64,000 nucleotides of DNA from a virus (Duplodnaviria; Caudoviricetes): the IMG/VR virus record IMGVR_UViG_3300034375_009028. One strand, given 5' to 3'. The translations under genes and the position numbers were made by a program. How positions within the stretch are numbered: position 1 is the stretch's first letter; every line of letters begins with the position of its first letter. The notes under the pieces were generated by a model. That model saw only the letters and a list, made by a program, of their open reading frames with translations. It had not been told where the DNA came from and searched no databases. This document shows, in pieces, positions 1 through 64,000 of the stretch.

Positions 1-812
1 TGTATATCCCCACCATAACTTAGTATATCTTCTGCAGTATATTTTTTACTTTCATTCAACCACCATTTCCTTATACAAGTGGTTGCAAGAATATCATATA
101 TTTTATTGTGATAAGAACTTATAATAGAATCTTGATTTGATTCAAAAGTCATAGACCCATTATTATCATGTCCTATTGCCAATTTCTGATCTAAACAAAA
201 AAGTGGTAACGTATATGACTTACCTATTTGATAAAGTAAAAAATCATCACTACTATAAGATTCTTTAGGAACCATCATATCCTTCAAACTTTGGTCTAGT
301 TTAAATGTCCCATCTTCTTTTAAATGAACTTGTATTAATTTTTCAACAAAAAATCTATTTACCATAAAGCAAGCAGCAGAAGAGCAATGCCACTCCCTAG
401 GACTCAAATGCATTTTTAAATAGTGATCATGGCAGTGATAAAATTGAACAATATCCCAATTGTAGGGAAGGTTTTTGACTATATCATTCCAATCAAATGG
501 CCAATACTCTATAAGATCCAAACTCAAATCATCCTGCATTACCATAAGATGCTCAGAAATACCAGAGTTATACCATTCTATCAATAGAGTAAATTCATTC
601 ATTACAATAGATGCATCTGTTTTTGCAAGGAGCATTAAATCTAATTTATCTGCCCATTCATCAAATTTATCTACAGAAAATCTAGAGGAAGACCATCTAG
701 TATAATCAGTAATTCCCCATTTACTCAATTGATTTTCTATATGATTTTTTCTATCCTCCCTATGATCTAAATTCATGTAGACTATTGGAGGAAGTCCTTT
801 TAATTTGCTCAT
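1..812 (-). CDS. Glycosyltransferase family 25-like protein (3' end runs off window; absent from ORF track)
   Basis: Manual translation from ATG at 812: MSKLKGLPPIVYMNLDHREDRKNHIENQL...MQDDL...LPYNWDIVQF...GKSYTLPLF. GT25-like N-terminal 'Y.NLD.R.DR' and acidic DD motif; paralogue of 31300..32223; ATGA overlap with upstream gene. Confidence 0.7.
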   Translation of the reverse strand, partial: MSKLKGLPPIVYMNLDHREDRKNHIENQLSKWGITDYTRWSSSRFSVDKFDEWADKLDLMLLAKTDASIVMNEFTLLIEWYNSGISEHLMVMQDDLSLDLIEYWPFDWNDIVKNLPYNWDIVQFYHCHDHYLKMHLSPREWHCSSAACFMVNRFFVEKLIQVHLKEDGTFKLDQSLKDMMVPKESYSSDDFLLYQIGKSYTLPLFCLDQKLAIGHDNNGSMTFESNQDSIISSYHNKIYDILATTCIRKWWLNESKKYTAEDILSYGGDI

Positions 813-1399
813 TTAAAAACTTTCATACTAGGTAGATAAGGATACTTTTTATATGTCCACTTTTCTGGTTCAATATCCTTGACATTTTCAAATTTATTTA
901 TTCCTAATTCTGCAGTCTCTGGAGTCATATAATAATGATATCCAACAATATTAATATCTTGATCCACCCAAGAAGAATTAAAGTCTCTACCATCATACGA
1001 CATTTTCTTTAAAATGTCATAATCATTTTTATTATCCAATAATATAATTCCACCTCGACCCAAAGATAAATGCTTACTATGTTGAAAACTCAAACACATA
1101 TAAGTATTTTTTATATATCCGTTTTTTCTCCAGTAAGGAGCAGCATCTACAATATTAGTATTACCTATAAAATAATAATCTTCCCAATTTTCTTCCTTCC
1201 AACTCCAGTTACAAGAAAGTTTTTTAGCAGTAAATGGTACTGATATATAAGTTCTGGTTGGTATTATTATATCAGTAAATCCCTCATATCTTAAACAAAG
1301 CTCTATAGCATGAGTACAAGAGTCAACAGCAACCGCATAACTTGATCCAAAATAATTTGAAATTAAGATTTCAAATTGATCTACTTTTTCAAATCCCAT
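809..1399 (-). CDS. DegT/DnrJ/EryC1/StrS-family PLP-dependent sugar aminotransferase-like protein (short form)
   Basis: YAVAVDSCTHAIEL, DAA, and SFQHSKHL PLP-lysine motif followed by GRGG. Likely start is MGFEK at 1399. Confidence 0.8.
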   Translation of the reverse strand: MGFEKVDQFEILISNYFGSSYAVAVDSCTHAIELCLRYEGFTDIIIPTRTYISVPFTAKKLSCNWSWKEENWEDYYFIGNTNIVDAAPYWRKNGYIKNTYMCLSFQHSKHLSLGRGGIILLDNKNDYDILKKMSYDGRDFNSSWVDQDINIVGYHYYMTPETAELGINKFENVKDIEPEKWTYKKYPYLPSMKVFK

Positions 1400-2114
1400 C
1401 TTTGTAAGTCTCATAGTCATCCTTATATAATTTATTAAATTCTTCAGGATCTGGTTCTATAAACTGTTCGTATAATTTTTTACACACAGTTGTATAGTTT
1501 GGTATAAAGTTTTTAGAACTACGCAGATGTGGCAATTTTACAGGTTTAAAATTTAAATCTTTATCTATCAGTTTACTCTCCAAAAATAAATTTAACTTAT
1601 GTTTTAAATTTCCATCCATTCTTATAGTAGTCAATCTTCCACCATTTTCATTACATAATCTTGAAAATATTTTTTGGGGTACAGTATGCTCATCATAGAT
1701 ATATTTTTTATCAATTACCTGTTTAATTAACCAATCTGATGGTGGTTTATATCTACACATAAATTCATTTAATCCAGAAATCCATCTCTTCACAGGATCT
1801 CTACTAAAAGTAAAAAATTCATATCCATCTTCAACAAAAAATTTTGCTACATCATCTGGTTTCTTACCATTTAAAAAGTTTTCTAATGGGTAAAAATAAT
1901 AATTATCATTTTTAAATGCTGTTGTTATTGATGTACTTCCACACTTATCGACATGCATATAGACTAATTTATACCTGTCTGGAGACACATAACAATTTAA
2001 AAATCCCTCTTTAGGAGTCTCTCCAGTCTCTCCCTTTTGCAATTTAAACGAAAAAGTTGAGCAGTATTTACCGTACTGCTCAACTGCATCATCAATTACT
2101 GCCCTTCTTTTCAT
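1389..2114 (-). CDS. Sulfotransferase (Sulfotransfer_2/CHST-like)
   Basis: HVDKCGSTSI (5'-PSB loop-like), FSRDPVKRWISG (3'-PB-like), DEHTVPQ. Confidence 0.7.
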   Translation of the reverse strand: MKRRAVIDDAVEQYGKYCSTFSFKLQKGETGETPKEGFLNCYVSPDRYKLVYMHVDKCGSTSITTAFKNDNYYFYPLENFLNGKKPDDVAKFFVEDGYEFFTFSRDPVKRWISGLNEFMCRYKPPSDWLIKQVIDKKYIYDEHTVPQKIFSRLCNENGGRLTTIRMDGNLKHKLNLFLESKLIDKDLNFKPVKLPHLRSSKNFIPNYTTVCKKLYEQFIEPDPEEFNKLYKDDYETYKDGI

Positions 2115-2623
2115 AATACTACAGTTACTTGCATTGTGTATCTATTCTCAACTCCAAGATTTGCTGCCATATGAGGAACATCTTCTTGCCAAAAATGATA
2201 GTCACCTTTATTCCAATTTACAATAGGGTTTCTATCCAATTCAAAATAATGTCCAGATTTCCAATCATCCAAAAAGATTAAAATTCTTCCAACTATATCA
2301 CTTTGATTAAGATTATTTATTTGTCTATATCTAATATAATAATCTCTATGCTCTGGCATTATAGTTCCAGGAGGCATACAATAAACAGATAAACTTGACT
2401 GCTTAAATTTGATTTCTTTTTTAAGTTCTTTGACCAAAGAGTGGCACCAATCAGGAACACCTCTATACTCTTCTCTTAAAAGACCAGTATAATTTACATA
2501 AAGATGCCCCTGAGATTTCCAGGTGTTGACAATATCATTGTCAGGAAATTGTCTTCTGTCTGGATAATCTATATTCACATAATCTCCGATAAGATTTTGA
2601 TCTATATTACCACTCTTTATCAA
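2111..2623 (-). CDS. 2OG-Fe(II) oxygenase superfamily protein
   Basis: PPGTIMPEHRD (HxD), distal VPHMAAN and RYTMQV; typical cyanophage 2OG-Fe(II) layout. Confidence 0.75.
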   Translation of the reverse strand: MIKSGNIDQNLIGDYVNIDYPDRRQFPDNDIVNTWKSQGHLYVNYTGLLREEYRGVPDWCHSLVKELKKEIKFKQSSLSVYCMPPGTIMPEHRDYYIRYRQINNLNQSDIVGRILIFLDDWKSGHYFELDRNPIVNWNKGDYHFWQEDVPHMAANLGVENRYTMQVTVVL

Positions 2624-3984
2624 AACTTAAATCCTCCAAACTTACTTTCACTTCGTTCTTCTGTATCTTGACCAGAGTCAATAATGTCCTCTTGAGCATT
2701 CTGCTCACAATCATATAGTCTCATTTTAGCACGATCAATACCAATAATAAACCTCTTATTCACTGTAGGATCATTGTACCTATTCTTCAATTGCTTTACC
2801 ATAATTTGTCCCATCCCCTCAAGCTCATCTGTAGAAATAAGGGCAAACATAAGATCAGCAGTAGCAGGGAGACCAAAGGACTCAGAAGTGTCAGTAAGGT
2901 CAACATCACTGCTACCAAAACCAGAGCGAGTGGTCTGGGTGGCAGATACGATAGGGACCTCGGTCTCAACAGCCAACCCTCGAAGCTCTTCAGCAATAGA
3001 CTTGATATATGAATATGAATTGACAGTGCTGTTTCCGCGATACCTTTCGGAAGCACATATATTAAGGTAATCAACGAAAACAATATCAGGTCTAAATGAC
3101 TTCTTAAGTGCAAGTTCGTTAATAAGTGACCTAAAGTGTCCAGCATGAGCAGATGCAGTAGGATACTCTTTAATTATAAGTTGTCCAGTTGTCTTTGAAA
3201 TCAAATTATTAATTTTTGATTCAAACATATTTTCTGGAAGATCAGCTAGATCCTGAATAGGAACATTCAGGAGGTTTGCGTCAATTCTTTCAGCAATACG
3301 TTCTTCTGCCATTTCCATTGTAATGTACAGAACGTTCCTCCCTTGGAGCAGGACGGAGCTAGCCACATGGCACATGAATAGAGACTTGCCGACACCCGTA
3401 CCAGCAAGAGCGACATTAAGAGTTTTGTTAGGGAGACCGCCTTTGGTAATTTTGTTAAAGTATTCGAGATCAAATTCAATTTTCTCTTCCTTTTTGTGAT
3501 AGAAATCATAACGTTCTTTATAGTTTTGTAAGTAATCGTGACCAATATTATTATCAAAAGATACTGACAACGCATCTTGAAGAATGCTGGGAATTGCATC
3601 TTGGGATTTTTTACTATTTTGACCATCAGCAATGCCAATAGATTCCATCAAGGCAAGATAGATGGCCCGATCACGACACCACTTTTCAGTAGTGTTAACT
3701 AACCAATTATATTCACAAGTAACTTTCTCGGATAGCCTATCAATTAATATAGACACATCTTTAAATGAAGACTCATTTATATCAGTTCTATTAGATACTT
3801 CAATTCCAAGTGCTTCAATAGTAATCGGACAATTATATTTTGCAGCAAAAAAGTTTATTTCTTCAAACACCATTTTTTGACTAGGGTTTTCGAAATAATC
3901 TGATTCCAAAAATGGAAGTACTTTTCTTAAATATTCTTCATCATGAATTAAATTTTTTAAAATTGTCAGTTCAATAGTTTCCAT
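2620..3984 (-). CDS. gp41: Replicative DNA helicase (DnaB-like)
   Basis: Walker A AGTGVGKS, ITMEMAEE, VFVDYL, SATQTTRSG, KQLKNRY; T4-like position after uvsX. Confidence 0.97.
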   Translation of the reverse strand: METIELTILKNLIHDEEYLRKVLPFLESDYFENPSQKMVFEEINFFAAKYNCPITIEALGIEVSNRTDINESSFKDVSILIDRLSEKVTCEYNWLVNTTEKWCRDRAIYLALMESIGIADGQNSKKSQDAIPSILQDALSVSFDNNIGHDYLQNYKERYDFYHKKEEKIEFDLEYFNKITKGGLPNKTLNVALAGTGVGKSLFMCHVASSVLLQGRNVLYITMEMAEERIAERIDANLLNVPIQDLADLPENMFESKINNLISKTTGQLIIKEYPTASAHAGHFRSLINELALKKSFRPDIVFVDYLNICASERYRGNSTVNSYSYIKSIAEELRGLAVETEVPIVSATQTTRSGFGSSDVDLTDTSESFGLPATADLMFALISTDELEGMGQIMVKQLKNRYNDPTVNKRFIIGIDRAKMRLYDCEQNAQEDIIDSGQDTEERSESKFGGFKF

Positions 3985-3997
3985 AAATTAATTAAAT

Positions 3998-5017
3998 TTA
4001 ATTACCATAACTAAATTCTTCTTTTGCAATCTCGTCTAATTTTTGCATCACCTCTGGTGTAAAGTAAGTTTCGGGATCTTTGAGAATTTGTTTGGCATAG
4101 ATTTTTTTACCACCCATCTCATATCGACCTGCGACGTTCTTCCAGAGACCGCCCAGTTCACCGAGCTCAAGAAGACCGTAATATCGATCAAGACCACGCT
4201 CATCATAATACAGACGAACTTCCACATCTTTATTCTCCTTACTTAGACGCGACTTAGCAGTCTTTGCCTTGATAATGTTTCCAACAATTTCTGTTCCATC
4301 CTTTTCTTTCTTCTTGCCAAGATGAATGATGGTAGAGGCAGCGTACTTAAGACCACTACCACCGCCCATCTCTTTAGTAGGAACATAAGCGCCAATGACA
4401 TCGTAAGTGTGGTTAGTAACAATCATGGGAATGTTTGCTTGACCTAACTTGAGAGTGAGCATTCTGAACGCACCTTTGATTAGTTGGGATTTAGTCATGT
4501 CCCGAACTTGCTTGTCGTTGAGTGCGTCAGTAATCTCTTTCTCAGTAGAAAGCATACCTAGAGAGTCTAACACAAACATACAGGGTTTGCGTTCATCTTC
4601 AGGTTTTTTTAAGTATAGGTCAACTGCCTTAAGTGCCTTGGTACGGAATTCCTCAACAGTAACTACATTCACAACTACAAGGCGTGAGGTATCAATAGCC
4701 CTAGATTCAAGTAATGATTTGGTGATAGCTGCCTCAGTATCAAAATAGAGACAATAACCATCGGGATTGGAATCAAGAAAATTCTTAACAACGGCGAGGC
4801 TGAAGAAAGTCTTTCCAGTAGAAGACTCTCCAGCAATAGCAGTAATCTTATTGCCAGATACACCACCAAATATGCTACCTGAAACCAGTGCATTAAAAAT
4901 GTACGAACCTGTGTCCACATAAGTTTCAGTCTCATCAATTTCAGATGCAAGTTTGGTGTATTCATCACCAATCTCTTTTACAATATCTTTAAGAAAATCC
5001 ATTTTAATTACACTCAA
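3998..5017 (-). CDS. uvsX: RecA-like recombinase
   Basis: AGESSTGKT Walker A, YFDTE, VLDSLG, GGGSGLKYAAS. Confidence 0.97.
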   Translation of the reverse strand: MSVIKMDFLKDIVKEIGDEYTKLASEIDETETYVDTGSYIFNALVSGSIFGGVSGNKITAIAGESSTGKTFFSLAVVKNFLDSNPDGYCLYFDTEAAITKSLLESRAIDTSRLVVVNVVTVEEFRTKALKAVDLYLKKPEDERKPCMFVLDSLGMLSTEKEITDALNDKQVRDMTKSQLIKGAFRMLTLKLGQANIPMIVTNHTYDVIGAYVPTKEMGGGSGLKYAASTIIHLGKKKEKDGTEIVGNIIKAKTAKSRLSKENKDVEVRLYYDERGLDRYYGLLELGELGGLWKNVAGRYEMGGKKIYAKQILKDPETYFTPEVMQKLDEIAKEEFSYGN

Positions 5018-5030
5018 ATAAAATTATAAG

Positions 5031-7526
5031 TCAGGAAAAGAATGAATCAAGAGTTACTTTTTTTTCTACGTTCCAATTGATAGCATTCAAAATAGTTTTT
5101 AATGGTTCCAAAAAACTCTTATCAAATTGCAAATCATAATCCAAATATGAATTTAAACTTAATTCTTCAGGAAAGTCTTGGATAAAAGATATCACATTTT
5201 CCCTAATTGGATTTGGTTCTTTTAAATAACAGAATTTAATTTTCTCACCATTATTAATCAAAGAATATTTAGATTCAAGATTTTTTGTTTTAATCAAATG
5301 ATTAAACAAAAGAGAACCCCTTACATGAATAGGTGTTCCTTTTTTGTATATTGAGTTTGGACATTTATACTTTTGCACATCAGATGCTGTTCTAGGAAAT
5401 GCAATTGATTCTGCAGGCAGTTTTTTAAACTCACGTCTAGAATATTCAATAAAGTCAATGACTTCATCTTCAGTTCCATTCATCATAAGTTTTAGAGCAT
5501 CTTTAATCATTTGACGACAAGGAGCAGGAGTTGAAGACTTTACTGCCTCAATTCCCATAATCTTCAACTTTGGTTTTTCATAACGAACACCTTCACTGTC
5601 CCAAACGTTAAGGATGTACCGCTTCTTTGCAGTCCAGATACCACGGTCAGCGATATTCTCACGCTTCATAAACATCTTCTGATCATAAGCATTTACGTAG
5701 TCGGCCAACTCTTTGTAAGAACTTTCAATATACTTTTCAAGTTCCATCTCACAGACCTTATCAAGGAACGTGACAACGCTTTCAGTAGTTTTCTCTCTTC
5801 CCTGGTATACACGGTCAACAAAAGGACCCATATTAAGATAGATAGAATCAGTATCAGAAGCAATAACATAATCAACACCATCAGTTTTTAAAATCTTATT
5901 CAAATAAGAATTCATCTTACCCTCAATCCAACGAATAGAAACTTGACCAGACAAAGTAATTGCTTCTGCATTCGCAAGTTTAAAATAACGAAAGTATTGA
6001 TTTCCAATGGCACCATAAGCAGAGTTAAGAGAAATCTTCTTTGCCATCTGAATATTATTGCATCTAGCAATTTCTTTTACAAGTTCTTTACTTGGTTTTT
6101 TTTCATTCTCTTTTTTTGCTTCGATCATTTTTTTCTTAAAAATGACACGTTCATTATACATTTTTTCCATTAACTCTGGAAGAAATCCCCTTTTCTTGGT
6201 GTCGTAAAGAGCGCCGTTGGCACAAACAGTTTGACTAGAAAGATCACTAAAATCCAATTCTTTATTGAGAATTTTATCAACGGTTACTGATGGATGCCGT
6301 TCATCAAGAAGAGTCTCTGGTGAAATGTTGTACTGCATAATCAAATGAGGATACAGAGAGTTCAAGTCAAAATTGACAACCCAATCATACTTACCAGGAA
6401 TAGGTTCTTTGACATATGCTCCAGCGTACTTGGAATCCTTATCACTTTTTTCTTTTGGTGGAATAACAATATTCCTATCTTTAAGATAATTATAGATTAT
6501 TGTATCCCACATCCTCACCTGATAAAAGACATCTTCATAATTAACCTTAGCATCATATGCCATAGTGAGAGCAAGTTCGATGAGTTTCATCTTGTCTTCC
6601 AGGCGGTCAACAAGTTCCACGTCAATGATGTTGTATTCTACAAACTTTTGCCAACCATTGGTATAAAAGTCTTTGAACGTATCAAACTCACTGTGATCCA
6701 GTTTCTTCTGCCCCAGTTCAACATTAGCAATATGATCCAAGCGATAGGACTCTTGGTTGGTGTAGGTGAATTTCTTATAAAGATCTAGGTAATCTAATTG
6801 TGACATTCCACCAATGTCATAAGTCATTTGCTTTCTACCATTAATAAAAAGTTCCTTCTGAGTAACTAGTCCCCAAGGAGATAGTCTCTTCATTAACTTC
6901 TCTCCAAGAATCCTATCCATCCTCCTAACAATGTATGGAATATCATAAAGTTTACTATTCCACCCAGTCACAACTTCTGGAGTATTATCTTGCCACCAAG
7001 CAATAAAATCATTCAACAAATCATACTCATGATTAAATTGTTTGTAATAATGATTTCCTTGTTTTAATTCAAATGGTCCTTGTCCCCAGGTAATAATTTC
7101 TTTGGTAGCGTAATCCTGAATAGTAATCAATAAAATTTCTTCTGCTGCGGATTCTACATCTGGGAATCCATTCTCAGATGCAACCTCAATATCGATAGTA
7201 TAAAATTTGATTTTACTAATGTCAAACCTAATTTCTTTTTCCCTATAATTGTCAGAGATGTATTGATAGATGAACCTTTCGTTTCCGTATACTTTAAATC
7301 CTTCTACACCATCATACTTTTTAAAATATTCTTTACATTCACGTACAGATCCAGGTTTTATTGGTTTTACATATTCACCCTCCAAAGTTTTATAATAAGT
7401 TTCTACTTTAGAGGAAACAAAAAGAGTCGGAGAAAACTTCTCTCTGGTCATAAAACTCTTACCGTTTTCATAACCACGAACAAGAAATTGATCTCCGACC
7501 ATCTGGACGTTGGTATAAAACCTCAT
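5031..7526 (-). CDS. gp43: DNA polymerase (family B)
   Basis: Exonuclease DIEVASE; FDLNSLYPH; KISLNSAYG; ASDTDS; 831 aa, uninterrupted. Confidence 0.98.
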   Translation of the reverse strand: MRFYTNVQMVGDQFLVRGYENGKSFMTREKFSPTLFVSSKVETYYKTLEGEYVKPIKPGSVRECKEYFKKYDGVEGFKVYGNERFIYQYISDNYREKEIRFDISKIKFYTIDIEVASENGFPDVESAAEEILLITIQDYATKEIITWGQGPFELKQGNHYYKQFNHEYDLLNDFIAWWQDNTPEVVTGWNSKLYDIPYIVRRMDRILGEKLMKRLSPWGLVTQKELFINGRKQMTYDIGGMSQLDYLDLYKKFTYTNQESYRLDHIANVELGQKKLDHSEFDTFKDFYTNGWQKFVEYNIIDVELVDRLEDKMKLIELALTMAYDAKVNYEDVFYQVRMWDTIIYNYLKDRNIVIPPKEKSDKDSKYAGAYVKEPIPGKYDWVVNFDLNSLYPHLIMQYNISPETLLDERHPSVTVDKILNKELDFSDLSSQTVCANGALYDTKKRGFLPELMEKMYNERVIFKKKMIEAKKENEKKPSKELVKEIARCNNIQMAKKISLNSAYGAIGNQYFRYFKLANAEAITLSGQVSIRWIEGKMNSYLNKILKTDGVDYVIASDTDSIYLNMGPFVDRVYQGREKTTESVVTFLDKVCEMELEKYIESSYKELADYVNAYDQKMFMKRENIADRGIWTAKKRYILNVWDSEGVRYEKPKLKIMGIEAVKSSTPAPCRQMIKDALKLMMNGTEDEVIDFIEYSRREFKKLPAESIAFPRTASDVQKYKCPNSIYKKGTPIHVRGSLLFNHLIKTKNLESKYSLINNGEKIKFCYLKEPNPIRENVISFIQDFPEELSLNSYLDYDLQFDKSFLEPLKTILNAINWNVEKKVTLDSFFS

Positions 7527-7801
7527 TACTTCGTCATCTCATCGTATAGTTCTGACAGTCTAGCACTTGGTTCTGCCAGGGTCAAGATCTTATCACTATG
7601 AACTTCGAATTCTTTTTGTTTTGTTACTGAGGATAACCAAGGTTCTATAGTAGGACCCATTCCACCTACTGAAGATTCTTTTATCAAATATGGATCTTCC
7701 AATATAATATCTGGTTCTCCAAAATCAGAATCCTCTTTATTTTTAATTTTTGCAATCAATCTCAATCCACTTAAAAAAATTACCACCAGTTTCATTATCA
7801 A
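7526..7801 (-). CDS. Conserved hypothetical protein (small beta-rich family upstream of gp43)
   Basis: ORF with TAATG overlap to gp43; resembles neighbours 7798..8139 and 11425..11724 (K-L/I-hydrophobic-S/T-G start, PW motif). Confidence 0.6.
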   Translation of the reverse strand: MIMKLVVIFLSGLRLIAKIKNKEDSDFGEPDIILEDPYLIKESSVGGMGPTIEPWLSSVTKQKEFEVHSDKILTLAEPSARLSELYDEMTK

Positions 7802-8139
7802 ATATCCTCAGGAATAATAAGAGATTGCTCTTCAGTATCTTCAAATTCTTTTAAAATGTCTATAGTATATAAATTTCTAAGTTCATCTACTGGATCAATA
7901 AAAGTAACAATCCATTCTAGAGGAACAGGAAATCTGATTCCTTTCCCAAGAGGAATCCAAGGACTAAGATTAATATCAAATGATGCTTTTTTTGTTTCTG
8001 GATCGACTGTTGGATCGGAAGTAGTAACAATACATGGTTTAATCATAAAGTATCCAACTACTTTATCCTCATGAATCATCTCTTCAACCCTACTGATAAT
8101 CTGCTCACCAGTTTTGATAACAGCTAATTTAATTGCCAT
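7798..8139 (-). CDS. Conserved hypothetical protein
   Basis: MAIKLAVIKTGEQII...LSPWIPL; likely start 8139. Confidence 0.6.
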   Translation of the reverse strand: MAIKLAVIKTGEQIISRVEEMIHEDKVVGYFMIKPCIVTTSDPTVDPETKKASFDINLSPWIPLGKGIRFPVPLEWIVTFIDPVDELRNLYTIDILKEFEDTEEQSLIIPEDI

Positions 8140-8172
8140 AATTATTTTAAAGTATGATTTATACAATATCAG

Positions 8173-8214
8173 AAAAAATGGGAGGTGTCAACTGGATTTT
8201 GCCAGTTACCTCCC
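8173..8214 (-). terminator. Intrinsic terminator-like hairpin (possibly 3' end of an sRNA)
   Basis: GGGAGG-T-AACTGG-CAAAAT-CCAGTT-GACA-CCTCCC followed by ATTTTTT on the minus strand. Confidence 0.7.
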
Positions 8215-8249
8215 GTGGCATAGCGCCGACGATATTCAATTCTATTTAT

Positions 8250-8324
8250 TTACTTTTTAGGTGTGATGGCGAATGCTCCTCCCATTACAGCAGAAAAGAT
8301 TGCGAGTGTTGCTAAGATTCCCAT
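8250..8324 (-). CDS. 24-aa hydrophobic peptide MGILATLAIFSAVMGGAFAITPKK
   Basis: Manual translation; single TM-like segment with C-terminal KK; no clear SD. Confidence 0.4.
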   Translation of the reverse strand: MGILATLAIFSAVMGGAFAITPKK

Positions 8325-8337
8325 GGTTCAACAAGTA

Positions 8338-8421
8338 TTATGGTAGTGTGTTTGCGATAGGGACACCAATAAAAAGAGTCATCAATGTTCCAAATACTAG
8401 GGTAGTGGCGGTGTAGTTCAT
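8338..8421 (-). CDS. 27-aa hydrophobic peptide MNYTATTLVFGTLMTLFIGVPIANTLP
   Basis: Manual translation; GGAGG SD at 8429-8433, 7 nt before ATG; TATAAT at 8443-8448. Confidence 0.55.
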   Translation of the reverse strand: MNYTATTLVFGTLMTLFIGVPIANTLP

Positions 8422-8520
8422 AGTCCGTCCTCCAAAGTACATATTATATAGTCATTATGTATCATAGTGATACAAAAGTCTGTATTCATTGCTACTCATT
8501 TATACCTATTGTGTTAGGAT

Positions 8521-8955
8521 TTATAGATAATCTTTTCTATGGTGGTGCTCTGGAATAATCTTACCAAGAGTGACTGTTAAAAGCCCATCTTCAAAAACAA
8601 CTGATCTAACTTCCGTGTCGTCACTGAGAGTCCAGGCTCGTGTAAACGACCGTTGAGCCAAACCCTTATGTAGATAATTGACTTCCGTCTCCTTCTCCTC
8701 TTTCTGACCTTCGATAAACAGTTTTCCATCTTGAGTGTAGACATTTACTTCGGTTTTTTTAAATCCTGCCAAAGCAAGTTCAAGTTGGGATTCAGTTGAA
8801 CTCAAAGATATTAAATTATATGGTGGGTAATTAGAAGACGATTCGTGAAGATTAAAAATCCTATCAAAGTACTCATCCATACCAATGGTATTGCGAGTAA
8901 TTCGATCCATTAACTGATCTAAATTGGCAGCATTATACTTCATTAAAGTAGTCAT
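8521..8955 (-). CDS. hsp20: Small heat shock protein Hsp20
   Basis: NYPPYNL, LELALAGF, YLHKGLAQRSF, FEDGLLTV; alpha-crystallin domain; cyanophage core position after regA. Confidence 0.95.
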   Translation of the reverse strand: MTTLMKYNAANLDQLMDRITRNTIGMDEYFDRIFNLHESSSNYPPYNLISLSSTESQLELALAGFKKTEVNVYTQDGKLFIEGQKEEKETEVNYLHKGLAQRSFTRAWTLSDDTEVRSVVFEDGLLTVTLGKIIPEHHHRKDYL

Positions 8956-9014
8956 CTTTACTTCTCCTTTTAAAGCGAGATTTGATTGTGTGTACCCTTT
9001 TGGCGTACATACTA

Positions 9015-9024
9015 ATTATAACAC
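9015..9024 (-). promoter_or_regulatory. Extended -10 promoter (TGnTATAAT) for hsp20
   Basis: Minus strand GTGTTATAAT about 60 nt upstream of the ATG. Confidence 0.6.
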
Positions 9025-9030
9025 TTTCAT

Positions 9031-9055
9031 AAAAAAACGGGGTGTTGAACCCCGT
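9031..9055 (-). terminator. Intrinsic terminator after regA
   Basis: ACGGGG-TTCAACA-CCCCGT followed by a T run. Confidence 0.7.
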
Positions 9056-9069
9056 ATATTTATGTTCGG

Positions 9070-9513
9070 TCAACCCTCTTTAGGAGTTGCCTTCTTTTTT
9101 GTACCAATACTATACTTTTGCTCCAGTACCCAATCAGACTTGTCCTTATAAGACAATACTTTAATTTGATTAAGTGGGGCAATATCAAGAACTGCAGATT
9201 CATCCTGAACAGTAATTAGTCCCCAATCATAAAGAAGCTTAATTATTCTATTCCTTCGCTGAATATCATTGACAGTAAGATTGGAATACTTTCCATCCAG
9301 AGCAAAAAGTTCTTTAAAGTGAGTAATATAATACCTACCTTGCTTGTGTAGAATATGGCAAGATTGGTATAACTTTTTCTCTTTTCTTGAGGCAACTCCA
9401 ATTCGAGTCAAAGTCTCACGAACCTTTAAAAAATCATCAGGTTCCCTTAAAAAAACTTCTACCATCATTTGTGGTGTCCATTCAACCTGAGGTTCAATAG
9501 TATTAGATGTCAT
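9070..9513 (-). CDS. regA: Translational repressor RegA
   Basis: DDFLKVRETLTRIGVASR, LYQSCHILHKQGRYYITHFKELFALDG. Confidence 0.97.
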   Translation of the reverse strand: MTSNTIEPQVEWTPQMMVEVFLREPDDFLKVRETLTRIGVASRKEKKLYQSCHILHKQGRYYITHFKELFALDGKYSNLTVNDIQRRNRIIKLLYDWGLITVQDESAVLDIAPLNQIKVLSYKDKSDWVLEQKYSIGTKKKATPKEG

Positions 9514-9893
9514 TTTTGCGTACCGCCAATTTCAAATTGTTTCTTAATGTAATTGATCTGATCTTTAGATAAAATTTTTAATACTTGTTGTGCTTTTTCA
9601 TTACTATATCCATAGTACTTTTTAACACATTCAATATCATTAATTTTGTCTTTATGGATCCAAGGAGAATATCTCCTCTTTTTCCTAAGAGTATTTAGGT
9701 AAAAATAATATTGCATATCTTTATCTAAAAAATTATAGATATTCATTTGGTTTACAAAAAGAATACAATCCAAATGACTGGAAAGGATTTTATTAATAAT
9801 ATATGGCGGATAAGATTTGATTTCTTTTGGATCTTCTTCTAGTAGATCTTTTTTTGTAGAATTAATAGAATTCAACCAATCTTTAAGTTCCAT
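9510..9893 (-). CDS. gp62: Clamp loader small subunit
   Basis: DWLNSIN, YPPYIINK, VKKYYGYSNEKA; position before regA. Confidence 0.92.
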   Translation of the reverse strand: MELKDWLNSINSTKKDLLEEDPKEIKSYPPYIINKILSSHLDCILFVNQMNIYNFLDKDMQYYFYLNTLRKKRRYSPWIHKDKINDIECVKKYYGYSNEKAQQVLKILSKDQINYIKKQFEIGGTQK

Positions 9894-9895
9894 AA

Positions 9896-10036
9896 TCAAA
9901 ACACTGCTGTCACGCTTACAACTTTTGCATTAGGATTGCGGGCAAGAGCAACTTGCCGCGCATCCTGATAATCTTTGGCAATCACTTCTTCTTTAAAGAC
10001 CGTTCCTGCCTTATACAATGTTACCTGACATTTCAT
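9896..10036 (-). CDS. 46-aa hypothetical protein MKCQVTLYKAGTVFKEEVIAKDYQDARQVALARNPNAKVVSVTAVF
   Basis: Manual translation; fills the gap between dam and gp62; below ORF-track cutoff. Confidence 0.65.
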   Translation of the reverse strand: MKCQVTLYKAGTVFKEEVIAKDYQDARQVALARNPNAKVVSVTAVF

Positions 10037-10868
10037 AATTAAATAGAAGCAATTCTTTACGGGTCTTTTGATCTCTCATATATTCACCAACTGAACGCAT
10101 CGTATAAGTAAGATCAAACTCTGCAGCATTCCAATTAGTAAAACGATCTTTTACCAGTTGATCAGAATTATAACTGATCAACTGATCCATAGGACAATTC
10201 TCGCAGTCAGAGGCAAATTTAGAATGGTTGAATCCACTATGCATTGAACCTTTTTTACCATACAAATTATCTTTAATGTCGTATGGTGGATCAAGATATA
10301 TAAAAGCATCCTTATTTCTACCATCCATAAGATAGTCATAAGAATGGTTTGTAATAGTCCAATTTTTAATTACGTCAGAATAAGCAGATAATTTAAGTAT
10401 TCCATTCATACTAAAGTTGTTATCAGATGCCTGTGGAGAGAATGAAGAACTTTCGGTCAGTCCACTGAAGGAACACTTATTAACAATGTAAAAAGAAATT
10501 GCTCTCCAAAGATTATCAGACTCATTACCATTTAGATACTCTTTGGATTCCAAAAATAATCCTTTTGCCGATCCACGATCAGGATAACGAGATTTTAACT
10601 CCTGTAGTTTGGTCTGCATATCGGGACCAAACATTTGCAACTGTTGCCAAAAATTTACTAATGGTTCATAAAGATCGTTAACCCAAATTTTTAGATGTGG
10701 ATACTTTTTAGTTACATGGATAGCAACACTACCACCACCCAAAAAAGGTTCCCGATACTCAGTATATTCCCTAAGGTCTGGGAAATATACATCCATTTTT
10801 TTACATGCCCTAGACTTTCCTCCAGGATAACGCAATGGTGTTTTTAATTGCTTAAGTGGATCAGTCAC
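10011..10868 (-). CDS. dam: DNA N6-adenine methyltransferase (Dam/D12 class)
   Basis: LRYPGGKS, EPFLGGGSV, NDLY, YLDPPY motifs. Confidence 0.93.
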   Translation of the reverse strand: MTDPLKQLKTPLRYPGGKSRACKKMDVYFPDLREYTEYREPFLGGGSVAIHVTKKYPHLKIWVNDLYEPLVNFWQQLQMFGPDMQTKLQELKSRYPDRGSAKGLFLESKEYLNGNESDNLWRAISFYIVNKCSFSGLTESSSFSPQASDNNFSMNGILKLSAYSDVIKNWTITNHSYDYLMDGRNKDAFIYLDPPYDIKDNLYGKKGSMHSGFNHSKFASDCENCPMDQLISYNSDQLVKDRFTNWNAAEFDLTYTMRSVGEYMRDQKTRKELLLFNYEMSGNIV

Positions 10869-11404
10869 AAAATTGCCTCAATGGAGTTTAAAAGATTGGT
10901 TGCGTCAATGTTTTTTTCTTTTGGTTCTACATTACTTGCCAAGATTTTATAATCTCCCTTTTCCAATTTGAATGTTGCTCCAGCACCATCACATTCTGTC
11001 CTGGAGTAAACAGTATCCCAATCAGTATATCCAATGGTCATGGTTTTAGTATCTACCAGAAGCATATACTCAAAAGTTTTTTTAATATCTTCTTTTTGCA
11101 GAACCGTAGACTTTTTCTTGCCAGGACGCTTATTAATAAGGACCACTCGCTTACAAGATTGATTCTTGTTAAAAAGTCCAAGTGATCCTTTCATTTCGTA
11201 ACAAATACCTGAAGAATCTACAAAATCTTTACCATCTTCATAGTCACCGACATATGTGAGTTGATCACCTGACCATTTTGCAAAAGACTTTTCTTGGAGA
11301 TAAGTTCGAAAAGTCTTAAATGCATTAGACTTCATTTGTTTTGTATTGGTTGCTTCTACACAACCAAAGAATTCATTCAGGTTAACTTTGTTAATGTCAA
11401 ACAT
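10865..11404 (-). CDS. Putative PD-(D/E)XK nuclease
   Basis: LQEKSF...GKDFVDSSGICYEMK (E...D-x9-E-x-K); 4-nt overlap with dam. Confidence 0.45.
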   Translation of the reverse strand: MFDINKVNLNEFFGCVEATNTKQMKSNAFKTFRTYLQEKSFAKWSGDQLTYVGDYEDGKDFVDSSGICYEMKGSLGLFNKNQSCKRVVLINKRPGKKKSTVLQKEDIKKTFEYMLLVDTKTMTIGYTDWDTVYSRTECDGAGATFKLEKGDYKILASNVEPKEKNIDATNLLNSIEAIL

Positions 11405-11424
11405 AATAAAATAAATTAATTAAA

Positions 11425-11724
11425 TCAGGTAGCAGGAGCAATGATGTCAGTAGAAGGTGTAATGATTAGACTAAACATTTGCTTGTACTGATCAACCAAT
11501 TGAGTAATGGGTTCTGCCAAGTAAATGATAAATCGCTTAGAGACTGTGAGTTCATTTACTTCCTTATTAAGCAAGGGAGACCAAGGAGCAAAACCAAGTT
11601 CTCCCTTGCCAGCAGGGATAGCAACAATAGCATTCTCAATAGTAATGCTTTCATCATCTTCGGAGAGAAGTTTTGCAATAACATCTTCACCAGAAGTCAA
11701 TCGAATCAATTTAATATCAGACAT
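11425..11724 (-). CDS. Conserved T4-like hypothetical protein
   Basis: MSDIKLIRLTSGEDVIA...FAPWSP; same family as genes upstream of gp43. Confidence 0.65.
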   Translation of the reverse strand: MSDIKLIRLTSGEDVIAKLLSEDDESITIENAIVAIPAGKGELGFAPWSPLLNKEVNELTVSKRFIIYLAEPITQLVDQYKQMFSLIITPSTDIIAPAT

Positions 11725-11742
11725 TGTTTTTAAAAATGAAGT

Positions 11743-12687
11743 TTACTTGAATTTGCATTCTACCATAATCTCTGTTAATCCAGCAAGAAGATTAATCTCT
11801 TGATCTGCTACGAATGCGACCTGATACTGGTACTTAGCAATAACAAGAACAGCGGCAGGAATAGAAGGAGGATCCAAGGATAAAAGAAGAGCATCGTAAA
11901 TGCGGCGGAATAATAGACTAGGATCATTGTCCAAGTTATTGATACACCATTTACGTACTTCAGTAAAGTTTTTTTCCTTAAGGTTTTTAATGAGAGATTC
12001 TGTCTTAACATCCGAAAAAGATGCAAGAATTGCAGAATCAATTTTTCCATTAGCGGAATAGCGTTGACATTCATTGAGAACACGTCTCCAATCAGGGAAG
12101 TGTTTGTTAATTAACTCAACCAGAACTTTTTGATCATATTCAACAGATTCTTTCTCAAGTATAAACCTGATACGGTTGAAGAATTCGACTGCAAGTTTTG
12201 GTCGATCTTTACTATCGATTGAGAAATCGATGCAGGCACACCTAGAGTGAATTGGTTCAATGATTTTGTTTTTGTAGTTACAGGTAAAGATGAACCTGCA
12301 GTTACCACTAAACTCCTCAGTAAACGCCCGTAGGAGGAGTTGTACGTCGTGCGTTGTGTTATCTGCTTCATCAATAATGATGACTTTGTGTTTTGCAGAC
12401 GACAAAAGTGAGACGGTCGAAGCGAAGTTCTTCGCAGTATTTCGGACGGTATCAAGGAATCGTCCCTCATCGGATCCATTAATGACATATACATCTGCTC
12501 CAAGTTGTTGACAAAGTGCTTTTGCAACTGTTGTCTTTCCAATTCCTGGAGGACCAGACAAAAGCATATTGGGGATCTCCCCCTTATTTAGAAACTGTAA
12601 GAAGGTATTTTTAATTCCTCCTGGAAGAATACAATCATCAATGGTTTTGGGTCGATACTTCTCAACCCAGATAAATTCATCTCGCAT
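11743..12687 (-). CDS. gp44: Clamp loader large subunit
   Basis: WVEKYRP, GPPGIGKTT, IIDEAD, SRC motif. Confidence 0.97.
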   Translation of the reverse strand: MRDEFIWVEKYRPKTIDDCILPGGIKNTFLQFLNKGEIPNMLLSGPPGIGKTTVAKALCQQLGADVYVINGSDEGRFLDTVRNTAKNFASTVSLLSSAKHKVIIIDEADNTTHDVQLLLRAFTEEFSGNCRFIFTCNYKNKIIEPIHSRCACIDFSIDSKDRPKLAVEFFNRIRFILEKESVEYDQKVLVELINKHFPDWRRVLNECQRYSANGKIDSAILASFSDVKTESLIKNLKEKNFTEVRKWCINNLDNDPSLLFRRIYDALLLSLDPPSIPAAVLVIAKYQYQVAFVADQEINLLAGLTEIMVECKFK

Positions 12688-12778
12688 AATTAAGTCAAGT
12701 AATGTCCAATAAAAAGACCCAAAATAAAAGTTAATCTTGGGTTTGCTAAAAGCGATTCACTAATCCTGATGAATTTTT

Positions 12779-12934
12779 TCAATGAGTTTCATCAACCTTT
12801 TTTAATTGAAAAGTACCATCTTTGTGGTCAATCCATTCTAGCACATCATTTTCTTTCCACCCAAGTTGATTAAGAATTTCTTCAGAAATGGTAAGAATTC
12901 CGTCGTCATCAATAGTAAGCGTTGTACTAATCAT
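12779..12934 (-). CDS. 51-aa AbrB/MazE-like protein
   Basis: Manual translation MISTTLTIDDDGILTISEEILNQLGWKENDVLEWIDHKDGTFQLKK: 'G.L.I...I...LGW.E.D.L' swapped-hairpin pattern; ATGA overlap with denV-like gene. Confidence 0.55.
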   Translation of the reverse strand: MISTTLTIDDDGILTISEEILNQLGWKENDVLEWIDHKDGTFQLKKVDETH

Positions 12935-13458
12935 AGCCAATCTGGTTTGCGGGATGGGTCACGAATATAATTAGATGCAACCCAAGGTTTGGATGCGATA
13001 TACATTTTGTAAGCAGTAAAAGTGTCAATGCTTGTGTCAAGTTTATACTCATTTGGCATTGCCCTCACAAATGGTGTTGTTTCTTTTCCCGACCTTCCAG
13101 CAGGATCAGCAAAAGGAAAAATTTGATTTGCTACTGTTAATGTATGTAGACATTTATGAATCCTTTGATACCTATGAGAATATTCCTCACAAAGAGCAAG
13201 TCCATGACGGATCAACCATCGCCAATTCAAAACAAATTCACCAGTCCATACAGTACATGGATGCTTACGGAATGCCCCCTTCTCGGTGCTGTAAGGCGTC
13301 CCATCTGCTTTAGGGAGGGTTCCGTACCCCCTACCCCATTTATCTGAAGCAACGATAGAGAGCATCTGACAGCACTCTAGTGGCATCTTGACAATGTGCT
13401 TATCTGGCAAAACCCTTGCACAAATGACTGGATTTGGATCAGTGACAAAGATGTTCAT
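12931..13458 (-). CDS. denV: Pyrimidine-dimer DNA glycosylase / endonuclease V-like protein
   Basis: MNIFVTD...DKHIVKMPLECCQMLS, HPCTVW, FVRAMP. Confidence 0.7.
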   Translation of the reverse strand: MNIFVTDPNPVICARVLPDKHIVKMPLECCQMLSIVASDKWGRGYGTLPKADGTPYSTEKGAFRKHPCTVWTGEFVLNWRWLIRHGLALCEEYSHRYQRIHKCLHTLTVANQIFPFADPAGRSGKETTPFVRAMPNEYKLDTSIDTFTAYKMYIASKPWVASNYIRDPSRKPDWL

Positions 13459-13910
13459 TTGATGAATTGGAGGATGTAGTCCACACCATATTGTAACTTG
13501 TCGGGGGCGATTTCGACAATGTGCTCACCCAAAATTTCCTGCGCTCTTAAGATTCTATCCTTACCAAGAACATTATACATGGTGATGGAGATTTCCATAA
13601 ATTTTTCAAAATCTTCATCATTGCCATTTTTTGCTCCACTGGTATAAAGTTCTCTGATTTCCGCAAATATCTCTGCAATTTCTCCTTCAAACTTTATAGA
13701 AGAATCTCCTAGAGGAATCTCCATCCTTTTAATGCACCCCATACTAAATTTCATTGCCTTACGAGTTTCTTCTAAAGACAATGCATCTGGATGCTGATCT
13801 CTATATGCATATTGGATGACCCCATTCGTACATTCCATGACTCGAAGAATAGATAGATTAATCTTTTCTTCTTCAGTCATGTCTTCAAATATTTTTTTCC
13901 AGTCTCTCAT
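13455..13910 (-). CDS. Hypothetical protein
   Basis: 151-aa ORF with 4-nt overlaps at both ends. Confidence 0.65.
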   Translation of the reverse strand: MRDWKKIFEDMTEEEKINLSILRVMECTNGVIQYAYRDQHPDALSLEETRKAMKFSMGCIKRMEIPLGDSSIKFEGEIAEIFAEIRELYTSGAKNGNDEDFEKFMEISITMYNVLGKDRILRAQEILGEHIVEIAPDKLQYGVDYILQFIK

Positions 13911-14149
13911 AATAGTGATAGTTGAATGATTTTAGAGGCATCAATCACAGAAAAGAATGACTCTAATCCTACGATGTCCCAAGTTTTAATTTTTATTGCA
14001 AATGGGATCATTGTTAGATTACCTATCAAACGAGCCCAGCAACCCCAATAAACTGAGACATATAAAATAAAGAAGTATCCGACAATTAAGCAGATACTTC
14101 CAATAATACGAAGTCTATTAGCTGAAAGTAGAATCTGGTTCCAGCGCAA
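13907..14149 (-). CDS. Small membrane protein
   Basis: Hydrophobic segments LRIIGSICLIVGYFFILYV...; start uncertain (TTG at 14149 inside the gp45 3' end). Confidence 0.5.
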   Translation of the reverse strand: MRWNQILLSANRLRIIGSICLIVGYFFILYVSVYWGCWARLIGNLTMIPFAIKIKTWDIVGLESFFSVIDASKIIQLSLL

Positions 14150-14783
14150 TGAAATACTTAAGATCATAGTCTTTTGAATCAAACCTAGACAAAAGGGTTT
14201 GTGATATAGTCACATTATAAGTTCCAGTGATTACTTTAATGTTTTCGACTTTGAAGTTAAAACAGAAAGAATCTTCTGTTTCACCAACAATAACTTGATA
14301 ATCATTAGAAGTGTCGTTTTTCTTGTCACGAACAACAACTTTAACAACCCCTGCTTCGCCAATGACGGAGAGATCTGGGAGTTGAAAGATGTTAGCCGCT
14401 TTAAGAAGGTTTGTGAGTTGTTCTCCTGTGATGTCAAAATTTACCTCCTCAGATTTGAGTTTGAGTTCTTTGTCTGGTGGAGTTACAATAAGACTTGGAT
14501 CAGAGAAGAAATAATTAGAACGAATATTTCCTTCTCTAATGATCACATAACTATCATTCTCAAAGTCAAGAGCTGGATTTTTATGGAGCGAAAGACCGTT
14601 AAGGAATTGATTCAAATCATAAATTCCAAAGTCTTTAGGGAAGTCTTCAGTAACCTCAGCTTCTGCAAGAATGTTATTCATCACACTAATAGTGCGAAGT
14701 TTAGTTCCTTGCTTAAACAAGATTGACTGATTGATGTTTGAAAAGTTCTTAAGAAGATTCAAAGTACGATCAGACAACTTCAT
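14118..14783 (-). CDS. gp45: Sliding clamp
   Basis: MKLSDRTLNLLKNFSNINQSILFK...FGIYDLNQFL...IALEPDS; start may be 14804. Confidence 0.95.
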   Translation of the reverse strand: MKLSDRTLNLLKNFSNINQSILFKQGTKLRTISVMNNILAEAEVTEDFPKDFGIYDLNQFLNGLSLHKNPALDFENDSYVIIREGNIRSNYFFSDPSLIVTPPDKELKLKSEEVNFDITGEQLTNLLKAANIFQLPDLSVIGEAGVVKVVVRDKKNDTSNDYQVIVGETEDSFCFNFKVENIKVITGTYNVTISQTLLSRFDSKDYDLKYFIALEPDSTFS

Positions 14784-14806
14784 AGCTTTTTCTTTCAATT
14801 TCATAA

Positions 14807-15262
14807 TCAATAAGGATAGTCAGATGCGTTTGGTTTGTGAAGACCAGAGAAGTGATAAAGAAGGACACAATAATGGATTGCCTTCAAAATATCCATCTTC
14901 GATTTACCATTCTTTTTACCAAATCGAGACAGATACTTTATTGCATTGGATCGACAGAATGGTTCTGCATCACCAATACTCTCAATCAAATCAAGGGTTT
15001 GGGTCTTAGAATCTTGAGAAGTGTAATGTGATTTGTAAGTTCCAGAAAGATAATCTTGGACTTCTTTTAGAGTTTTGTCTTCTTCATATTTCCAAAAACC
15101 ATTTGTGTTTTCGCGAATAATTGTGCTTGGTGCTTTTTGTTCTTCCATACCAAATAATGTAATTTCGTTTCCTGCAGCATCATAACTTAGATACTTTGGG
15201 TCAATAAAGTCAAAGTGTTGTGAAAGGAGGTCTTCGACCTCCACAGATTCGTCAAATTGCAT
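14807..15262 (-). CDS. DUF3310-like hypothetical protein
   Basis: HY...QTLDLIESIG...FCRSNAIKYLSRFGKKNG pattern. Confidence 0.6.
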   Translation of the reverse strand: MQFDESVEVEDLLSQHFDFIDPKYLSYDAAGNEITLFGMEEQKAPSTIIRENTNGFWKYEEDKTLKEVQDYLSGTYKSHYTSQDSKTQTLDLIESIGDAEPFCRSNAIKYLSRFGKKNGKSKMDILKAIHYCVLLYHFSGLHKPNASDYPY

Positions 15263-15283
15263 AACAATAAGTCTCCTACTTAG

Positions 15284-15312
15284 ATTATATCAAGAGAAAT
15301 TGTGTGAGTCAA
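15284..15312 (-). promoter_or_regulatory. sigma70-type promoter inside the 3' end of cobS
   Basis: TTGACT-17 nt-TATAAT, then a GGAG SD before 15262. Confidence 0.75.
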
Positions 15313-16396
15313 GAGCCTGCTTCTGCTGTTCTTCAGAAGGCATCTCAAAGTCCGCATCTACTTTATCATAAAGTTCCAGAAATGCTTGCTTTGTTTCATC
15401 ATCAAAACGATTCACGCAAACTTGGATTGCTTTCCCTTTATCACCAAAAATACTGTAAGCACGGATAACATGGACCAAACGACGAGTACTAATAATCTCG
15501 TCAATTCCACCATCGAAAAACGTCTTACGAATAATGTCTGCCCAGTCAACAAGACGCTTACAGAAATCACGATCTTCAATACCAAGATCAAGAGAAATAC
15601 CCTCAAGAATCCTCTGCTCTACTGCAGGAGCAGGGTAAGACTGCTCAAAGGTCACAGGGAAGCGTTCGAGGAATGCTTCATTGAGTACGTTGGTTCCGAT
15701 GAAGCGTCCATCGTCAGAACCCTTTCCTTTAGTGTTAGCAGTAGCAAATACATTGAACCCAGCAGCAGGGCGGACATACTTACCAATCTTTTTCAGGAAG
15801 ACACCTTTTCCTTCGAGGACGGATTGAAGGCAAAGAATCTTGTTGGAAGCCAAGTCAATCTCGTCAAGCAATAGAATCGCACCGCGCTCCAAGGCTTCGA
15901 TGACTGGACCATTGTGCCAAACGGTCTCACCGTTGACAAGACGGAATCCACCAATGAGATCATCTTCATCGGTCTCGATAGTAATGTTTACACGGATGAG
16001 TTCACGACCCAACTGAGCACACGCTTGCTCCACAGAGAACGTTTTACCATTACCCGACAGACCCGTAATGAACGTCGGATAAAAAAGACTGGACTGAATA
16101 ATTTTGCGAATGTCGCCAAAATTACCAAACTTGACGAAGGTATCATCTTTTTCAGGGATAAGGTTTTGTTCCTGAGCGGGAATAATAGTGGGGGTAGACT
16201 GGTAGGTTTGCTCCATTTTTTCCCGAACGGTAAGATTCCAACTACCGCGAGCAACCTTGTATTGGGCAAGTTTGTTGGTTACGGTTTGGTAGTTACTATC
16301 GTTCATAGCACACCAAGCACGGATATCTCCTGCAGAAATAGTGTCACCATAAAGTGACTGGAGAGAGGTGCGGATGTAATCGGCGGACATTGCCAT
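15290..16396 (-). CDS. cobS: MoxR/CobS-like AAA+ ATPase
   Basis: GLSGNGKT, LLDEID, TANTKG, FLERF, STRRL. Start probably 16396, because TATAAT lies at 16425-16430. Confidence 0.88.
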   Translation of the reverse strand: MAMSADYIRTSLQSLYGDTISAGDIRAWCAMNDSNYQTVTNKLAQYKVARGSWNLTVREKMEQTYQSTPTIIPAQEQNLIPEKDDTFVKFGNFGDIRKIIQSSLFYPTFITGLSGNGKTFSVEQACAQLGRELIRVNITIETDEDDLIGGFRLVNGETVWHNGPVIEALERGAILLLDEIDLASNKILCLQSVLEGKGVFLKKIGKYVRPAAGFNVFATANTKGKGSDDGRFIGTNVLNEAFLERFPVTFEQSYPAPAVEQRILEGISLDLGIEDRDFCKRLVDWADIIRKTFFDGGIDEIISTRRLVHVIRAYSIFGDKGKAIQVCVNRFDDETKQAFLELYDKVDADFEMPSEEQQKQALDSHNFS

Positions 16397-16434
16397 GGTG
16401 TCAGGTGTTTGTTTGAACAAGGTAATTATAACCC

Positions 16435-16608
16435 CTATTCCAAGTCCTCCAAGATCCCAGTGGACAGTTTTTCAAGTGGTTCATAGTTGTGTTTTTTTCT
16501 ACAAAAAGCACGGGCATTTGCCCGTGCCTCTGAAGTAATGTCTGAACAAGGTTGATCTGTTTTGCCACAATAAGGACAAGATCCAAAATTAGTTACTTCT
16601 TGAGTCAT
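16435..16608 (-). CDS. 57-aa Cys-rich protein (CPYC...C...C..KH)
   Basis: Manual translation MTQEVTNFGSCPYCGKTDQPCSDITSEARANARAFCRKKHNYEPLEKLSTGILEDLE; ATGA overlap with upstream vWA gene. Confidence 0.55.
   Translation of the reverse strand: MTQEVTNFGSCPYCGKTDQPCSDITSEARANARAFCRKKHNYEPLEKLSTGILEDLE
16503..16527 (-). terminator. Terminator-like hairpin inside the small ORF
   Basis: GCACGGGC-AAAT-GCCCGTGC-TTTTT. Confidence 0.6.
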
Positions 16609-18713
16609 GCAATCAACTCTACAAATTCTCCTAAGATCTTTTTATTTAGCTTCTTACTACGAAGAGATTTTACAAAAGCACTTTTGATTTGGGTTTTAGT
16701 CGCATCATCTTTTACTTCAAAGTCCGTATTTTGTGCCAAAACATTTTTTGACATACCAAAGTAACGATCATACCCAGACACTTTAATAGAAATTGATTTA
16801 TTCTTTTTCCACTGCCTCATAGAAGCATCAAATTCATCACTATACCAACCACAATAACGACGAATAAAAGTAGAAACATCACGATCAATAATACGAATAC
16901 CAATAAGATTTACTTGGGGGAATTCTTCTTTCAAATCTTCAAGCAACATGTTGGTAAAATTATACCATTCAGTAGGAATCCTCTTAACAGATCCCGTTTT
17001 ACGATTGCGATAATATGTATTATAACCTAAAGAAACACATCCCATAATCTCAAACGCCTCCCAATTGCGTTTTACCATTTTATGCCTGTTCAAATGGTTT
17101 GCTTCACCATCGGTAAGAATTACACACTGCACTTTTTGAAGTTTGTGCTTTGCTTTAAATAAAGGAATAATTTTACGAAGACTCAAAATAGTTTCATTAA
17201 GTGGAGTTCCGCTAAGAGACAACCTCGGAGGGGGAGTATACTCTGCATAATGGCGAATAGAAAAAGCACACCTCCAAATGTTTTTCATATGAAGATCAAG
17301 GTCCTTTCCAGACACTTCTGAAGAAAAGAACTCCATCAAAGAGAACCTTTCATCAACTGCAAACAATCCACTTTTCTTTTGGTAATGTGGTTGAAGCCTT
17401 ACTGGATGTCCGTTATTGTCATACGTGACCGTATTATATTCAAGGGTAAATGCATATACACTAAAAGGAATAGAGCACTTCTTACAAAACCAAATCAAAT
17501 TATAAAGTTGCTTGATCGTATCCATTAAAACTTCTGTCATAGATCCAGACCAATCAAGGATAAAAATCAATCCGTGATTTTTTCCATCAGGAATAATGTT
17601 TACTTTTTTGAAGAGATCCTCATTGAACTTATAAGTATGTAATTTAGAAGTATCAAGTACACCAGTCTTGCTAACAAAAGAACGAGAATACGCATCTGCA
17701 GATTTACGACACTCAAATTCTTTTACAAGGTAATTTACTTCTTTTTGAGATTCTTTTTTAAACTTAGCATAGGAATTATCAACGTACTGAAATTCATTGC
17801 CAACATAGACTGAAAAATGGTCTTTAATATAATCTTGGAGTTCTTTATTGGCATTAATGATTGTATCAAGATTAAGATCTGGAGACTCTACATATTCATT
17901 TCCCAGAGAAGTTGATGTCAGATCTTTAAGTTTACTTACTAGATTTTCATCAGTTTTGACTTTTGGTTCTTCATCACTATTAGTTTCATGAGAATCTTCT
18001 ACATTCGTAGATCCAGAACTAGAACCAGAAGAAACTTCTTGCTCATTAAATTTTGATTGATCTTCGGCATCAGAATTTGATTGTTGTTGTTCTTCTTCAG
18101 AAGGGGAAGATCCAGAACCATTAGAGTTAGGTTTAACGTCTTGTTTTTCTTCTTTCTTACTTTGATCCAATTCCTTCTTACAATAATTGTAAAGAGCAAC
18201 TGCTGCTTCTTGAGATTGATCAAAAGTTTCTGCAGAAGCAATCATATCAATGATTTCTTTTTCCTCACCCTCTTGAATGGGAATATCAAAAAGACTACCA
18301 ATCTTAAACCAAAGATTAGCACGATCAGCAAGATTCAATTCTGAAATATTTTCATCTTTAACAGAGAAGAAATCTTCATCATGAAGTTCTTTGTAACCAC
18401 GATAAAAAGTTTTTGTAATTCCACCATATTTGCGTTTCATCATTTTTTCAATGCGAGCATCTTCAGTCACATTGATAAATTGCATAGGAACCTCTACCTT
18501 TGGATCCTCATTTGGGGTGAAGATTGCGTGCCCAACTTCATGAGCAACAAGCATATCATATACTTGATTAGATGCCCTCTCCCACATAGGAAGAGTCAAA
18601 ACACGAGTATCAACATTGAACATTGCAGTTTCAACTTTCTTGTTCTCAATAATGAGATCCTCAGTTGCAAGGAGTTTTGCAAGTTGCCCTTTGATTTCGA
18701 GGTTGACCAGCAT
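16605..18713 (-). CDS. CobT-like protein: N-terminal HExxH metallopeptidase-like domain + C-terminal vWA domain
   Basis: VAHEVGH, NVTEDARIE, LDWSGS (MIDAS), SGTPLNE, ILTDGE. Confidence 0.8.
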   Translation of the reverse strand: MLVNLEIKGQLAKLLATEDLIIENKKVETAMFNVDTRVLTLPMWERASNQVYDMLVAHEVGHAIFTPNEDPKVEVPMQFINVTEDARIEKMMKRKYGGITKTFYRGYKELHDEDFFSVKDENISELNLADRANLWFKIGSLFDIPIQEGEEKEIIDMIASAETFDQSQEAAVALYNYCKKELDQSKKEEKQDVKPNSNGSGSSPSEEEQQQSNSDAEDQSKFNEQEVSSGSSSGSTNVEDSHETNSDEEPKVKTDENLVSKLKDLTSTSLGNEYVESPDLNLDTIINANKELQDYIKDHFSVYVGNEFQYVDNSYAKFKKESQKEVNYLVKEFECRKSADAYSRSFVSKTGVLDTSKLHTYKFNEDLFKKVNIIPDGKNHGLIFILDWSGSMTEVLMDTIKQLYNLIWFCKKCSIPFSVYAFTLEYNTVTYDNNGHPVRLQPHYQKKSGLFAVDERFSLMEFFSSEVSGKDLDLHMKNIWRCAFSIRHYAEYTPPPRLSLSGTPLNETILSLRKIIPLFKAKHKLQKVQCVILTDGEANHLNRHKMVKRNWEAFEIMGCVSLGYNTYYRNRKTGSVKRIPTEWYNFTNMLLEDLKEEFPQVNLIGIRIIDRDVSTFIRRYCGWYSDEFDASMRQWKKNKSISIKVSGYDRYFGMSKNVLAQNTDFEVKDDATKTQIKSAFVKSLRSKKLNKKILGEFVELIA

Positions 18714-18742
18714 GGCGTTTGTTTAACTGAAGTCAGTATACT

Positions 18743-18768
18743 AAAAAAGGTCCTCCGTCAGGAAGACC
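18743..18768 (-). terminator. Intrinsic terminator after the epimerase gene
   Basis: GGTCTTCC-TGAC-GGAGGACC-TTTTTT. Confidence 0.6.
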
Positions 18769-18794
18769 CTTGTGACAGTTTTTGAATTGGTAGA

Positions 18795-19739
18795 CTATGC
18801 TCCATAATGGTGTGCCAAAAACTTTGTGGCAATTTCAATTTCCATTTGTATCTCAATCCAACCTTCAACATCAATTTTTGGTTCCCAACCAAAAACGTTA
18901 CGTAACTTAAAATTATTTGCAAGTGTTTCTCTTGCCTCACCAATCCTAGGTGGAATATTGACTTGATTGGCAGAGATCATATTTGCAATTTGATTCACTG
19001 AATGATTAGTTCCACTACCAACATTATATACTTTACCATAATATTGAGAATCAACTTCTTTTGTTGCTGCCAAATAGTTTGCTTTTACAACATCAGAGAC
19101 ATGAGTAAAATCTCTTCTTTGTTCACCATCACCAACAATAGTTAAAGGTTCATCTCTCGCAAATTGTTTAAAGAACCTACCAATAACTGGAGCATATTGA
19201 CCTTTTATTGGTTGTCGTTCACCATAAACATTAAAATATCTGAAGATAATTGTTTTAAGTCCAAATAAATTTGTGTACATTGTACATAGTTTTTCTCCAG
19301 ATACTTTAGATACAGAATAAGGATTCAAGCAATCATCTGGTTGAGTCTCTACATTAGGGATAGGGTTCATTCCATATGCAGAAGAAGTTGAAGAATATAT
19401 TACTTTTTTAACCCCTGCTTCTCTGGCACATTGTAAAACAGTTGCAGTTCCAACACAATTAATATCAACTGCTTGAATTGGATTTTCTACTGCGGGTTGG
19501 ATTCTTGCTTCTGCAGCAATATGAAACACATAATCAACTCCATCATAAAGTGGACGTGTATTTTCATAGTCTCTAATATCATACTTGTAGTTTTGTGCCC
19601 TATCATTCCAATAAAAATGATCGTGAGCATCAGAATACTCATTGTCAACAACTACAACTTCATGTCCTTCGGAGAGCAAATAATCTACAAGATTAGATCC
19701 AATGAATCCTGCTCCTCCAGTAACCAAACTTTTTGTCAT
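18795..19739 (-). CDS. NAD-dependent epimerase/dehydratase (extended SDR)
   Basis: VTGGAGFIG, YSSTSS, YSVSK (YxxxK), RYFNVYG, RDFTHV. Confidence 0.92.
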   Translation of the reverse strand: MTKSLVTGGAGFIGSNLVDYLLSEGHEVVVVDNEYSDAHDHFYWNDRAQNYKYDIRDYENTRPLYDGVDYVFHIAAEARIQPAVENPIQAVDINCVGTATVLQCAREAGVKKVIYSSTSSAYGMNPIPNVETQPDDCLNPYSVSKVSGEKLCTMYTNLFGLKTIIFRYFNVYGERQPIKGQYAPVIGRFFKQFARDEPLTIVGDGEQRRDFTHVSDVVKANYLAATKEVDSQYYGKVYNVGSGTNHSVNQIANMISANQVNIPPRIGEARETLANNFKLRNVFGWEPKIDVEGWIEIQMEIEIATKFLAHHYGA

Positions 19740-21448
19740 GGTGCAATCCTACTAAATCCTTTAACTTTCTCAAATTTAATTACATTATTAAATTTATCAC
19801 GCATTCCCTCTTTGTGCGATATAACAAAAATGTTAGCATCTTTAATGACAAATCTAATAATTTTCATAAACTCTTCAATACCAAACACATCCAATGAAGA
19901 ATCAAAAGTTTCATCAAAGATGATTAAGTTACAATTTAAAGAGTTTTTAATCTTTGCAACTTCTCTCCAAGTAAACAATAATGCAAGATCTATTCTCATA
20001 CGTTCTCCTTCACTAAAAGAACTATAAGAAAAATCTTCCTGTACTGGAGATTCAATAGACTCATTAAATTCTTCATCAAGTTTAAAATTGATAAAGAATT
20101 CCATCATTTGCAAATACTTATTAACTTGCGAGTTAATAACAGGCAAATATTTTTTGATGATCTGAGTTTTTACTCCACCATCTTTTAATAGATTATAAAC
20201 AAAATTATAGTTTATTAAGAGATCTTTTTTATCGTTTAAATCTTTTAGTACTAAACTATATTCTTGTTCTAAATTTTTTAGAGTTTCCCGTTCAAAATTT
20301 CTTCCTTCAGACTTAGTGGTAATGTTTTGAATTTCGCTTTCAAGATTTCTGATTTGCTTCTGGTGTCCAGAAATCCGAATGCTAACTTGAGAAATCTCAT
20401 TAGTTAAATTTAATACTTCTTCTGATAGTTTGAAAAAGTGACGCTCTCGCTCTTCTTCCTCTTTAATTGCCTCGTCAAGTTCATTAAGACCTGACTGCAA
20501 CTCCTTTGCTCTATTTTGAGCGTCTACAATTTTATTTAGTCTAAATGACTCTTCAATACTTTGTGTGCAGGTTGGGCAAACCGTATTGCTGTCAAAAAAT
20601 TTATAATCACTAACTATATTTGACACCTTCTCTGTAATTTTTCCCTTTAAGTTTCCCAACTTACGAAGTTTTGAAGTTGCACTGGAATATTCTTCCATCT
20701 CTTCTTTCTTTGCAATTAGAGAATCTTCATAGAGTAAAGATTGTGATAAAAGTTCATCATTTTCTTTAGTTAAATTAAATATAAAATCTTTTTTAGATTG
20801 TATATCTGATTTACTCAAATCTTCGATTTCTTTGATAAAGTTTTTTTGCATTGTTACTTTATCAGAAAAACTTTCTTTTTTATATTCTAATTTGTTTATT
20901 TCTTCTTTACAAGATTTTAACCTTTCTTTTATAGAAAGGTTCATTGAAGAAAATATTTTAATATCCAAAATGTCTTCAATAACATCTCTTCGATTAGCAG
21001 CAGATAATTGCATAAATGGAACAAAATTACTACTACCAAGAATAACTATTTGAGTAAAAGTTTTATAGTTCATTTTAAGAACTACAGACTCTAACCAATT
21101 CTGCTGATCTTTTGTTGTAGCGTCTTGATTTAAAAGTTCTCCATTTTTATAGATTTGAAATATATTTGGTTTCAATCCCCTCTTTACTTTCCATTTAGTT
21201 TTTGAGATTTTAAATTCTATTTCAACTACACAATCCTTTTCATTTATTGAATTGATTAACTGTGGTTTATTTACTCCCCTAAAAGACTTTCCAAATAGAA
21301 CAAATGTTAATGCATCTAGAAGAGTGCTTTTACCAGATCCATTGTTGCCAATAACTAAACTAGTTTTATGATCATCAAATTTTACTTCAGTAAATTGATT
21401 ACCTGTGCTAAGAAAATTTTTGTATTTAATACTTTCAAATAAAATCAT
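19736..21448 (-). CDS. gp46: Recombination endonuclease, Rad50/SbcC-like subunit
   Basis: GNNGSGKS, coiled coil with CPTC hook, FSEGE, IFDE. Confidence 0.96.
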   Translation of the reverse strand: MILFESIKYKNFLSTGNQFTEVKFDDHKTSLVIGNNGSGKSTLLDALTFVLFGKSFRGVNKPQLINSINEKDCVVEIEFKISKTKWKVKRGLKPNIFQIYKNGELLNQDATTKDQQNWLESVVLKMNYKTFTQIVILGSSNFVPFMQLSAANRRDVIEDILDIKIFSSMNLSIKERLKSCKEEINKLEYKKESFSDKVTMQKNFIKEIEDLSKSDIQSKKDFIFNLTKENDELLSQSLLYEDSLIAKKEEMEEYSSATSKLRKLGNLKGKITEKVSNIVSDYKFFDSNTVCPTCTQSIEESFRLNKIVDAQNRAKELQSGLNELDEAIKEEEERERHFFKLSEEVLNLTNEISQVSIRISGHQKQIRNLESEIQNITTKSEGRNFERETLKNLEQEYSLVLKDLNDKKDLLINYNFVYNLLKDGGVKTQIIKKYLPVINSQVNKYLQMMEFFINFKLDEEFNESIESPVQEDFSYSSFSEGERMRIDLALLFTWREVAKIKNSLNCNLIIFDETFDSSLDVFGIEEFMKIIRFVIKDANIFVISHKEGMRDKFNNVIKFEKVKGFSRIAP

Positions 21449-21704
21449 TTTGTTCTGGAGGAATTACAATGTCATTTTGAGTAATAATTGCATATTGATA
21501 TCTATGTATATTGCAAGTTTTTATGATTAATTCTTTATCAACTTCTATAATGTTCAAAGGAGGATAATCATCATTTTCTAACCATAGGGAAAATCTATTA
21601 GCATCATCTTCTTCTTCAAAAATATAAAGAACTTGCTCTCCTTCAGAGTTTACTACAGAATATGCGCCTTGATCTTCTTTTCCACGTAAAGTTAGAATAT
21701 ACAT
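21435..21704 (-). CDS. Conserved hypothetical protein between gp47 and gp46
   Basis: 89-aa ORF; LYIFEEEDDA motif. Confidence 0.65.
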   Translation of the reverse strand: MYILTLRGKEDQGAYSVVNSEGEQVLYIFEEEDDANRFSLWLENDDYPPLNIIEVDKELIIKTCNIHRYQYAIITQNDIVIPPEQNDFI

Positions 21705-21705
21705 A

Positions 21706-22749
21706 CTAGATAATTTGTGAACACTCTTTGTAAATTTCTTGTATAATACTATTTACCTTTTTTTTACTAATGTGTTCTTCGGTTTCTTCTACATACTTCC
21801 GCAAAATAGATACTGTATCTTCGGATTCAAAATCATATTCTAAATCTACACTACATTCTTCTGCAAAATTTTCTATTATTTTTAATTCTGCAACATTTGC
21901 AGAATAAAGTTTATCCAAATACTTTTCAAATTTTAATTGACTTTTTTTACTTTTAACAATTAATTTTACGATTTTATTTTCATACTTAGTTGCATCTAAA
22001 AGTTGATGGTTATCATCAGAATACTTAATAACTTCATGTATTTTGTATGGATTGTTTATAGGTTCTATTTCTTTGGTGTCAGTATCAAAAATATGAAATC
22101 CTCTTACATCATCAACATCATTAAAGTAAATTTCATAAGGATTTCCCAAGTAATAAATTATTCCATTGTCTGATCTAGTGTGATAGTGACCGCTGAAGAC
22201 ATGGGTGAAGTTTTTAAATAATTTGCCATCCATACCTTCTTCCATGATGAACCCACGATAAGGAGGGAATCCTGATAACTCAAGGTGCCCCATCGCGACT
22301 TTGCAACTTGTAGTTTTAATAAGTTTGAAAGATTTTTCAGAATTTTCATCGTTAATCCAAGGAATAAAAAGAATATTTAGATCTCCTATTTTTACTTCAG
22401 TTGGTTCAGAATATACTGTAAGTTTTTTATATTCCCTCAAAAGCAAATCTACAGCATTCAACTTATTGGTGTTTTTATAATATGCAGTATGATTACCAAC
22501 AATAGTATGGATAGAGCAACCCATTTGATCTAATCGATCATAGTAATTAGTTTTTGCCCATTCAAGAGCAGCAAAGTCAATACCTCTTCTATTATCAAAA
22601 GTGTCCCCCATATCAATAATTGTTTTAATTCCCCTTTCTTCTAATGTTGGGAAAAAAACATTGTTATAAAATTTTAAAAAATAATCATGAAACAGTTTTG
22701 AATTTTTACGAGCACCAAAGTGTTGGTCAGTAATTATTGCAACTTTCAT
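21706..22749 (-). CDS. gp47: Recombination endonuclease, Mre11-like subunit
   Basis: TDQHFG, GDTFD, GNH, GHL, SGHYH. Confidence 0.96.
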   Translation of the reverse strand: MKVAIITDQHFGARKNSKLFHDYFLKFYNNVFFPTLEERGIKTIIDMGDTFDNRRGIDFAALEWAKTNYYDRLDQMGCSIHTIVGNHTAYYKNTNKLNAVDLLLREYKKLTVYSEPTEVKIGDLNILFIPWINDENSEKSFKLIKTTSCKVAMGHLELSGFPPYRGFIMEEGMDGKLFKNFTHVFSGHYHTRSDNGIIYYLGNPYEIYFNDVDDVRGFHIFDTDTKEIEPINNPYKIHEVIKYSDDNHQLLDATKYENKIVKLIVKSKKSQLKFEKYLDKLYSANVAELKIIENFAEECSVDLEYDFESEDTVSILRKYVEETEEHISKKKVNSIIQEIYKECSQII

Positions 22750-23231
22750 TGATAACGTGTTTTAGAATGGATATTATCTTTAATGGAATTATAGTCAGAA
22801 TAATTGATTCCATCAATCAAGTTATCATCACAAAACACTTCATCATAACCAGTCTTTTCCAAAATTCTATTTTTAATTTCAAGTTGTTTTTTCTCTTTTT
22901 GAATTCTACGTAAAAAGGCGTAATGAATAACTTGAGTAAAGTATGCAAAAGGATTTTGAGATTTTTCTGGATTGAAGTTGTGTATATACTGAACACAATT
23001 TTCAATGCCATCAGAAATCATATCATCTTTAAAAATATAATTGACAAAATTAGGTTTGAATGATAAATGAGTAGCAATCTTTAAAAAACAATCTCCAATA
23101 TAATTTGGAATTGTTGGTTTAGGATCTCCTCTTTTCTCTGCTATCTCAACAGACTTTCTATACTCAATCAAAGCGATTAAGAAGTCTTTATTATTAACAT
23201 AGTGGATTGATCTCTTTCTTTTAGTTACCAT
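22746..23231 (-). CDS. gp55: Late-transcription sigma factor
   Basis: HYVNNKDF, YIGDCFLKIA, DMISDG, NPFAYFTQ, AFLRRIQKEK; likely ATG at 23231. Confidence 0.95.
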   Translation of the reverse strand: MVTKRKRSIHYVNNKDFLIALIEYRKSVEIAEKRGDPKPTIPNYIGDCFLKIATHLSFKPNFVNYIFKDDMISDGIENCVQYIHNFNPEKSQNPFAYFTQVIHYAFLRRIQKEKKQLEIKNRILEKTGYDEVFCDDNLIDGINYSDYNSIKDNIHSKTRYQ

Positions 23232-23265
23232 TACAAACCTGTAAATGTTAGTTCTCGTTGACAAT

Positions 23266-23326
23266 AGTATAACAGATTAGTATCAAATAAATCAAGCTTG
23301 ACACAACCTCTGATTCTTGTTACAAT
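23266..23326. promoter_or_regulatory. Back-to-back sigma70 promoters
   Basis: Minus: TTGATT(23290-95)-18-TATACT(23266-71). Plus: TTGACA(23298-303)-17-TACAAT(23321-26). Both have an extended TG. Confidence 0.7.
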
Positions 23327-23353
23327 ACCTTTGCTAAGGTTAATAAGTACAGC

Positions 23354-23755
23354 TTAGCTATCTTTAAATAACCTTTCTAATATCTCTTTAGCATCATTTA
23401 CATTAGCAATATATCCCATCTTCCTATTGATCTTTTTTCTGGTATTATTTGGATTATGTCTAAATTCTTCAGATTCTCTAACCCATGATTGATACATCAT
23501 AATCATTTTAATATCTTTTGATTCAGACATTGTTAAAATATCATTCATATCAAGTACAAAAAGATCTTCTTTTGAAGTTTTTAACCAAGGTTCTATTTTA
23601 TATCCAGTAGATCCATTCCTAGATGTAACTTCAGAGAATGTTATTGGATTAGATATCAATAAAAGAGTTTTATCTTCTTCATTACAAGGCATTACCTTAG
23701 AGAAAACTTCCTCTCCTGTTTTTAATTTTAAAGTTGCATAAAAGTCATCTTCCAT
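23354..23755 (-). CDS. Conserved cyanophage hypothetical protein
   Basis: FYATLKLKTGEEVFSKV...IEPWL; position between uvsW and gp55. Confidence 0.65.
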   Translation of the reverse strand: MEDDFYATLKLKTGEEVFSKVMPCNEEDKTLLLISNPITFSEVTSRNGSTGYKIEPWLKTSKEDLFVLDMNDILTMSESKDIKMIMMYQSWVRESEEFRHNPNNTRKKINRKMGYIANVNDAKEILERLFKDS

Positions 23756-23759
23756 AGAC

Positions 23760-25235
23760 TTATTCCTGTAAATTTACTGTTATTACATTGTAGTTAAATT
23801 TTTCTTCATTATATATTTTAATTCTTTCTACTAAATGATTAAGTGTATAATTTCTCCTAGATTTATACGTACAATCATCTGATATATCATATAACATTGC
23901 TTTTGATTTGGTTTTACTCTTTCTGAGTACTCTACCAATTGATTGTAGATTTCTAATTCTAGATTTACTTGGAGATGCAAAAACTACGTTATGTAGGTTT
24001 CTAATATTTATTCCTGTAGAGAATACACCATAAGATGCTATAATGATTGCATTATTTTCTCTCTCTGTTATTTCTCTCATTTTTTCTCTATCTTCTGTAT
24101 CCACTCCTCCATGAATAAAAAATATTTTTCTATTATTATTTTTGTTATTTGAAGATATTAATTCATACAAAGGTTTACCATGATGCTCAACATAATTAAA
24201 TAAAACTAATGTATTTCCTTTTAATTCCAAACTAAGATTTTTTATAAAATTATTTCTCTTCTCATGAAGTATTAGATAAGAAATCTCATCAGCATAAGAT
24301 TCAAATGTTTGTGGGTTATGCTTTAGTACTAAACAAGTAATATCTAAGTCTGCAATATGACCTTTTTCAATTAATTCGGAAGTTCTAATAATTTTGTAAG
24401 AAGGACCAAATAAACCTTCTAGCACCCACTTGTGAGTTTGAGTTCCATCAAGAGTTCCTGTAAATCCAAATCTATATTTTGCGTGATGCAATTTTGTCAT
24501 TATTTCTATTAATGACTTTGATTTGAATAAATGCGCTTCATCACCAATAACTACACTAAAATTCTCAAAGAATGATCTATCTAATTTATATACAGATTGC
24601 CAAGTAGTAATTGTAACTGCAGCATTATTTGATTTTTCTTTTCCACCATAAATTTTGTGGCAATATGACTCAGCATCCCAACCGTAATCTTCAAAGTCCT
24701 TGTACATCTGCTCTACAAGAGATGTCGTTGGAACAACTAGAAGAATTTTTTCTCCTTTATCCACATAATATCTTACGACAGAATAAATCATCAGTGATTT
24801 GCCTGATGCTGTGGGACTTATCAATAATTTTCGATTATGCCTTAGTGCATCATATACTCCCTCAATTTGATAATCCCTAGGAGTATGTGAGCATATGGAA
24901 TTCATGTAATCCTTTACACCTTCTTTTGAAATAAAATCATTTACTTCAAAAGGTAAACCATAAAATTTATTATCTTCAAATTTATATTCATAATTATAAT
25001 TTTTACAAAAAGATATTAGTTTATCTAAAAGACCAACATATAGTTGCTTCTTCCTCATATCGAATAGATGTATTTCCCCATTCCAATTTCTACCCCTATA
25101 TTGGGGCATGAACTTTGCATTTGGAACTTCAAATTTAAAATAATCTCTTAATTCATATTCAATATGAGGTTCACATTTTATATTTAAAAAAACCTCGTTT
25201 GATTTTTGAATTAGTAGATCAAAATTATTAACCAT
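23760..25235 (-). CDS. uvsW: SF2 DNA helicase UvsW
   Basis: SPTASGKS, GDEAH, GFTGT, QSIGRVLR. Confidence 0.96.
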   Translation of the reverse strand: MVNNFDLLIQKSNEVFLNIKCEPHIEYELRDYFKFEVPNAKFMPQYRGRNWNGEIHLFDMRKKQLYVGLLDKLISFCKNYNYEYKFEDNKFYGLPFEVNDFISKEGVKDYMNSICSHTPRDYQIEGVYDALRHNRKLLISPTASGKSLMIYSVVRYYVDKGEKILLVVPTTSLVEQMYKDFEDYGWDAESYCHKIYGGKEKSNNAAVTITTWQSVYKLDRSFFENFSVVIGDEAHLFKSKSLIEIMTKLHHAKYRFGFTGTLDGTQTHKWVLEGLFGPSYKIIRTSELIEKGHIADLDITCLVLKHNPQTFESYADEISYLILHEKRNNFIKNLSLELKGNTLVLFNYVEHHGKPLYELISSNNKNNNRKIFFIHGGVDTEDREKMREITERENNAIIIASYGVFSTGINIRNLHNVVFASPSKSRIRNLQSIGRVLRKSKTKSKAMLYDISDDCTYKSRRNYTLNHLVERIKIYNEEKFNYNVITVNLQE

Positions 25236-25665
25236 AACCTGCCTGGAATTTTAAGAAATCAATAGCATTTTTAATTTGATAAGTTCGATTATGAATGTTT
25301 TTTAAAATACTTTCTAAGTAACTTAAAACTGTCTCATAATATTCTACTTTCAAATTACTTTGAGATAATCTCTCATCTGCATCTAAGTATTTTTGCAAAG
25401 TCTCTTTATCTCTTATTTTTTTAAAAAAAGGATCTTCTAAGTAAACATCTGGATCTGCTTTACCAGTAAAATATTCATACCTTTCATGGCGAATATTTTT
25501 TTGTTGTTGTTCTGCTTTCTTTTTTAGTAAGATTACGTTATTGTAAATCTCATAGTATTTAGCATGTAAGATAGGAACCTTTGTTGATTCATTATGTAAA
25601 TTATCCATATCAATGTGAGCATCTTTTTCCCACATTTTTTGAATTTCTTCAAGATCAAAAATCAT
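25228..25665 (-). CDS. uvsY: Recombination mediator UvsY
   Basis: LHAKY...RYEYFTGKA...RTYQIKNAIDF; position between gp3 and uvsW. Confidence 0.88.
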   Translation of the reverse strand: MIFDLEEIQKMWEKDAHIDMDNLHNESTKVPILHAKYYEIYNNVILLKKKAEQQQKNIRHERYEYFTGKADPDVYLEDPFFKKIRDKETLQKYLDADERLSQSNLKVEYYETVLSYLESILKNIHNRTYQIKNAIDFLKFQAGYG

Positions 25666-26234
25666 AGTCTATTTCCTTTAGTGTCAAGTATATTATAGAT
25701 TGTGTATTTAAAAGATACCTCAGCAGTAAAATATTCGGTATCTGGATTTGTTGCATCAAATGTTAAATCTGACAAGTTGTAAGGGAACATGTCTTTAAAA
25801 ACAACTTCAAATTGTGTGTTCTGATAGCTGTTCAGAACTTCTAGAGTTCCATCAGAATATATATTCATCGAATCACTATCAAATCCTACCTGCGATTCAT
25901 CATGCCTTTGTAGATTGTAAATCTCACTTAATGATTCTGGATAACCAAGTCCACGCATCCAATTTTGTATTTGCATATAATTCTCTAGATTTTCATCTAC
26001 AATAAAACGCAAATTAAAATCATCAAAAACTAATTTATCTCCAGGTATATCTACATTTTTTAAATATGTTGGTTGTTCAGCTACACCTAAACTAATTCCT
26101 GGTATATTTGCGGAGTTTGCAAAAAATGATACTTTACGTGCTCTATTCAAAGTAAATTTAAATCCAATAGAAGAAAGAAAATTTCTATTTGATATTTGAT
26201 TTGAATATGCCGTTTTTGTTCTGTTGACTGCCAT
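25662..26234 (-). CDS. gp3: Tail completion / tube terminator protein
   Basis: NFLSSIGFKF, ANIPGI, FIVDENLENY, FKDMFP. Confidence 0.85.
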   Translation of the reverse strand: MAVNRTKTAYSNQISNRNFLSSIGFKFTLNRARKVSFFANSANIPGISLGVAEQPTYLKNVDIPGDKLVFDDFNLRFIVDENLENYMQIQNWMRGLGYPESLSEIYNLQRHDESQVGFDSDSMNIYSDGTLEVLNSYQNTQFEVVFKDMFPYNLSDLTFDATNPDTEYFTAEVSFKYTIYNILDTKGNRL

Positions 26235-26236
26235 AT

Positions 26237-27025
26237 TTAAATTTTATCTGATAGTGTATGTATAAAATAATCACCAATCATGGAATAATATTCTTTTAAT
26301 GGGTGGTAACTATATGGATTTACTAAATTATTATTGATCAAATATTCAAATCCAGATTTATAAGTCCATTGTCCTGGTTTGGATTTGTGATCCCTTTCAA
26401 TTAATCTTGATAAAGACAAGTAATCATTATTATCTTTATGAAGAATAAAATTATTAAAGTTTATCTTATACCTAAAAGGATTGAAAGTATCAAACCAAAA
26501 ATTCTTTACACCAATTAATTTAAAATATTGGTTATAAAATGCCATGTTGGACTCAAGAGATCGTAATCTTTCATTTTCATCATACGAATATCTTTTTAAT
26601 GTAAGAGCAAGACGATCTTTATCTTGTTTAAAACCAGCAAAATCTTCTTCGGCATGTTCTAAAAATATTTTTTCATAATCTCTGTTTTCTCTAACCCAAA
26701 AATCATATCTATTCAGGGAAGTTGTACCCCATAATATAAATATTTTTCTTTTTTGGTTATAAAATTCTTTAAATTTTTTAGATATAAAAAATTTTTTTGC
26801 CACTCTAAATTGCCTATCATTACTACTTCCATATTCAGCAAAATTTATGTGCTCAAAATCAAAATGTTGAACAACTTTTTTTCTCCAACCATTTTCCCAA
26901 CAAATCCTTGGATCATGCTGTATTTTTTCATATTCTTTTCTACTCATCCCTGGAACATATCCAGATCCTTCACCATAAGTCCAACTACATCCAAAAGTTA
27001 GTAATACTGGTTTATCCATAATCAA
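26237..27025 (-). CDS. SGNH-hydrolase-like protein
   Basis: LLTFGCSWTYG (block I-like), NFAEYGSSN, C-terminal HP; late motif AATAAATA at 27042-27049. Confidence 0.45.
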   Translation of the reverse strand: MIMDKPVLLTFGCSWTYGEGSGYVPGMSRKEYEKIQHDPRICWENGWRKKVVQHFDFEHINFAEYGSSNDRQFRVAKKFFISKKFKEFYNQKRKIFILWGTTSLNRYDFWVRENRDYEKIFLEHAEEDFAGFKQDKDRLALTLKRYSYDENERLRSLESNMAFYNQYFKLIGVKNFWFDTFNPFRYKINFNNFILHKDNNDYLSLSRLIERDHKSKPGQWTYKSGFEYLINNNLVNPYSYHPLKEYYSMIGDYFIHTLSDKI

Positions 27026-27047
27026 ATCAGTTTATAATACTTATTTA

Positions 27048-27599
27048 TTAACAATCATTAAAAGCACTTCCAACTTCTGATCCAACTTCCGATCCAATTT
27101 TTTGTCCTAAAAGAAGTGCCCATCCAGATGCCAACCACCCAATATAAGGTATATTGGCGACTGCAGGAATAAGAACACCAGCAGCGACACTAGTTCCTGC
27201 CATCGCACCTTGTGATCGTGATCCAGCGTCCGCCACGATGCACTCTATGTCTTCCGCAGACTTTCCCTCGCCATCTACAGCGGCACCTCCTTGCAGGTTT
27301 CTATATCCCTCTGCAGTATACTCATCTTTACGATATTCATTTCTCTTCTCAGATCCTCCCCCAAATAAACCTTTCTTTGTTCTATCAACGTTTAGAGATC
27401 TTTCCGTAGATAGTACTTTCGGATCATTTGATTTATATTCTATTTTATATCCATCCTTACCAACCTCTACTTTATAAGTCGTATAGTCTCCAACAGGAAG
27501 ATTAACGACTGGTAATTGTGTCCTTGACATTATATGACCTAACATTCCAATATGTGCAATACCAACTATTGCACCTAAGGTTAGACCAAACCATCTCAT
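27048..27599 (-). CDS. Hypothetical membrane protein with Gly-rich C-terminal helices
   Basis: N-terminal hydrophobic segment; GAMAGTSVAAG...GWLASGWALLLGQKIG. Confidence 0.6.
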   Translation of the reverse strand: MRWFGLTLGAIVGIAHIGMLGHIMSRTQLPVVNLPVGDYTTYKVEVGKDGYKIEYKSNDPKVLSTERSLNVDRTKKGLFGGGSEKRNEYRKDEYTAEGYRNLQGGAAVDGEGKSAEDIECIVADAGSRSQGAMAGTSVAAGVLIPAVANIPYIGWLASGWALLLGQKIGSEVGSEVGSAFNDC

Positions 27600-27632
27600 G
27601 GTTATTTTTTTGAAGTATAGATTTATTTAGAT

Positions 27633-27659
27633 AAAAAAAGACCTCCTTTCGGAGGTCTT
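27633..27659 (-). terminator. Intrinsic terminator after gp23
   Basis: AAGACCTCC-GAAA-GGAGGTCTT followed by a T run. Confidence 0.85.
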
Positions 27660-27684
27660 GGTAAAAAATTGTGAATCCTTTGGA

Positions 27685-29103
27685 TCACATGAGGTTCTTG
27701 ATTTGAACTCTTCTGTAGTAGCGGTTAGCGTTAACCTTGAGGCGTCCAAGACCCTTGTCGAGACCTTCTGCGAATGGATTAGCAACGATCCCGTAACGGG
27801 TCTTAAAGCCAATCTTAGGCTGGAAGGTGTTCTCTCCAACGGCACGTACCATCTGCAGAGGAACGTATGGGCAATAGAACAGACCTGCGTCATAAGGTGA
27901 AGAACCCTTATAACCAACAACGTAGTACTGGTTAGGTGATACGTTTGCCGAATAAGGATCGATATATACGCGATACTTACCAAGCAGAACACCAGCGAAG
28001 GTGTTACCAGTGTCATCAACGTTCAGGTTTGCGTTGAGTGCAGGGGTGTAATCCAGTACACCTGCCATTGACAGTGCCGAAGCAACGTCAGCAGAGCACA
28101 TAACTACGTTGCCCTTTCCTCTACGAGTGCGCTGTGCAATTGCGTTAGCGTCACGCTCGATTTGGAACAGGAGACCCTTGAACTTCTCAACTGACCAACG
28201 ACCGTTTGAGTCGATGTCAAGGTCGAATACGCCTTGGGTTGCGGTGTTTGCTGCAGCGCCTTGCTCAGCAACCTTATAGATGGTTCTGATGACTTCGCGG
28301 TTGATTTCAGCAAGAATCTCGCTTGAGAGAATATTAGCGAGTTCTGCTTCTGCGTTCAGACCGTGAATCGCCTTCAGGTCCTGAGCAAGCTCAAGGCTGT
28401 ATTCTGCCTTCAGTGCTCTTGACTTTGCTTCAACAAGAACCTTCTCGATCGAGAATGCCATCTCGTTGAACTGGTTGCCATCACCATTACCCAGGTTCTC
28501 AGCATCACCAGTTACCATACCTTGTCCAAGGTTGTAAGCGGTGGATGATGCGGTTCCTACAGGGTTCAGGAGACCAGGGTTGCTACCTGCTTGTGCAGTA
28601 GTACCCATACCAGCAACACCATCGGTAAATCCGTTGCTGTTGTTGAGACCATTAGGTTGACCAGAGAATGCTGAATCTACTTCATCGAAGAAGGTTTCTG
28701 CACCGTTCTGATCGGTGTAGCGTGAACGCATTGCGAAGATGAGTCCAGTAGGACCACTCATTGGTTGAACGCCAGCCAGGTCATATGCGACAAGGTTAGG
28801 CATTGCACGTCTGATCAGGGAGATCAGAACGGGATCAAAACCAGCAACAGGACCGCCAGCAGCAGCGTCACCAGAGAATCCACCACCAGTTCCTGGTGAA
28901 GGAGCGCCAGCAGCGTTAGCAGCGTTTGTTGGGGTTTCGGTCAGAAGACCGTGAGAGAATGCGGTTTGCTCTCTCAGAAACTTTTCTTGGTTTTCGAGCA
29001 GGACAGCGGTTACAGCTCTACGATGAGAATCTTTGATTGGATCAAGACCGTCATAGTCGAGAAGTGGACTCCACTTTTCCTGCAGATGCTCGGATTGGAA
29101 CAT
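27685..29103 (-). CDS. gp23: Major capsid protein
   Basis: AVLLENQ, DPVLISLIRRAMP, GVQPMSGPTGLIFAMR, FQPKIGFKTRYG. Confidence 0.99.
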   Translation of the reverse strand: MFQSEHLQEKWSPLLDYDGLDPIKDSHRRAVTAVLLENQEKFLREQTAFSHGLLTETPTNAANAAGAPSPGTGGGFSGDAAAGGPVAGFDPVLISLIRRAMPNLVAYDLAGVQPMSGPTGLIFAMRSRYTDQNGAETFFDEVDSAFSGQPNGLNNSNGFTDGVAGMGTTAQAGSNPGLLNPVGTASSTAYNLGQGMVTGDAENLGNGDGNQFNEMAFSIEKVLVEAKSRALKAEYSLELAQDLKAIHGLNAEAELANILSSEILAEINREVIRTIYKVAEQGAAANTATQGVFDLDIDSNGRWSVEKFKGLLFQIERDANAIAQRTRRGKGNVVMCSADVASALSMAGVLDYTPALNANLNVDDTGNTFAGVLLGKYRVYIDPYSANVSPNQYYVVGYKGSSPYDAGLFYCPYVPLQMVRAVGENTFQPKIGFKTRYGIVANPFAEGLDKGLGRLKVNANRYYRRVQIKNLM

Positions 29104-29153
29104 TTGCTTTTTCCTTTGTACTAAATGTGTTTGTTGGTTGAATTATATTAAAA

Positions 29154-30332
29154 TCACTTTTTGGCAACACCAGAAAGTGTTCTCAGATAGGCATTCATGC
29201 TATCAGAGTGGAATACTTGTGCATCCACTTCAACTTCTTCCGATAAACTTTCGGACTTTGCTTTTGGAGCTTTCTGCGCTGAGAAGTATGACTCCTTCAG
29301 CATCTCCAGTTTTTCACGATAATTGGTTTCACTTTCAAACTCAACACTTTCAGCAAGTGAAGCGAGCTTCTCTTTTTGAGAGAGTGCTAGACCCTCTGCA
29401 ACATCATCAAAGATTCCATCAGCAACCGACTCGGAGAGACGCTTGTTGAGGACGACATTCTTTTCGATTTGCTCGTTGAGTTTTGTCTCCATTTCATCAA
29501 GTTTTTGTACCATGCTCTCTAGAACATCATATTTATCTTCAGGGATTGATACATAATGTGCTTCAAAAAGTTCCTTCATGCCTGAGAGGAAGCTCTCAGT
29601 CATTTCAGTCTTAAGTGCATTTTCGATGGAGATCTGATTCTCAGTCATCCATTCGTCAGCAACATACTCTAGATAAGAATCTACACGCTCGGTAAGAGCA
29701 GATTTGAATTCAGAAACTTCTTCAATAAGTCTCTCTTCATATGCAGCATCATACTGCTCGATGAGAGATTCTTTAATCTCAGAAACTTTAGAACGAAGTG
29801 CAGATTCAAAAATAGTGCGTGCTTTCTCTTGGAATTCTTCCGAGAGTTCTTCGCCACCAAGGAGAGCGTTGACATCTTCAGTAACGTCAAACTCTTCTTC
29901 TACTTCTTCCTCTTCTTCTTCACCCTCAAGCTCTTCTTCCTCTTCAGTTTCTTCTTCTTCAGAGACGAGATCTTCTTCAGTTACTTCTTCCTCTTCTTCA
30001 AGGACTGCTTCAGTATCAAGTTCCTCTTCTTCCTTAACGGCATCAGACTTCTTGAGACCTTTCATTGGGTCAGCACCCTTTGCACCCTTAGTGACAACAT
30101 CTTTAACTTGCTTAAGTGTTGCACCAGGAGTCTTCAGCATTGCTGAATTATCATCAGACTTATAGTTCTCGGGGGTAGGACCGCCAAGATCTTCCCATGA
30201 TCCCGATTGACCATCGACTGCGCCTGGAGCAAGCTTTTGCATTGGATCCCCTGCCTTTGCACCTGCATTAACAGCGGTTCTGGATTGACTTGTGCCTGCT
30301 TCCATTTCCTGTAAATTGTTGTCACTAGACAT
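29154..30332 (-). CDS. gp22: Prohead core scaffold protein
   Basis: Acidic coiled coil; ELSEEFQEKARTIFE, VDSYLEYV; directly upstream of gp23. Confidence 0.93.
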   Translation of the reverse strand: MSSDNNLQEMEAGTSQSRTAVNAGAKAGDPMQKLAPGAVDGQSGSWEDLGGPTPENYKSDDNSAMLKTPGATLKQVKDVVTKGAKGADPMKGLKKSDAVKEEEELDTEAVLEEEEEVTEEDLVSEEEETEEEEELEGEEEEEEVEEEFDVTEDVNALLGGEELSEEFQEKARTIFESALRSKVSEIKESLIEQYDAAYEERLIEEVSEFKSALTERVDSYLEYVADEWMTENQISIENALKTEMTESFLSGMKELFEAHYVSIPEDKYDVLESMVQKLDEMETKLNEQIEKNVVLNKRLSESVADGIFDDVAEGLALSQKEKLASLAESVEFESETNYREKLEMLKESYFSAQKAPKAKSESLSEEVEVDAQVFHSDSMNAYLRTLSGVAKK

Positions 30333-30370
30333 TTGAGACTCTCCGTTTTACCTTTAGATTCTTTAATCTA

Positions 30371-30378
30371 TATTTATT
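30371..30378 (-). promoter_or_regulatory. T4-type late promoter for gp22/gp23
   Basis: AATAAATA. Similar N-(A/C)TAAATA motifs at 27624, 31080, 37349, 40851, 43069, 45614 and 58861, each upstream of a late gene. Confidence 0.7.
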
Positions 30379-30401
30379 TATTAAAATTAAATTTTTACTT
30401 C

Positions 30402-31052
30402 TTAAAGTGAATTTAAGAAGTTATTGAATAGCTCTAACTTATGCTCTTCAAGTCTTCTCTGACGAGTAAGATCTTCAATAGCATTTTTTGTACGATGTGC
30501 AACTCTTTCTCTTAGAATTCCACCATCCCATACCCACTCTTTACCTTCCATAATTCCAGATACAAAAGCATCAGGAGCAGAAGGATCGGCAACAATATCA
30601 GCAGCAGTTGCTAACATAAAGTCCTCACCAACTTCCTTATAACCTTTTTGGTTTTCTCTGAGTGAACCAATACCTCTAGAAGACACCCCAAGAGTTACTC
30701 CATCTTTGAGTAAAGATTCTGCAATCTTACCCATAGGAGTAGATAAAATTTGTGCTTTACCTACAAAGTTATTACCATCTTGCTTCAATTCACAAATTTT
30801 ATGAGATACTCTATCCAAATTTACTGTAGGACCATCTGGATGTCCCAGTTCACCAAGAGCTCTACCCTTATCTACATAATCTTTAGAATATCTCTTTACT
30901 TCCCTTTCCATAATTTGGAATGGATATAACCTACCATTACGATTTACTTGCTCACTCTGAAGAAATATCCCTTGAATATAAAGATTTTTCTTACCATTAA
31001 CCGTTTCGGTTATGAGCTCAACTTTTTCAATTTCTTCTCTAATGAGTTTCAT
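30402..31052 (-). CDS. gp21: Prohead protease
   Basis: NRNGRLYP, GELGHP, GVSSRGIGS, DIVADPSAP. Confidence 0.97.
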   Translation of the reverse strand: MKLIREEIEKVELITETVNGKKNLYIQGIFLQSEQVNRNGRLYPFQIMEREVKRYSKDYVDKGRALGELGHPDGPTVNLDRVSHKICELKQDGNNFVGKAQILSTPMGKIAESLLKDGVTLGVSSRGIGSLRENQKGYKEVGEDFMLATAADIVADPSAPDAFVSGIMEGKEWVWDGGILRERVAHRTKNAIEDLTRQRRLEEHKLELFNNFLNSL

Positions 31053-31086
31053 CTGTTAAAAGACTAAGTTCTTATCTATTATTTAT

Positions 31087-31251
31087 TCAGTCTTCAATTT
31101 CAGACTCATTGGAATCAAATAATGATGATGATACTGGAGCTCTCATCGAATCAACTCTTTCAGTTGCCTTTACAAATAGCATATCTTTAATATTAGATGC
31201 TACATTGGATGGAGATTCATCCGCAATAATCATATCTAAAAGTTCGTCCAT
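31087..31251 (-). CDS. Small prohead core protein (gp67-like position)
   Basis: Manual translation MDELLDMIIADESPSNVASNIKDMLFVKATERVDSMRAPVSSSLFDSNESEIED (54 aa). Confidence 0.7.
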   Translation of the reverse strand: MDELLDMIIADESPSNVASNIKDMLFVKATERVDSMRAPVSSSLFDSNESEIED

Positions 31252-31278
31252 AATTCTTATGTATAAGTATTACACAGT

Positions 31279-31292
31279 TATTTAGATAAATA
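31279..31292. promoter_or_regulatory. Overlapping divergent late-promoter motifs
   Basis: TATTTAGATAAATA reads GATAAATA on + (31285-92) and TCTAAATA on - (31279-86); T4 late consensus is TATAAATA. Confidence 0.6.
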
Positions 31293-31299
31293 CAAAAAA

Positions 31300-32223
31300 A
31301 TGTATTTTTGTATGGATGAGTTCCCTCATATCTACTATACAAATGTTGATCGTAAAGTAGATAGAAAGCAGTATATGGAATCTCAATTTGATTCTCTTGG
31401 ATTATCTTATACAAGAATTGAGATGTTATCTTGCCCTAAAGATGGTCCACCAAAAAATTTTTTAGATAACTTAACTGGCACATATCCAGATAACTGTTCT
31501 CAATGGATAAACTGGTATGGTTCTTTATTGTTTGATTTTTTTGAAGAATGGTTGACAACCAATGAAGATTATCTTCTCTTTATGGAAGATGATTATGACT
31601 TATCTCTAATAAGTAAATGGCATTTCACCTGGAGAGAATTTATGAATAGAGTTCCCTATGATTGGGACTGTATTCAACTTGGATTTGAAACTCCAGATAT
31701 AATTCCATTTTACTTACACCCAACTAGATCTCAATATTCTTTGGGCGCATCTCTATTAAAAAGAGATTATGTGGAAAAATTAGTTGATCTTCATAAACCA
31801 TTAGGTAAATATAAATTTGATTACAGGATTGCAAATCACATTTACATTGATAGAGATTCTGGAATACATGATGGGTATGATTATGTTGCAACTTCTGGTG
31901 GTCCAGACTATTATATAAATCAATCGGGTAAAAGTTATTCAATACCTCTAATTCCAATGAATCCCTATCTTGCTGGAATTAGTCACCAAGGACCGTTTGG
32001 TGAGCTAAGTTGGAAACCAAAGATTAGTTTTGTCAAATGTTATGAGGCATATCATGAATGGTGGAATAACGATAAAGATAATTTTACTTTAGATGAATTT
32101 TTTACTTATGGAAAAGACAATGATTGTTTAATGGAAAGAGATATAACCAGATGGGATGATAAATACTTCTACGATTTGGCGATGAAATATCATGAAGGTT
32201 TACTTATTTCAACCACAACATGA
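31300..32223 (+). CDS. Glycosyltransferase family 25-like protein
   Basis: IYYTNVDRKVDRKQYM, FMEDD, VPYDWDCIQL; start may be ATG 31312. Confidence 0.7.
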   Translation: MYFCMDEFPHIYYTNVDRKVDRKQYMESQFDSLGLSYTRIEMLSCPKDGPPKNFLDNLTGTYPDNCSQWINWYGSLLFDFFEEWLTTNEDYLLFMEDDYDLSLISKWHFTWREFMNRVPYDWDCIQLGFETPDIIPFYLHPTRSQYSLGASLLKRDYVEKLVDLHKPLGKYKFDYRIANHIYIDRDSGIHDGYDYVATSGGPDYYINQSGKSYSIPLIPMNPYLAGISHQGPFGELSWKPKISFVKCYEAYHEWWNNDKDNFTLDEFFTYGKDNDCLMERDITRWDDKYFYDLAMKYHEGLLISTTT

Positions 32224-33919
32224 GATTATCATTAAAGGAGTAAAAAATTATTGGTTACCTTATGCTGCTGGTTGTTTGTGGAGTTATGCTAAAGAAAATA
32301 TACCAGAGTGTGAATTGGGAGAAATTATATTCAAAAGAGAAAGTATTGATACTGTACTTGATAAAATAGAAGATCCTGATGTTTGTGCTTTTAGTACATA
32401 TATTTGGAATGAACAATATAACCTAAAGTTAGCACAACAAATTAAATTAAAATATCCAAATTGTATGATTGAATTTGGAGGTCCTCAAACGACTAAACAA
32501 CTGATTGAAAAAAATTATATTGACTGTGTTATTCTTGGTGAAGGTGAAAAAGATTTTGTTGATATGCTCAATAGAATAAAAAATTCCCAACCAATAAAAC
32601 CAATTTATGAAAGATTGCAATCAGATTCTTTAAGTTATTCTAGTCCTTATGAATCTGGGGTCTTTGATACTCTTGTAGAAAACTATCCTGAATATCATTG
32701 GGCAACTTTAGTGGAGACTACTAGAGGTTGCCCTCATCACTGCACTTTTTGTGACTGGGGTACATGGATGGATAAAATTAAAAAATTTGATTTGGATCAA
32801 GTAGAAAGAGATATCAATTGGATGTCTACTCATCGAGTTGGTTTTTTAATGGTAGCAGATGCAAATTTTGGCATTTTTGCGGAAAGAGATTTAAAGATTG
32901 CTAAAATGCTTAGAAAATCTGCAGATCATCCAGATGCAATAATTGATGATATTACCGTTCAATATACAAAAAATGCAACAGATGTTGTATTTGATATTAG
33001 TGAGACACTTGGGCCTTACGATAGGCGAGGTGTTACTATGAGTGTTCAATCTATGAATGGACCTACTCTTAAGGCAATCAAACGACAAAATAATAAAAAA
33101 AATGCTGAGTTTGTAAAAAAAGCAAGAGAAAGAAATTTGAATGTATATACAGAATTAATTTTAGGATTACCTGAAGAAACTTTAGATTCTTGGAAGACTG
33201 GAATATGTGAATTACTTAGTTATGGTCAAGATAGTATTGATATTTGGTTCTGTCAGGTTTTTGGTAATACGGAATTAAATATCAATAGGGATAAGTATGG
33301 AATAAGTGTTGTTAATGCAGAGGATTATGTGTCTTTTACAAATAAAAATGATAACATAAAAGAAGTTGTAGAAATTATAAACAAAACTAATACGATGACC
33401 ACAGAAGAAATGATCGAAGCTTATCTTTATTCTTGGATGGTAATACAGTTACATATTAATGGATATTCTGAGATTATATCTAATTATTTTAATAAAGAAT
33501 TTAATATAAGTTATAGAAAATTTTATGATATTATATTTGAAGATATTAATAATGATAAAGGTCCAATTGGGAATCACTTTAGAGAATTAAAAACTAGAGT
33601 TACTGAATATTTGAAAACTGGAAAAATCATATCAGATAAAGACACTGGGCATACTTTAGAATTAAGTATGGGTACTGATTTTGAGTTTTTTTGGAATCGT
33701 AAGAATACTATAATAGATTATATTTGTCGTGCATGTGGTATGAATGTTCCAGATGATATTGTGAATTTACAAGTAAATTACATATATGATCCAAATATAA
33801 ATTATCCACAAATAGTTGGAAACTATTTGGTAGATAATGGTAGACTAGAACATGAAAGAAATGATATTTGGATATTGAAAAGAAAAAATCTTTTAAAAAA
33901 TAAGATTCAAGCACTATGA
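32192..33919 (+). CDS. Cobalamin-binding radical SAM protein (paralogue 1)
   Basis: STYIWN...FGGPQ...GEGE B12-binding-like domain; TRGCPHHCTFCDWG (CxxxCxxC); ELILGLP. Confidence 0.85.
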   Translation: MKVYLFQPQHEIIIKGVKNYWLPYAAGCLWSYAKENIPECELGEIIFKRESIDTVLDKIEDPDVCAFSTYIWNEQYNLKLAQQIKLKYPNCMIEFGGPQTTKQLIEKNYIDCVILGEGEKDFVDMLNRIKNSQPIKPIYERLQSDSLSYSSPYESGVFDTLVENYPEYHWATLVETTRGCPHHCTFCDWGTWMDKIKKFDLDQVERDINWMSTHRVGFLMVADANFGIFAERDLKIAKMLRKSADHPDAIIDDITVQYTKNATDVVFDISETLGPYDRRGVTMSVQSMNGPTLKAIKRQNNKKNAEFVKKARERNLNVYTELILGLPEETLDSWKTGICELLSYGQDSIDIWFCQVFGNTELNINRDKYGISVVNAEDYVSFTNKNDNIKEVVEIINKTNTMTTEEMIEAYLYSWMVIQLHINGYSEIISNYFNKEFNISYRKFYDIIFEDINNDKGPIGNHFRELKTRVTEYLKTGKIISDKDTGHTLELSMGTDFEFFWNRKNTIIDYICRACGMNVPDDIVNLQVNYIYDPNINYPQIVGNYLVDNGRLEHERNDIWILKRKNLLKNKIQAL

Positions 33920-35682
33920 AAAATCTATATATGTTCCAACCGCAATATGCGGTAGAAGTTAGAAATGAAGAAACCTATTGGTTACCTTATAGTGTAGGTT
34001 GTCTGTGGGCATACTGTACTCAGTATAAAGATGTTGCAAGTGGATATCATCTTAAGGATTTAATTTTTAAAAGAGAAAATCCTGAAGAACTTGTTAATAG
34101 ATTAGAGAATCCTGTAGTTTGTGCCTTTAGTACATATATTTGGAATGAGCAATATAATTTGCACGTTGCTAAATTAATAAAAGAAAAGTATCCAGAATGT
34201 ATTATAGAATTTGGAGGACCACAAGCAACAGATAAACTTGCAAAGTATGAATTTATTGATTGTATTATTGTGTCTGAGGGTGAGGAAGCATTTTTAGATT
34301 TGCTTACGAGGGTGATGTATCAAGAACCTTTTGAAAGAATCTATCGCAAGCAAAGAATTGAAACTTTAGATTTTCCCAGTCCATACCAAATGGGAATCTT
34401 TGATAAAATTATAGAAGACAATCCAAATGTTCTCTGGTCAATGACTATAGAAACAAATCGCGGTTGCCCTCATAGATGTACTTATTGTGACTGGGGTGGA
34501 ATGACATATCAAAAAGTAAAACATTTTGATATAACACGAGTCAAAGAAGATATTGATTGGGCAGCAAAGCATAATGTTGGTTTTATTTTTAATGCTGATG
34601 CAAACTTCGGTATGTTTAAAGAACGCGATGTTGAGATTGCAAAATTGTTTAGAAAAGCAGCAGATGAAGGTAAACTGGAAGCGATCAATGTCCAATACTC
34701 AAAAAATTCAACTGAAGTTATTTTTGAGATTGCACAAATCCTTGGTGACATTAGTAGGGGTGTAACATTAAGTGTTCAAACTATGAACGAACCAACACTT
34801 AAATCAATCAAGCGCAAAAATATGAGCATCAATAAGATCTCAGAGCAGATTGAGAAGAGCAAAAAATATGGAGTGAAAACATATACTGAACTTATCCTTG
34901 GTCTTCCAGATGAAACCTTAGACAGCTGGAAAGAAGGATTCTCAAAAATTCTTGAATGTGGACAACACGAATCAATTGATATTTGGTTTTGTCAAATGTT
35001 TGGTGATACTGAATTGAACAGTGCAACTTCTAGGGAAGTTTTTGGTATTAAAACTATTAAAGCAGAAGATTATATGTCATTCAGTAATGATGAATATGAC
35101 ATTAAAGAAGTTATAGAATTAATATCAGAAACAAATACGATGAGTAATGATGAACTTATTGAGGCATATATGTATGGTTGGTTGATAGTTCAATTCCATA
35201 TCGCAGGATATACTCAGTTAATTGCAAAACACTTCTTCAATAATTTAAACATAACTTATAGAAAGTTTTATGATGCTTTATTTGACTATGTTAGGAATGA
35301 TGTTGGTATTATTGGTGATCATTATAGAGAAATTGAGAGAGCAGTAAGTCATTACATGAAGACTGGAAAGATACTTGATACTGGTAAGCATGGGCACACA
35401 CTACATGCAGGTAGTTTTGCATTTATGTTTAATAATAAAGATGTAATATTTAAAATGGCAGAAGACGTTAGCAAATCATTTATTGATCTTAAATCTGATG
35501 TGTTGAAACTACAAAGAGCATTCATTTTTGATGAGAACGCTGAATATCCGTTCTATCTTGAATGCTCTGATAGTAAGTATAAAGTCGATACCGAGTTCAA
35601 AGAATTTGATAAGAATGATCCTCACACAGTTTTTATTTTGAGACGTAAGGGATTATTAAAAAATCAATTAACCTTATGTTAA
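33916..35682 (+). CDS. Cobalamin-binding radical SAM protein (paralogue 2)
   Basis: STYIWN...FGGPQ...SEGE; NRGCPHRCTYCDWG; ELILGLP. Confidence 0.85.
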   Translation: MKNLYMFQPQYAVEVRNEETYWLPYSVGCLWAYCTQYKDVASGYHLKDLIFKRENPEELVNRLENPVVCAFSTYIWNEQYNLHVAKLIKEKYPECIIEFGGPQATDKLAKYEFIDCIIVSEGEEAFLDLLTRVMYQEPFERIYRKQRIETLDFPSPYQMGIFDKIIEDNPNVLWSMTIETNRGCPHRCTYCDWGGMTYQKVKHFDITRVKEDIDWAAKHNVGFIFNADANFGMFKERDVEIAKLFRKAADEGKLEAINVQYSKNSTEVIFEIAQILGDISRGVTLSVQTMNEPTLKSIKRKNMSINKISEQIEKSKKYGVKTYTELILGLPDETLDSWKEGFSKILECGQHESIDIWFCQMFGDTELNSATSREVFGIKTIKAEDYMSFSNDEYDIKEVIELISETNTMSNDELIEAYMYGWLIVQFHIAGYTQLIAKHFFNNLNITYRKFYDALFDYVRNDVGIIGDHYREIERAVSHYMKTGKILDTGKHGHTLHAGSFAFMFNNKDVIFKMAEDVSKSFIDLKSDVLKLQRAFIFDENAEYPFYLECSDSKYKVDTEFKEFDKNDPHTVFILRRKGLLKNQLTLC

Positions 35683-37323
35683 TGTTGGAGATTCTGGATC
35701 TATCGGTGTTTTGCCCGATTGTCCATCTATTGCTGGTGCTCCAGAACTTTGATCCATTGGCATACCAGTTGCTGGATCTATAGGTGCATTTGGATCAGGA
35801 ATAACTCCAGATGCAATCTCCTTTTTAATTAATTTATCTTGATCGATAATTTCTTCATCAGTTTGACGAAGAATCTTACGCCTTACATAATCTTGAGAGA
35901 AATACTTACCAATATATGGTTCTGCTGTTGCTGCAATATTCAATCTCTCTGTCATCAACTCCGCTTCTTTAAGTTCGGAGAAATGATTATCATATAAGAA
36001 ATCATACTGAATATGCTCTTCCATTATATCCCAATCTTGAGGAGATACAATATTTTTTAGAATTAATTGTGTCTTTAATATATCGGTAAATAAATTTGAG
36101 AATCTCTTCCTTAACCTACCAACAAATTTTGTAAACTTCAATTCATCTCTAAGAATCTCTGAAGATCTACCAAGGTTAAATCCTTCCTGACCACCAATTC
36201 TTGAAGATGGAACATTTAGTGAACGATATAATTTTTCTTGGAAATATTTAATATCAGAAAGTTCGCCAAGATTTTGTCCACCTGGAAGAGTAGAAATTTC
36301 AGTTCCTCTACCACCTTCACGACGAGGTAACCAAAAATCTTCAAGCATCGCCATGGATTTTTTATCGTCACGAATTTCTCCAGTATTTGCATCATATACA
36401 AGTTTATTGCGATAACGACTCATTACGTCTCGCAAATATTGCTCTGCTTTCATTTTTGGAAGATTTCCAACATCAATATAGAATATTCTACGTTCAGGTG
36501 CTCTTGATAACCTGTATATAACAAGAGAATCTTCAATCATGCGAAGTTGATTGATAGATTTAATTGCTTTGTGTAAATAAGATAATGTTATATTCTTATT
36601 TCTATCAACTAATCCAGAAGTACAGTATGTAATACTATCTTTTGCAAATTTTATTCCTTGAGTAACTTGACCCGATCCTTTTGCCATAGAACCAACAGGA
36701 TTTTGTGTGTTTTGATTGTACACAAAATACTCAGTTATTTCTGGAAACCCAGAATCCATGGGATCTTTTTCTAAATCTTTTGACAGAACAATTGAATTGT
36801 CGTTTCCTTTTTTTGCTGCCTGCCTAACAAAACGCATTTTTAAGGCATCAATATATCTTAACTCTTGAATACCTTCTTGTGGATTTTTTAAATCAATTAC
36901 TTTATGATAATATAATCTTCCATCAACGTACCAATTTCTATAAATTTCATGACATTTCTTATCAAAATCCAATAACTCTAGAATTGCTTTAAATTCTTCT
37001 CTTATTTTTTTCTTCAATCCATCACTTGCATTTAGATTATCCAAGTCAATTTGAACTGGACTATCATTGGTATCACTAACAATGGCTTCGTTCACAATAT
37101 CTTCAATGGCACCATCAACCTCTGGATGAAGGGCCATCTCTCTATATCTTCTAATTAAGTCATATTCGGTCCTATAGATACCTTCGATATCTACATAAGA
37201 TCCAAAAAATCCACTAGTTAGATAATGGTCAACCCCGTCCTCATTTGATTGAGGAACGGGGGAAACCACACCTTTAGATTTTTTATCTTCATCATCTATT
37301 GAAAAACCAAATAGTTTTGCCAT
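35674..37323 (-). CDS. gp20: Portal protein
   Basis: YREMALHPEVD, APERRIFYIDVGNLP, EDFWLPRREGGRGTEI. Confidence 0.98.
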   Translation of the reverse strand: MAKLFGFSIDDEDKKSKGVVSPVPQSNEDGVDHYLTSGFFGSYVDIEGIYRTEYDLIRRYREMALHPEVDGAIEDIVNEAIVSDTNDSPVQIDLDNLNASDGLKKKIREEFKAILELLDFDKKCHEIYRNWYVDGRLYYHKVIDLKNPQEGIQELRYIDALKMRFVRQAAKKGNDNSIVLSKDLEKDPMDSGFPEITEYFVYNQNTQNPVGSMAKGSGQVTQGIKFAKDSITYCTSGLVDRNKNITLSYLHKAIKSINQLRMIEDSLVIYRLSRAPERRIFYIDVGNLPKMKAEQYLRDVMSRYRNKLVYDANTGEIRDDKKSMAMLEDFWLPRREGGRGTEISTLPGGQNLGELSDIKYFQEKLYRSLNVPSSRIGGQEGFNLGRSSEILRDELKFTKFVGRLRKRFSNLFTDILKTQLILKNIVSPQDWDIMEEHIQYDFLYDNHFSELKEAELMTERLNIAATAEPYIGKYFSQDYVRRKILRQTDEEIIDQDKLIKKEIASGVIPDPNAPIDPATGMPMDQSSGAPAIDGQSGKTPIDPESPTLT

Positions 37324-37354
37324 TATAATCTAAAGTATTTTGATGTACTATTTA

Positions 37355-37954
37355 TTATACAATAGCAGTGCCAGTTTGGTCAGTACCTTCAGCTTGCCAC
37401 CATTGGACTTGGAAGTCTACAGTGAACTCTTCAATTGTATCTGAAGTATCATAAGAGAGGTCAATTTGTCCAACATTGGTTGGGAAAATATCATAGAACT
37501 TATATGTTCTTAGAGGTAAAGATGCTGTAGCATCAGTATTTGCAGTTGAGAATCTCTTCTCGCCTCTTCCTAATTGATGAACATATGCATTTCTCATGTA
37601 TGATGTTGGAGAAGTTGCACCTGTAGCATTATCTAACTTACTTACCTGATTCATCCACTGCTCAAAAGCAGTTCTGATCTTAAAGTCTTCATCATTAATG
37701 ACAGTTACAGTCCAAACATCAAATGTTCTGTCTCCAGCAACTTTTAAAATTCTTCCTCTAAATGGAACATCAATTGATGCAACATTAGAAGCAGGAAGTG
37801 CTGCTGCTTTGCATAAGAAGTTAAATGTCTCATCATCCCAACCAGATACACTATCTGGGAAAGTTGGAATACTTACCTCAAATAGATTTGGTCTTGCTGC
37901 ACCACCCTGTAACTTTGATTTGAAGTCAGTGATGGTTCTAATCGCTCTAGTCAT
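37355..37954 (-). CDS. gp19: Tail tube protein
   Basis: GAARPNLF, LPASNV, FRGRILKVAGDRTFDVW, IEEFTVDF. Confidence 0.96.
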   Translation of the reverse strand: MTRAIRTITDFKSKLQGGAARPNLFEVSIPTFPDSVSGWDDETFNFLCKAAALPASNVASIDVPFRGRILKVAGDRTFDVWTVTVINDEDFKIRTAFEQWMNQVSKLDNATGATSPTSYMRNAYVHQLGRGEKRFSTANTDATASLPLRTYKFYDIFPTNVGQIDLSYDTSDTIEEFTVDFQVQWWQAEGTDQTGTAIV

Positions 37955-37991
37955 TGTTTTTGGTCCTCCGTGTTAGTTGTTGAATAATGAC

Positions 37992-40814
37992 TTAAACTCT
38001 ACCAGCAACTTCTTCAAAACTGATACCAGTTCTGGTTGCAACAAATGTTAGAGTAACATAGTTAATAGACTTAGCAGGCTTCAGGAAGATATCTGCTCTA
38101 AACTCATTATTATCAATAACATCTGGAGTATTATTGGTTTCGTCACAAATGATTAGGAAGTCATAGATACCTCTCTTTGCTCTGACATCACGTAAGTATG
38201 GTTCAACAATATTTACAAAGTTTGATCTTGTAATTTGATCGTTGAATTCAAATAGTTGTGCTTCAGCAGCTCTTTCAAGTGATTGTTCTACTGTTAAGAA
38301 CAATCTACGAACGTTGATTCTATCAAATGCTGATGCGTATCCAAGAGCGGTCTTATCACCAAACAGTAGTACACCTAGTCCTGGTTGAGATACAATTGGA
38401 TTAATTCTGGCAGAATAGAGACGATCTCTTTGATTCTTTCCAGGATTAAATGCTAGTTTGATTGCATTTTTGATGATACCTCTTTGCTGTCCAGCAGGTG
38501 AGAACCATGGGTAAGCAACTAAGTTTGTTCTTGCCATCAATCCAGCAACATCTGGATTACATGGAATGTAGCGGAATACATTATTGAATCTATCATAAGT
38601 GTACTTATATCCACTATCAAAAACTGCATATGAAGAAGATTGTAGAGGACCAAAGAACTCAATAATATTATTCATTTGAGTTGTTGTATTTGTTATATCA
38701 ACAACAGACGATCTGTGTGGTGATATAAGTGCCATACAATCTTTTCTTGATTCTGCAATTGCAATTATTTTATTTGCTTTTGCCTGACTTTCACCAATTG
38801 AATCAAGTCCTGGTCCCATCAATAGGAAATCGACAACAGTATCTTCTTTATTAGAGAATCTTTCATATGCTGCAATCAAGTCACCTAAAGTTGACCTTAA
38901 TCCATTATCAATAGTATAATCATTTCCACCTGCTAATGTATAAGTTACTGCACCAATTACGCTAAATGCATTATCTTTTGCTTCTCTATCCCAAGCAAGA
39001 TCTTCCAGAGGTGGAGTTGAGAATGTTGTTGGATAATCACTAACTCCAGGAATAATTGAAAATGGATATGAGACATTAAAATTTCTAACAAATACTGTGG
39101 ATGTTGGTTGGGTATTATGATAGTTATCAAATCCACCAGATTGATTTGCTCCAGCGTAAATATAGTCTGAGAAGTTTGCAAGGTAGTTCTTGTACCAAAT
39201 TTTTTCTGGTGAATTTACTTGCGAAATTGCATCAGTTGCTTTAGATAAGAATAAGTGCTTCTCTAAAATATTTCCTCTAATACCAGTTAATGCTCCAGAA
39301 TCATCAACAACAACAATGTGCATTTCATCAGACTCGCCATTACGTTGGTCTGCATAATTTGACGTTCCAGGTTTTGGTGCAATGGAGCTCCAAAGAATAT
39401 TTGAATTGTCTAATCCCAAAGTTTGTGAGTTATACCAATCATCAACTCTTTCAATTTGTGCTCTTGAAATCAGAGAGTCTACTTGAAGTGTAATCTCATC
39501 ATCTCTTAATGTATCTGCTGTAAGTACTAGGTTATCATTTGGAGCAATACCTCCAATAGCACTACCCAAAATAGTGATTTCTTCACCAACACCAAAGTTT
39601 TGACCTGGATCTACTAGTGTAACAGTACTGATTCCACCAACATTATTTCTATAAATGTTAAATGTTACTCCTGTTCCACCATCTGTACCAACACCAGAAA
39701 TATTGAAGAAGGCAGTATTTACTGAAGTACCTACAGTTGGTGCTGAACTAATTCCTGTTGATGCAACTGCACCAAAAGATAAATCATATCCACCAACCAA
39801 AGAACCAGCAATAGTAACTGTCTCTGAAGTAGTAAATCCAATACCAGGATTTGCAACAGTGATAGATTCTACAGAACCATCTGTTGTATTTCTAGTAACA
39901 TTAAAAGTTGCATCTTGTCCATTATTTGCAGCAACTCCAGCAACTCCAGAATAAGTATTTCCTTTTTCTGAAGCAATTGCAGTATCTACAAAAGTAGAAT
40001 TTAAATCTCCAACTGCATCAACAAAGGATACAATTCTATCGTTGTTGTCAATAATATTAACCCTTTGTTCTGCTAAGAAGGAGTAAATATCACTACCCAA
40101 ACTATAATCTACTCTTTGATGCTTTCCTGGTTCAGTACCTCCAGTAGATACAAGGGAATGAATTTTTACTGATAAAAAGCTTTTACTCAGCTCTGGACCA
40201 TCAACTACTTGTGTAATTATTCCTTTTAGATATCCCTCAAAAGCTTGTGTTGTTCCTGCACCAGGAATAACTTTTCCAGTAATATCTACAGTAATACCGT
40301 AACCAACTTGAGCATTAATTCCCGAACCAACACTAATTGATGTTGTAGCAAAACCAACGATTTGATCTGCAAAATCATCAATAACACAAATCTTTATATC
40401 ATTTGCCCAAGAACCTGGGTTCTTTGCAGAATAAAGAAAATCAGAAGCTGATTCTGAAATATTGGCGTTATAATCGTCAAAGTTTTTAATTTTCAAATCA
40501 GAAGATTCTGTTCCTAAACCAACATTGGAGTTCTTTAAATTTGCTCCATCAGTTCTAACTACATTGACTATTCCACCATAAGAAAGATAAGATGCTGCAC
40601 TCATCCAGTACTCATAGTGTTTGTATTCTGTTTTTGGTTTTCCAAAAGCATTGATTAGTTCTTGCTCTGTAGTTACAGTTATTGGAACATCAACAGGTCC
40701 GATTTCAAAGGGACCCGCAATACCCCCAACGTTATCAAGAACGTTATCAGCTCTTCCTACGGTAAGATCAACCTCTCTAGTTAATACACCAGGAGATAAT
40801 TGAGGAGTCGCCAT
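37992..40814 (-). CDS. gp18: Tail sheath protein with internal insertion
   Basis: SPGVLTREVDLT N-terminus; WFSPAG, LFGDKT, FDRINVRRLF, KPAKSINY. Confidence 0.96.
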   Translation of the reverse strand: MATPQLSPGVLTREVDLTVGRADNVLDNVGGIAGPFEIGPVDVPITVTTEQELINAFGKPKTEYKHYEYWMSAASYLSYGGIVNVVRTDGANLKNSNVGLGTESSDLKIKNFDDYNANISESASDFLYSAKNPGSWANDIKICVIDDFADQIVGFATTSISVGSGINAQVGYGITVDITGKVIPGAGTTQAFEGYLKGIITQVVDGPELSKSFLSVKIHSLVSTGGTEPGKHQRVDYSLGSDIYSFLAEQRVNIIDNNDRIVSFVDAVGDLNSTFVDTAIASEKGNTYSGVAGVAANNGQDATFNVTRNTTDGSVESITVANPGIGFTTSETVTIAGSLVGGYDLSFGAVASTGISSAPTVGTSVNTAFFNISGVGTDGGTGVTFNIYRNNVGGISTVTLVDPGQNFGVGEEITILGSAIGGIAPNDNLVLTADTLRDDEITLQVDSLISRAQIERVDDWYNSQTLGLDNSNILWSSIAPKPGTSNYADQRNGESDEMHIVVVDDSGALTGIRGNILEKHLFLSKATDAISQVNSPEKIWYKNYLANFSDYIYAGANQSGGFDNYHNTQPTSTVFVRNFNVSYPFSIIPGVSDYPTTFSTPPLEDLAWDREAKDNAFSVIGAVTYTLAGGNDYTIDNGLRSTLGDLIAAYERFSNKEDTVVDFLLMGPGLDSIGESQAKANKIIAIAESRKDCMALISPHRSSVVDITNTTTQMNNIIEFFGPLQSSSYAVFDSGYKYTYDRFNNVFRYIPCNPDVAGLMARTNLVAYPWFSPAGQQRGIIKNAIKLAFNPGKNQRDRLYSARINPIVSQPGLGVLLFGDKTALGYASAFDRINVRRLFLTVEQSLERAAEAQLFEFNDQITRSNFVNIVEPYLRDVRAKRGIYDFLIICDETNNTPDVIDNNEFRADIFLKPAKSINYVTLTFVATRTGISFEEVAGRV

Positions 40815-40893
40815 TGATTAATTCTCCTTAAGACTCAGTTTAACTAAAAATATTTAGGAAATTGTCTATTTAGGCGGGGAAATTGGACGTGAA

Positions 40894-41124
40894 CTACCAA
40901 TCTGGATATTCCCATCTATCAAATACTCTGCTTGTCATTCTACTAACAATTATTCTCTTTTTAGTGCATTCTTTGCATTCATATGAATATGAAGAAGATA
41001 CTGCCCCTTTATTTTTACGTGTCCTATAAAATCCTTCAATTAAATTTTTTCTTTGTCCACAATATCTACAAGTTCTTTCATTTAAAAGTAGATGGGATAA
41101 AGATATTTGATTGTCTATATCCAT
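40894..41124 (-). CDS. Small Zn-ribbon-like protein
   Basis: CRYC...FY...YSYECKEC; TAATG overlap with gp17. Confidence 0.6.
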   Translation of the reverse strand: MDIDNQISLSHLLLNERTCRYCGQRKNLIEGFYRTRKNKGAVSSSYSYECKECTKKRIIVSRMTSRVFDRWEYPDW

Positions 41125-42770
41125 TATTGATAATCCCACATGTAGGACATGTCACCATATTCATCAGTAAACCAGCGGTCACCATCTTTATCAACAAAAC
41201 TATCTGATCCCAATCCATCATCAATAAATCCAAAAGGTGCCATGTCTTGTTCTATTTGATTCTTTTGCTCTTCATATAAACGCTTTCTAATATCCTGATC
41301 TGTTAATTCTTTAAAATAATCTTGTGCAACTAACCAAGCATATATTACTAAACACATTGCAAGATCATCATTACATCCATCCTCTGCCTCAAAGGAATTA
41401 TGTTTTTGGATAAACGTTGTTAACTCTGCAATAATATCATAGTCTTTAAATATTAATTTATCCTCTTCAATGAGTGTTTTTAAGTTCAAACATCCAACTT
41501 TTTTAACCGTCTTGGACATCTTTACACCCAATTGTGTCTTCTTCCCAGAAAATCCTTGACCAACAATTTGACCTGCTCTTCCCCTCATAGAGCACATTAA
41601 TAAATTTTGATATTCTAAATCAAATTGTAAAATAGCGGCAACTTGGTCACCAACATCATTAACTTCACACAATACATAAGCATCATTATAATTTTTTGCT
41701 ACTTCATATATGACACTTGGAAATAGCATCGGTTTTATTTCATTATGCCTATATTTTGCAACTAAACTATGTGGGAATGTTGTTATGTCTATCACAGTAA
41801 ATGCAGAATAATCACTACCCACACCTCTTGCAACATCTACGGAAATTACATAACTATGGTCTTTTTGAACGTCTTCAAATACATCTAAACCTTGATTACT
41901 TATTCTTGGTTGTTCATAAACCATAGTCCTAATTTTTGAAGGACTAATGAGAGTATCGACAGATCCTAAGAATTCGCATTCAAACTCGACCTTAAACTGC
42001 TGTTCTGATGTATTGGCAATTGTTTGCCTCTTCCATTCTTCATCTCTACCAGGAACGTCACTCCAATGAACTTCAGTTGGAATATATTCATTCTTTTGAC
42101 GCTCAGCATCATGCCATAATTTATAGAAGTGATTCATACCGTGAGGCGTGCTCACGATAATAACTTTAGTGTTCTTACCAGACGAAATTGTAGGATATAC
42201 TGAACTGAAGAACTGATCAGCAATATGGTTTGCAACGAACGCAAATTCGTCCAGGAAGATGATGTTATAAGATCCACCACGAACTGCAGATGCAGATGTT
42301 GATGCTGCAATAATTTTTGACCCATTCTCCAATTCAAGAGATGCTTTGTTCCAGGTCAAAACACCTTGCTGCAACCAGCGAGGTAAATTCTCATATGCGG
42401 TTTGCAATCTATCTAATAGATCTTTAGCAGTAGATGCCTTGTTAGCAAGAATTGCAATATTTACATTATCATTAAAAATTGCATAATAAAGTAGATAAGA
42501 TACAACAATAGTTGATTTACCAGACTGTCTTGGTAGTTTGCATATATTAAATCTATTATTATGAAAACGATCAAGCATCACCTCTTGAAATGGATACGGA
42601 TTAAACAGCTGTAATCCATAGTCTAGGGTAACAATATTAATATAGTTTTTGGCAAAATATACTGGGTCATCAATACATTTTGCAAACTCTATAACTTGAT
42701 TTTCAGTAAACCCTTGAGATGTATTTGCTTTTTTTAGCAGTGGATTACCAAGATAATGATCAACAGCCAT
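41124..42770 (-). CDS. gp17: Terminase large subunit
   Basis: RQSGKS Walker A, LDEFAF, VDVARG, NDDLAM. Confidence 0.98.
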   Translation of the reverse strand: MAVDHYLGNPLLKKANTSQGFTENQVIEFAKCIDDPVYFAKNYINIVTLDYGLQLFNPYPFQEVMLDRFHNNRFNICKLPRQSGKSTIVVSYLLYYAIFNDNVNIAILANKASTAKDLLDRLQTAYENLPRWLQQGVLTWNKASLELENGSKIIAASTSASAVRGGSYNIIFLDEFAFVANHIADQFFSSVYPTISSGKNTKVIIVSTPHGMNHFYKLWHDAERQKNEYIPTEVHWSDVPGRDEEWKRQTIANTSEQQFKVEFECEFLGSVDTLISPSKIRTMVYEQPRISNQGLDVFEDVQKDHSYVISVDVARGVGSDYSAFTVIDITTFPHSLVAKYRHNEIKPMLFPSVIYEVAKNYNDAYVLCEVNDVGDQVAAILQFDLEYQNLLMCSMRGRAGQIVGQGFSGKKTQLGVKMSKTVKKVGCLNLKTLIEEDKLIFKDYDIIAELTTFIQKHNSFEAEDGCNDDLAMCLVIYAWLVAQDYFKELTDQDIRKRLYEEQKNQIEQDMAPFGFIDDGLGSDSFVDKDGDRWFTDEYGDMSYMWDYQ

Positions 42771-42778
42771 AAATTAAC

Positions 42779-43048
42779 TCAATAAATTGCGATTCCTACA
42801 GCATCAATTGTTCCAGATGCAGTTTTAAATAAATCTGTTGGATCTTTTCTTAGTGTTACTTCTTTAGCTTCTGCTACCGCACTAATTGGATATCTTCCAA
42901 TCTCAGTTCCTTCAGAATCTTCTCTAATAATAGTTGTAGAAGTTAACCCACTAGTGCTTATTTGGAAAAAAGTAATTTCTGTCTGACCATCAAAGTCAGT
43001 TCCAGCAGTTCCAACTGTAACAATACCAGTTTTTATTTTAATAGACAT
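42779..43048 (-). CDS. Hypothetical beta-rich protein
   Basis: 89-aa ORF with late motif GATAAATA at 43069-43076. Confidence 0.6.
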   Translation of the reverse strand: MSIKIKTGIVTVGTAGTDFDGQTEITFFQISTSGLTSTTIIREDSEGTEIGRYPISAVAEAKEVTLRKDPTDLFKTASGTIDAVGIAIY

Positions 43049-43076
43049 TTTTTAGAAAACCTTTTTTATATTTATC

Positions 43077-43811
43077 TTATAACTCGTTCTTGATTAGTAA
43101 TATATCAAATGCCGCAGTAAAACGACCATTATTACTTCTAGTAGATAGGCGGACATCAATATCGGTTTTTTCTGGCATTTCTTGTGGAAACGAAAACTTG
43201 TAAGTATATTCTCCACCACCAGTAACTTCAAATGTATGTCCAACTCTAAAAATTGTAGCAACTGAATTGTATCTTACATACATCCATCCAGTAGCATCAG
43301 CACCCTCCTGTGCAGTAGCAACACCCTGATAGAGATATCCAGTATATCCTGCGGGTACTGTATAAACTGCCATCAGAGTTTGTCCCGCATCAGCAAGAAT
43401 ACGAAGAACTTGTGTGCCACCTCTGGAAAAGTTGAGTTCTCCTACATTGGTTCCAGCACCACTAGAAACATAACCACGATATACTCTCTTAAATGTCTTA
43501 GTTCCTGTAACTGTACCAGCACTAGAGAGAGTAAATTCTTCTGAAATTAATTCAAAATTTTCATCAAGACCTTCAATAGTTACGACTTTACCATTATCAT
43601 CTGCACCGACTTGTGCTCCTACAAGAACTCCAGGAGTATCAAACGCACTCCAAGGATAAAGTGTATCTTCCTTGTCCCATATAGATGCAGTTGTATTGTT
43701 TGATTGTGAAGGAGTTGCACCGAACTTGTGGATCTGTGATGCACCTCTTACTTTTCCACGGGCAACGTTAAGATCAAACTGTTCGTCCCAGATATAATTA
43801 CGAAATCCCAT
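43077..43811 (-). CDS. Hypothetical protein (possibly virion-associated)
   Basis: 244-aa Gly/Thr/Val-rich ORF in the late operon. Confidence 0.65.
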   Translation of the reverse strand: MGFRNYIWDEQFDLNVARGKVRGASQIHKFGATPSQSNNTTASIWDKEDTLYPWSAFDTPGVLVGAQVGADDNGKVVTIEGLDENFELISEEFTLSSAGTVTGTKTFKRVYRGYVSSGAGTNVGELNFSRGGTQVLRILADAGQTLMAVYTVPAGYTGYLYQGVATAQEGADATGWMYVRYNSVATIFRVGHTFEVTGGGEYTYKFSFPQEMPEKTDIDVRLSTRSNNGRFTAAFDILLIKNEL

Positions 43812-44245
43812 TATCTACAATTCCAACGTCTCAATGCTTTATTTATTCTAGAATCTGGATCTCTTGCTGTTTTAGAAGAAGTTCGTTTGGATTTCATACC
43901 TTTCATTCTACTACAAAACGAAGAACGACGCTTTTTTCTTTTACCTTCTGGATTTTTCTCTGTTACAGCAGTTTGTAATTTTGAACCTGGATTTTCTTGG
44001 CGATATTTTTTTACCGTATCTTTGCTCATACCATCAGTTCTGTCTTTGCGATTTGCTGATTGCCAATCTTCATCAATCCAAGATAATGTTCCATGATTGT
44101 AGTGCTTTGCACTAGTAATGGTAACTGTACCTTTAGGTGTAGATGGATATACGTTTTGAACTACTGCTCCAGGATACTCATTTTGAAGTTGTTCACCAAG
44201 TTCTTTTCTTGATGGTAAATCTCCATTCTCTATAACCATTTCCAT
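43811..44245 (-). CDS. Basic hypothetical protein; probably the -1 frame extension of 44302..45591
   Basis: Frame is open 20 codons upstream of the ATG, back to the slippery site; C-terminal SFCSRMKG...ALRRWNC. Confidence 0.7.
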   Translation of the reverse strand: MEMVIENGDLPSRKELGEQLQNEYPGAVVQNVYPSTPKGTVTITSAKHYNHGTLSWIDEDWQSANRKDRTDGMSKDTVKKYRQENPGSKLQTAVTEKNPEGKRKKRRSSFCSRMKGMKSKRTSSKTARDPDSRINKALRRWNCR

Positions 44246-44269
44246 ATTATAGAGTCTTCCTCTCCAAAG

Positions 44270-44325
44270 AACGTCGGCGGTAAAATGTTCACCGACGTTA
44301 TCTACTTTTTTGGCAGATCTCCTCC
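44270..44325 (-). promoter_or_regulatory. Programmed -1 ribosomal frameshift signal
   Basis: GGAGG (44321-25), 9 nt, A_AAA_AAG (44305-11), UAG stop, 5-nt spacer, AACGTCGG/CCGACGTT stem (44270-99). Confidence 0.75.
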
Positions 44326-45591
44326 AATAACAATTGTACCAACACTGCCTCCAGAGATATTAACATCTTCTTTTACACAATTAGGAACTACTTTACCATT
44401 CTTTTTCTTGGTTCCCTTTGCCTTGTAACCATCCCAGCACTTGCTAGCACCAACGTTGGCGCGTGCTGTTGCCATTTTACCCTCAACATTAAGAGTTTCT
44501 GGATAATTTTTATCACCTGGCTTTCTTTTGGGTTTTCCTGCTTTACGTCTCGCATGAATGTTGTCCCAAAGACCTTTCTTCTCCTCAATTTCTATATCAT
44601 CACTCTTTGAACACTCACAAGGTGTCTTTTTACATTTGCCGCATTCTTCTTTAAGTTCTACTTCTTCTTTAGTAGTAACTTTAAATAATGGGGAATCAAA
44701 ATTTGCATGATTGCTAGGAAGATCTGAAGTAGAGAACTGAAGAACTCTTCCTCCAGGATAAACCTTCTCAATTTCTGCTTGAATATCTTTCTTTGTAGGT
44801 AACTTTGCTTGTGGGAAGAACATTCTTAGATATTGTGAACGTCCCCTCCAACTAACAATGACTGATAGCAAATGACCAAACTCTGAAGGTAGTCTAACTG
44901 CCTCTTCTAGTTCAACTTCCTCATTCTGACGCTCTGCTTCTAACTTAGCAGCAATCGCCATTTGGCGGATTTTTTCATCAGACTTACCTTTAAATTGAGG
45001 TTTTTTAGACTTACGAAAATCTTTAATTACATCTCCCATGTCTGCTTTTGCAAGATCCATACCTTCTTTTGTTGTATATCCTGCTACAGCATCTGTATTA
45101 TGCTCAGTATCAGTAAGTTTTGCTTGCATCCAGGCAGGAAGATTTTTTTCCTTTTTACCAATACTCTTCTTAACTTTCTTTAAGTTTTCTTGGGATTTAC
45201 TAATCTGTTTATGTGCCATGGACACTTCATGATCTTTTTCTTCTCTCTGTGAGAGTAAAGATTCTGGTGTAATTAAGTCAATAAATTCTACAAATTTGTT
45301 ACCAAAAGCATCTTCAATTGTAACTGATTCATCAACATTTGGAATTGGTTTGCAACAGTTTTCTTCAGAGCACCAATAGTGCCCATCACTACACCTCTCC
45401 TCTCCAAGAATTTTATCTACTAATTTTATTTCTTCTTTCTTAATAGTTGGTAGTCCAACCTTCATAGAAGGACGCAATTTTTTATCGGCAACTTTTCTTT
45501 CATTTTCATTTGGAGAATCCTTCATAGCAGCAATTCTATTCTGCTTTCTTGCTGAAGAATGTGCTTTAGTATCTATATTAAAACTGGCCAT
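44302..45591 (-). CDS. Modular Lys/Glu-rich late protein
   Basis: Short modules separated by E-rich linkers; late motif GATAAATA at 45614-45621. Confidence 0.75.
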   Translation of the reverse strand: MASFNIDTKAHSSARKQNRIAAMKDSPNENERKVADKKLRPSMKVGLPTIKKEEIKLVDKILGEERCSDGHYWCSEENCCKPIPNVDESVTIEDAFGNKFVEFIDLITPESLLSQREEKDHEVSMAHKQISKSQENLKKVKKSIGKKEKNLPAWMQAKLTDTEHNTDAVAGYTTKEGMDLAKADMGDVIKDFRKSKKPQFKGKSDEKIRQMAIAAKLEAERQNEEVELEEAVRLPSEFGHLLSVIVSWRGRSQYLRMFFPQAKLPTKKDIQAEIEKVYPGGRVLQFSTSDLPSNHANFDSPLFKVTTKEEVELKEECGKCKKTPCECSKSDDIEIEEKKGLWDNIHARRKAGKPKRKPGDKNYPETLNVEGKMATARANVGASKCWDGYKAKGTKKKNGKVVPNCVKEDVNISGGSVGTIVIGGDLPKK

Positions 45592-45612
45592 TATCCAAAA
45601 GAGTGCTTTTTA

Positions 45613-46041
45613 CTATTTATCGTTTAGTCGCTTTTGATTTTTTAAATATTTAGATAACTCATCTGTAGATCCAAAAAATACTGCATTGTTAGTAACATTT
45701 GTTGTCTTCCCTTTGGGATTTTCCTCATCAAGTTCTTTCATCTTCTTTTGAAGATCTACTATTTTGTCCGTCGCATCTGATACATTTTTAATTAATTGTG
45801 CAACAACTTCATATGCTCTTGGTTGTCCACCATCAACAGCAATTTCTAAAGCACTATCAAGTGCTTCTTGACCCTTTTCTATAATTGAATATAAATTTCC
45901 TCTGGTATATTCATAATCTTTAGTAATATCTTCATTAGGATCTTTTATAGGAACTATTTTATCTTTTCTTTCTTTTTTTCTCTCTACTATATCAGCATCA
46001 ACGTTAAAAGTTGAATTTAAGTCATCGAAGTGTTCTTTCAT
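45613..46041 (-). CDS. gp16: Terminase small subunit
   Basis: KDYEYTR, PRAYEV, NVTNNAVFFGSTDEL. Confidence 0.93.
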   Translation of the reverse strand: MKEHFDDLNSTFNVDADIVERKKERKDKIVPIKDPNEDITKDYEYTRGNLYSIIEKGQEALDSALEIAVDGGQPRAYEVVAQLIKNVSDATDKIVDLQKKMKELDEENPKGKTTNVTNNAVFFGSTDELSKYLKNQKRLNDK

Positions 46042-46046
46042 GATTT

Positions 46047-47036
46047 TTACCCACTAAAACCAAAGTCATCACCAGCACTGATTAAATTATTATCAGACTC
46101 ATCTATTCCATATATTGCGCTACCACCAACATGCTCAGCTGCTACTGTATTGTAAGCAGCTCTTGTGACTGTAATTTCATTACCATTTACTGATCTAACA
46201 TAAATTGTTTCCTCGTCAATTGTTATATAAGTATCTGCTGCTATTTGGGATCCATCTTCAACATCAAGAATGGTAGCATCTGGTAAAGTATCTATATTTA
46301 ATGTTGTTTTAACTATTCCTGTATAATTTTTAGTTGCTACTGGTTTCTTATAAATTAGATTTCTTGCTCCTGCACCAGAAGTATCTGCACCAGCAAGACC
46401 AATAGATACGCTCTTGATAACATCTCTGGTAGAATCTTTAACAGGACCAAACAAGTATGTTTTAGCTGTAAACTTCAACGTATAAAGTAAAACTCTTCTT
46501 GTTGTGAAATCTCCTTCATAATTATCTTCAAAATTAACAGATTCTAAAGTTATAGGAACATCTCTTTTCTCACCAATTGTATCCACCAAATCTATAGTCA
46601 ATGTATAATTTGGTTGAAAGTATGGAAGTATTTGTTCAACTATTTGTAAAGCATCGTCATTTAATAATGTCATTATAGACAACTCAAAGTCCATATTGTA
46701 TGGTACAGGAAAATATACTTTTTTAATATCAGTCTTATCTGATTTTAGTGTAGTTGTAAAGTGTTGAGTTCCTGCTAATTTTCTACCAGTATCATAAGAT
46801 ATTCCTGTAAATTCAAATGACATTCTAGGAAGACTCATTTGAACTGGTTTATTTAAATTTGCTTGCTGCTCAATCCTAGCAAGAAATTTTTGAGTGGGTC
46901 CATATGCTAATGGAACTTCAATTACTTCTTCTGCTACCCCATCAGTAGATTCTCTTTTAATTTTTATATTATTAAAAAGAGTTCCAAAAGATATTACAGT
47001 TTTTCTGAATATTTGGTGGTAAAAATGATCAAACAT
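46047..47036 (-). CDS. gp15: Tail sheath stabiliser / terminator
   Basis: FGTLFNNI, VPLAYGP, LPRMSFE, QIVEQILPYF, FTAKTYLFGP. Confidence 0.93.
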   Translation of the reverse strand: MFDHFYHQIFRKTVISFGTLFNNIKIKRESTDGVAEEVIEVPLAYGPTQKFLARIEQQANLNKPVQMSLPRMSFEFTGISYDTGRKLAGTQHFTTTLKSDKTDIKKVYFPVPYNMDFELSIMTLLNDDALQIVEQILPYFQPNYTLTIDLVDTIGEKRDVPITLESVNFEDNYEGDFTTRRVLLYTLKFTAKTYLFGPVKDSTRDVIKSVSIGLAGADTSGAGARNLIYKKPVATKNYTGIVKTTLNIDTLPDATILDVEDGSQIAADTYITIDEETIYVRSVNGNEITVTRAAYNTVAAEHVGGSAIYGIDESDNNLISAGDDFGFSG

Positions 47037-47048
47037 GGCTTTATTTTT

Positions 47049-48440
47049 TTAAGGATTTCCGAAAGGATTTGACTCACTAAAATCTAGTATGTTATCTGCT
47101 TCGATTTCAATAGTTTTGTTTTGTTTGAATTTATCTTCAATTTCAATATCATTATTTAGAATAGTATACTGTGCTCCACTTTCAGATCCAGTTAAAATCT
47201 CTCCATCAATAAATGTTCCCAATATGTTGCCCAAGGTTAAGACCTTGTTAATAGTATCCCAAGATTTTACTCTTGCAGTAGAACTGTTTGCAGATCCAAC
47301 AACAACTTCATTGAATATAAATTTACCAGTTCCTATTACTACATCAGGAGGATCTATAACAACAGTAGGAACTTCAGCATAGTTGTTTCCACTATCATGA
47401 ATTACAATAGAGGTAACTATTCCAGATTCACTAATCAATGCTGATGCTACAGCAGGAATAAATCCAGTCAATCCTGCCCCAACAAATGTAACATTAGGTG
47501 CTTCATAATAACCACTACCTCCACCAGTAATTGTTACTACACCTACAGCATTATTTGCAATTTTACATACTCCATATGCTCCACTTCCACCACCTCCAGT
47601 AAATGTTATACGAGGAGTCACTGTATATCCATATCCAGGGTTTATAATATCTACTGCTTGAACTCTTAAAGACTCTTCAGATGTATCACATAGATCAACA
47701 ATTCCAGAAATCATAGATGCAATTCCAACAGCAGTTAATCCATTATCTGGTGCAGAAGTAATTGCGACTCTTGGAGATTCAAAATATCCAGAACCTCTAT
47801 TTGATATTGAAACAGTTCTTATTGCACCATCCACTAAACCAGTAAATGCTGTTGCAGTAGTTCCAACTCCAACCATTTGAAGTTTTTGTAAAAATCCTTC
47901 TTCCTCTATATTATCATCAATTTCATCTACACCCGTAGCAATAATTTCATCATTATAAACATATAGCTCACATTTTAATTCATAAACATAGTTTTTTTGT
48001 AATTGATAAAAAGGTTTTTCATGTTCTACATATTTTATTTCGAATAATTTATCACCCAATGGAAAATAAATTAAGTCCCCCTCTTTGGGTCTCTCTGTTA
48101 ATTTTGTATTCTCTATGGGTTCAATAATGGGTCGTATTCCCAACTCATACCTTTCTTTTGATATTATTAGTGTTAAATCATCTACTTCTTGAACACCAAA
48201 TTTTGATAGTAAAGTTCCTGCTCCACCAAAACCTTCATATGTATCTACATATGCTTCAATAGGAATAGCAACAGTAAATTCTGATCTAGAGACTTCTTCT
48301 AATATAGTTTTTTCATTTACAAATATTCTTGGAATGTAATAAATTTCTATCCCAAACATCTTAATGTGCTCGTTTACAAGGTCTTGAACTAAACCTTGTT
48401 CTCCAGAAGATCCGTGTAGAAAAAATGGATTTAATGGCAT
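47049..48440 (-). CDS. gp14: Neck protein
   Basis: LNPFF, YYIPR, PKEGDLIYFP, FEIKYVE, ESNPFG; internal Gly-rich repeat insert. Confidence 0.92.
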   Translation of the reverse strand: MPLNPFFLHGSSGEQGLVQDLVNEHIKMFGIEIYYIPRIFVNEKTILEEVSRSEFTVAIPIEAYVDTYEGFGGAGTLLSKFGVQEVDDLTLIISKERYELGIRPIIEPIENTKLTERPKEGDLIYFPLGDKLFEIKYVEHEKPFYQLQKNYVYELKCELYVYNDEIIATGVDEIDDNIEEEGFLQKLQMVGVGTTATAFTGLVDGAIRTVSISNRGSGYFESPRVAITSAPDNGLTAVGIASMISGIVDLCDTSEESLRVQAVDIINPGYGYTVTPRITFTGGGGSGAYGVCKIANNAVGVVTITGGGSGYYEAPNVTFVGAGLTGFIPAVASALISESGIVTSIVIHDSGNNYAEVPTVVIDPPDVVIGTGKFIFNEVVVGSANSSTARVKSWDTINKVLTLGNILGTFIDGEILTGSESGAQYTILNNDIEIEDKFKQNKTIEIEADNILDFSESNPFGNP

Positions 48441-48444
48441 AATA

Positions 48445-49284
48445 CTAACCTATCATATCGAACGGTGGTAATTCATAAGTAGAAGACATTTTCTCCATCA
48501 ATGCAGCAATTTCTTTTTCTCCATCATCATACATTTGTCTTCCATTTAGTTCCACTCCTCCAGGTAATTTAACTCCTTGGAATTTTATGAGGTTTTGACC
48601 CCACTGCCTTTTAATTAATGCTGTTAAGTATGGTTTTAGAAAAGAATCATTCCATACTTGGGGAGAATCTGCTGGATCCAAAAGTCTATAACAATCAATA
48701 ATCAAATATTGCCCAGGTCTAAGCATTCCCCAATCGACATCTAAATATAATCTATCTTGTCTCTGATTGTATCTTATTTGTTTTTTTGTACTTAGTAAAA
48801 AATCTATATCTTCAAGGTATCTTTTAACCATACTATAACTTAAAAGTTCTATAGAACTCCAATTATAAACTTCATTTAAAAATAATTGATATTTTACACT
48901 AAACATTCCACTAGAAATTGAGTTAGCACCCTCAAAATTCATAACTTTATTGATTCCCATAACATAATCTGGTATTTGTATATAATTACCAGTCTCAAAA
49001 TAATTAAATGATGTTGGAGTCCCTGCAATAGTTGTATCAACAGTGGTAGTCGTAATTCCAACTCCCCCCATTGTTGCGGTTCCCCTATCAATATCTTCTT
49101 GAGTAACTTTATACTTTAAAAAAGTTTGAATAACCCCATCAAAATGGCGCTCATAAAAAAACTGTAGCGCATCATCAACCAAATCTTCTATCTGTTCATC
49201 AGCAACATTGATTTCCAATACAGGATATCCAAGTTTCCTTTTACAATAATCAATTAATTCTGTTCTGGTTGTTGGTTTTGCCAT
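48445..49284 (-). CDS. gp13: Neck protein
   Basis: YCKRKLG, HFDG, QWGQNLIKF, LPGGVELNG. Confidence 0.95.
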   Translation of the reverse strand: MAKPTTRTELIDYCKRKLGYPVLEINVADEQIEDLVDDALQFFYERHFDGVIQTFLKYKVTQEDIDRGTATMGGVGITTTTVDTTIAGTPTSFNYFETGNYIQIPDYVMGINKVMNFEGANSISSGMFSVKYQLFLNEVYNWSSIELLSYSMVKRYLEDIDFLLSTKKQIRYNQRQDRLYLDVDWGMLRPGQYLIIDCYRLLDPADSPQVWNDSFLKPYLTALIKRQWGQNLIKFQGVKLPGGVELNGRQMYDDGEKEIAALMEKMSSTYELPPFDMIG

Positions 49285-49285
49285 T

Positions 49286-49519
49286 TTAGTTATTCTTGCT
49301 TAAGTTTAATAACAAACTTTTAATATCATTTATATCATTCTTTAAACTATTTAAATCTGATTCTATTTTATTAATTCTAACAGAATCTCTTTCCTTCATT
49401 TTCCTTAATTTTATGTAGGTTTCATATCCAGATTTGTCTGTATTAATAATCCCGTTAGTGACAGTATCTCTAACGAGATTATTATGACCTTCTACCTTTA
49501 GTCTTTGATTATATTCCAT
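49286..49519 (-). CDS. Conserved small hypothetical protein
   Basis: KVEGHNNLVRD...IIN with a coiled C-terminus; upstream of gp13. Confidence 0.7.
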   Translation of the reverse strand: MEYNQRLKVEGHNNLVRDTVTNGIINTDKSGYETYIKLRKMKERDSVRINKIESDLNSLKNDINDIKSLLLNLSKNN

Positions 49520-52500
49520 TATGCCAAAGCAATTACTCTAAGATCCTTTATCCTTGGTGGATTTGACTGACTTGTAGATGAACCAATAATTTTGATACTA
49601 AAATATCTAAACTCTGGAAGATCATCTGCAGTAAATGTATAGTCATTAAATAATACATCATTAGTATTTGATGATAAAACATCAGTCTTAACAACTTTCT
49701 TATCTGATAAACCATCAGAAGCAGAAATATCAATCACATTTCCATTCACATCCAAATTATTGTATCCTGGGAAGGGATAATAAACTGGATCATTTTCTGT
49801 AGTATTTGAGATCGAATAAAATACTCTAACATCATTAAATATATTTACATGTGCAGAAAGTAGAACTTTTAAAGAAGTTGCTGGATTTTCCAATTCAACT
49901 GGTAAGTTACAATAAATGAATTCATTAGGATCAGAGTTTAAAGTAGAAGTTCTTGGATCATTTACATAGTCAGTTATTGGGGCATTTACCCTATTTGATG
50001 TTAGAATAACACCTATTCTATCAAGATCAACTACTGGAGAAACTCTAATATCAGCAGAAGATAGACTTAGCTCTAATTCTAATGATTTATTTGAAATTAA
50101 ATTTGTATTATGAATGGATTCATTGACCGTTGATGTTATTAATCTTGGTTCTGTAAAATAATTAGTTTCATCTAAGGTAATGTCTACTATTGGACTTTCT
50201 AAGAACGATACTTCATTACCATCTACACTAGTTCCTGTTATACTCTTAAGTTTTGCCGTTACATTAGTTTCTGGCAGAACTAAAGTTTGTACAATAGGTC
50301 TCATTGATTCATACTGTATATTTTGAGTTGCATTTACAAGCTCACCACCATCAGATTTTGACTTACGAATGTAAAGTTTCTGTACACTTGGATCAGAATC
50401 TCTATTGATACCATTTTGAGATGTATCTAGTTTTATGTAATAAAAATCAAAACCTATAGATCTTGGAACAAGTGCATCTTGTAGATAATGTAGTTTGTTT
50501 ATTCTCCTTAAAGAAATACCATTATTTTCATATTTAAATACCGTAGTTTCTTCTGGATATGATATTGATTGTGTATTATCAATTTGCCTTGTAATTCCAG
50601 TTAAAGTTCCATTTGATATTCCAGTGTATGAAATAATCTCATCATTTATTAGAATGTACCCAGGATTTGTTGCACTAACTTCAATATTTTCAAATGTTGT
50701 GAAGTTTGTTGTGCTAGCAATACTAACAGGACCAGAGTCCGAGAAAGTATATTCTGCAGTCAGTGAAGTTGGTTCTATATCAGATCCTACTTCTGATAAC
50801 TGGACAACATTTGTTTTAGAATGCATTGCATGGTTTTTATGATTTACTTTAATATGTAAACCATCTTCAAATGGAGATGAAATCTCTATGTTTGAAATGA
50901 CAGAATCTGCTCCACCAGTATCAAAAATAGTAGTGGTTATTCCTAAAGAATTATCATATAGTAATGATTTTGATGTGTTATTCTCAAAATTACCCTGAAC
51001 ATTATCCACTACTAATTGATTAATTCCATTAATATTGGATATAGTAAATTGTGCATTTTTTCCTAAAGGTTGTGAACCAATACTATCAATAGTTACTACA
51101 TCACCTTGCTGATATCCAAATCCACCCGAATTAATAGTTGCTGCAATTGCAACTCCATTTGTACTCCCATCAGCGCCTATAGTAATATCTGCTGTTGCAT
51201 TTTTACCTAAACCACTTACCGATGTTAGAGATACTCCATTAAATGTAAAAGAAGAACCATCTGATGGAGTATATCCAATTCCAGCATTTGTTATGGTTAA
51301 TTGTCCAGAAGCAGATCCACCATATCCAACAACATCACCCCTAACAAAACTATTGTTTTGTTGTTTAATAGTATTTCCAATATCTAAAGATGTAATATCT
51401 ATCACATTTGTAGTTGTTATAATTACTTTTCTGGATTCAAATTCTAAAGGATCTGGAACCAAAGTAGCTATTTGATCATTACCCAAATCCAACCTTGGGT
51501 TAAAGAATGATATAGTTCCTGGGGAATCATTATTAAATGTAGCAGCATATAGTCTAAACTTCAAATCTTCATATTGACTTGCAGTCCAGGTAGATCCATT
51601 TTGAGATTTAAATAGTGATCCCAAATCTGGTTGCTGCGAAACAAGAGTTTGTCTTGATTCTTCTTGAAGTAATGTTGATACGTCAATCTCTCCCATTTTT
51701 GAAATCCAAACAGTATAATCATTTGAATCACTTAATAAAACTATCGCATATTCTTTATTACCTTCCAAATATATTGGGGATGGGAAGAATACTTCAGTTA
51801 CTGTTAAAGAATCTTCGGAAGTAAATACCTGTTGTGGATTTATGACAACTTCAGAAAATGGACAAACTTCATTTGTTGGATACCCATTAACCATAGGTCT
51901 TAATTGAACTGTAACTGGTATTATTGGATCTTTAGTTCTAAAGAATAGATCAACACTAGTTACAAATATACCATTAGTTTCACTAACTAAAAATGATTGT
52001 GCTAAAGGATCCCTATTTCGAGTTGACCTAATTAGTTGTCTTGCGAATCTTCCTGCACTGGGTGGATTTCTTCTGGGTGGATTTCTTTGACCTCTACGTC
52101 CTTGGTTCGGTGCTGGAGCGGGACGCCCACGACCAGCACTTACTGGTTGAGGAAAAACTTGTGGTCGTGGTGGCGGTGCTGGCGGTGGTGGTGGCGGCGG
52201 TGGCGGTGGATCTGGTATAAATCTTGATCTAGTTTCTTGGCTTCTATCTACTGCAGTAGTTACTTGAACATCTGGTACTGCTGGTCTTCTCTCTGTAGTA
52301 TCTACAACTTCAAATCTTGGTTTTCGTGTAGATCTTATAGTTTCTTGAACTGTATTCATAGTTCCAGAAGCAAAATATTGCTCTTCTCCAGAACTATCTA
52401 CAAGTCCTCCAATTTTTGTATTAGTTGAACTATTTGTTAGTCTAAAGACCTTTGTTCCTGCCTCAAAACTTGGATTTGAAGGTACATTTGGGTTTGGAAT

Positions 52501-55500
52501 AAAGAATGATCCTTTTATAGAACCAATACTATCAGTAAATAACCTTACATTTACTACTTCTGCCTCTCCATTAGGACCTCTTAGCCTCATACCTGGAACA
52601 ATAAATCCACGATACAGTGATTGATTGTTTTCTGATAGTGATCTAGTGTCAACGTTCAATAATATTGAAGAACTTGAATATTCTGCTGGTACTATATAAT
52701 TTTGATCATATGGACTCTCAACGTAAACATCACTAGGATTTGATATTGGTCCGTATTTGTGGTTTGACTTTGCTACTCTAAATTGAATTCTTGGTAAAGA
52801 TCTACCAAAGAATAATCTTCTTCCTCTAAAAAATCTTCCTCTTCTTCCAATTCTTGTTCCTCTGACAAGATCACCAACATTAAAAATTCCCCTAATCATT
52901 CTTATTTCGATTAGTTTTGGAACTATAAATTGATTTACATCCTGCTCATCAAAAAATCCATATAATCTTGTAAAAGGTTTGAATCTTCTTGCAGTAAATT
53001 CTATATTTCTAGATCTCATGAAAGGAATAACAGAGGTGTTGACAACTCTGTCTCCCTCACTCCTAGTTTCAACTTGTTCAGATACTCTTAGTCTTTTACC
53101 ATCTCTTTGATCAAAACCAGTTTGTGTTGTAGTGGTTACAGTTGTTGTTGTTACATCTCTAACATCAGTTCTAACAGTACCCCTTCCTCTTCTTATATTA
53201 CTTTGATTTCTCCAATTACTTCTAGTAGTTGATGATGTACTCGTAGAAGTGGATCCAGTCCAAGTAGTTTCCCAAGAACCCCAAACAATTGGACCGAGAC
53301 CAGTTTGTGCATCATAACCAGCATATTCTAGTTGTAATCTTGTTTGGGTATAATCATCTGATGTTATTGTTTGTGGTCTTAATCTAGTTTGATCAATCCA
53401 GATATCAGATGATGGGAATAACTCAATTGTACCCGCATAAGTAGTAACTAAATACGGAGTCACATTTTCAACTCTTGTTGCAAATGGATTTTCAACTATT
53501 ACTTCATCAGTATAATCTAATGTTAGTAATTGTCCAGTTTTTCTTATATTTGATCCAATAAGATCATCCACAAATTCAGAATCTGCAACTGTACCTGAAG
53601 TAGTTCCAATGCCAAGTAAAGATCTTCCACCCAAAAGCAAATCAATTTGTGTAGTAAAGTGAGAAGGTCTTAGTTCTAGATTTACTGGATCTATACTGTT
53701 AGTAACCCTAGAACTCTTAATTTGCGTTTTTCTAGTACTAAAATTATCAACATATATTCCAGATTTAAACCTTGTTAGTCCATTTGAATCTGGAATTGTT
53801 AGTGATTCTGCTTTTGACTCTAAAAGTGACAATGCAGTATAGTATTCTAAATTATTAACTCTCTGTTCTAGTTGACCAACATCCTCCATTCTATAGCGTT
53901 TATATTTGTTTAATTTTATTTCACAATCATCAATATCACACAAATATGGTGGTATTGATATAGTAGCTACTTCAAGAGCATCTTCTATAGGTATTGGTGG
54001 CAAAGGATCTTCTGAAGGAACTCCATTTAACAACTGAAATTCTCCAGTTTTTAATAGGAACAATTTATCAATTCTTGCCAAGTAGTGAGAATATGTTAAT
54101 CTTATAGATTCATCTGATGCAAGAATATTTTTTGCAGAATTATTTGAGTCTGAAAATTGTCTTGAAGTAAATTCAAATGGTGATAGTTGTGAATTTGAAT
54201 TGAATGGTAATACCCTTGGTCTAATATCAATAATGTCTGAGGTTCTGACATCATTTTTTACACTTAATAAGTCACAATAATCAAACTGAGAATAAGAATT
54301 GGCGGTTGTAATATCACCATTTTCAGAAGAAGAAAACTCTCCAGATTCGAAAATAACTTTTATCTGATTTTTTGGACTTTTGGAATTTTCCTTCCTAATG
54401 ATTCTAGAATAATCACAAATAGTATCTCTTTGCCCAGAATCTAAAGTGTATCTATCTGTTATATTTGTGGATCCTTGTCCAATGTCTGAAATTGTTCCTA
54501 AAATATTGCTTTTTTCTGATCTTACTGTCTCACCAATAATAAATGCAAGATCGCTTAAATAAACTATAGATATTTTTGAAGAATTTATATTTTCTACATA
54601 AATTGCTTCAGCTTCAGAAGTTTCTCCTTTAATCACTTCAGAAATAACTAAATCATCAGTTCTACCAGTTTGACCATTTAAATTTGCTAATGTTAAAGAA
54701 GGTAATACAGGTTCAAATGTATCTGAAGATTCAAAAATAGCATATACTTTAGTTACATCAGGTTCTAACAAGCAAATTTCTTTATCCTGAACTCTTAGAC
54801 CATAACCATAACTTCCATATTCTAGTCCATCATCTAAAGTCGTACTTCCAATACCAGAAGAAACTGATGTAGATTTATTTACAATAATAGAGTTTGCTCT
54901 ATTAGCAGTTTTTGTTCTACTAGTGACTCTATTTTTTGATAATGTTGCTATAAGTCTTCCAGGTCCATTGGTAGACATTCCATATATGGTGATTGATTTT
55001 GATCCATCACCATATATAAATTTATCGCCTGTCAATACTTCAAAATCACCATTAGAATTTATTAATACATACCTTTCTTCATCGAATGGTAAAAATGCTT
55101 CATCGGATTCACATTGAATTGTATTAGTAACATTCTGATTTATTACTAAATTAAATTCTTTTCTAATTGTAATTTCTGATTCTGTTAAATCAACATTAGA
55201 AATATATTTTTTTGGTAATGGTGTATATAAAGTATTATCTGTAGATGATTGCAATTTTGTTCCAATCAAACTAAAGTCCAATGCAATAACATCAGAAGAA
55301 GAAGGCATTAAACCATAATTTATTCCTGTTACTTCAGTAACACTTGTAATTCCAATAGTATATTCATCTGTTATACTTACTACTTTACCATAAGTTTTAT
55401 ATTCTGGAGACACTAATCCAGTATTTGTAAATGATACATAGTCTCCAACTTTAAATATTTTATCTAGTTGAACATCTGTTGAAACAACAGTAGATACATT

Positions 55501-57237
55501 AGCAACTGCTTGCCCAACAGTAACTTGACCTACACTAGTGTAATTAGAAAGTTTTGTGTCTGCATTAAAAGTCTCACCAATACCAATTGTACTATGTAAT
55601 GATTTTACATCTAAAGTTTTATATTCTGTTACACTAGTAATTAATGAATTTCCATCTACACCATTGAGAATTAATTTCTCACCTTTTATAAATTTTCCTC
55701 TTGTACCATAAACAGTTGCAATTCCTGCACTATTTGTGTCAAATCTTAAATGCCCACTTGCTCCACTAGACTTACCTTCAATATAAACTGGAGTTGTCCA
55801 TGAAACAGAAGAATTTAAATTTAATTCTGTATAGTATTGTGTATCATATAAAGATATGTCCCAAGTATTTAATTCTTGAACAGCAGTATCATAAGATCCA
55901 CCTTCTAAAGCATAATCATATATTCTTGATATACCAATTTCTTTGCCACTAGGAATAAATTGGTTTTCTCCAATTCTACTATCTCTTAAACTAATTAAAG
56001 ATGATGTAGTAAATCCAATTCTTGGAGCACCAACGACTCTATTAAGAGACATTGATGGACCAGTAAAATAGTTTATTGCTTGGTTTTCTAATGTACTAGT
56101 TGTTCTTGGTTTTTGGAAATCTAGATATGTTGAAGTTAAATATTCTATCTCATAACCCTTAACATATGCTTTTCCTGGAGAAATTTTATATGTCCCCAAA
56201 GATTCTCTAGGTACATTACCATTTCTAGTTAATTGATTTGATTTAAATACTCCATCATTACCTTTTCTATCATCTAGAGTTTCTTTTGCAGACACTGAAA
56301 ATGATTTTACATAAAAATCACCAGATTGCTCATAAGTTCTTCTAGCAAGCTCATCTCCAATATCATTATAAACTGATCTGTTATATGCTTTCTCAACGCC
56401 TCCTGATCTTACAATAAAGAGTTCTACAAAGTTTTCATGTTTATCTACTTCTATTGGTCTTTTTGCTAAAACAGCTCTTATTTGTAGTCTATCTGCACCA
56501 GGAGCTGCATAATTATTGAATCCAGAAGCATTATCGTTTAAACTATTATCTTGTCCAGATGTTACAATATTTTCATAAATTTCAAATCCAATTCTATATG
56601 ATGGATTATTCTCATGAGGTTCTAATATTAAAGTCTGTGCTAAAACCTTTACAAAAGTTCCTCTTAGATAGTAAACTCCTTCCTGCATAAAAACTGCAGA
56701 ACCAATAGAAGTTGATTGTGTAGGTGCAGTGGTTGTAAATGCTTGCCCTTGCTGAAAAACTGCAGCAGTTGAATTTAGATTTTCTTCTAAAATCAATAGT
56801 TCATTATCATCAAATACCGCCTTATCATCATTTCCAGTTGAAAGATAATTTATGTATAATGTAATATACCCTCTATCAGAATATTCAGTTCCTATACTAT
56901 CAACTATTTTTGCCTTAAGATTTGAATTTTGTCCCCTAATTGTAATCCCAGCCAAATCTCCCCTGAATGAGTCTAAATTTATTCCTAGATATTGACTCTC
57001 TACTTCTACACAATTTAATTCATTATTATAAGAATAATTTCCAGGAATAACTACTGACCCCTCTTTAAACAAATGTGTTCCAATTTGTTCAACTTGGTTT
57101 TGTAAAATAGACTGTAAAGTTGTAAGTTCTCTAGATTGTACTGGAAAACCTGGCTTAAAAAGAACTTTATGATATCCTTTTAGGGGATCATAATCATCAA
57201 AATAGGGAGATATATTTAAATTTGTTTCTTGTGGCAT
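49519..57237 (-). CDS. Very large virion structural protein (VrlC/DUF4815-like)
   Basis: MPQETNLNISPYFDD...VLFKPG...Q.RELTTLQ N-terminus; GIYVDNF; DPLAQSF; QYEDLKF; 2572 aa. Confidence 0.8.
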   Translation of the reverse strand: MPQETNLNISPYFDDYDPLKGYHKVLFKPGFPVQSRELTTLQSILQNQVEQIGTHLFKEGSVVIPGNYSYNNELNCVEVESQYLGINLDSFRGDLAGITIRGQNSNLKAKIVDSIGTEYSDRGYITLYINYLSTGNDDKAVFDDNELLILEENLNSTAAVFQQGQAFTTTAPTQSTSIGSAVFMQEGVYYLRGTFVKVLAQTLILEPHENNPSYRIGFEIYENIVTSGQDNSLNDNASGFNNYAAPGADRLQIRAVLAKRPIEVDKHENFVELFIVRSGGVEKAYNRSVYNDIGDELARRTYEQSGDFYVKSFSVSAKETLDDRKGNDGVFKSNQLTRNGNVPRESLGTYKISPGKAYVKGYEIEYLTSTYLDFQKPRTTSTLENQAINYFTGPSMSLNRVVGAPRIGFTTSSLISLRDSRIGENQFIPSGKEIGISRIYDYALEGGSYDTAVQELNTWDISLYDTQYYTELNLNSSVSWTTPVYIEGKSSGASGHLRFDTNSAGIATVYGTRGKFIKGEKLILNGVDGNSLITSVTEYKTLDVKSLHSTIGIGETFNADTKLSNYTSVGQVTVGQAVANVSTVVSTDVQLDKIFKVGDYVSFTNTGLVSPEYKTYGKVVSITDEYTIGITSVTEVTGINYGLMPSSSDVIALDFSLIGTKLQSSTDNTLYTPLPKKYISNVDLTESEITIRKEFNLVINQNVTNTIQCESDEAFLPFDEERYVLINSNGDFEVLTGDKFIYGDGSKSITIYGMSTNGPGRLIATLSKNRVTSRTKTANRANSIIVNKSTSVSSGIGSTTLDDGLEYGSYGYGLRVQDKEICLLEPDVTKVYAIFESSDTFEPVLPSLTLANLNGQTGRTDDLVISEVIKGETSEAEAIYVENINSSKISIVYLSDLAFIIGETVRSEKSNILGTISDIGQGSTNITDRYTLDSGQRDTICDYSRIIRKENSKSPKNQIKVIFESGEFSSSENGDITTANSYSQFDYCDLLSVKNDVRTSDIIDIRPRVLPFNSNSQLSPFEFTSRQFSDSNNSAKNILASDESIRLTYSHYLARIDKLFLLKTGEFQLLNGVPSEDPLPPIPIEDALEVATISIPPYLCDIDDCEIKLNKYKRYRMEDVGQLEQRVNNLEYYTALSLLESKAESLTIPDSNGLTRFKSGIYVDNFSTRKTQIKSSRVTNSIDPVNLELRPSHFTTQIDLLLGGRSLLGIGTTSGTVADSEFVDDLIGSNIRKTGQLLTLDYTDEVIVENPFATRVENVTPYLVTTYAGTIELFPSSDIWIDQTRLRPQTITSDDYTQTRLQLEYAGYDAQTGLGPIVWGSWETTWTGSTSTSTSSTTRSNWRNQSNIRRGRGTVRTDVRDVTTTTVTTTTQTGFDQRDGKRLRVSEQVETRSEGDRVVNTSVIPFMRSRNIEFTARRFKPFTRLYGFFDEQDVNQFIVPKLIEIRMIRGIFNVGDLVRGTRIGRRGRFFRGRRLFFGRSLPRIQFRVAKSNHKYGPISNPSDVYVESPYDQNYIVPAEYSSSSILLNVDTRSLSENNQSLYRGFIVPGMRLRGPNGEAEVVNVRLFTDSIGSIKGSFFIPNPNVPSNPSFEAGTKVFRLTNSSTNTKIGGLVDSSGEEQYFASGTMNTVQETIRSTRKPRFEVVDTTERRPAVPDVQVTTAVDRSQETRSRFIPDPPPPPPPPPPAPPPRPQVFPQPVSAGRGRPAPAPNQGRRGQRNPPRRNPPSAGRFARQLIRSTRNRDPLAQSFLVSETNGIFVTSVDLFFRTKDPIIPVTVQLRPMVNGYPTNEVCPFSEVVINPQQVFTSEDSLTVTEVFFPSPIYLEGNKEYAIVLLSDSNDYTVWISKMGEIDVSTLLQEESRQTLVSQQPDLGSLFKSQNGSTWTASQYEDLKFRLYAATFNNDSPGTISFFNPRLDLGNDQIATLVPDPLEFESRKVIITTTNVIDITSLDIGNTIKQQNNSFVRGDVVGYGGSASGQLTITNAGIGYTPSDGSSFTFNGVSLTSVSGLGKNATADITIGADGSTNGVAIAATINSGGFGYQQGDVVTIDSIGSQPLGKNAQFTISNINGINQLVVDNVQGNFENNTSKSLLYDNSLGITTTIFDTGGADSVISNIEISSPFEDGLHIKVNHKNHAMHSKTNVVQLSEVGSDIEPTSLTAEYTFSDSGPVSIASTTNFTTFENIEVSATNPGYILINDEIISYTGISNGTLTGITRQIDNTQSISYPEETTVFKYENNGISLRRINKLHYLQDALVPRSIGFDFYYIKLDTSQNGINRDSDPSVQKLYIRKSKSDGGELVNATQNIQYESMRPIVQTLVLPETNVTAKLKSITGTSVDGNEVSFLESPIVDITLDETNYFTEPRLITSTVNESIHNTNLISNKSLELELSLSSADIRVSPVVDLDRIGVILTSNRVNAPITDYVNDPRTSTLNSDPNEFIYCNLPVELENPATSLKVLLSAHVNIFNDVRVFYSISNTTENDPVYYPFPGYNNLDVNGNVIDISASDGLSDKKVVKTDVLSSNTNDVLFNDYTFTADDLPEFRYFSIKIIGSSTSQSNPPRIKDLRVIALA

Positions 57238-57251
57238 GATTTTAACGGAAT

Positions 57252-58835
57252 TTAGAATTGTAATACAACTTTAATGTCTTCTCTTTGATTCACAGATCTT
57301 GTAATAGATGGTCTATTATCAACATAAATTATGTTTCCCGAATATTTTTCTACCTCTGGTAGAGCAACTCCATTTACAAAATTTTGCCCTAAATAATACG
57401 TCTTATTATTTATGACAGTACTTATACCTGGATTATTATTTTGACCAAATCCACTATCAATATATAGGTCACTAGAACCACCTACAATTTTCAACTCTCC
57501 ACCATCTGATACGCTAGATGTAAATTTGTTTATCGATAATCCATAGGTTGGTCTATCATTTATTGTTCCATCGGTGTTGAATCCAACTATAGACCTATCC
57601 TGCCAATACTTTAAAACTCCTGTCTGACTATCATAAGAAAGAACTCTACCAACAGCGGTCACTCCAGTACCAATTGTTTGGGTTATTATTGAATTTGGTT
57701 CATATCTTGTAGTTTTATAATCATCTTGGTTTGGTGCTAAACCAATAAGTTTTATAGCGTCTAAAGAAGTTACTCTATCATCAGTAAGTATTGTATTTGA
57801 ATTATAAGATAATGGATTTTTGATTATACCTATTCTAGATACTTTTGTTCCCGTAACAAAATCTGGATTCTGAACATCATTCTCTATTCGCGAATAGAGT
57901 AATACATTTGTAGAACCCAATTCCCTGTATACATCATATCCATGTCCATTTACTGGTGGGATAATAACATCAAACTTTGGAGATGATGCACCTAAAGGAA
58001 CAGAACCTTTAATTAAATCTACAGTACCAAAAGTGTAACCACTTCCACCCTTAGATATTGTAACAGATTCTACTTTTGCATCATTATTCACAACTATTGT
58101 ACATTCTGCTCCTGTACCATCACCAGATATTGGTACATTTGTATATGTCGTATTTGGTGGTCCAACTAAAAGACCTCTATCCTTTATAAAAATAGTTTTT
58201 AATTGACCACTAGATAATGCATTATTTCTAATATTAGTATATTCCGAATTTGATTCCCAATCAGTTGGAACTGGAATAAAATTTAAGGAGTCAAATTTTA
58301 CAATATCGTTTGGATTGATAGTATACAGATACTTCCAAACATATCCATCACCACTAGTTCCAGCAGATCTTGGCTCTAAATCTGTAAAATTTGGTTCATC
58401 TAGTGAGGGTTTTCCATTTGTATTTTCTGGATCCAATCCATTATTTAAACAAACATAAACCCTAAATTGACTATTAATTACATAAAAATTTGATGAATAT
58501 AAACTTGTTTTGTTGGACGGTCTAGAAAGATTTGTCCTAGAAATATCATGTCTGTATGAATCATAAATCGTTCCAGATTCCCATTGAATTTTTCTAACAA
58601 CGAGTCTTATGTCATCTGGTGATATTTTTTTTAATGCTATTAATGATTCCCAATATGAATTATCTTCATCGAAACAGTCTTTTGGGGAAATTGGATTACT
58701 ATCCCAAGAAGGACTTATAGAATCTGAATTTGGTAGTCCTACAAAAGTATAGTAAGACTGATTAGAATCTCGAATATCCTCCACAAAAGATTTGGCATTA
58801 TTTATTCTCAAGTAATCAGTTATGATTGCAGCCAT
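57252..58835 (-). CDS. gp8: Baseplate wedge subunit
   Basis: W.SG..YD.Y, DGYVWKYLY, SGNIIYVDNR...EDIKVVLQF. Confidence 0.88.
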   Translation of the reverse strand: MAAIITDYLRINNAKSFVEDIRDSNQSYYTFVGLPNSDSISPSWDSNPISPKDCFDEDNSYWESLIALKKISPDDIRLVVRKIQWESGTIYDSYRHDISRTNLSRPSNKTSLYSSNFYVINSQFRVYVCLNNGLDPENTNGKPSLDEPNFTDLEPRSAGTSGDGYVWKYLYTINPNDIVKFDSLNFIPVPTDWESNSEYTNIRNNALSSGQLKTIFIKDRGLLVGPPNTTYTNVPISGDGTGAECTIVVNNDAKVESVTISKGGSGYTFGTVDLIKGSVPLGASSPKFDVIIPPVNGHGYDVYRELGSTNVLLYSRIENDVQNPDFVTGTKVSRIGIIKNPLSYNSNTILTDDRVTSLDAIKLIGLAPNQDDYKTTRYEPNSIITQTIGTGVTAVGRVLSYDSQTGVLKYWQDRSIVGFNTDGTINDRPTYGLSINKFTSSVSDGGELKIVGGSSDLYIDSGFGQNNNPGISTVINNKTYYLGQNFVNGVALPEVEKYSGNIIYVDNRPSITRSVNQREDIKVVLQF

Positions 58836-58870
58836 TTCTAGTATCTAACTAAGATTTGTTTATTTATTTA

Positions 58871-61800
58871 TCAGACAAAATACCCATCATATTTTAGTGG
58901 GAGTTTTCTACGCAAAATTGGGTTTGTTCCTATACCAGATTGATTTTCAGAGAATGCAGTAAATGGTTTTGCTCTAAGTCTTCTTGTTAAATCAACTTTA
59001 CCCCAGACATAATTGCCAAACAATTCTACACTATTAAAACCAGTATTACTTGGATTCTGCCCAGGAGCTAAATTTGACAGTATAACAATAACATTTTTAA
59101 CTGTAGTTGTTATACCAACAGGTAATCCAGATATTCCAGATGGTATTGTAACTATTTTTTCTGACCAATCATAGCATTGAACTACCATATCAGTAAAAAT
59201 AGTTGATATTCCAACTGGATCTGGTAAAGGTCCAGTTTGTGCAGTAAATCCAGAAGGTAAAGAAACTCTACCTCCACTTGGATCTCCAAATACAGTATGT
59301 GTAATATTAAAATAATCTCCTGTAGTTATACCAACATCATACACTCCATTCTTTCTTAAATCCGAATCCATAGGAATAAATAAATCTAGTCCAAGGAAAT
59401 ATTGATTTGTTGATTCTGAAATTCTAGACGTGTCAAAACCAACTATTACTCCATAATCACCATAATAATTAACAAAAATTGATTCCTCAGTATTTCTCCA
59501 TGGTGGTGCAATTAAAATTGGAGGTGGTTCAATTTCATTTACAATAAACTTTATAGAGTTTTCTAAAGGCCATCTTCTATAAGAACTTGCAAGACCAACG
59601 TTATCATAAACTTTAAGTTCTAATATATCACCAACAGAATAATTGACTCCCTTATCATTAATTGATGTTAATGATGTAATGGAAGTTTCTGAATTGACCG
59701 ATATATCTACGGTTGCATTTCTTCCAACACCAGTTACCGTATGTAATTTTGCACTCGTCATTATGGTTTCGCCACCAAATAAAGGTGGAAATCCAGATCC
59801 TTGAGAATAAATTGATAGTGTCTTTATTGGTCCATTGTAATAATTTGTTCCCCCATAACTAACATTCACACTATTTACAGAAGATCCCGACATTAATGCA
59901 AAAGCAGTTGCTTGAGATCCATCTATAAATGGTTTTTGTATAGTTATTTCTGGTGCCGCTGTGTACCCAAATCCAGGATTTGTAACATTTATACTATCAA
60001 TTGTACCATTTGTATTTAAAACTACCTCTGCTTCTGCAGAAATGAGTTGATCTGTAGGTATAATCTCAATTCTTCTTTGTTCTGTTGGTTCTATACCTTC
60101 TCTTGAAATATTGAACAGTGATGTATCAAAAACATAAACATGTTCTGATGTTATTGCAATACTATTGAGTATATTTGTAGTTGGATTTATTATTGGTTCA
60201 TAATAAACTCTATCTTTACCAATAAAACTATTATCGATTATTATATCTTGTTCTTGCTTAATCCAACTAATAGGTCTCTCATATAATTCATCTAAAACAA
60301 CACCAACATTTGCATAATTATTAGTAATAATTGTATCAGCTGACTTCACATCTACAACAAGTCTTTCTTCTTGAGTAAGGTTGGAATCTACATCACTAAA
60401 AATCTGTACATTATCTCCTACTTTTACTGAAGGTAAAACTCTTACAAGTCGAACATCAATTTCTGATGTTCCAGTATATGCTAAAATCTTTACAGTATCA
60501 CCAACAGTACTAAATCCAACTAATTGACCTTTAGGTGCTTCTGTAAATCTGATTCTACTTCCACCATTAAACTGATAACCTTCTCCTGGAGTTTGTAGTA
60601 CATCATTTACAAATACCAATAGATTTGACTGTAAACTAATTCCAGAACTAGTTTTTGCATAGAATGATATATCTTCACCATCTATCTGTAATGGGAATAA
60701 TCTTCTTACTCCATTAAAATATTTGGAAATATCATCCAATATTATAAATTCACCAACGTTCCAACCAGAGAACTTTGATCTGAATACTTCTGTAACGTTT
60801 AATTCAAAATGTTCAAAATTTGATATGCCAGTTAATGTTGGTATGCCAACAGTTCCCCCAATAGAGACTGTAAGTAAATCATTTTCATTATATCCATATC
60901 CATAATTTTTAATCTCAAAAGAACGTATTGTTCCATCATTACTTGGAACCAAATCTACCGTTGCTTCTGTACCAATTCCACTAGAACCTTGTGAATATAT
61001 TAATGGCAAATTTGTATAACTTAAAGGTGCATCAAAAATAACTTCTGGTGGATTTGATTGATCATATCCTGATAGAGAATTAGTTATGTTTACAGAAGTT
61101 ACATATCCACCATTTACTACAGCTTCTCCAAAGTACACAATTGTATCAGAATCTGTTCTTACACCAACTTTTACTGTTTGTAAACCAGATCTATATCCAG
61201 ATCCAGTGTTACCAATAGCAACAGAGGTAAGAACGCCTAACGGATTAATTATTGCTGTTCCACCAGCACTTACTAGTGGTTGATATCCAAATCCTTCTGT
61301 AGATCCTACGCTAACTATTATACCACCTTTTGGTAAACGATTTACATTTACATCCTTAGTTATTGTTGGGTCTGTTGGATTCAAGTTAAATCCTACTTTT
61401 AAATTTCCACCATCAACAAAAAGTTTGTAGTCTCCATAAATGCTGTATTTTGGAGTGCTTATTCTTTGAGGTCCTTGGAATATACCATCAATTAAAAGAA
61501 TTGTATTTGTGTAAGGGATATTTGTAATATTATTTCCCTCATAACTTAAATTGAATGTTGTTGATATACCATTAAATTGTGTAGTAATATCATCATAAAC
61601 ATAGTTATTATCATATGCTTTGTCGAAATCGTTAGTGTATAAAAAGTTAAGTGCGGATCTTAAAAACACTCTCCCACTAAATTTTGAAGATGTGGTCAAT
61701 CCAGTATAGTCAATTTCATTTGCAGATGTTGCAGTAGTTCCAAATCCTACAGGTATTTTGCCCCATATTCCCTCTGAGAAGTTTAAATTATTACCAACAA

Positions 61801-64000
61801 TATTAAAATTACCAGAAAGTTTTGATATTATTTGATTGGAATTGTGAGTATCCTCTTTTGTTCCAACTACCGATCTATCAACATTAATTTGATTGAGTGA
61901 TTTATTTACAGATTTTACCAACACAATCTCATTATCAATTTCTAGTAAATCTCCAGACTTAATAAAGTCGATAGTATTTACTGATATATTTGTATCACCA
62001 ATTCCAATAGAACTTGAAGTTGCTATAGTATATCCAGATCCAACAAGTGGTGATTGAATAGCTCCATTTATTGTTATAAGTAGTCTATTATTTGCATCAA
62101 TAGATCTAATTCTATGAGTAACTCCAGCACCAACTCCTACAATATCTACTCTATTTGGGTTAAATTGTAAAGAATCACCTACTGTTGCTGCTATACTTAT
62201 TTTCTGATTATCTTCCTTAATAATATAGAATCTGGAAGGTAATCTTGATGTTATTCCTATTCCTGGCCAATTAATTGGAGATATTTGTATTCCATTGTTT
62301 GGATTTTCATCGTGTGGTATGTATTCAACCTCCTCACCACTAACGAAGTAGTGATTTCCTAAGTTTATATTGTTTTGATCTACAAGCACTACATTAGAGT
62401 CTGTTCCATCAAATTCAACCTCAAATATTGGATTATTCTTTTCAAAAATCCCAAATGATTTAGTGTTAGAATCAAACTGATCACTAATATCATCTATAGT
62501 TAAAACTCTGTTACCTATAAATTCTCTATACTCTGCCAAAAACGGTAAATTAAAAAGTATCTCATTAGATACAAGAGATTCATCTACTTTAATACTCTTT
62601 TCTCTGGCAATATCAAAATCTTTAACTGCATTAAGATTCACTGATTCTGTGAGATCTGATATTGCAACAACAACGTTATCATCTTGTTCTGTTGGCATTC
62701 TATAAAGATCATTATCAGATGGTTCCAAAATCAGATCACTGAATTTTTTAAATCCAACAGTATGTGTTAAATTACTAACCAGAGGATTCCAAACAGTAAA
62801 ATCTAATGGAGATTTTACCGAATATGAAAAATATTGATAATAATCATTGTCAGACAATCTTTGGAAAAATGTATTTAACTTACCAGTTTCTTTTTTCCAT
62901 CCCTCTCTAACTATACTGCTTGAAGATACTTTGTAATCTCCTTCAGATCCAAAGGCTGATGATATTAGTGCCAGATTTTTTGAAGATTGACCATAAATTA
63001 TATCTCCAGGTGAGAATTTTTTATTGGTTCTAATTTTTATATACTCATTGTTCTGGTCATATCTTTCCACAACTCCAACATTGTCTTCATATATGACTAA
63101 TTCATTTTCATTAAATGAACCCTTTTCTAGGGTAATATCAAAGATTGGAAAATATGATTCTGGTGTTGCTGTACCAAAAGATTCAAATTCATCATAAACT
63201 CCTGGAGATTCACCAACTTTAAGTACATCTGATATATTATATACAATAGAAGGAAACTCGCCACCGATGTTTGGATCTGATTGCTTAACTTTAAATAGAG
63301 AATATCCATATGATGAAGAGTTATAACCCTTTCCGCCAATATTTAAATCAATATTAGTATTTTCAATGATTACATTATCACCAACATTAAATGGAAAGTC
63401 TGAAGCATTTGCAAAAGTAACCGCAAATGCGACTGTAACATCATTAGTAATGCTATCAAACGTAATATTACTAATTCTAATTCCATTTGGATTATTTACT
63501 GGTAGTATTTTTGGTGTAACATTGTATAGCCCAGTAGTATTTCTAATAATATTTACTTCAGTATCTCCAATATCATATCTAAGTCTTGCTTCAGTATTAA
63601 CTCTTCCAGTGAATCCATCAATAACAACTAATTGTGGAGGTACAAAGTAATTTGTACCGAAAGATGATATTTTTATCTTTTTGAATTTTGATAACGGTTC
63701 TATTTTATATGTACTTGGGAAAATTGCAGATGGTCTTAATGTTTTATCTGAAGGATAGTCTAATCCAAGATTTAATAATTTTATATTATCTATCTTACCA
63801 ATTGACTTTGAAAATGGTAAGAAAATAGCTCCAGAACCCTGTGAAGATACTACTTTAGTAACATAGGGTAAAGTTCTATAGTTTCTTCCTTGTGATACTA
63901 AAGAGACTTCTGCTATTGGACCAGTACCATAAATGGATTTGTATGTAATTATTCCATCATTTTCACTATATGAAGATTGTTCTGGATCAGAGTCTAGTGG
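58871..64000 (-). CDS. Large baseplate wedge protein (gp7-like); 5' end lies outside the window
   Basis: I translated 63071-64000 codon by codon: open in frame, with no ATG/GTG/TTG. Contains DNDYYQYFSYS, HTVGFKKF and G.GY..P repeats; directly upstream of gp8. Confidence 0.8.
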   Translation of the reverse strand, partial: PLDSDPEQSSYSENDGIITYKSIYGTGPIAEVSLVSQGRNYRTLPYVTKVVSSQGSGAIFLPFSKSIGKIDNIKLLNLGLDYPSDKTLRPSAIFPSTYKIEPLSKFKKIKISSFGTNYFVPPQLVVIDGFTGRVNTEARLRYDIGDTEVNIIRNTTGLYNVTPKILPVNNPNGIRISNITFDSITNDVTVAFAVTFANASDFPFNVGDNVIIENTNIDLNIGGKGYNSSSYGYSLFKVKQSDPNIGGEFPSIVYNISDVLKVGESPGVYDEFESFGTATPESYFPIFDITLEKGSFNENELVIYEDNVGVVERYDQNNEYIKIRTNKKFSPGDIIYGQSSKNLALISSAFGSEGDYKVSSSSIVREGWKKETGKLNTFFQRLSDNDYYQYFSYSVKSPLDFTVWNPLVSNLTHTVGFKKFSDLILEPSDNDLYRMPTEQDDNVVVAISDLTESVNLNAVKDFDIAREKSIKVDESLVSNEILFNLPFLAEYREFIGNRVLTIDDISDQFDSNTKSFGIFEKNNPIFEVEFDGTDSNVVLVDQNNINLGNHYFVSGEEVEYIPHDENPNNGIQISPINWPGIGITSRLPSRFYIIKEDNQKISIAATVGDSLQFNPNRVDIVGVGAGVTHRIRSIDANNRLLITINGAIQSPLVGSGYTIATSSSIGIGDTNISVNTIDFIKSGDLLEIDNEIVLVKSVNKSLNQINVDRSVVGTKEDTHNSNQIISKLSGNFNIVGNNLNFSEGIWGKIPVGFGTTATSANEIDYTGLTTSSKFSGRVFLRSALNFLYTNDFDKAYDNNYVYDDITTQFNGISTTFNLSYEGNNITNIPYTNTILLIDGIFQGPQRISTPKYSIYGDYKLFVDGGNLKVGFNLNPTDPTITKDVNVNRLPKGGIIVSVGSTEGFGYQPLVSAGGTAIINPLGVLTSVAIGNTGSGYRSGLQTVKVGVRTDSDTIVYFGEAVVNGGYVTSVNITNSLSGYDQSNPPEVIFDAPLSYTNLPLIYSQGSSGIGTEATVDLVPSNDGTIRSFEIKNYGYGYNENDLLTVSIGGTVGIPTLTGISNFEHFELNVTEVFRSKFSGWNVGEFIILDDISKYFNGVRRLFPLQIDGEDISFYAKTSSGISLQSNLLVFVNDVLQTPGEGYQFNGGSRIRFTEAPKGQLVGFSTVGDTVKILAYTGTSEIDVRLVRVLPSVKVGDNVQIFSDVDSNLTQEERLVVDVKSADTIITNNYANVGVVLDELYERPISWIKQEQDIIIDNSFIGKDRVYYEPIINPTTNILNSIAITSEHVYVFDTSLFNISREGIEPTEQRRIEIIPTDQLISAEAEVVLNTNGTIDSINVTNPGFGYTAAPEITIQKPFIDGSQATAFALMSGSSVNSVNVSYGGTNYYNGPIKTLSIYSQGSGFPPLFGGETIMTSAKLHTVTGVGRNATVDISVNSETSITSLTSINDKGVNYSVGDILELKVYDNVGLASSYRRWPLENSIKFIVNEIEPPPILIAPPWRNTEESIFVNYYGDYGVIVGFDTSRISESTNQYFLGLDLFIPMDSDLRKNGVYDVGITTGDYFNITHTVFGDPSGGRVSLPSGFTAQTGPLPDPVGISTIFTDMVVQCYDWSEKIVTIPSGISGLPVGITTTVKNVIVILSNLAPGQNPSNTGFNSVELFGNYVWGKVDLTRRLRAKPFTAFSENQSGIGTNPILRRKLPLKYDGYFV

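Follow-up and report, generated by a model that had tools for sequence, protein, structure and literature searches.

Among the closest described systems is the dnaX gene of E. coli, in which an SD sequence lies 10 nt before the heptamer AAAAAAG and a hairpin of 11 bp follows it after 6 nt (PMC4344849). The decoding of AAG by tRNA-Lys(UUU) only is reported to make A_AAA_AAG very slippery in E. coli (Tsuchihashi and Brown, 1992). The same heptamer is found in the IS3 family (IS911, IS150, IS3), where a fusion is made from overlapping frames with a 0-frame stop nearby, and in some members of this family the OrfA-OrfB site is also preceded by an SD-like element and followed by a structure. In phage morphogenesis, the tail chaperone pair G/GT of lambda, with its heptamer G_GGA_AAG, and 10A/10B of T7 each comprise a short and a C-terminally extended protein from one gene. 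We are not aware of any report of programmed -1 frameshifting in T4-like phages.

We herein analyse a virus sequence (Duplodnaviria; Caudoviricetes; IMG/VR record IMGVR_UViG_3300034375_009028), the window being the whole stretch of 64,000 nucleotides. Our main reading is that one of its late genes probably carries a programmed -1 ribosomal frameshift site yielding two proteins from one message; we put this at roughly 0.84, in the absence of reporter or peptide data. The gene is flanked by terS (45613-46041) and terL (41124-42770), and the synteny gp13-gp14-gp15-terS ... terL, established by Pfam and PHROG matches, is that of the late module of T4-like cyanophages (Kyanoviridae). The best matches of this module are Synechococcus and Prochlorococcus phages, and the phage-collection records matched (169 and 311) are almost all cyanophages. 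No tRNA genes were found in the window. The phage itself is an uncultured freshwater T4-like cyanophage, for which freshwater Synechococcus or Cyanobium are likely hosts. The features of the locus are listed below.

44302..45591, minus strand: ORF-A, 0 frame, 429 aa (P0001), the putative short isoform and N-terminal part of the long isoform
44319..44325, minus strand: SD-like element GGAGGAG (codons GGA GGA G), invariant in all 4 haplotypes
44305..44311, minus strand: slippery heptamer A_AAA_AAG, in the X_XXY_YYZ phase of the 429-aa ORF-A
44302..44304, minus strand: 0-frame stop TAG, adjoining the heptamer on its 3' side and kept in every relative
44270..44299, minus strand: predicted hairpin (5' arm 44299-44290, loop 44289-44280, 3' arm 44279-44270)
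44246..44305, minus strand: start-less part of the -1 frame, 20 codons (VDNVGEHFTADVLWRGRLYN), readable only after a shift
43811..44245, minus strand: ORF-B in the extent expected from a gene caller (144 aa, starting at ATG 44245), with a second ATG at 44239
44081..44293, minus strand: WRG domain copy 2, homologous to a free-standing 106-aa cyanophage protein (phrog_1742)
43823..44047, minus strand: DUF6321 (PF19846), basic C-terminal domain, 45.5 bits, E 1.2e-11

The 3' end of ORF-A reads GGA GGA GAT CTG CCA AAA AAG TAG on the minus strand, with the GGAGG core at 44325-44321 separated from the heptamer by 9 nt. The two GGA codons also encode a conserved Gly-Gly pair. A_AAA_AAG is the sole slippery heptamer within the 10-18-codon overlap of the two frames, and the 5-nt spacer TAGAT leads from it to a hairpin whose 10-bp stem (AACGTCGGTG with CGCCGACGTT, one U.G pair included) encloses a 10-nt loop. 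The predicted energy of this hairpin is -16 kcal/mol (z -4.06), and 0 of 200 shuffles fold as well. The -1 frame comprises 164 open codons, opens 10-18 codons before the heptamer, and contains no ATG, GTG or TTG between the heptamer and ATG 44245. AAAAAAG occurs 42 times on both strands of the window, 8 times in phase within long open frames; among these eight, the site at 44311-44305 alone combines a strong hairpin (-16 vs -7.8 or weaker), an SD-like element and an extended -1 frame (164 vs at most 11 codons). Compared with the other heptamers of the window and with shuffled sequences, the cassette exceeds chance expectation.

A first-pass annotation, made from the sequence alone, had described most of this architecture, and its description held: the cassette coordinates, the GGAGG spacing and the in-phase heptamer were all confirmed, as were the openness of the -1 frame through 20 codons into ATG 44245 and the location between the terminase genes. 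The 8-bp stem it had drawn (AACGTCGG/CCGACGTT, starting 5 nt downstream) also held and extends to 10 bp. Its claim that the extension resembles a domain inside ORF-A was likewise borne out, with residues 239-283 of ORF-A and residues 5-49 of the -1 frame being 31% identical (E 1e-8), an internal paralogy in a modular protein whose WRG domain copy 1 lies at residues about 233-292. Two further structures were tried and rejected. A pseudoknot between the loop sequence CAUUUU and GAAAUG about 40 nt downstream was judged a chance pairing, as the L002-type haplotype breaks it, and a stem lengthened by 4 weak pairs to take in the UAG, with which the spacer would vanish, was left uncounted.

The locus meets the criteria of a dnaX/IS3-type site, namely a heptamer in phase, an open start-less -1 frame encoding a conserved protein, a (predicted) structure about 5-9 nt downstream, an SD-like element about 10 nt upstream (assigned from sequence alone), and a recoding arrangement kept by relatives that have diverged. 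Much like dnaX, it combines AAAAAAG with an SD-like element, here at 9 nt, and a hairpin, here of 10 bp at 5 nt. However, the dnaX shift meets an early stop and gives a shorter protein, whereas a shift in the window would add 164 residues; gene and organism differ as well, and no shift has been measured in the window. With the IS3 family it shares the heptamer, the overlapping frames and the nearby 0-frame stop, but the gene is no transposase, has no inverted repeats, and belongs to the virion-module genes of a lytic T4-like phage. The short and extended morphogenesis proteins recall G/GT and 10A/10B, yet the locus lies between terS and terL rather than among tail tube and tape-measure genes, and the protein, with its DUF6321 and DUF5661 modules, is unrelated and matched no chaperone family. 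Membership of the tail assembly chaperones is thus not met, and the likeness is one of working only.

Evidence that the -1 frame is coding ahead of any start codon comes from its substitutions. Between the window and the relative L005, the 20-codon extension shows 7 synonymous and 2 non-synonymous (conservative) codon changes in the -1 frame, against ratios of 1:6 and 3:5 in the other two frames, and protein homology begins at residues 1-5 of the -1 frame. The first ATG (44245) is CTA in L003 and L005-L008; the second (44239) is conserved among relatives and could possibly permit independent initiation of a truncated ORF-B. The -1 frame ahead of any start codon is under coding constraint, and homology runs unbroken across the junction, which supports the statement of the first-pass annotation that the bases before the ATG look protein-coding.

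Conservation of the cassette was followed in loci from JGI, ENA and IMG/VR, and in a DNA contig and an RNA-library contig. A6G followed by TAG is present in 15 metagenome loci (at least 11 distinct contigs) representing 4 haplotypes, and A7 in none. The A6-or-A7 question raised with the original annotation came out in favour of A6 at the level of contigs, not of raw reads. The RNA-library contig spanning the site has A6 and no indel; the RNA evidence consists of contigs only, in which minority A7 transcripts would be hidden. The window phage and the L005 phage are 64% identical in gp14, 69% in gp15 and 71% in terS, and at this distance the SD-like element, the heptamer, the stop and the spacer after the heptamer are identical and the stem is kept, with U.G becoming C-G (L005 hairpin, -18.4). 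The spacer between the SD-like element and the heptamer differs at 6/6 nt, and so do 3 other Gly codons just upstream of the SD-like element. Variation of the hairpin among relatives is confined to the loop, the wobble pair and the basal pair. Covariation, which had been suggested as a check, is the part that did not materialise: no double-sided compensatory change was seen among relatives, only the replacement of U.G by C-G and the disappearance of the basal A-U pair, because the stem hardly varies. It remains possible that stem conservation comes partly from coding. ORF-B is intact and 84% identical between distant phages, and all matches to ORF-A at 50% identity or more among 5.8 billion proteins are of the unfused form. 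No close relative among GenBank phages covers the gene, the best DNA match covering 23%.

Natural in-frame versions, another suggested check, were found in two forms. Residues 400-507 of the trans-frame protein align end to end with free-standing 106-aa proteins, the junction K429|V430 lying inside the alignment; such homologues occur in the cultured phages S-SCSM1 (gp30, E 2e-26) and Sf-FS3 (gp169), with equivalents in DSL-LC02 and S-RIM2. In addition, a WRG domain and DUF6321 are joined in one long ORF at about 35 IMG/VR loci. WRG domain copy 2 is predicted to adopt a beta-beta-alpha-beta fold, and in an AF2 model of the free-standing homologue the position equivalent to the site falls within a linker of low confidence that immediately precedes the folded domain; the shift site is predicted to sit in a flexible linker just ahead of it. 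The DUF6321 match spans residues 87-161 in the product of the -1 frame and lies above the Pfam gathering threshold of 28.5 bits, and ORF-B is likely the C-terminal part of a 593-aa trans-frame protein.

The cultured cyanomyoviruses S-SCSM1 (gp29), P-TIM68, DSL-LC02 and S-RIM2 (gp101) have the same locus and neighbours, and their proteins share the VPNCV motif, the WRG domain and the DUF6321 modules with the window gene. In them DUF6321 follows directly in frame without recoding, and a gene of its own, next after it, encodes the 106-aa module, whereas in the clade of the window this module lies within the gene, ahead of DUF6321, and holds the shift site. The gene was in frame in all cultured isolates examined. 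The S-SCSM1 record, whose accompanying paper describes mass spectrometry of virions, gives gp29 and gp31 as virion proteins; by this annotation, a member of the family belongs to the virion of a cultured relative.

The mechanism we propose is inferred. Ribosomes translating ORF-A would come to CCA AAA AAG UAG, where tRNA-Lys would occupy both sites, reading AAA in the P site and AAG in the A site. There the ribosomes may be held between an upstream barrier, GGAGG 9 nt before the heptamer pairing with the 16S anti-SD, and a downstream one, the 10-bp hairpin that begins 5 nt past the heptamer and would lie at the mRNA entry channel. Some ribosomes would move back one base (AAA AAG to A AAA AA) and continue with GUA GAU AAC through 164 codons; the 593-aa product would consist of the short form, the WRG domain with its beta-beta-alpha-beta fold, and the basic tail formed by DUF6321. 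Unshifted ribosomes would terminate at the UAG next to the heptamer, and the 429-aa form would be released. From the sequence, the full 593-residue protein in all likelihood requires a slip at A_AAA_AAG, and VDNVGEHFTADVLWR is predicted to be the tryptic junction peptide that arises only after the shift, although no proteomics data are available. Three points are inferences: the attribution of the shift to the ribosome rather than to RNA polymerase, how efficient the shift is, and the need for both isoforms. The idea that two isoforms are made at a set ratio, put forward in the first-pass annotation, was favoured by the tests that can be computed; it is still inferred, and the ratio is not known.

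The rival that survives best, though we consider it unlikely, holds that two independent genes are present, with ORF-B initiated at ATG 44245 or 44239, perhaps by re-initiation, and the upstream -1 codons a relic. In its favour, gene callers mark an ORF-B of 142-144 aa in the window, L001 and L005, and the second ATG is conserved; strong SD sites are also often missing from cyanophage genes. On the other hand, the 20 codons before the ATG substitute as coding sequence (the 7:2 ratio above) and form part of a domain whose homology begins at residue 1-5 of the -1 frame, and a protein begun at the ATG would lack part of the first strand in the predicted fold. The first ATG is, moreover, gone in the lineages with CTA, the DUF6321 frame of type ii relatives (described below) is start-less for 61 codons, and a relic should have decayed between such distant phages.

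RNA polymerase slippage on A6, adding one A to some transcripts, would lead to the same 593-aa protein but is very unlikely. An A7 mRNA, CCA AAA AAA GUA, encodes an identical junction, and contig data cannot rule out a minority of such transcripts. Known productive cases of transcriptional slippage, however, use about 9 or more residues, for which A6 is short; an SD-like element at 9 nt and a hairpin at 5 nt exert their effect on ribosomes (PMC4344849); the G_GGA_AAG of types ii and iii contains no homopolymer; and the RNA-library contig is A6 over the site. A sequencing or assembly error, or a recently inactivated, decaying gene, is conceivable since homopolymers are indel-prone and the window is a metagenome contig, but is all but excluded by the same state in those 15 loci from differing samples and pipelines, by the intact ORF-B, and by the absence of an A7 allele anywhere despite the ease of an A6 to A7 mutation.

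Besides the proposed frameshift site of the window, other lineages carry three further -1 cassettes in this gene, each placed ahead of the basic C-terminal domain.

Type ii: G_GGA_AAG-TAG with an SD-like element 10 nt upstream, 20 loci
Type iii: G_GGA_AAG with a GC hairpin
Further cassette: A_AAA_AAG-TAA/TAG with an unrelated hairpin

The heptamer of types ii and iii is that of lambda G/GT, and the A-site codon AAG is common to all three. In 11 of the 20 type ii loci the DUF6321 frame lacks a start codon for 61 codons. Recoding is needed in about one third of 120 homologue clusters; a search of GenBank isolates for the type ii cassette did not find it. Because relatives carry three other slip-site designs there, a short plus a long virion protein looks selected for, and from four designs at one domain boundary of a virion protein it can be argued that two isoforms in a set ratio are needed. 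This leads to a bolder reading, towards which we lean without much assurance: at least four different -1 cassettes, preceding DUF6321 or an AAYWANKxKW-type domain in uncultured T4-like cyanophages, would reflect repeated evolution of recoding in the terS-terL virion gene family, with selection for a fixed ratio of tailed to tailless protein. The ratio of forms with and without the basic tail would then be comparable to that of the tail chaperones G/GT.

In the literature searched, nothing was found on frameshifting in cyanomyoviruses or on DUF6321, nor any earlier description at the gp16-gp17 locus, in agreement with the first-pass annotation; the kind of mechanism (dnaX/IS3-type -1 frameshifting) is known, and its occurrence in the window gene is undescribed there. 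Gene callers split the gene: the DUF6321 ORF is called in truncated form or, in types ii and iii, the domain goes unnoticed altogether, and the family is therefore systematically mis-annotated in cyanophage metagenomes. Isoforms with and without the very basic tail offer a handle on the unknown function of DUF6321. If the frameshift reading is true, natural dnaX-like and lambda-like cassettes act on the ribosomes of cyanobacteria, for which the part played by SD pairing is a matter of debate, and the natural variants (SD only, hairpin only, both) form a ready comparison series.

With regard to the protein itself, a fold search with the WRG domain gave no significant PDB match (best, T7 Gp2, E 0.17), and a search of a viral fold library returned the same cyanophage family only. 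Processing of a polyprotein by the prohead protease was considered and rejected, the 6 [LI]xE motifs showing no enrichment over shuffled sequences (5.35 +/- 2.1). Three of these six motifs lie at module borders.

The minus strand of 43700-45700 reads ...ATT GGA GGA GAT CTG CCA AAA AAG TAG ATAACGTCGGTGAACATTTTACCGCCGACGTTCTTTGG... This is best interpreted as a site of dnaX/IS3-type −1 ribosomal frameshifting, which we consider likely (probability about 0.84) in the absence of experimental evidence.

Elements of the proposed shift site
45591..44302, minus strand: ORF-A, 429 aa (P0001)
44325-44321, minus strand: GGAGG, Shine-Dalgarno (SD)-like, 9 nt before the heptamer
44311-44305, minus strand: slippery heptamer A_AAA_AAG, in X_XXY_YYZ phase
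44304-44302, minus strand: 0-frame stop TAG
44299-44290 with 44279-44270, minus strand: hairpin stem, 10 bp with one U.G pair, 10-nt loop
G44305 to 43811, minus strand: −1 frame, 164 codons (P0002)

The spacer TAGAT (5 nt) leads from heptamer to stem, and from G44305 the −1 frame reads VDNVGEHFTADVLWRGRLYN before reaching ATG 44245, the start of ORF-B (144 aa). The hairpin (−16 kcal/mol, z −4.06) was equalled by 0 of 200 shuffles. As a control, AAAAAAG occurs 42 times in the window, both strands counted, and 8 times in phase within long open frames; this one alone among the 8 combines a strong hairpin with an SD-like element and a long −1 frame. The first-pass annotation had proposed this heptamer, GGAGG at 9 nt, a stem starting at 5 nt and an open −1 frame running 20 codons into ATG 44245, all of which held; its 8-bp stem is present, but the true length is 10 bp.

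In the proposed mechanism, an unshifted ribosome would stop immediately, giving 429 aa, and a shifted one would gain 164 residues, giving 593 aa. How efficient the shift is, what the adjacent stop contributes and whether both isoforms are needed are all matters of inference. In Escherichia coli dnaX, AAAAAAG is preceded at 10 nt by an SD and followed at 6 nt by a hairpin of 11 bp (PMC4344849); the corresponding values here are 9 nt for the SD-like element, 5 nt for the hairpin and 10 bp for its stem. Unlike in dnaX, the unshifted product is the shorter one and the shift lengthens it; IS3 OrfAB and the lambda G/GT pair behave likewise. The mechanism itself is classical, and −1 frameshifting of this type is already known; the literature searched yielded no account of frameshifting in cyanomyoviruses and no paper on DUF6321, the basic C-terminal domain of ORF-B (45.5 bits, cut-off 28.5).

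By its Pfam and PHROG matches the gene belongs to a T4-like late module, in the order gp14, gp15, terS, ORF-A, ORF-B, a 244-aa gene, an 89-aa gene and terL.

Neighbours assigned by Pfam/PHROG
47049-48440: neck protein gp14
46047-47036: gp15
45613-46041: terS
41124-42770: terL

Matches in phage collections are nearly all Synechococcus and Prochlorococcus phages, and the public runs containing this stretch are freshwater metagenomes and metatranscriptomes. The 244-aa gene (phrog_8198; 43077-43811, minus strand) has a homologue in S-SCSM1 gp31, which carries a virion-protein annotation (36% identity, E 4e-41); in the lineage of L005, a metagenome locus of the same design, the corresponding gene is unrelated (22% over 109 aa). 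At 43770 and 43785 the window has A and G, and all four runs compared (3 RNA libraries, 1 DNA) give T and A, which suggests a different common population allele there.

The rival that survives best is independent initiation of ORF-B, which is unlikely given coding constraint and homology ahead of its ATG. The −1 frame opens only 10-18 codons upstream of the heptamer, contains no ATG, GTG or TTG before 44245, and has CTA at the position of this ATG in L003 and L005-L008. Over the 20-codon stretch, window and L005 differ by 5 synonymous and 2 conservative codons in the −1 frame, compared with 1:6 and 3:5 in the other two; against the L002-type haplotype the counts are 2:0 and, in the other frames, 0:2. 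Residues 5-49 of the −1 frame align with ORF-A residues 239-283 (31% identity, E 1e-8). The earlier proposals that the extension resembles a domain within the upstream ORF and that the bases before the ATG look protein-coding held, the latter supported by codon differences and homology.

Continuity across the junction was examined on a joined product built by script from P0001 and P0002. Its residues 400-507 align along their whole length with 106-aa proteins that are free-standing in cultured cyanomyoviruses, including S-SCSM1 gp30 (residues 2-106, 44% identity, E 2e-26), Sf-FS3 gp169 and the DSL-LC02 and S-RIM2 equivalents; the K429|V430 junction lies inside the alignment, adjoining a single one-residue gap. 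S-SCSM1 gp29 matches residues 401-592 (E 3e-27); its record annotates it as a virion protein, and the record's paper identified 45 virion proteins by mass spectrometry (PMC9602691). Colinear matches, first to the end of ORF-A and next to ORF-B, come from several PHROG profiles (28131, 727, 11180, 10346, 30733), so single-chain homologues exist. The natural in-frame fusions that the first-pass annotation had suggested seeking were found: about 35 IMG/VR loci hold the WRG domain, a small module, and DUF6321 within one ORF of 500-770 aa. In an AF2 model of a free-standing homologue (mean pLDDT 65.6, core ~80), confidence is low over the first 34 residues, and directly after the shift-site equivalent a beta-beta-alpha-beta domain starts, which predicts that the site falls in a linker at a domain border. 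The core of this model (m6464c98b20ec, homologue of 44081-44293) shows a weak resemblance to T7 Gp2 and other small proteins that bind RNA polymerase (PDB 4lk0_M, E 0.17, TM 0.74 by target; a Dickeya phage 'RNA polymerase inhibitor', E 0.025), a non-significant likeness that is merely a possible lead.

Transcriptional slippage within the A run is very unlikely, since the run is short, the stimulators are of the ribosomal type and relatives use G_GGA_AAG. Sequencing error or a decaying gene is all but excluded by the identical state of 15 loci (at least 11 distinct contigs) in four haplotypes. These loci, all A6G followed by TAG, are L001 to L008 (JGI and ENA assemblies of differing samples), four IMG/VR contigs and three JGI metagenome contigs, one duplicating an IMG/VR contig. 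A 2297-nt DNA contig (43614-45910) and a 616-nt RNA-library contig (43987-44602) span the site without indel. The A6 versus A7 question is thereby answered for contigs, not raw reads, and an assembly or sequencing error can very probably be set aside. Among 5.8 billion proteins, all ORF-A relatives at ≥50% identity are unfused (429, 448, 482, 486 and 495 aa, plus one 284-aa fragment); the nearest fused one has 39% identity. Because A7 is absent although A6 to A7 is an easy mutation, selection appears to act against simply closing the frame.

The proposed ribosomal frameshift site is also kept between distant phages. The window phage and that of L005-L008 share 64% (gp14), 69% (gp15) and 71% (terS) identity, and the gene that comes next is not homologous between them. 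ATTGGAGGAGA, AAAAAAGTAGATAACGTCGG and the 3' stem arm are unchanged, and between SD-like element and heptamer 6/6 nt differ at constant length. Across the 16 upstream codons, GGA GGA stayed the same, and three other Gly codons differ at the third base. Hairpin variation is limited to two loop positions, the U.G pair (C-G in L004-L008) and the basal A-U pair. No double-sided compensatory change occurs among the related loci compared, so covariation speaks neither for nor against the stem; of the proposed conservation, heptamer, SD-like element and stem were confirmed.

The more interesting part, beyond the scope of the original finding, is that the configuration recurs, in four designs, at a single domain border. 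Many ORF-A homologues lacking DUF6321 stop abruptly, and at this locus their contigs carry three additional putative −1 cassettes, the window's being type i.

Further putative −1 cassettes
Type ii (L102:3535-3836, also L111-L114, L116-L119, L123, L124, all with a bare DUF6321): GAGGAGGAAGACCGCCT G_GGA_AAG TAG, SD-like element 10 nt upstream, stop adjacent
Type iii (L103:2820-3047, L125:2412-2657): TC G_GGA_AAG, 6 nt, 11-bp GC-rich hairpin
Type iv (L101:2890-3179, L127:2823-3098, L128:2538-2981): A_AAA_AAG, immediately followed by TAA/TAG, hairpin 5-6 nt downstream

In all four, AAG occupies the A site and AAA lies one base back. Type ii comprises 20 loci with three downstream architectures. 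For 11 of these loci the −1 frame encodes nothing but DUF6321, in 91-92 codons, with its earliest start codon 61 codons in and no gene called; as inferred from sequence alone, this domain is probably reachable only through a −1 shift. An in-frame twin (P0062) reads DRLGK-I-DEKLNIKKADMGEVIDDF, against trans-frame GK-V-DEKLNIKK. Another protein, P0092 (619 aa), has EEEDRLGK-IDEKLNIKK in frame, followed by an odd C-terminus of low complexity (LFKNMINNKFFFIFS), which may reflect a chimeric contig or the end of one. In type iii (hairpin −16 kcal/mol, 0-frame stop five codons on), the −1 frame gives ASSGGLNEKGRRSY... plus the remaining DUF6321, where in-frame relatives read AAWTKKSGKNPEGGLNEKGRKSY; the design is kept between L103/L104 and L125/L126 though loop and flanks changed. 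The type iv hairpin is lineage-specific (AAGGCA-NNNN-TGCCTT in L101 and L127, TCCCAC...GTGGGA in L128), and its −1 frame leads to a differing basic C-terminal domain (...GKMSAAYWANxxKW), found in frame in 12 other homologue clusters.

Endings of the 120 best ORF-A homologue clusters (tallied partly by manual reading)
In-frame, DUF6321-type: 58
In-frame, AAYWANKVKW-type: 12
Type ii: 28
Type i: 5
Type iii: 4
Type iv: 6
Other: 7

The big protein of cultured phages has ...VPNCV-DUF6321 at its C-terminus, and the 106-aa gene comes after it as an ORF of its own. Phages of the window's clade have this 106-aa module within the gene, where it separates VPNCV from DUF6321 and carries the shift site. [LI]xE motifs occur at module borders (ORF-A residues 228, 313 and 335, joined residue 506; EVELEE|A, EVELKE|E, IEIEE|K, SWIDE|D), placed as expected for a T4-type prohead protease site; they are not enriched (6 in total, 5.35 ± 2.1 in shuffles). 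In the terS-terL module of S-RIM2 (KX349234), ~300 nt (L010:2365-2673) lie unannotated between hypothetical genes of 178 and 354 aa. In its in-frame gene (L010:3500-3530), the start of DUF6321 is encoded TCA GGA AAA AAC, an in-phase A_AAA_AAC where type iii relatives carry G_GGA_AAG. This may be chance in a Lys-rich region; conceivably, a −1 slip there would reach a stop after ~20 codons, a dnaX-like truncation.
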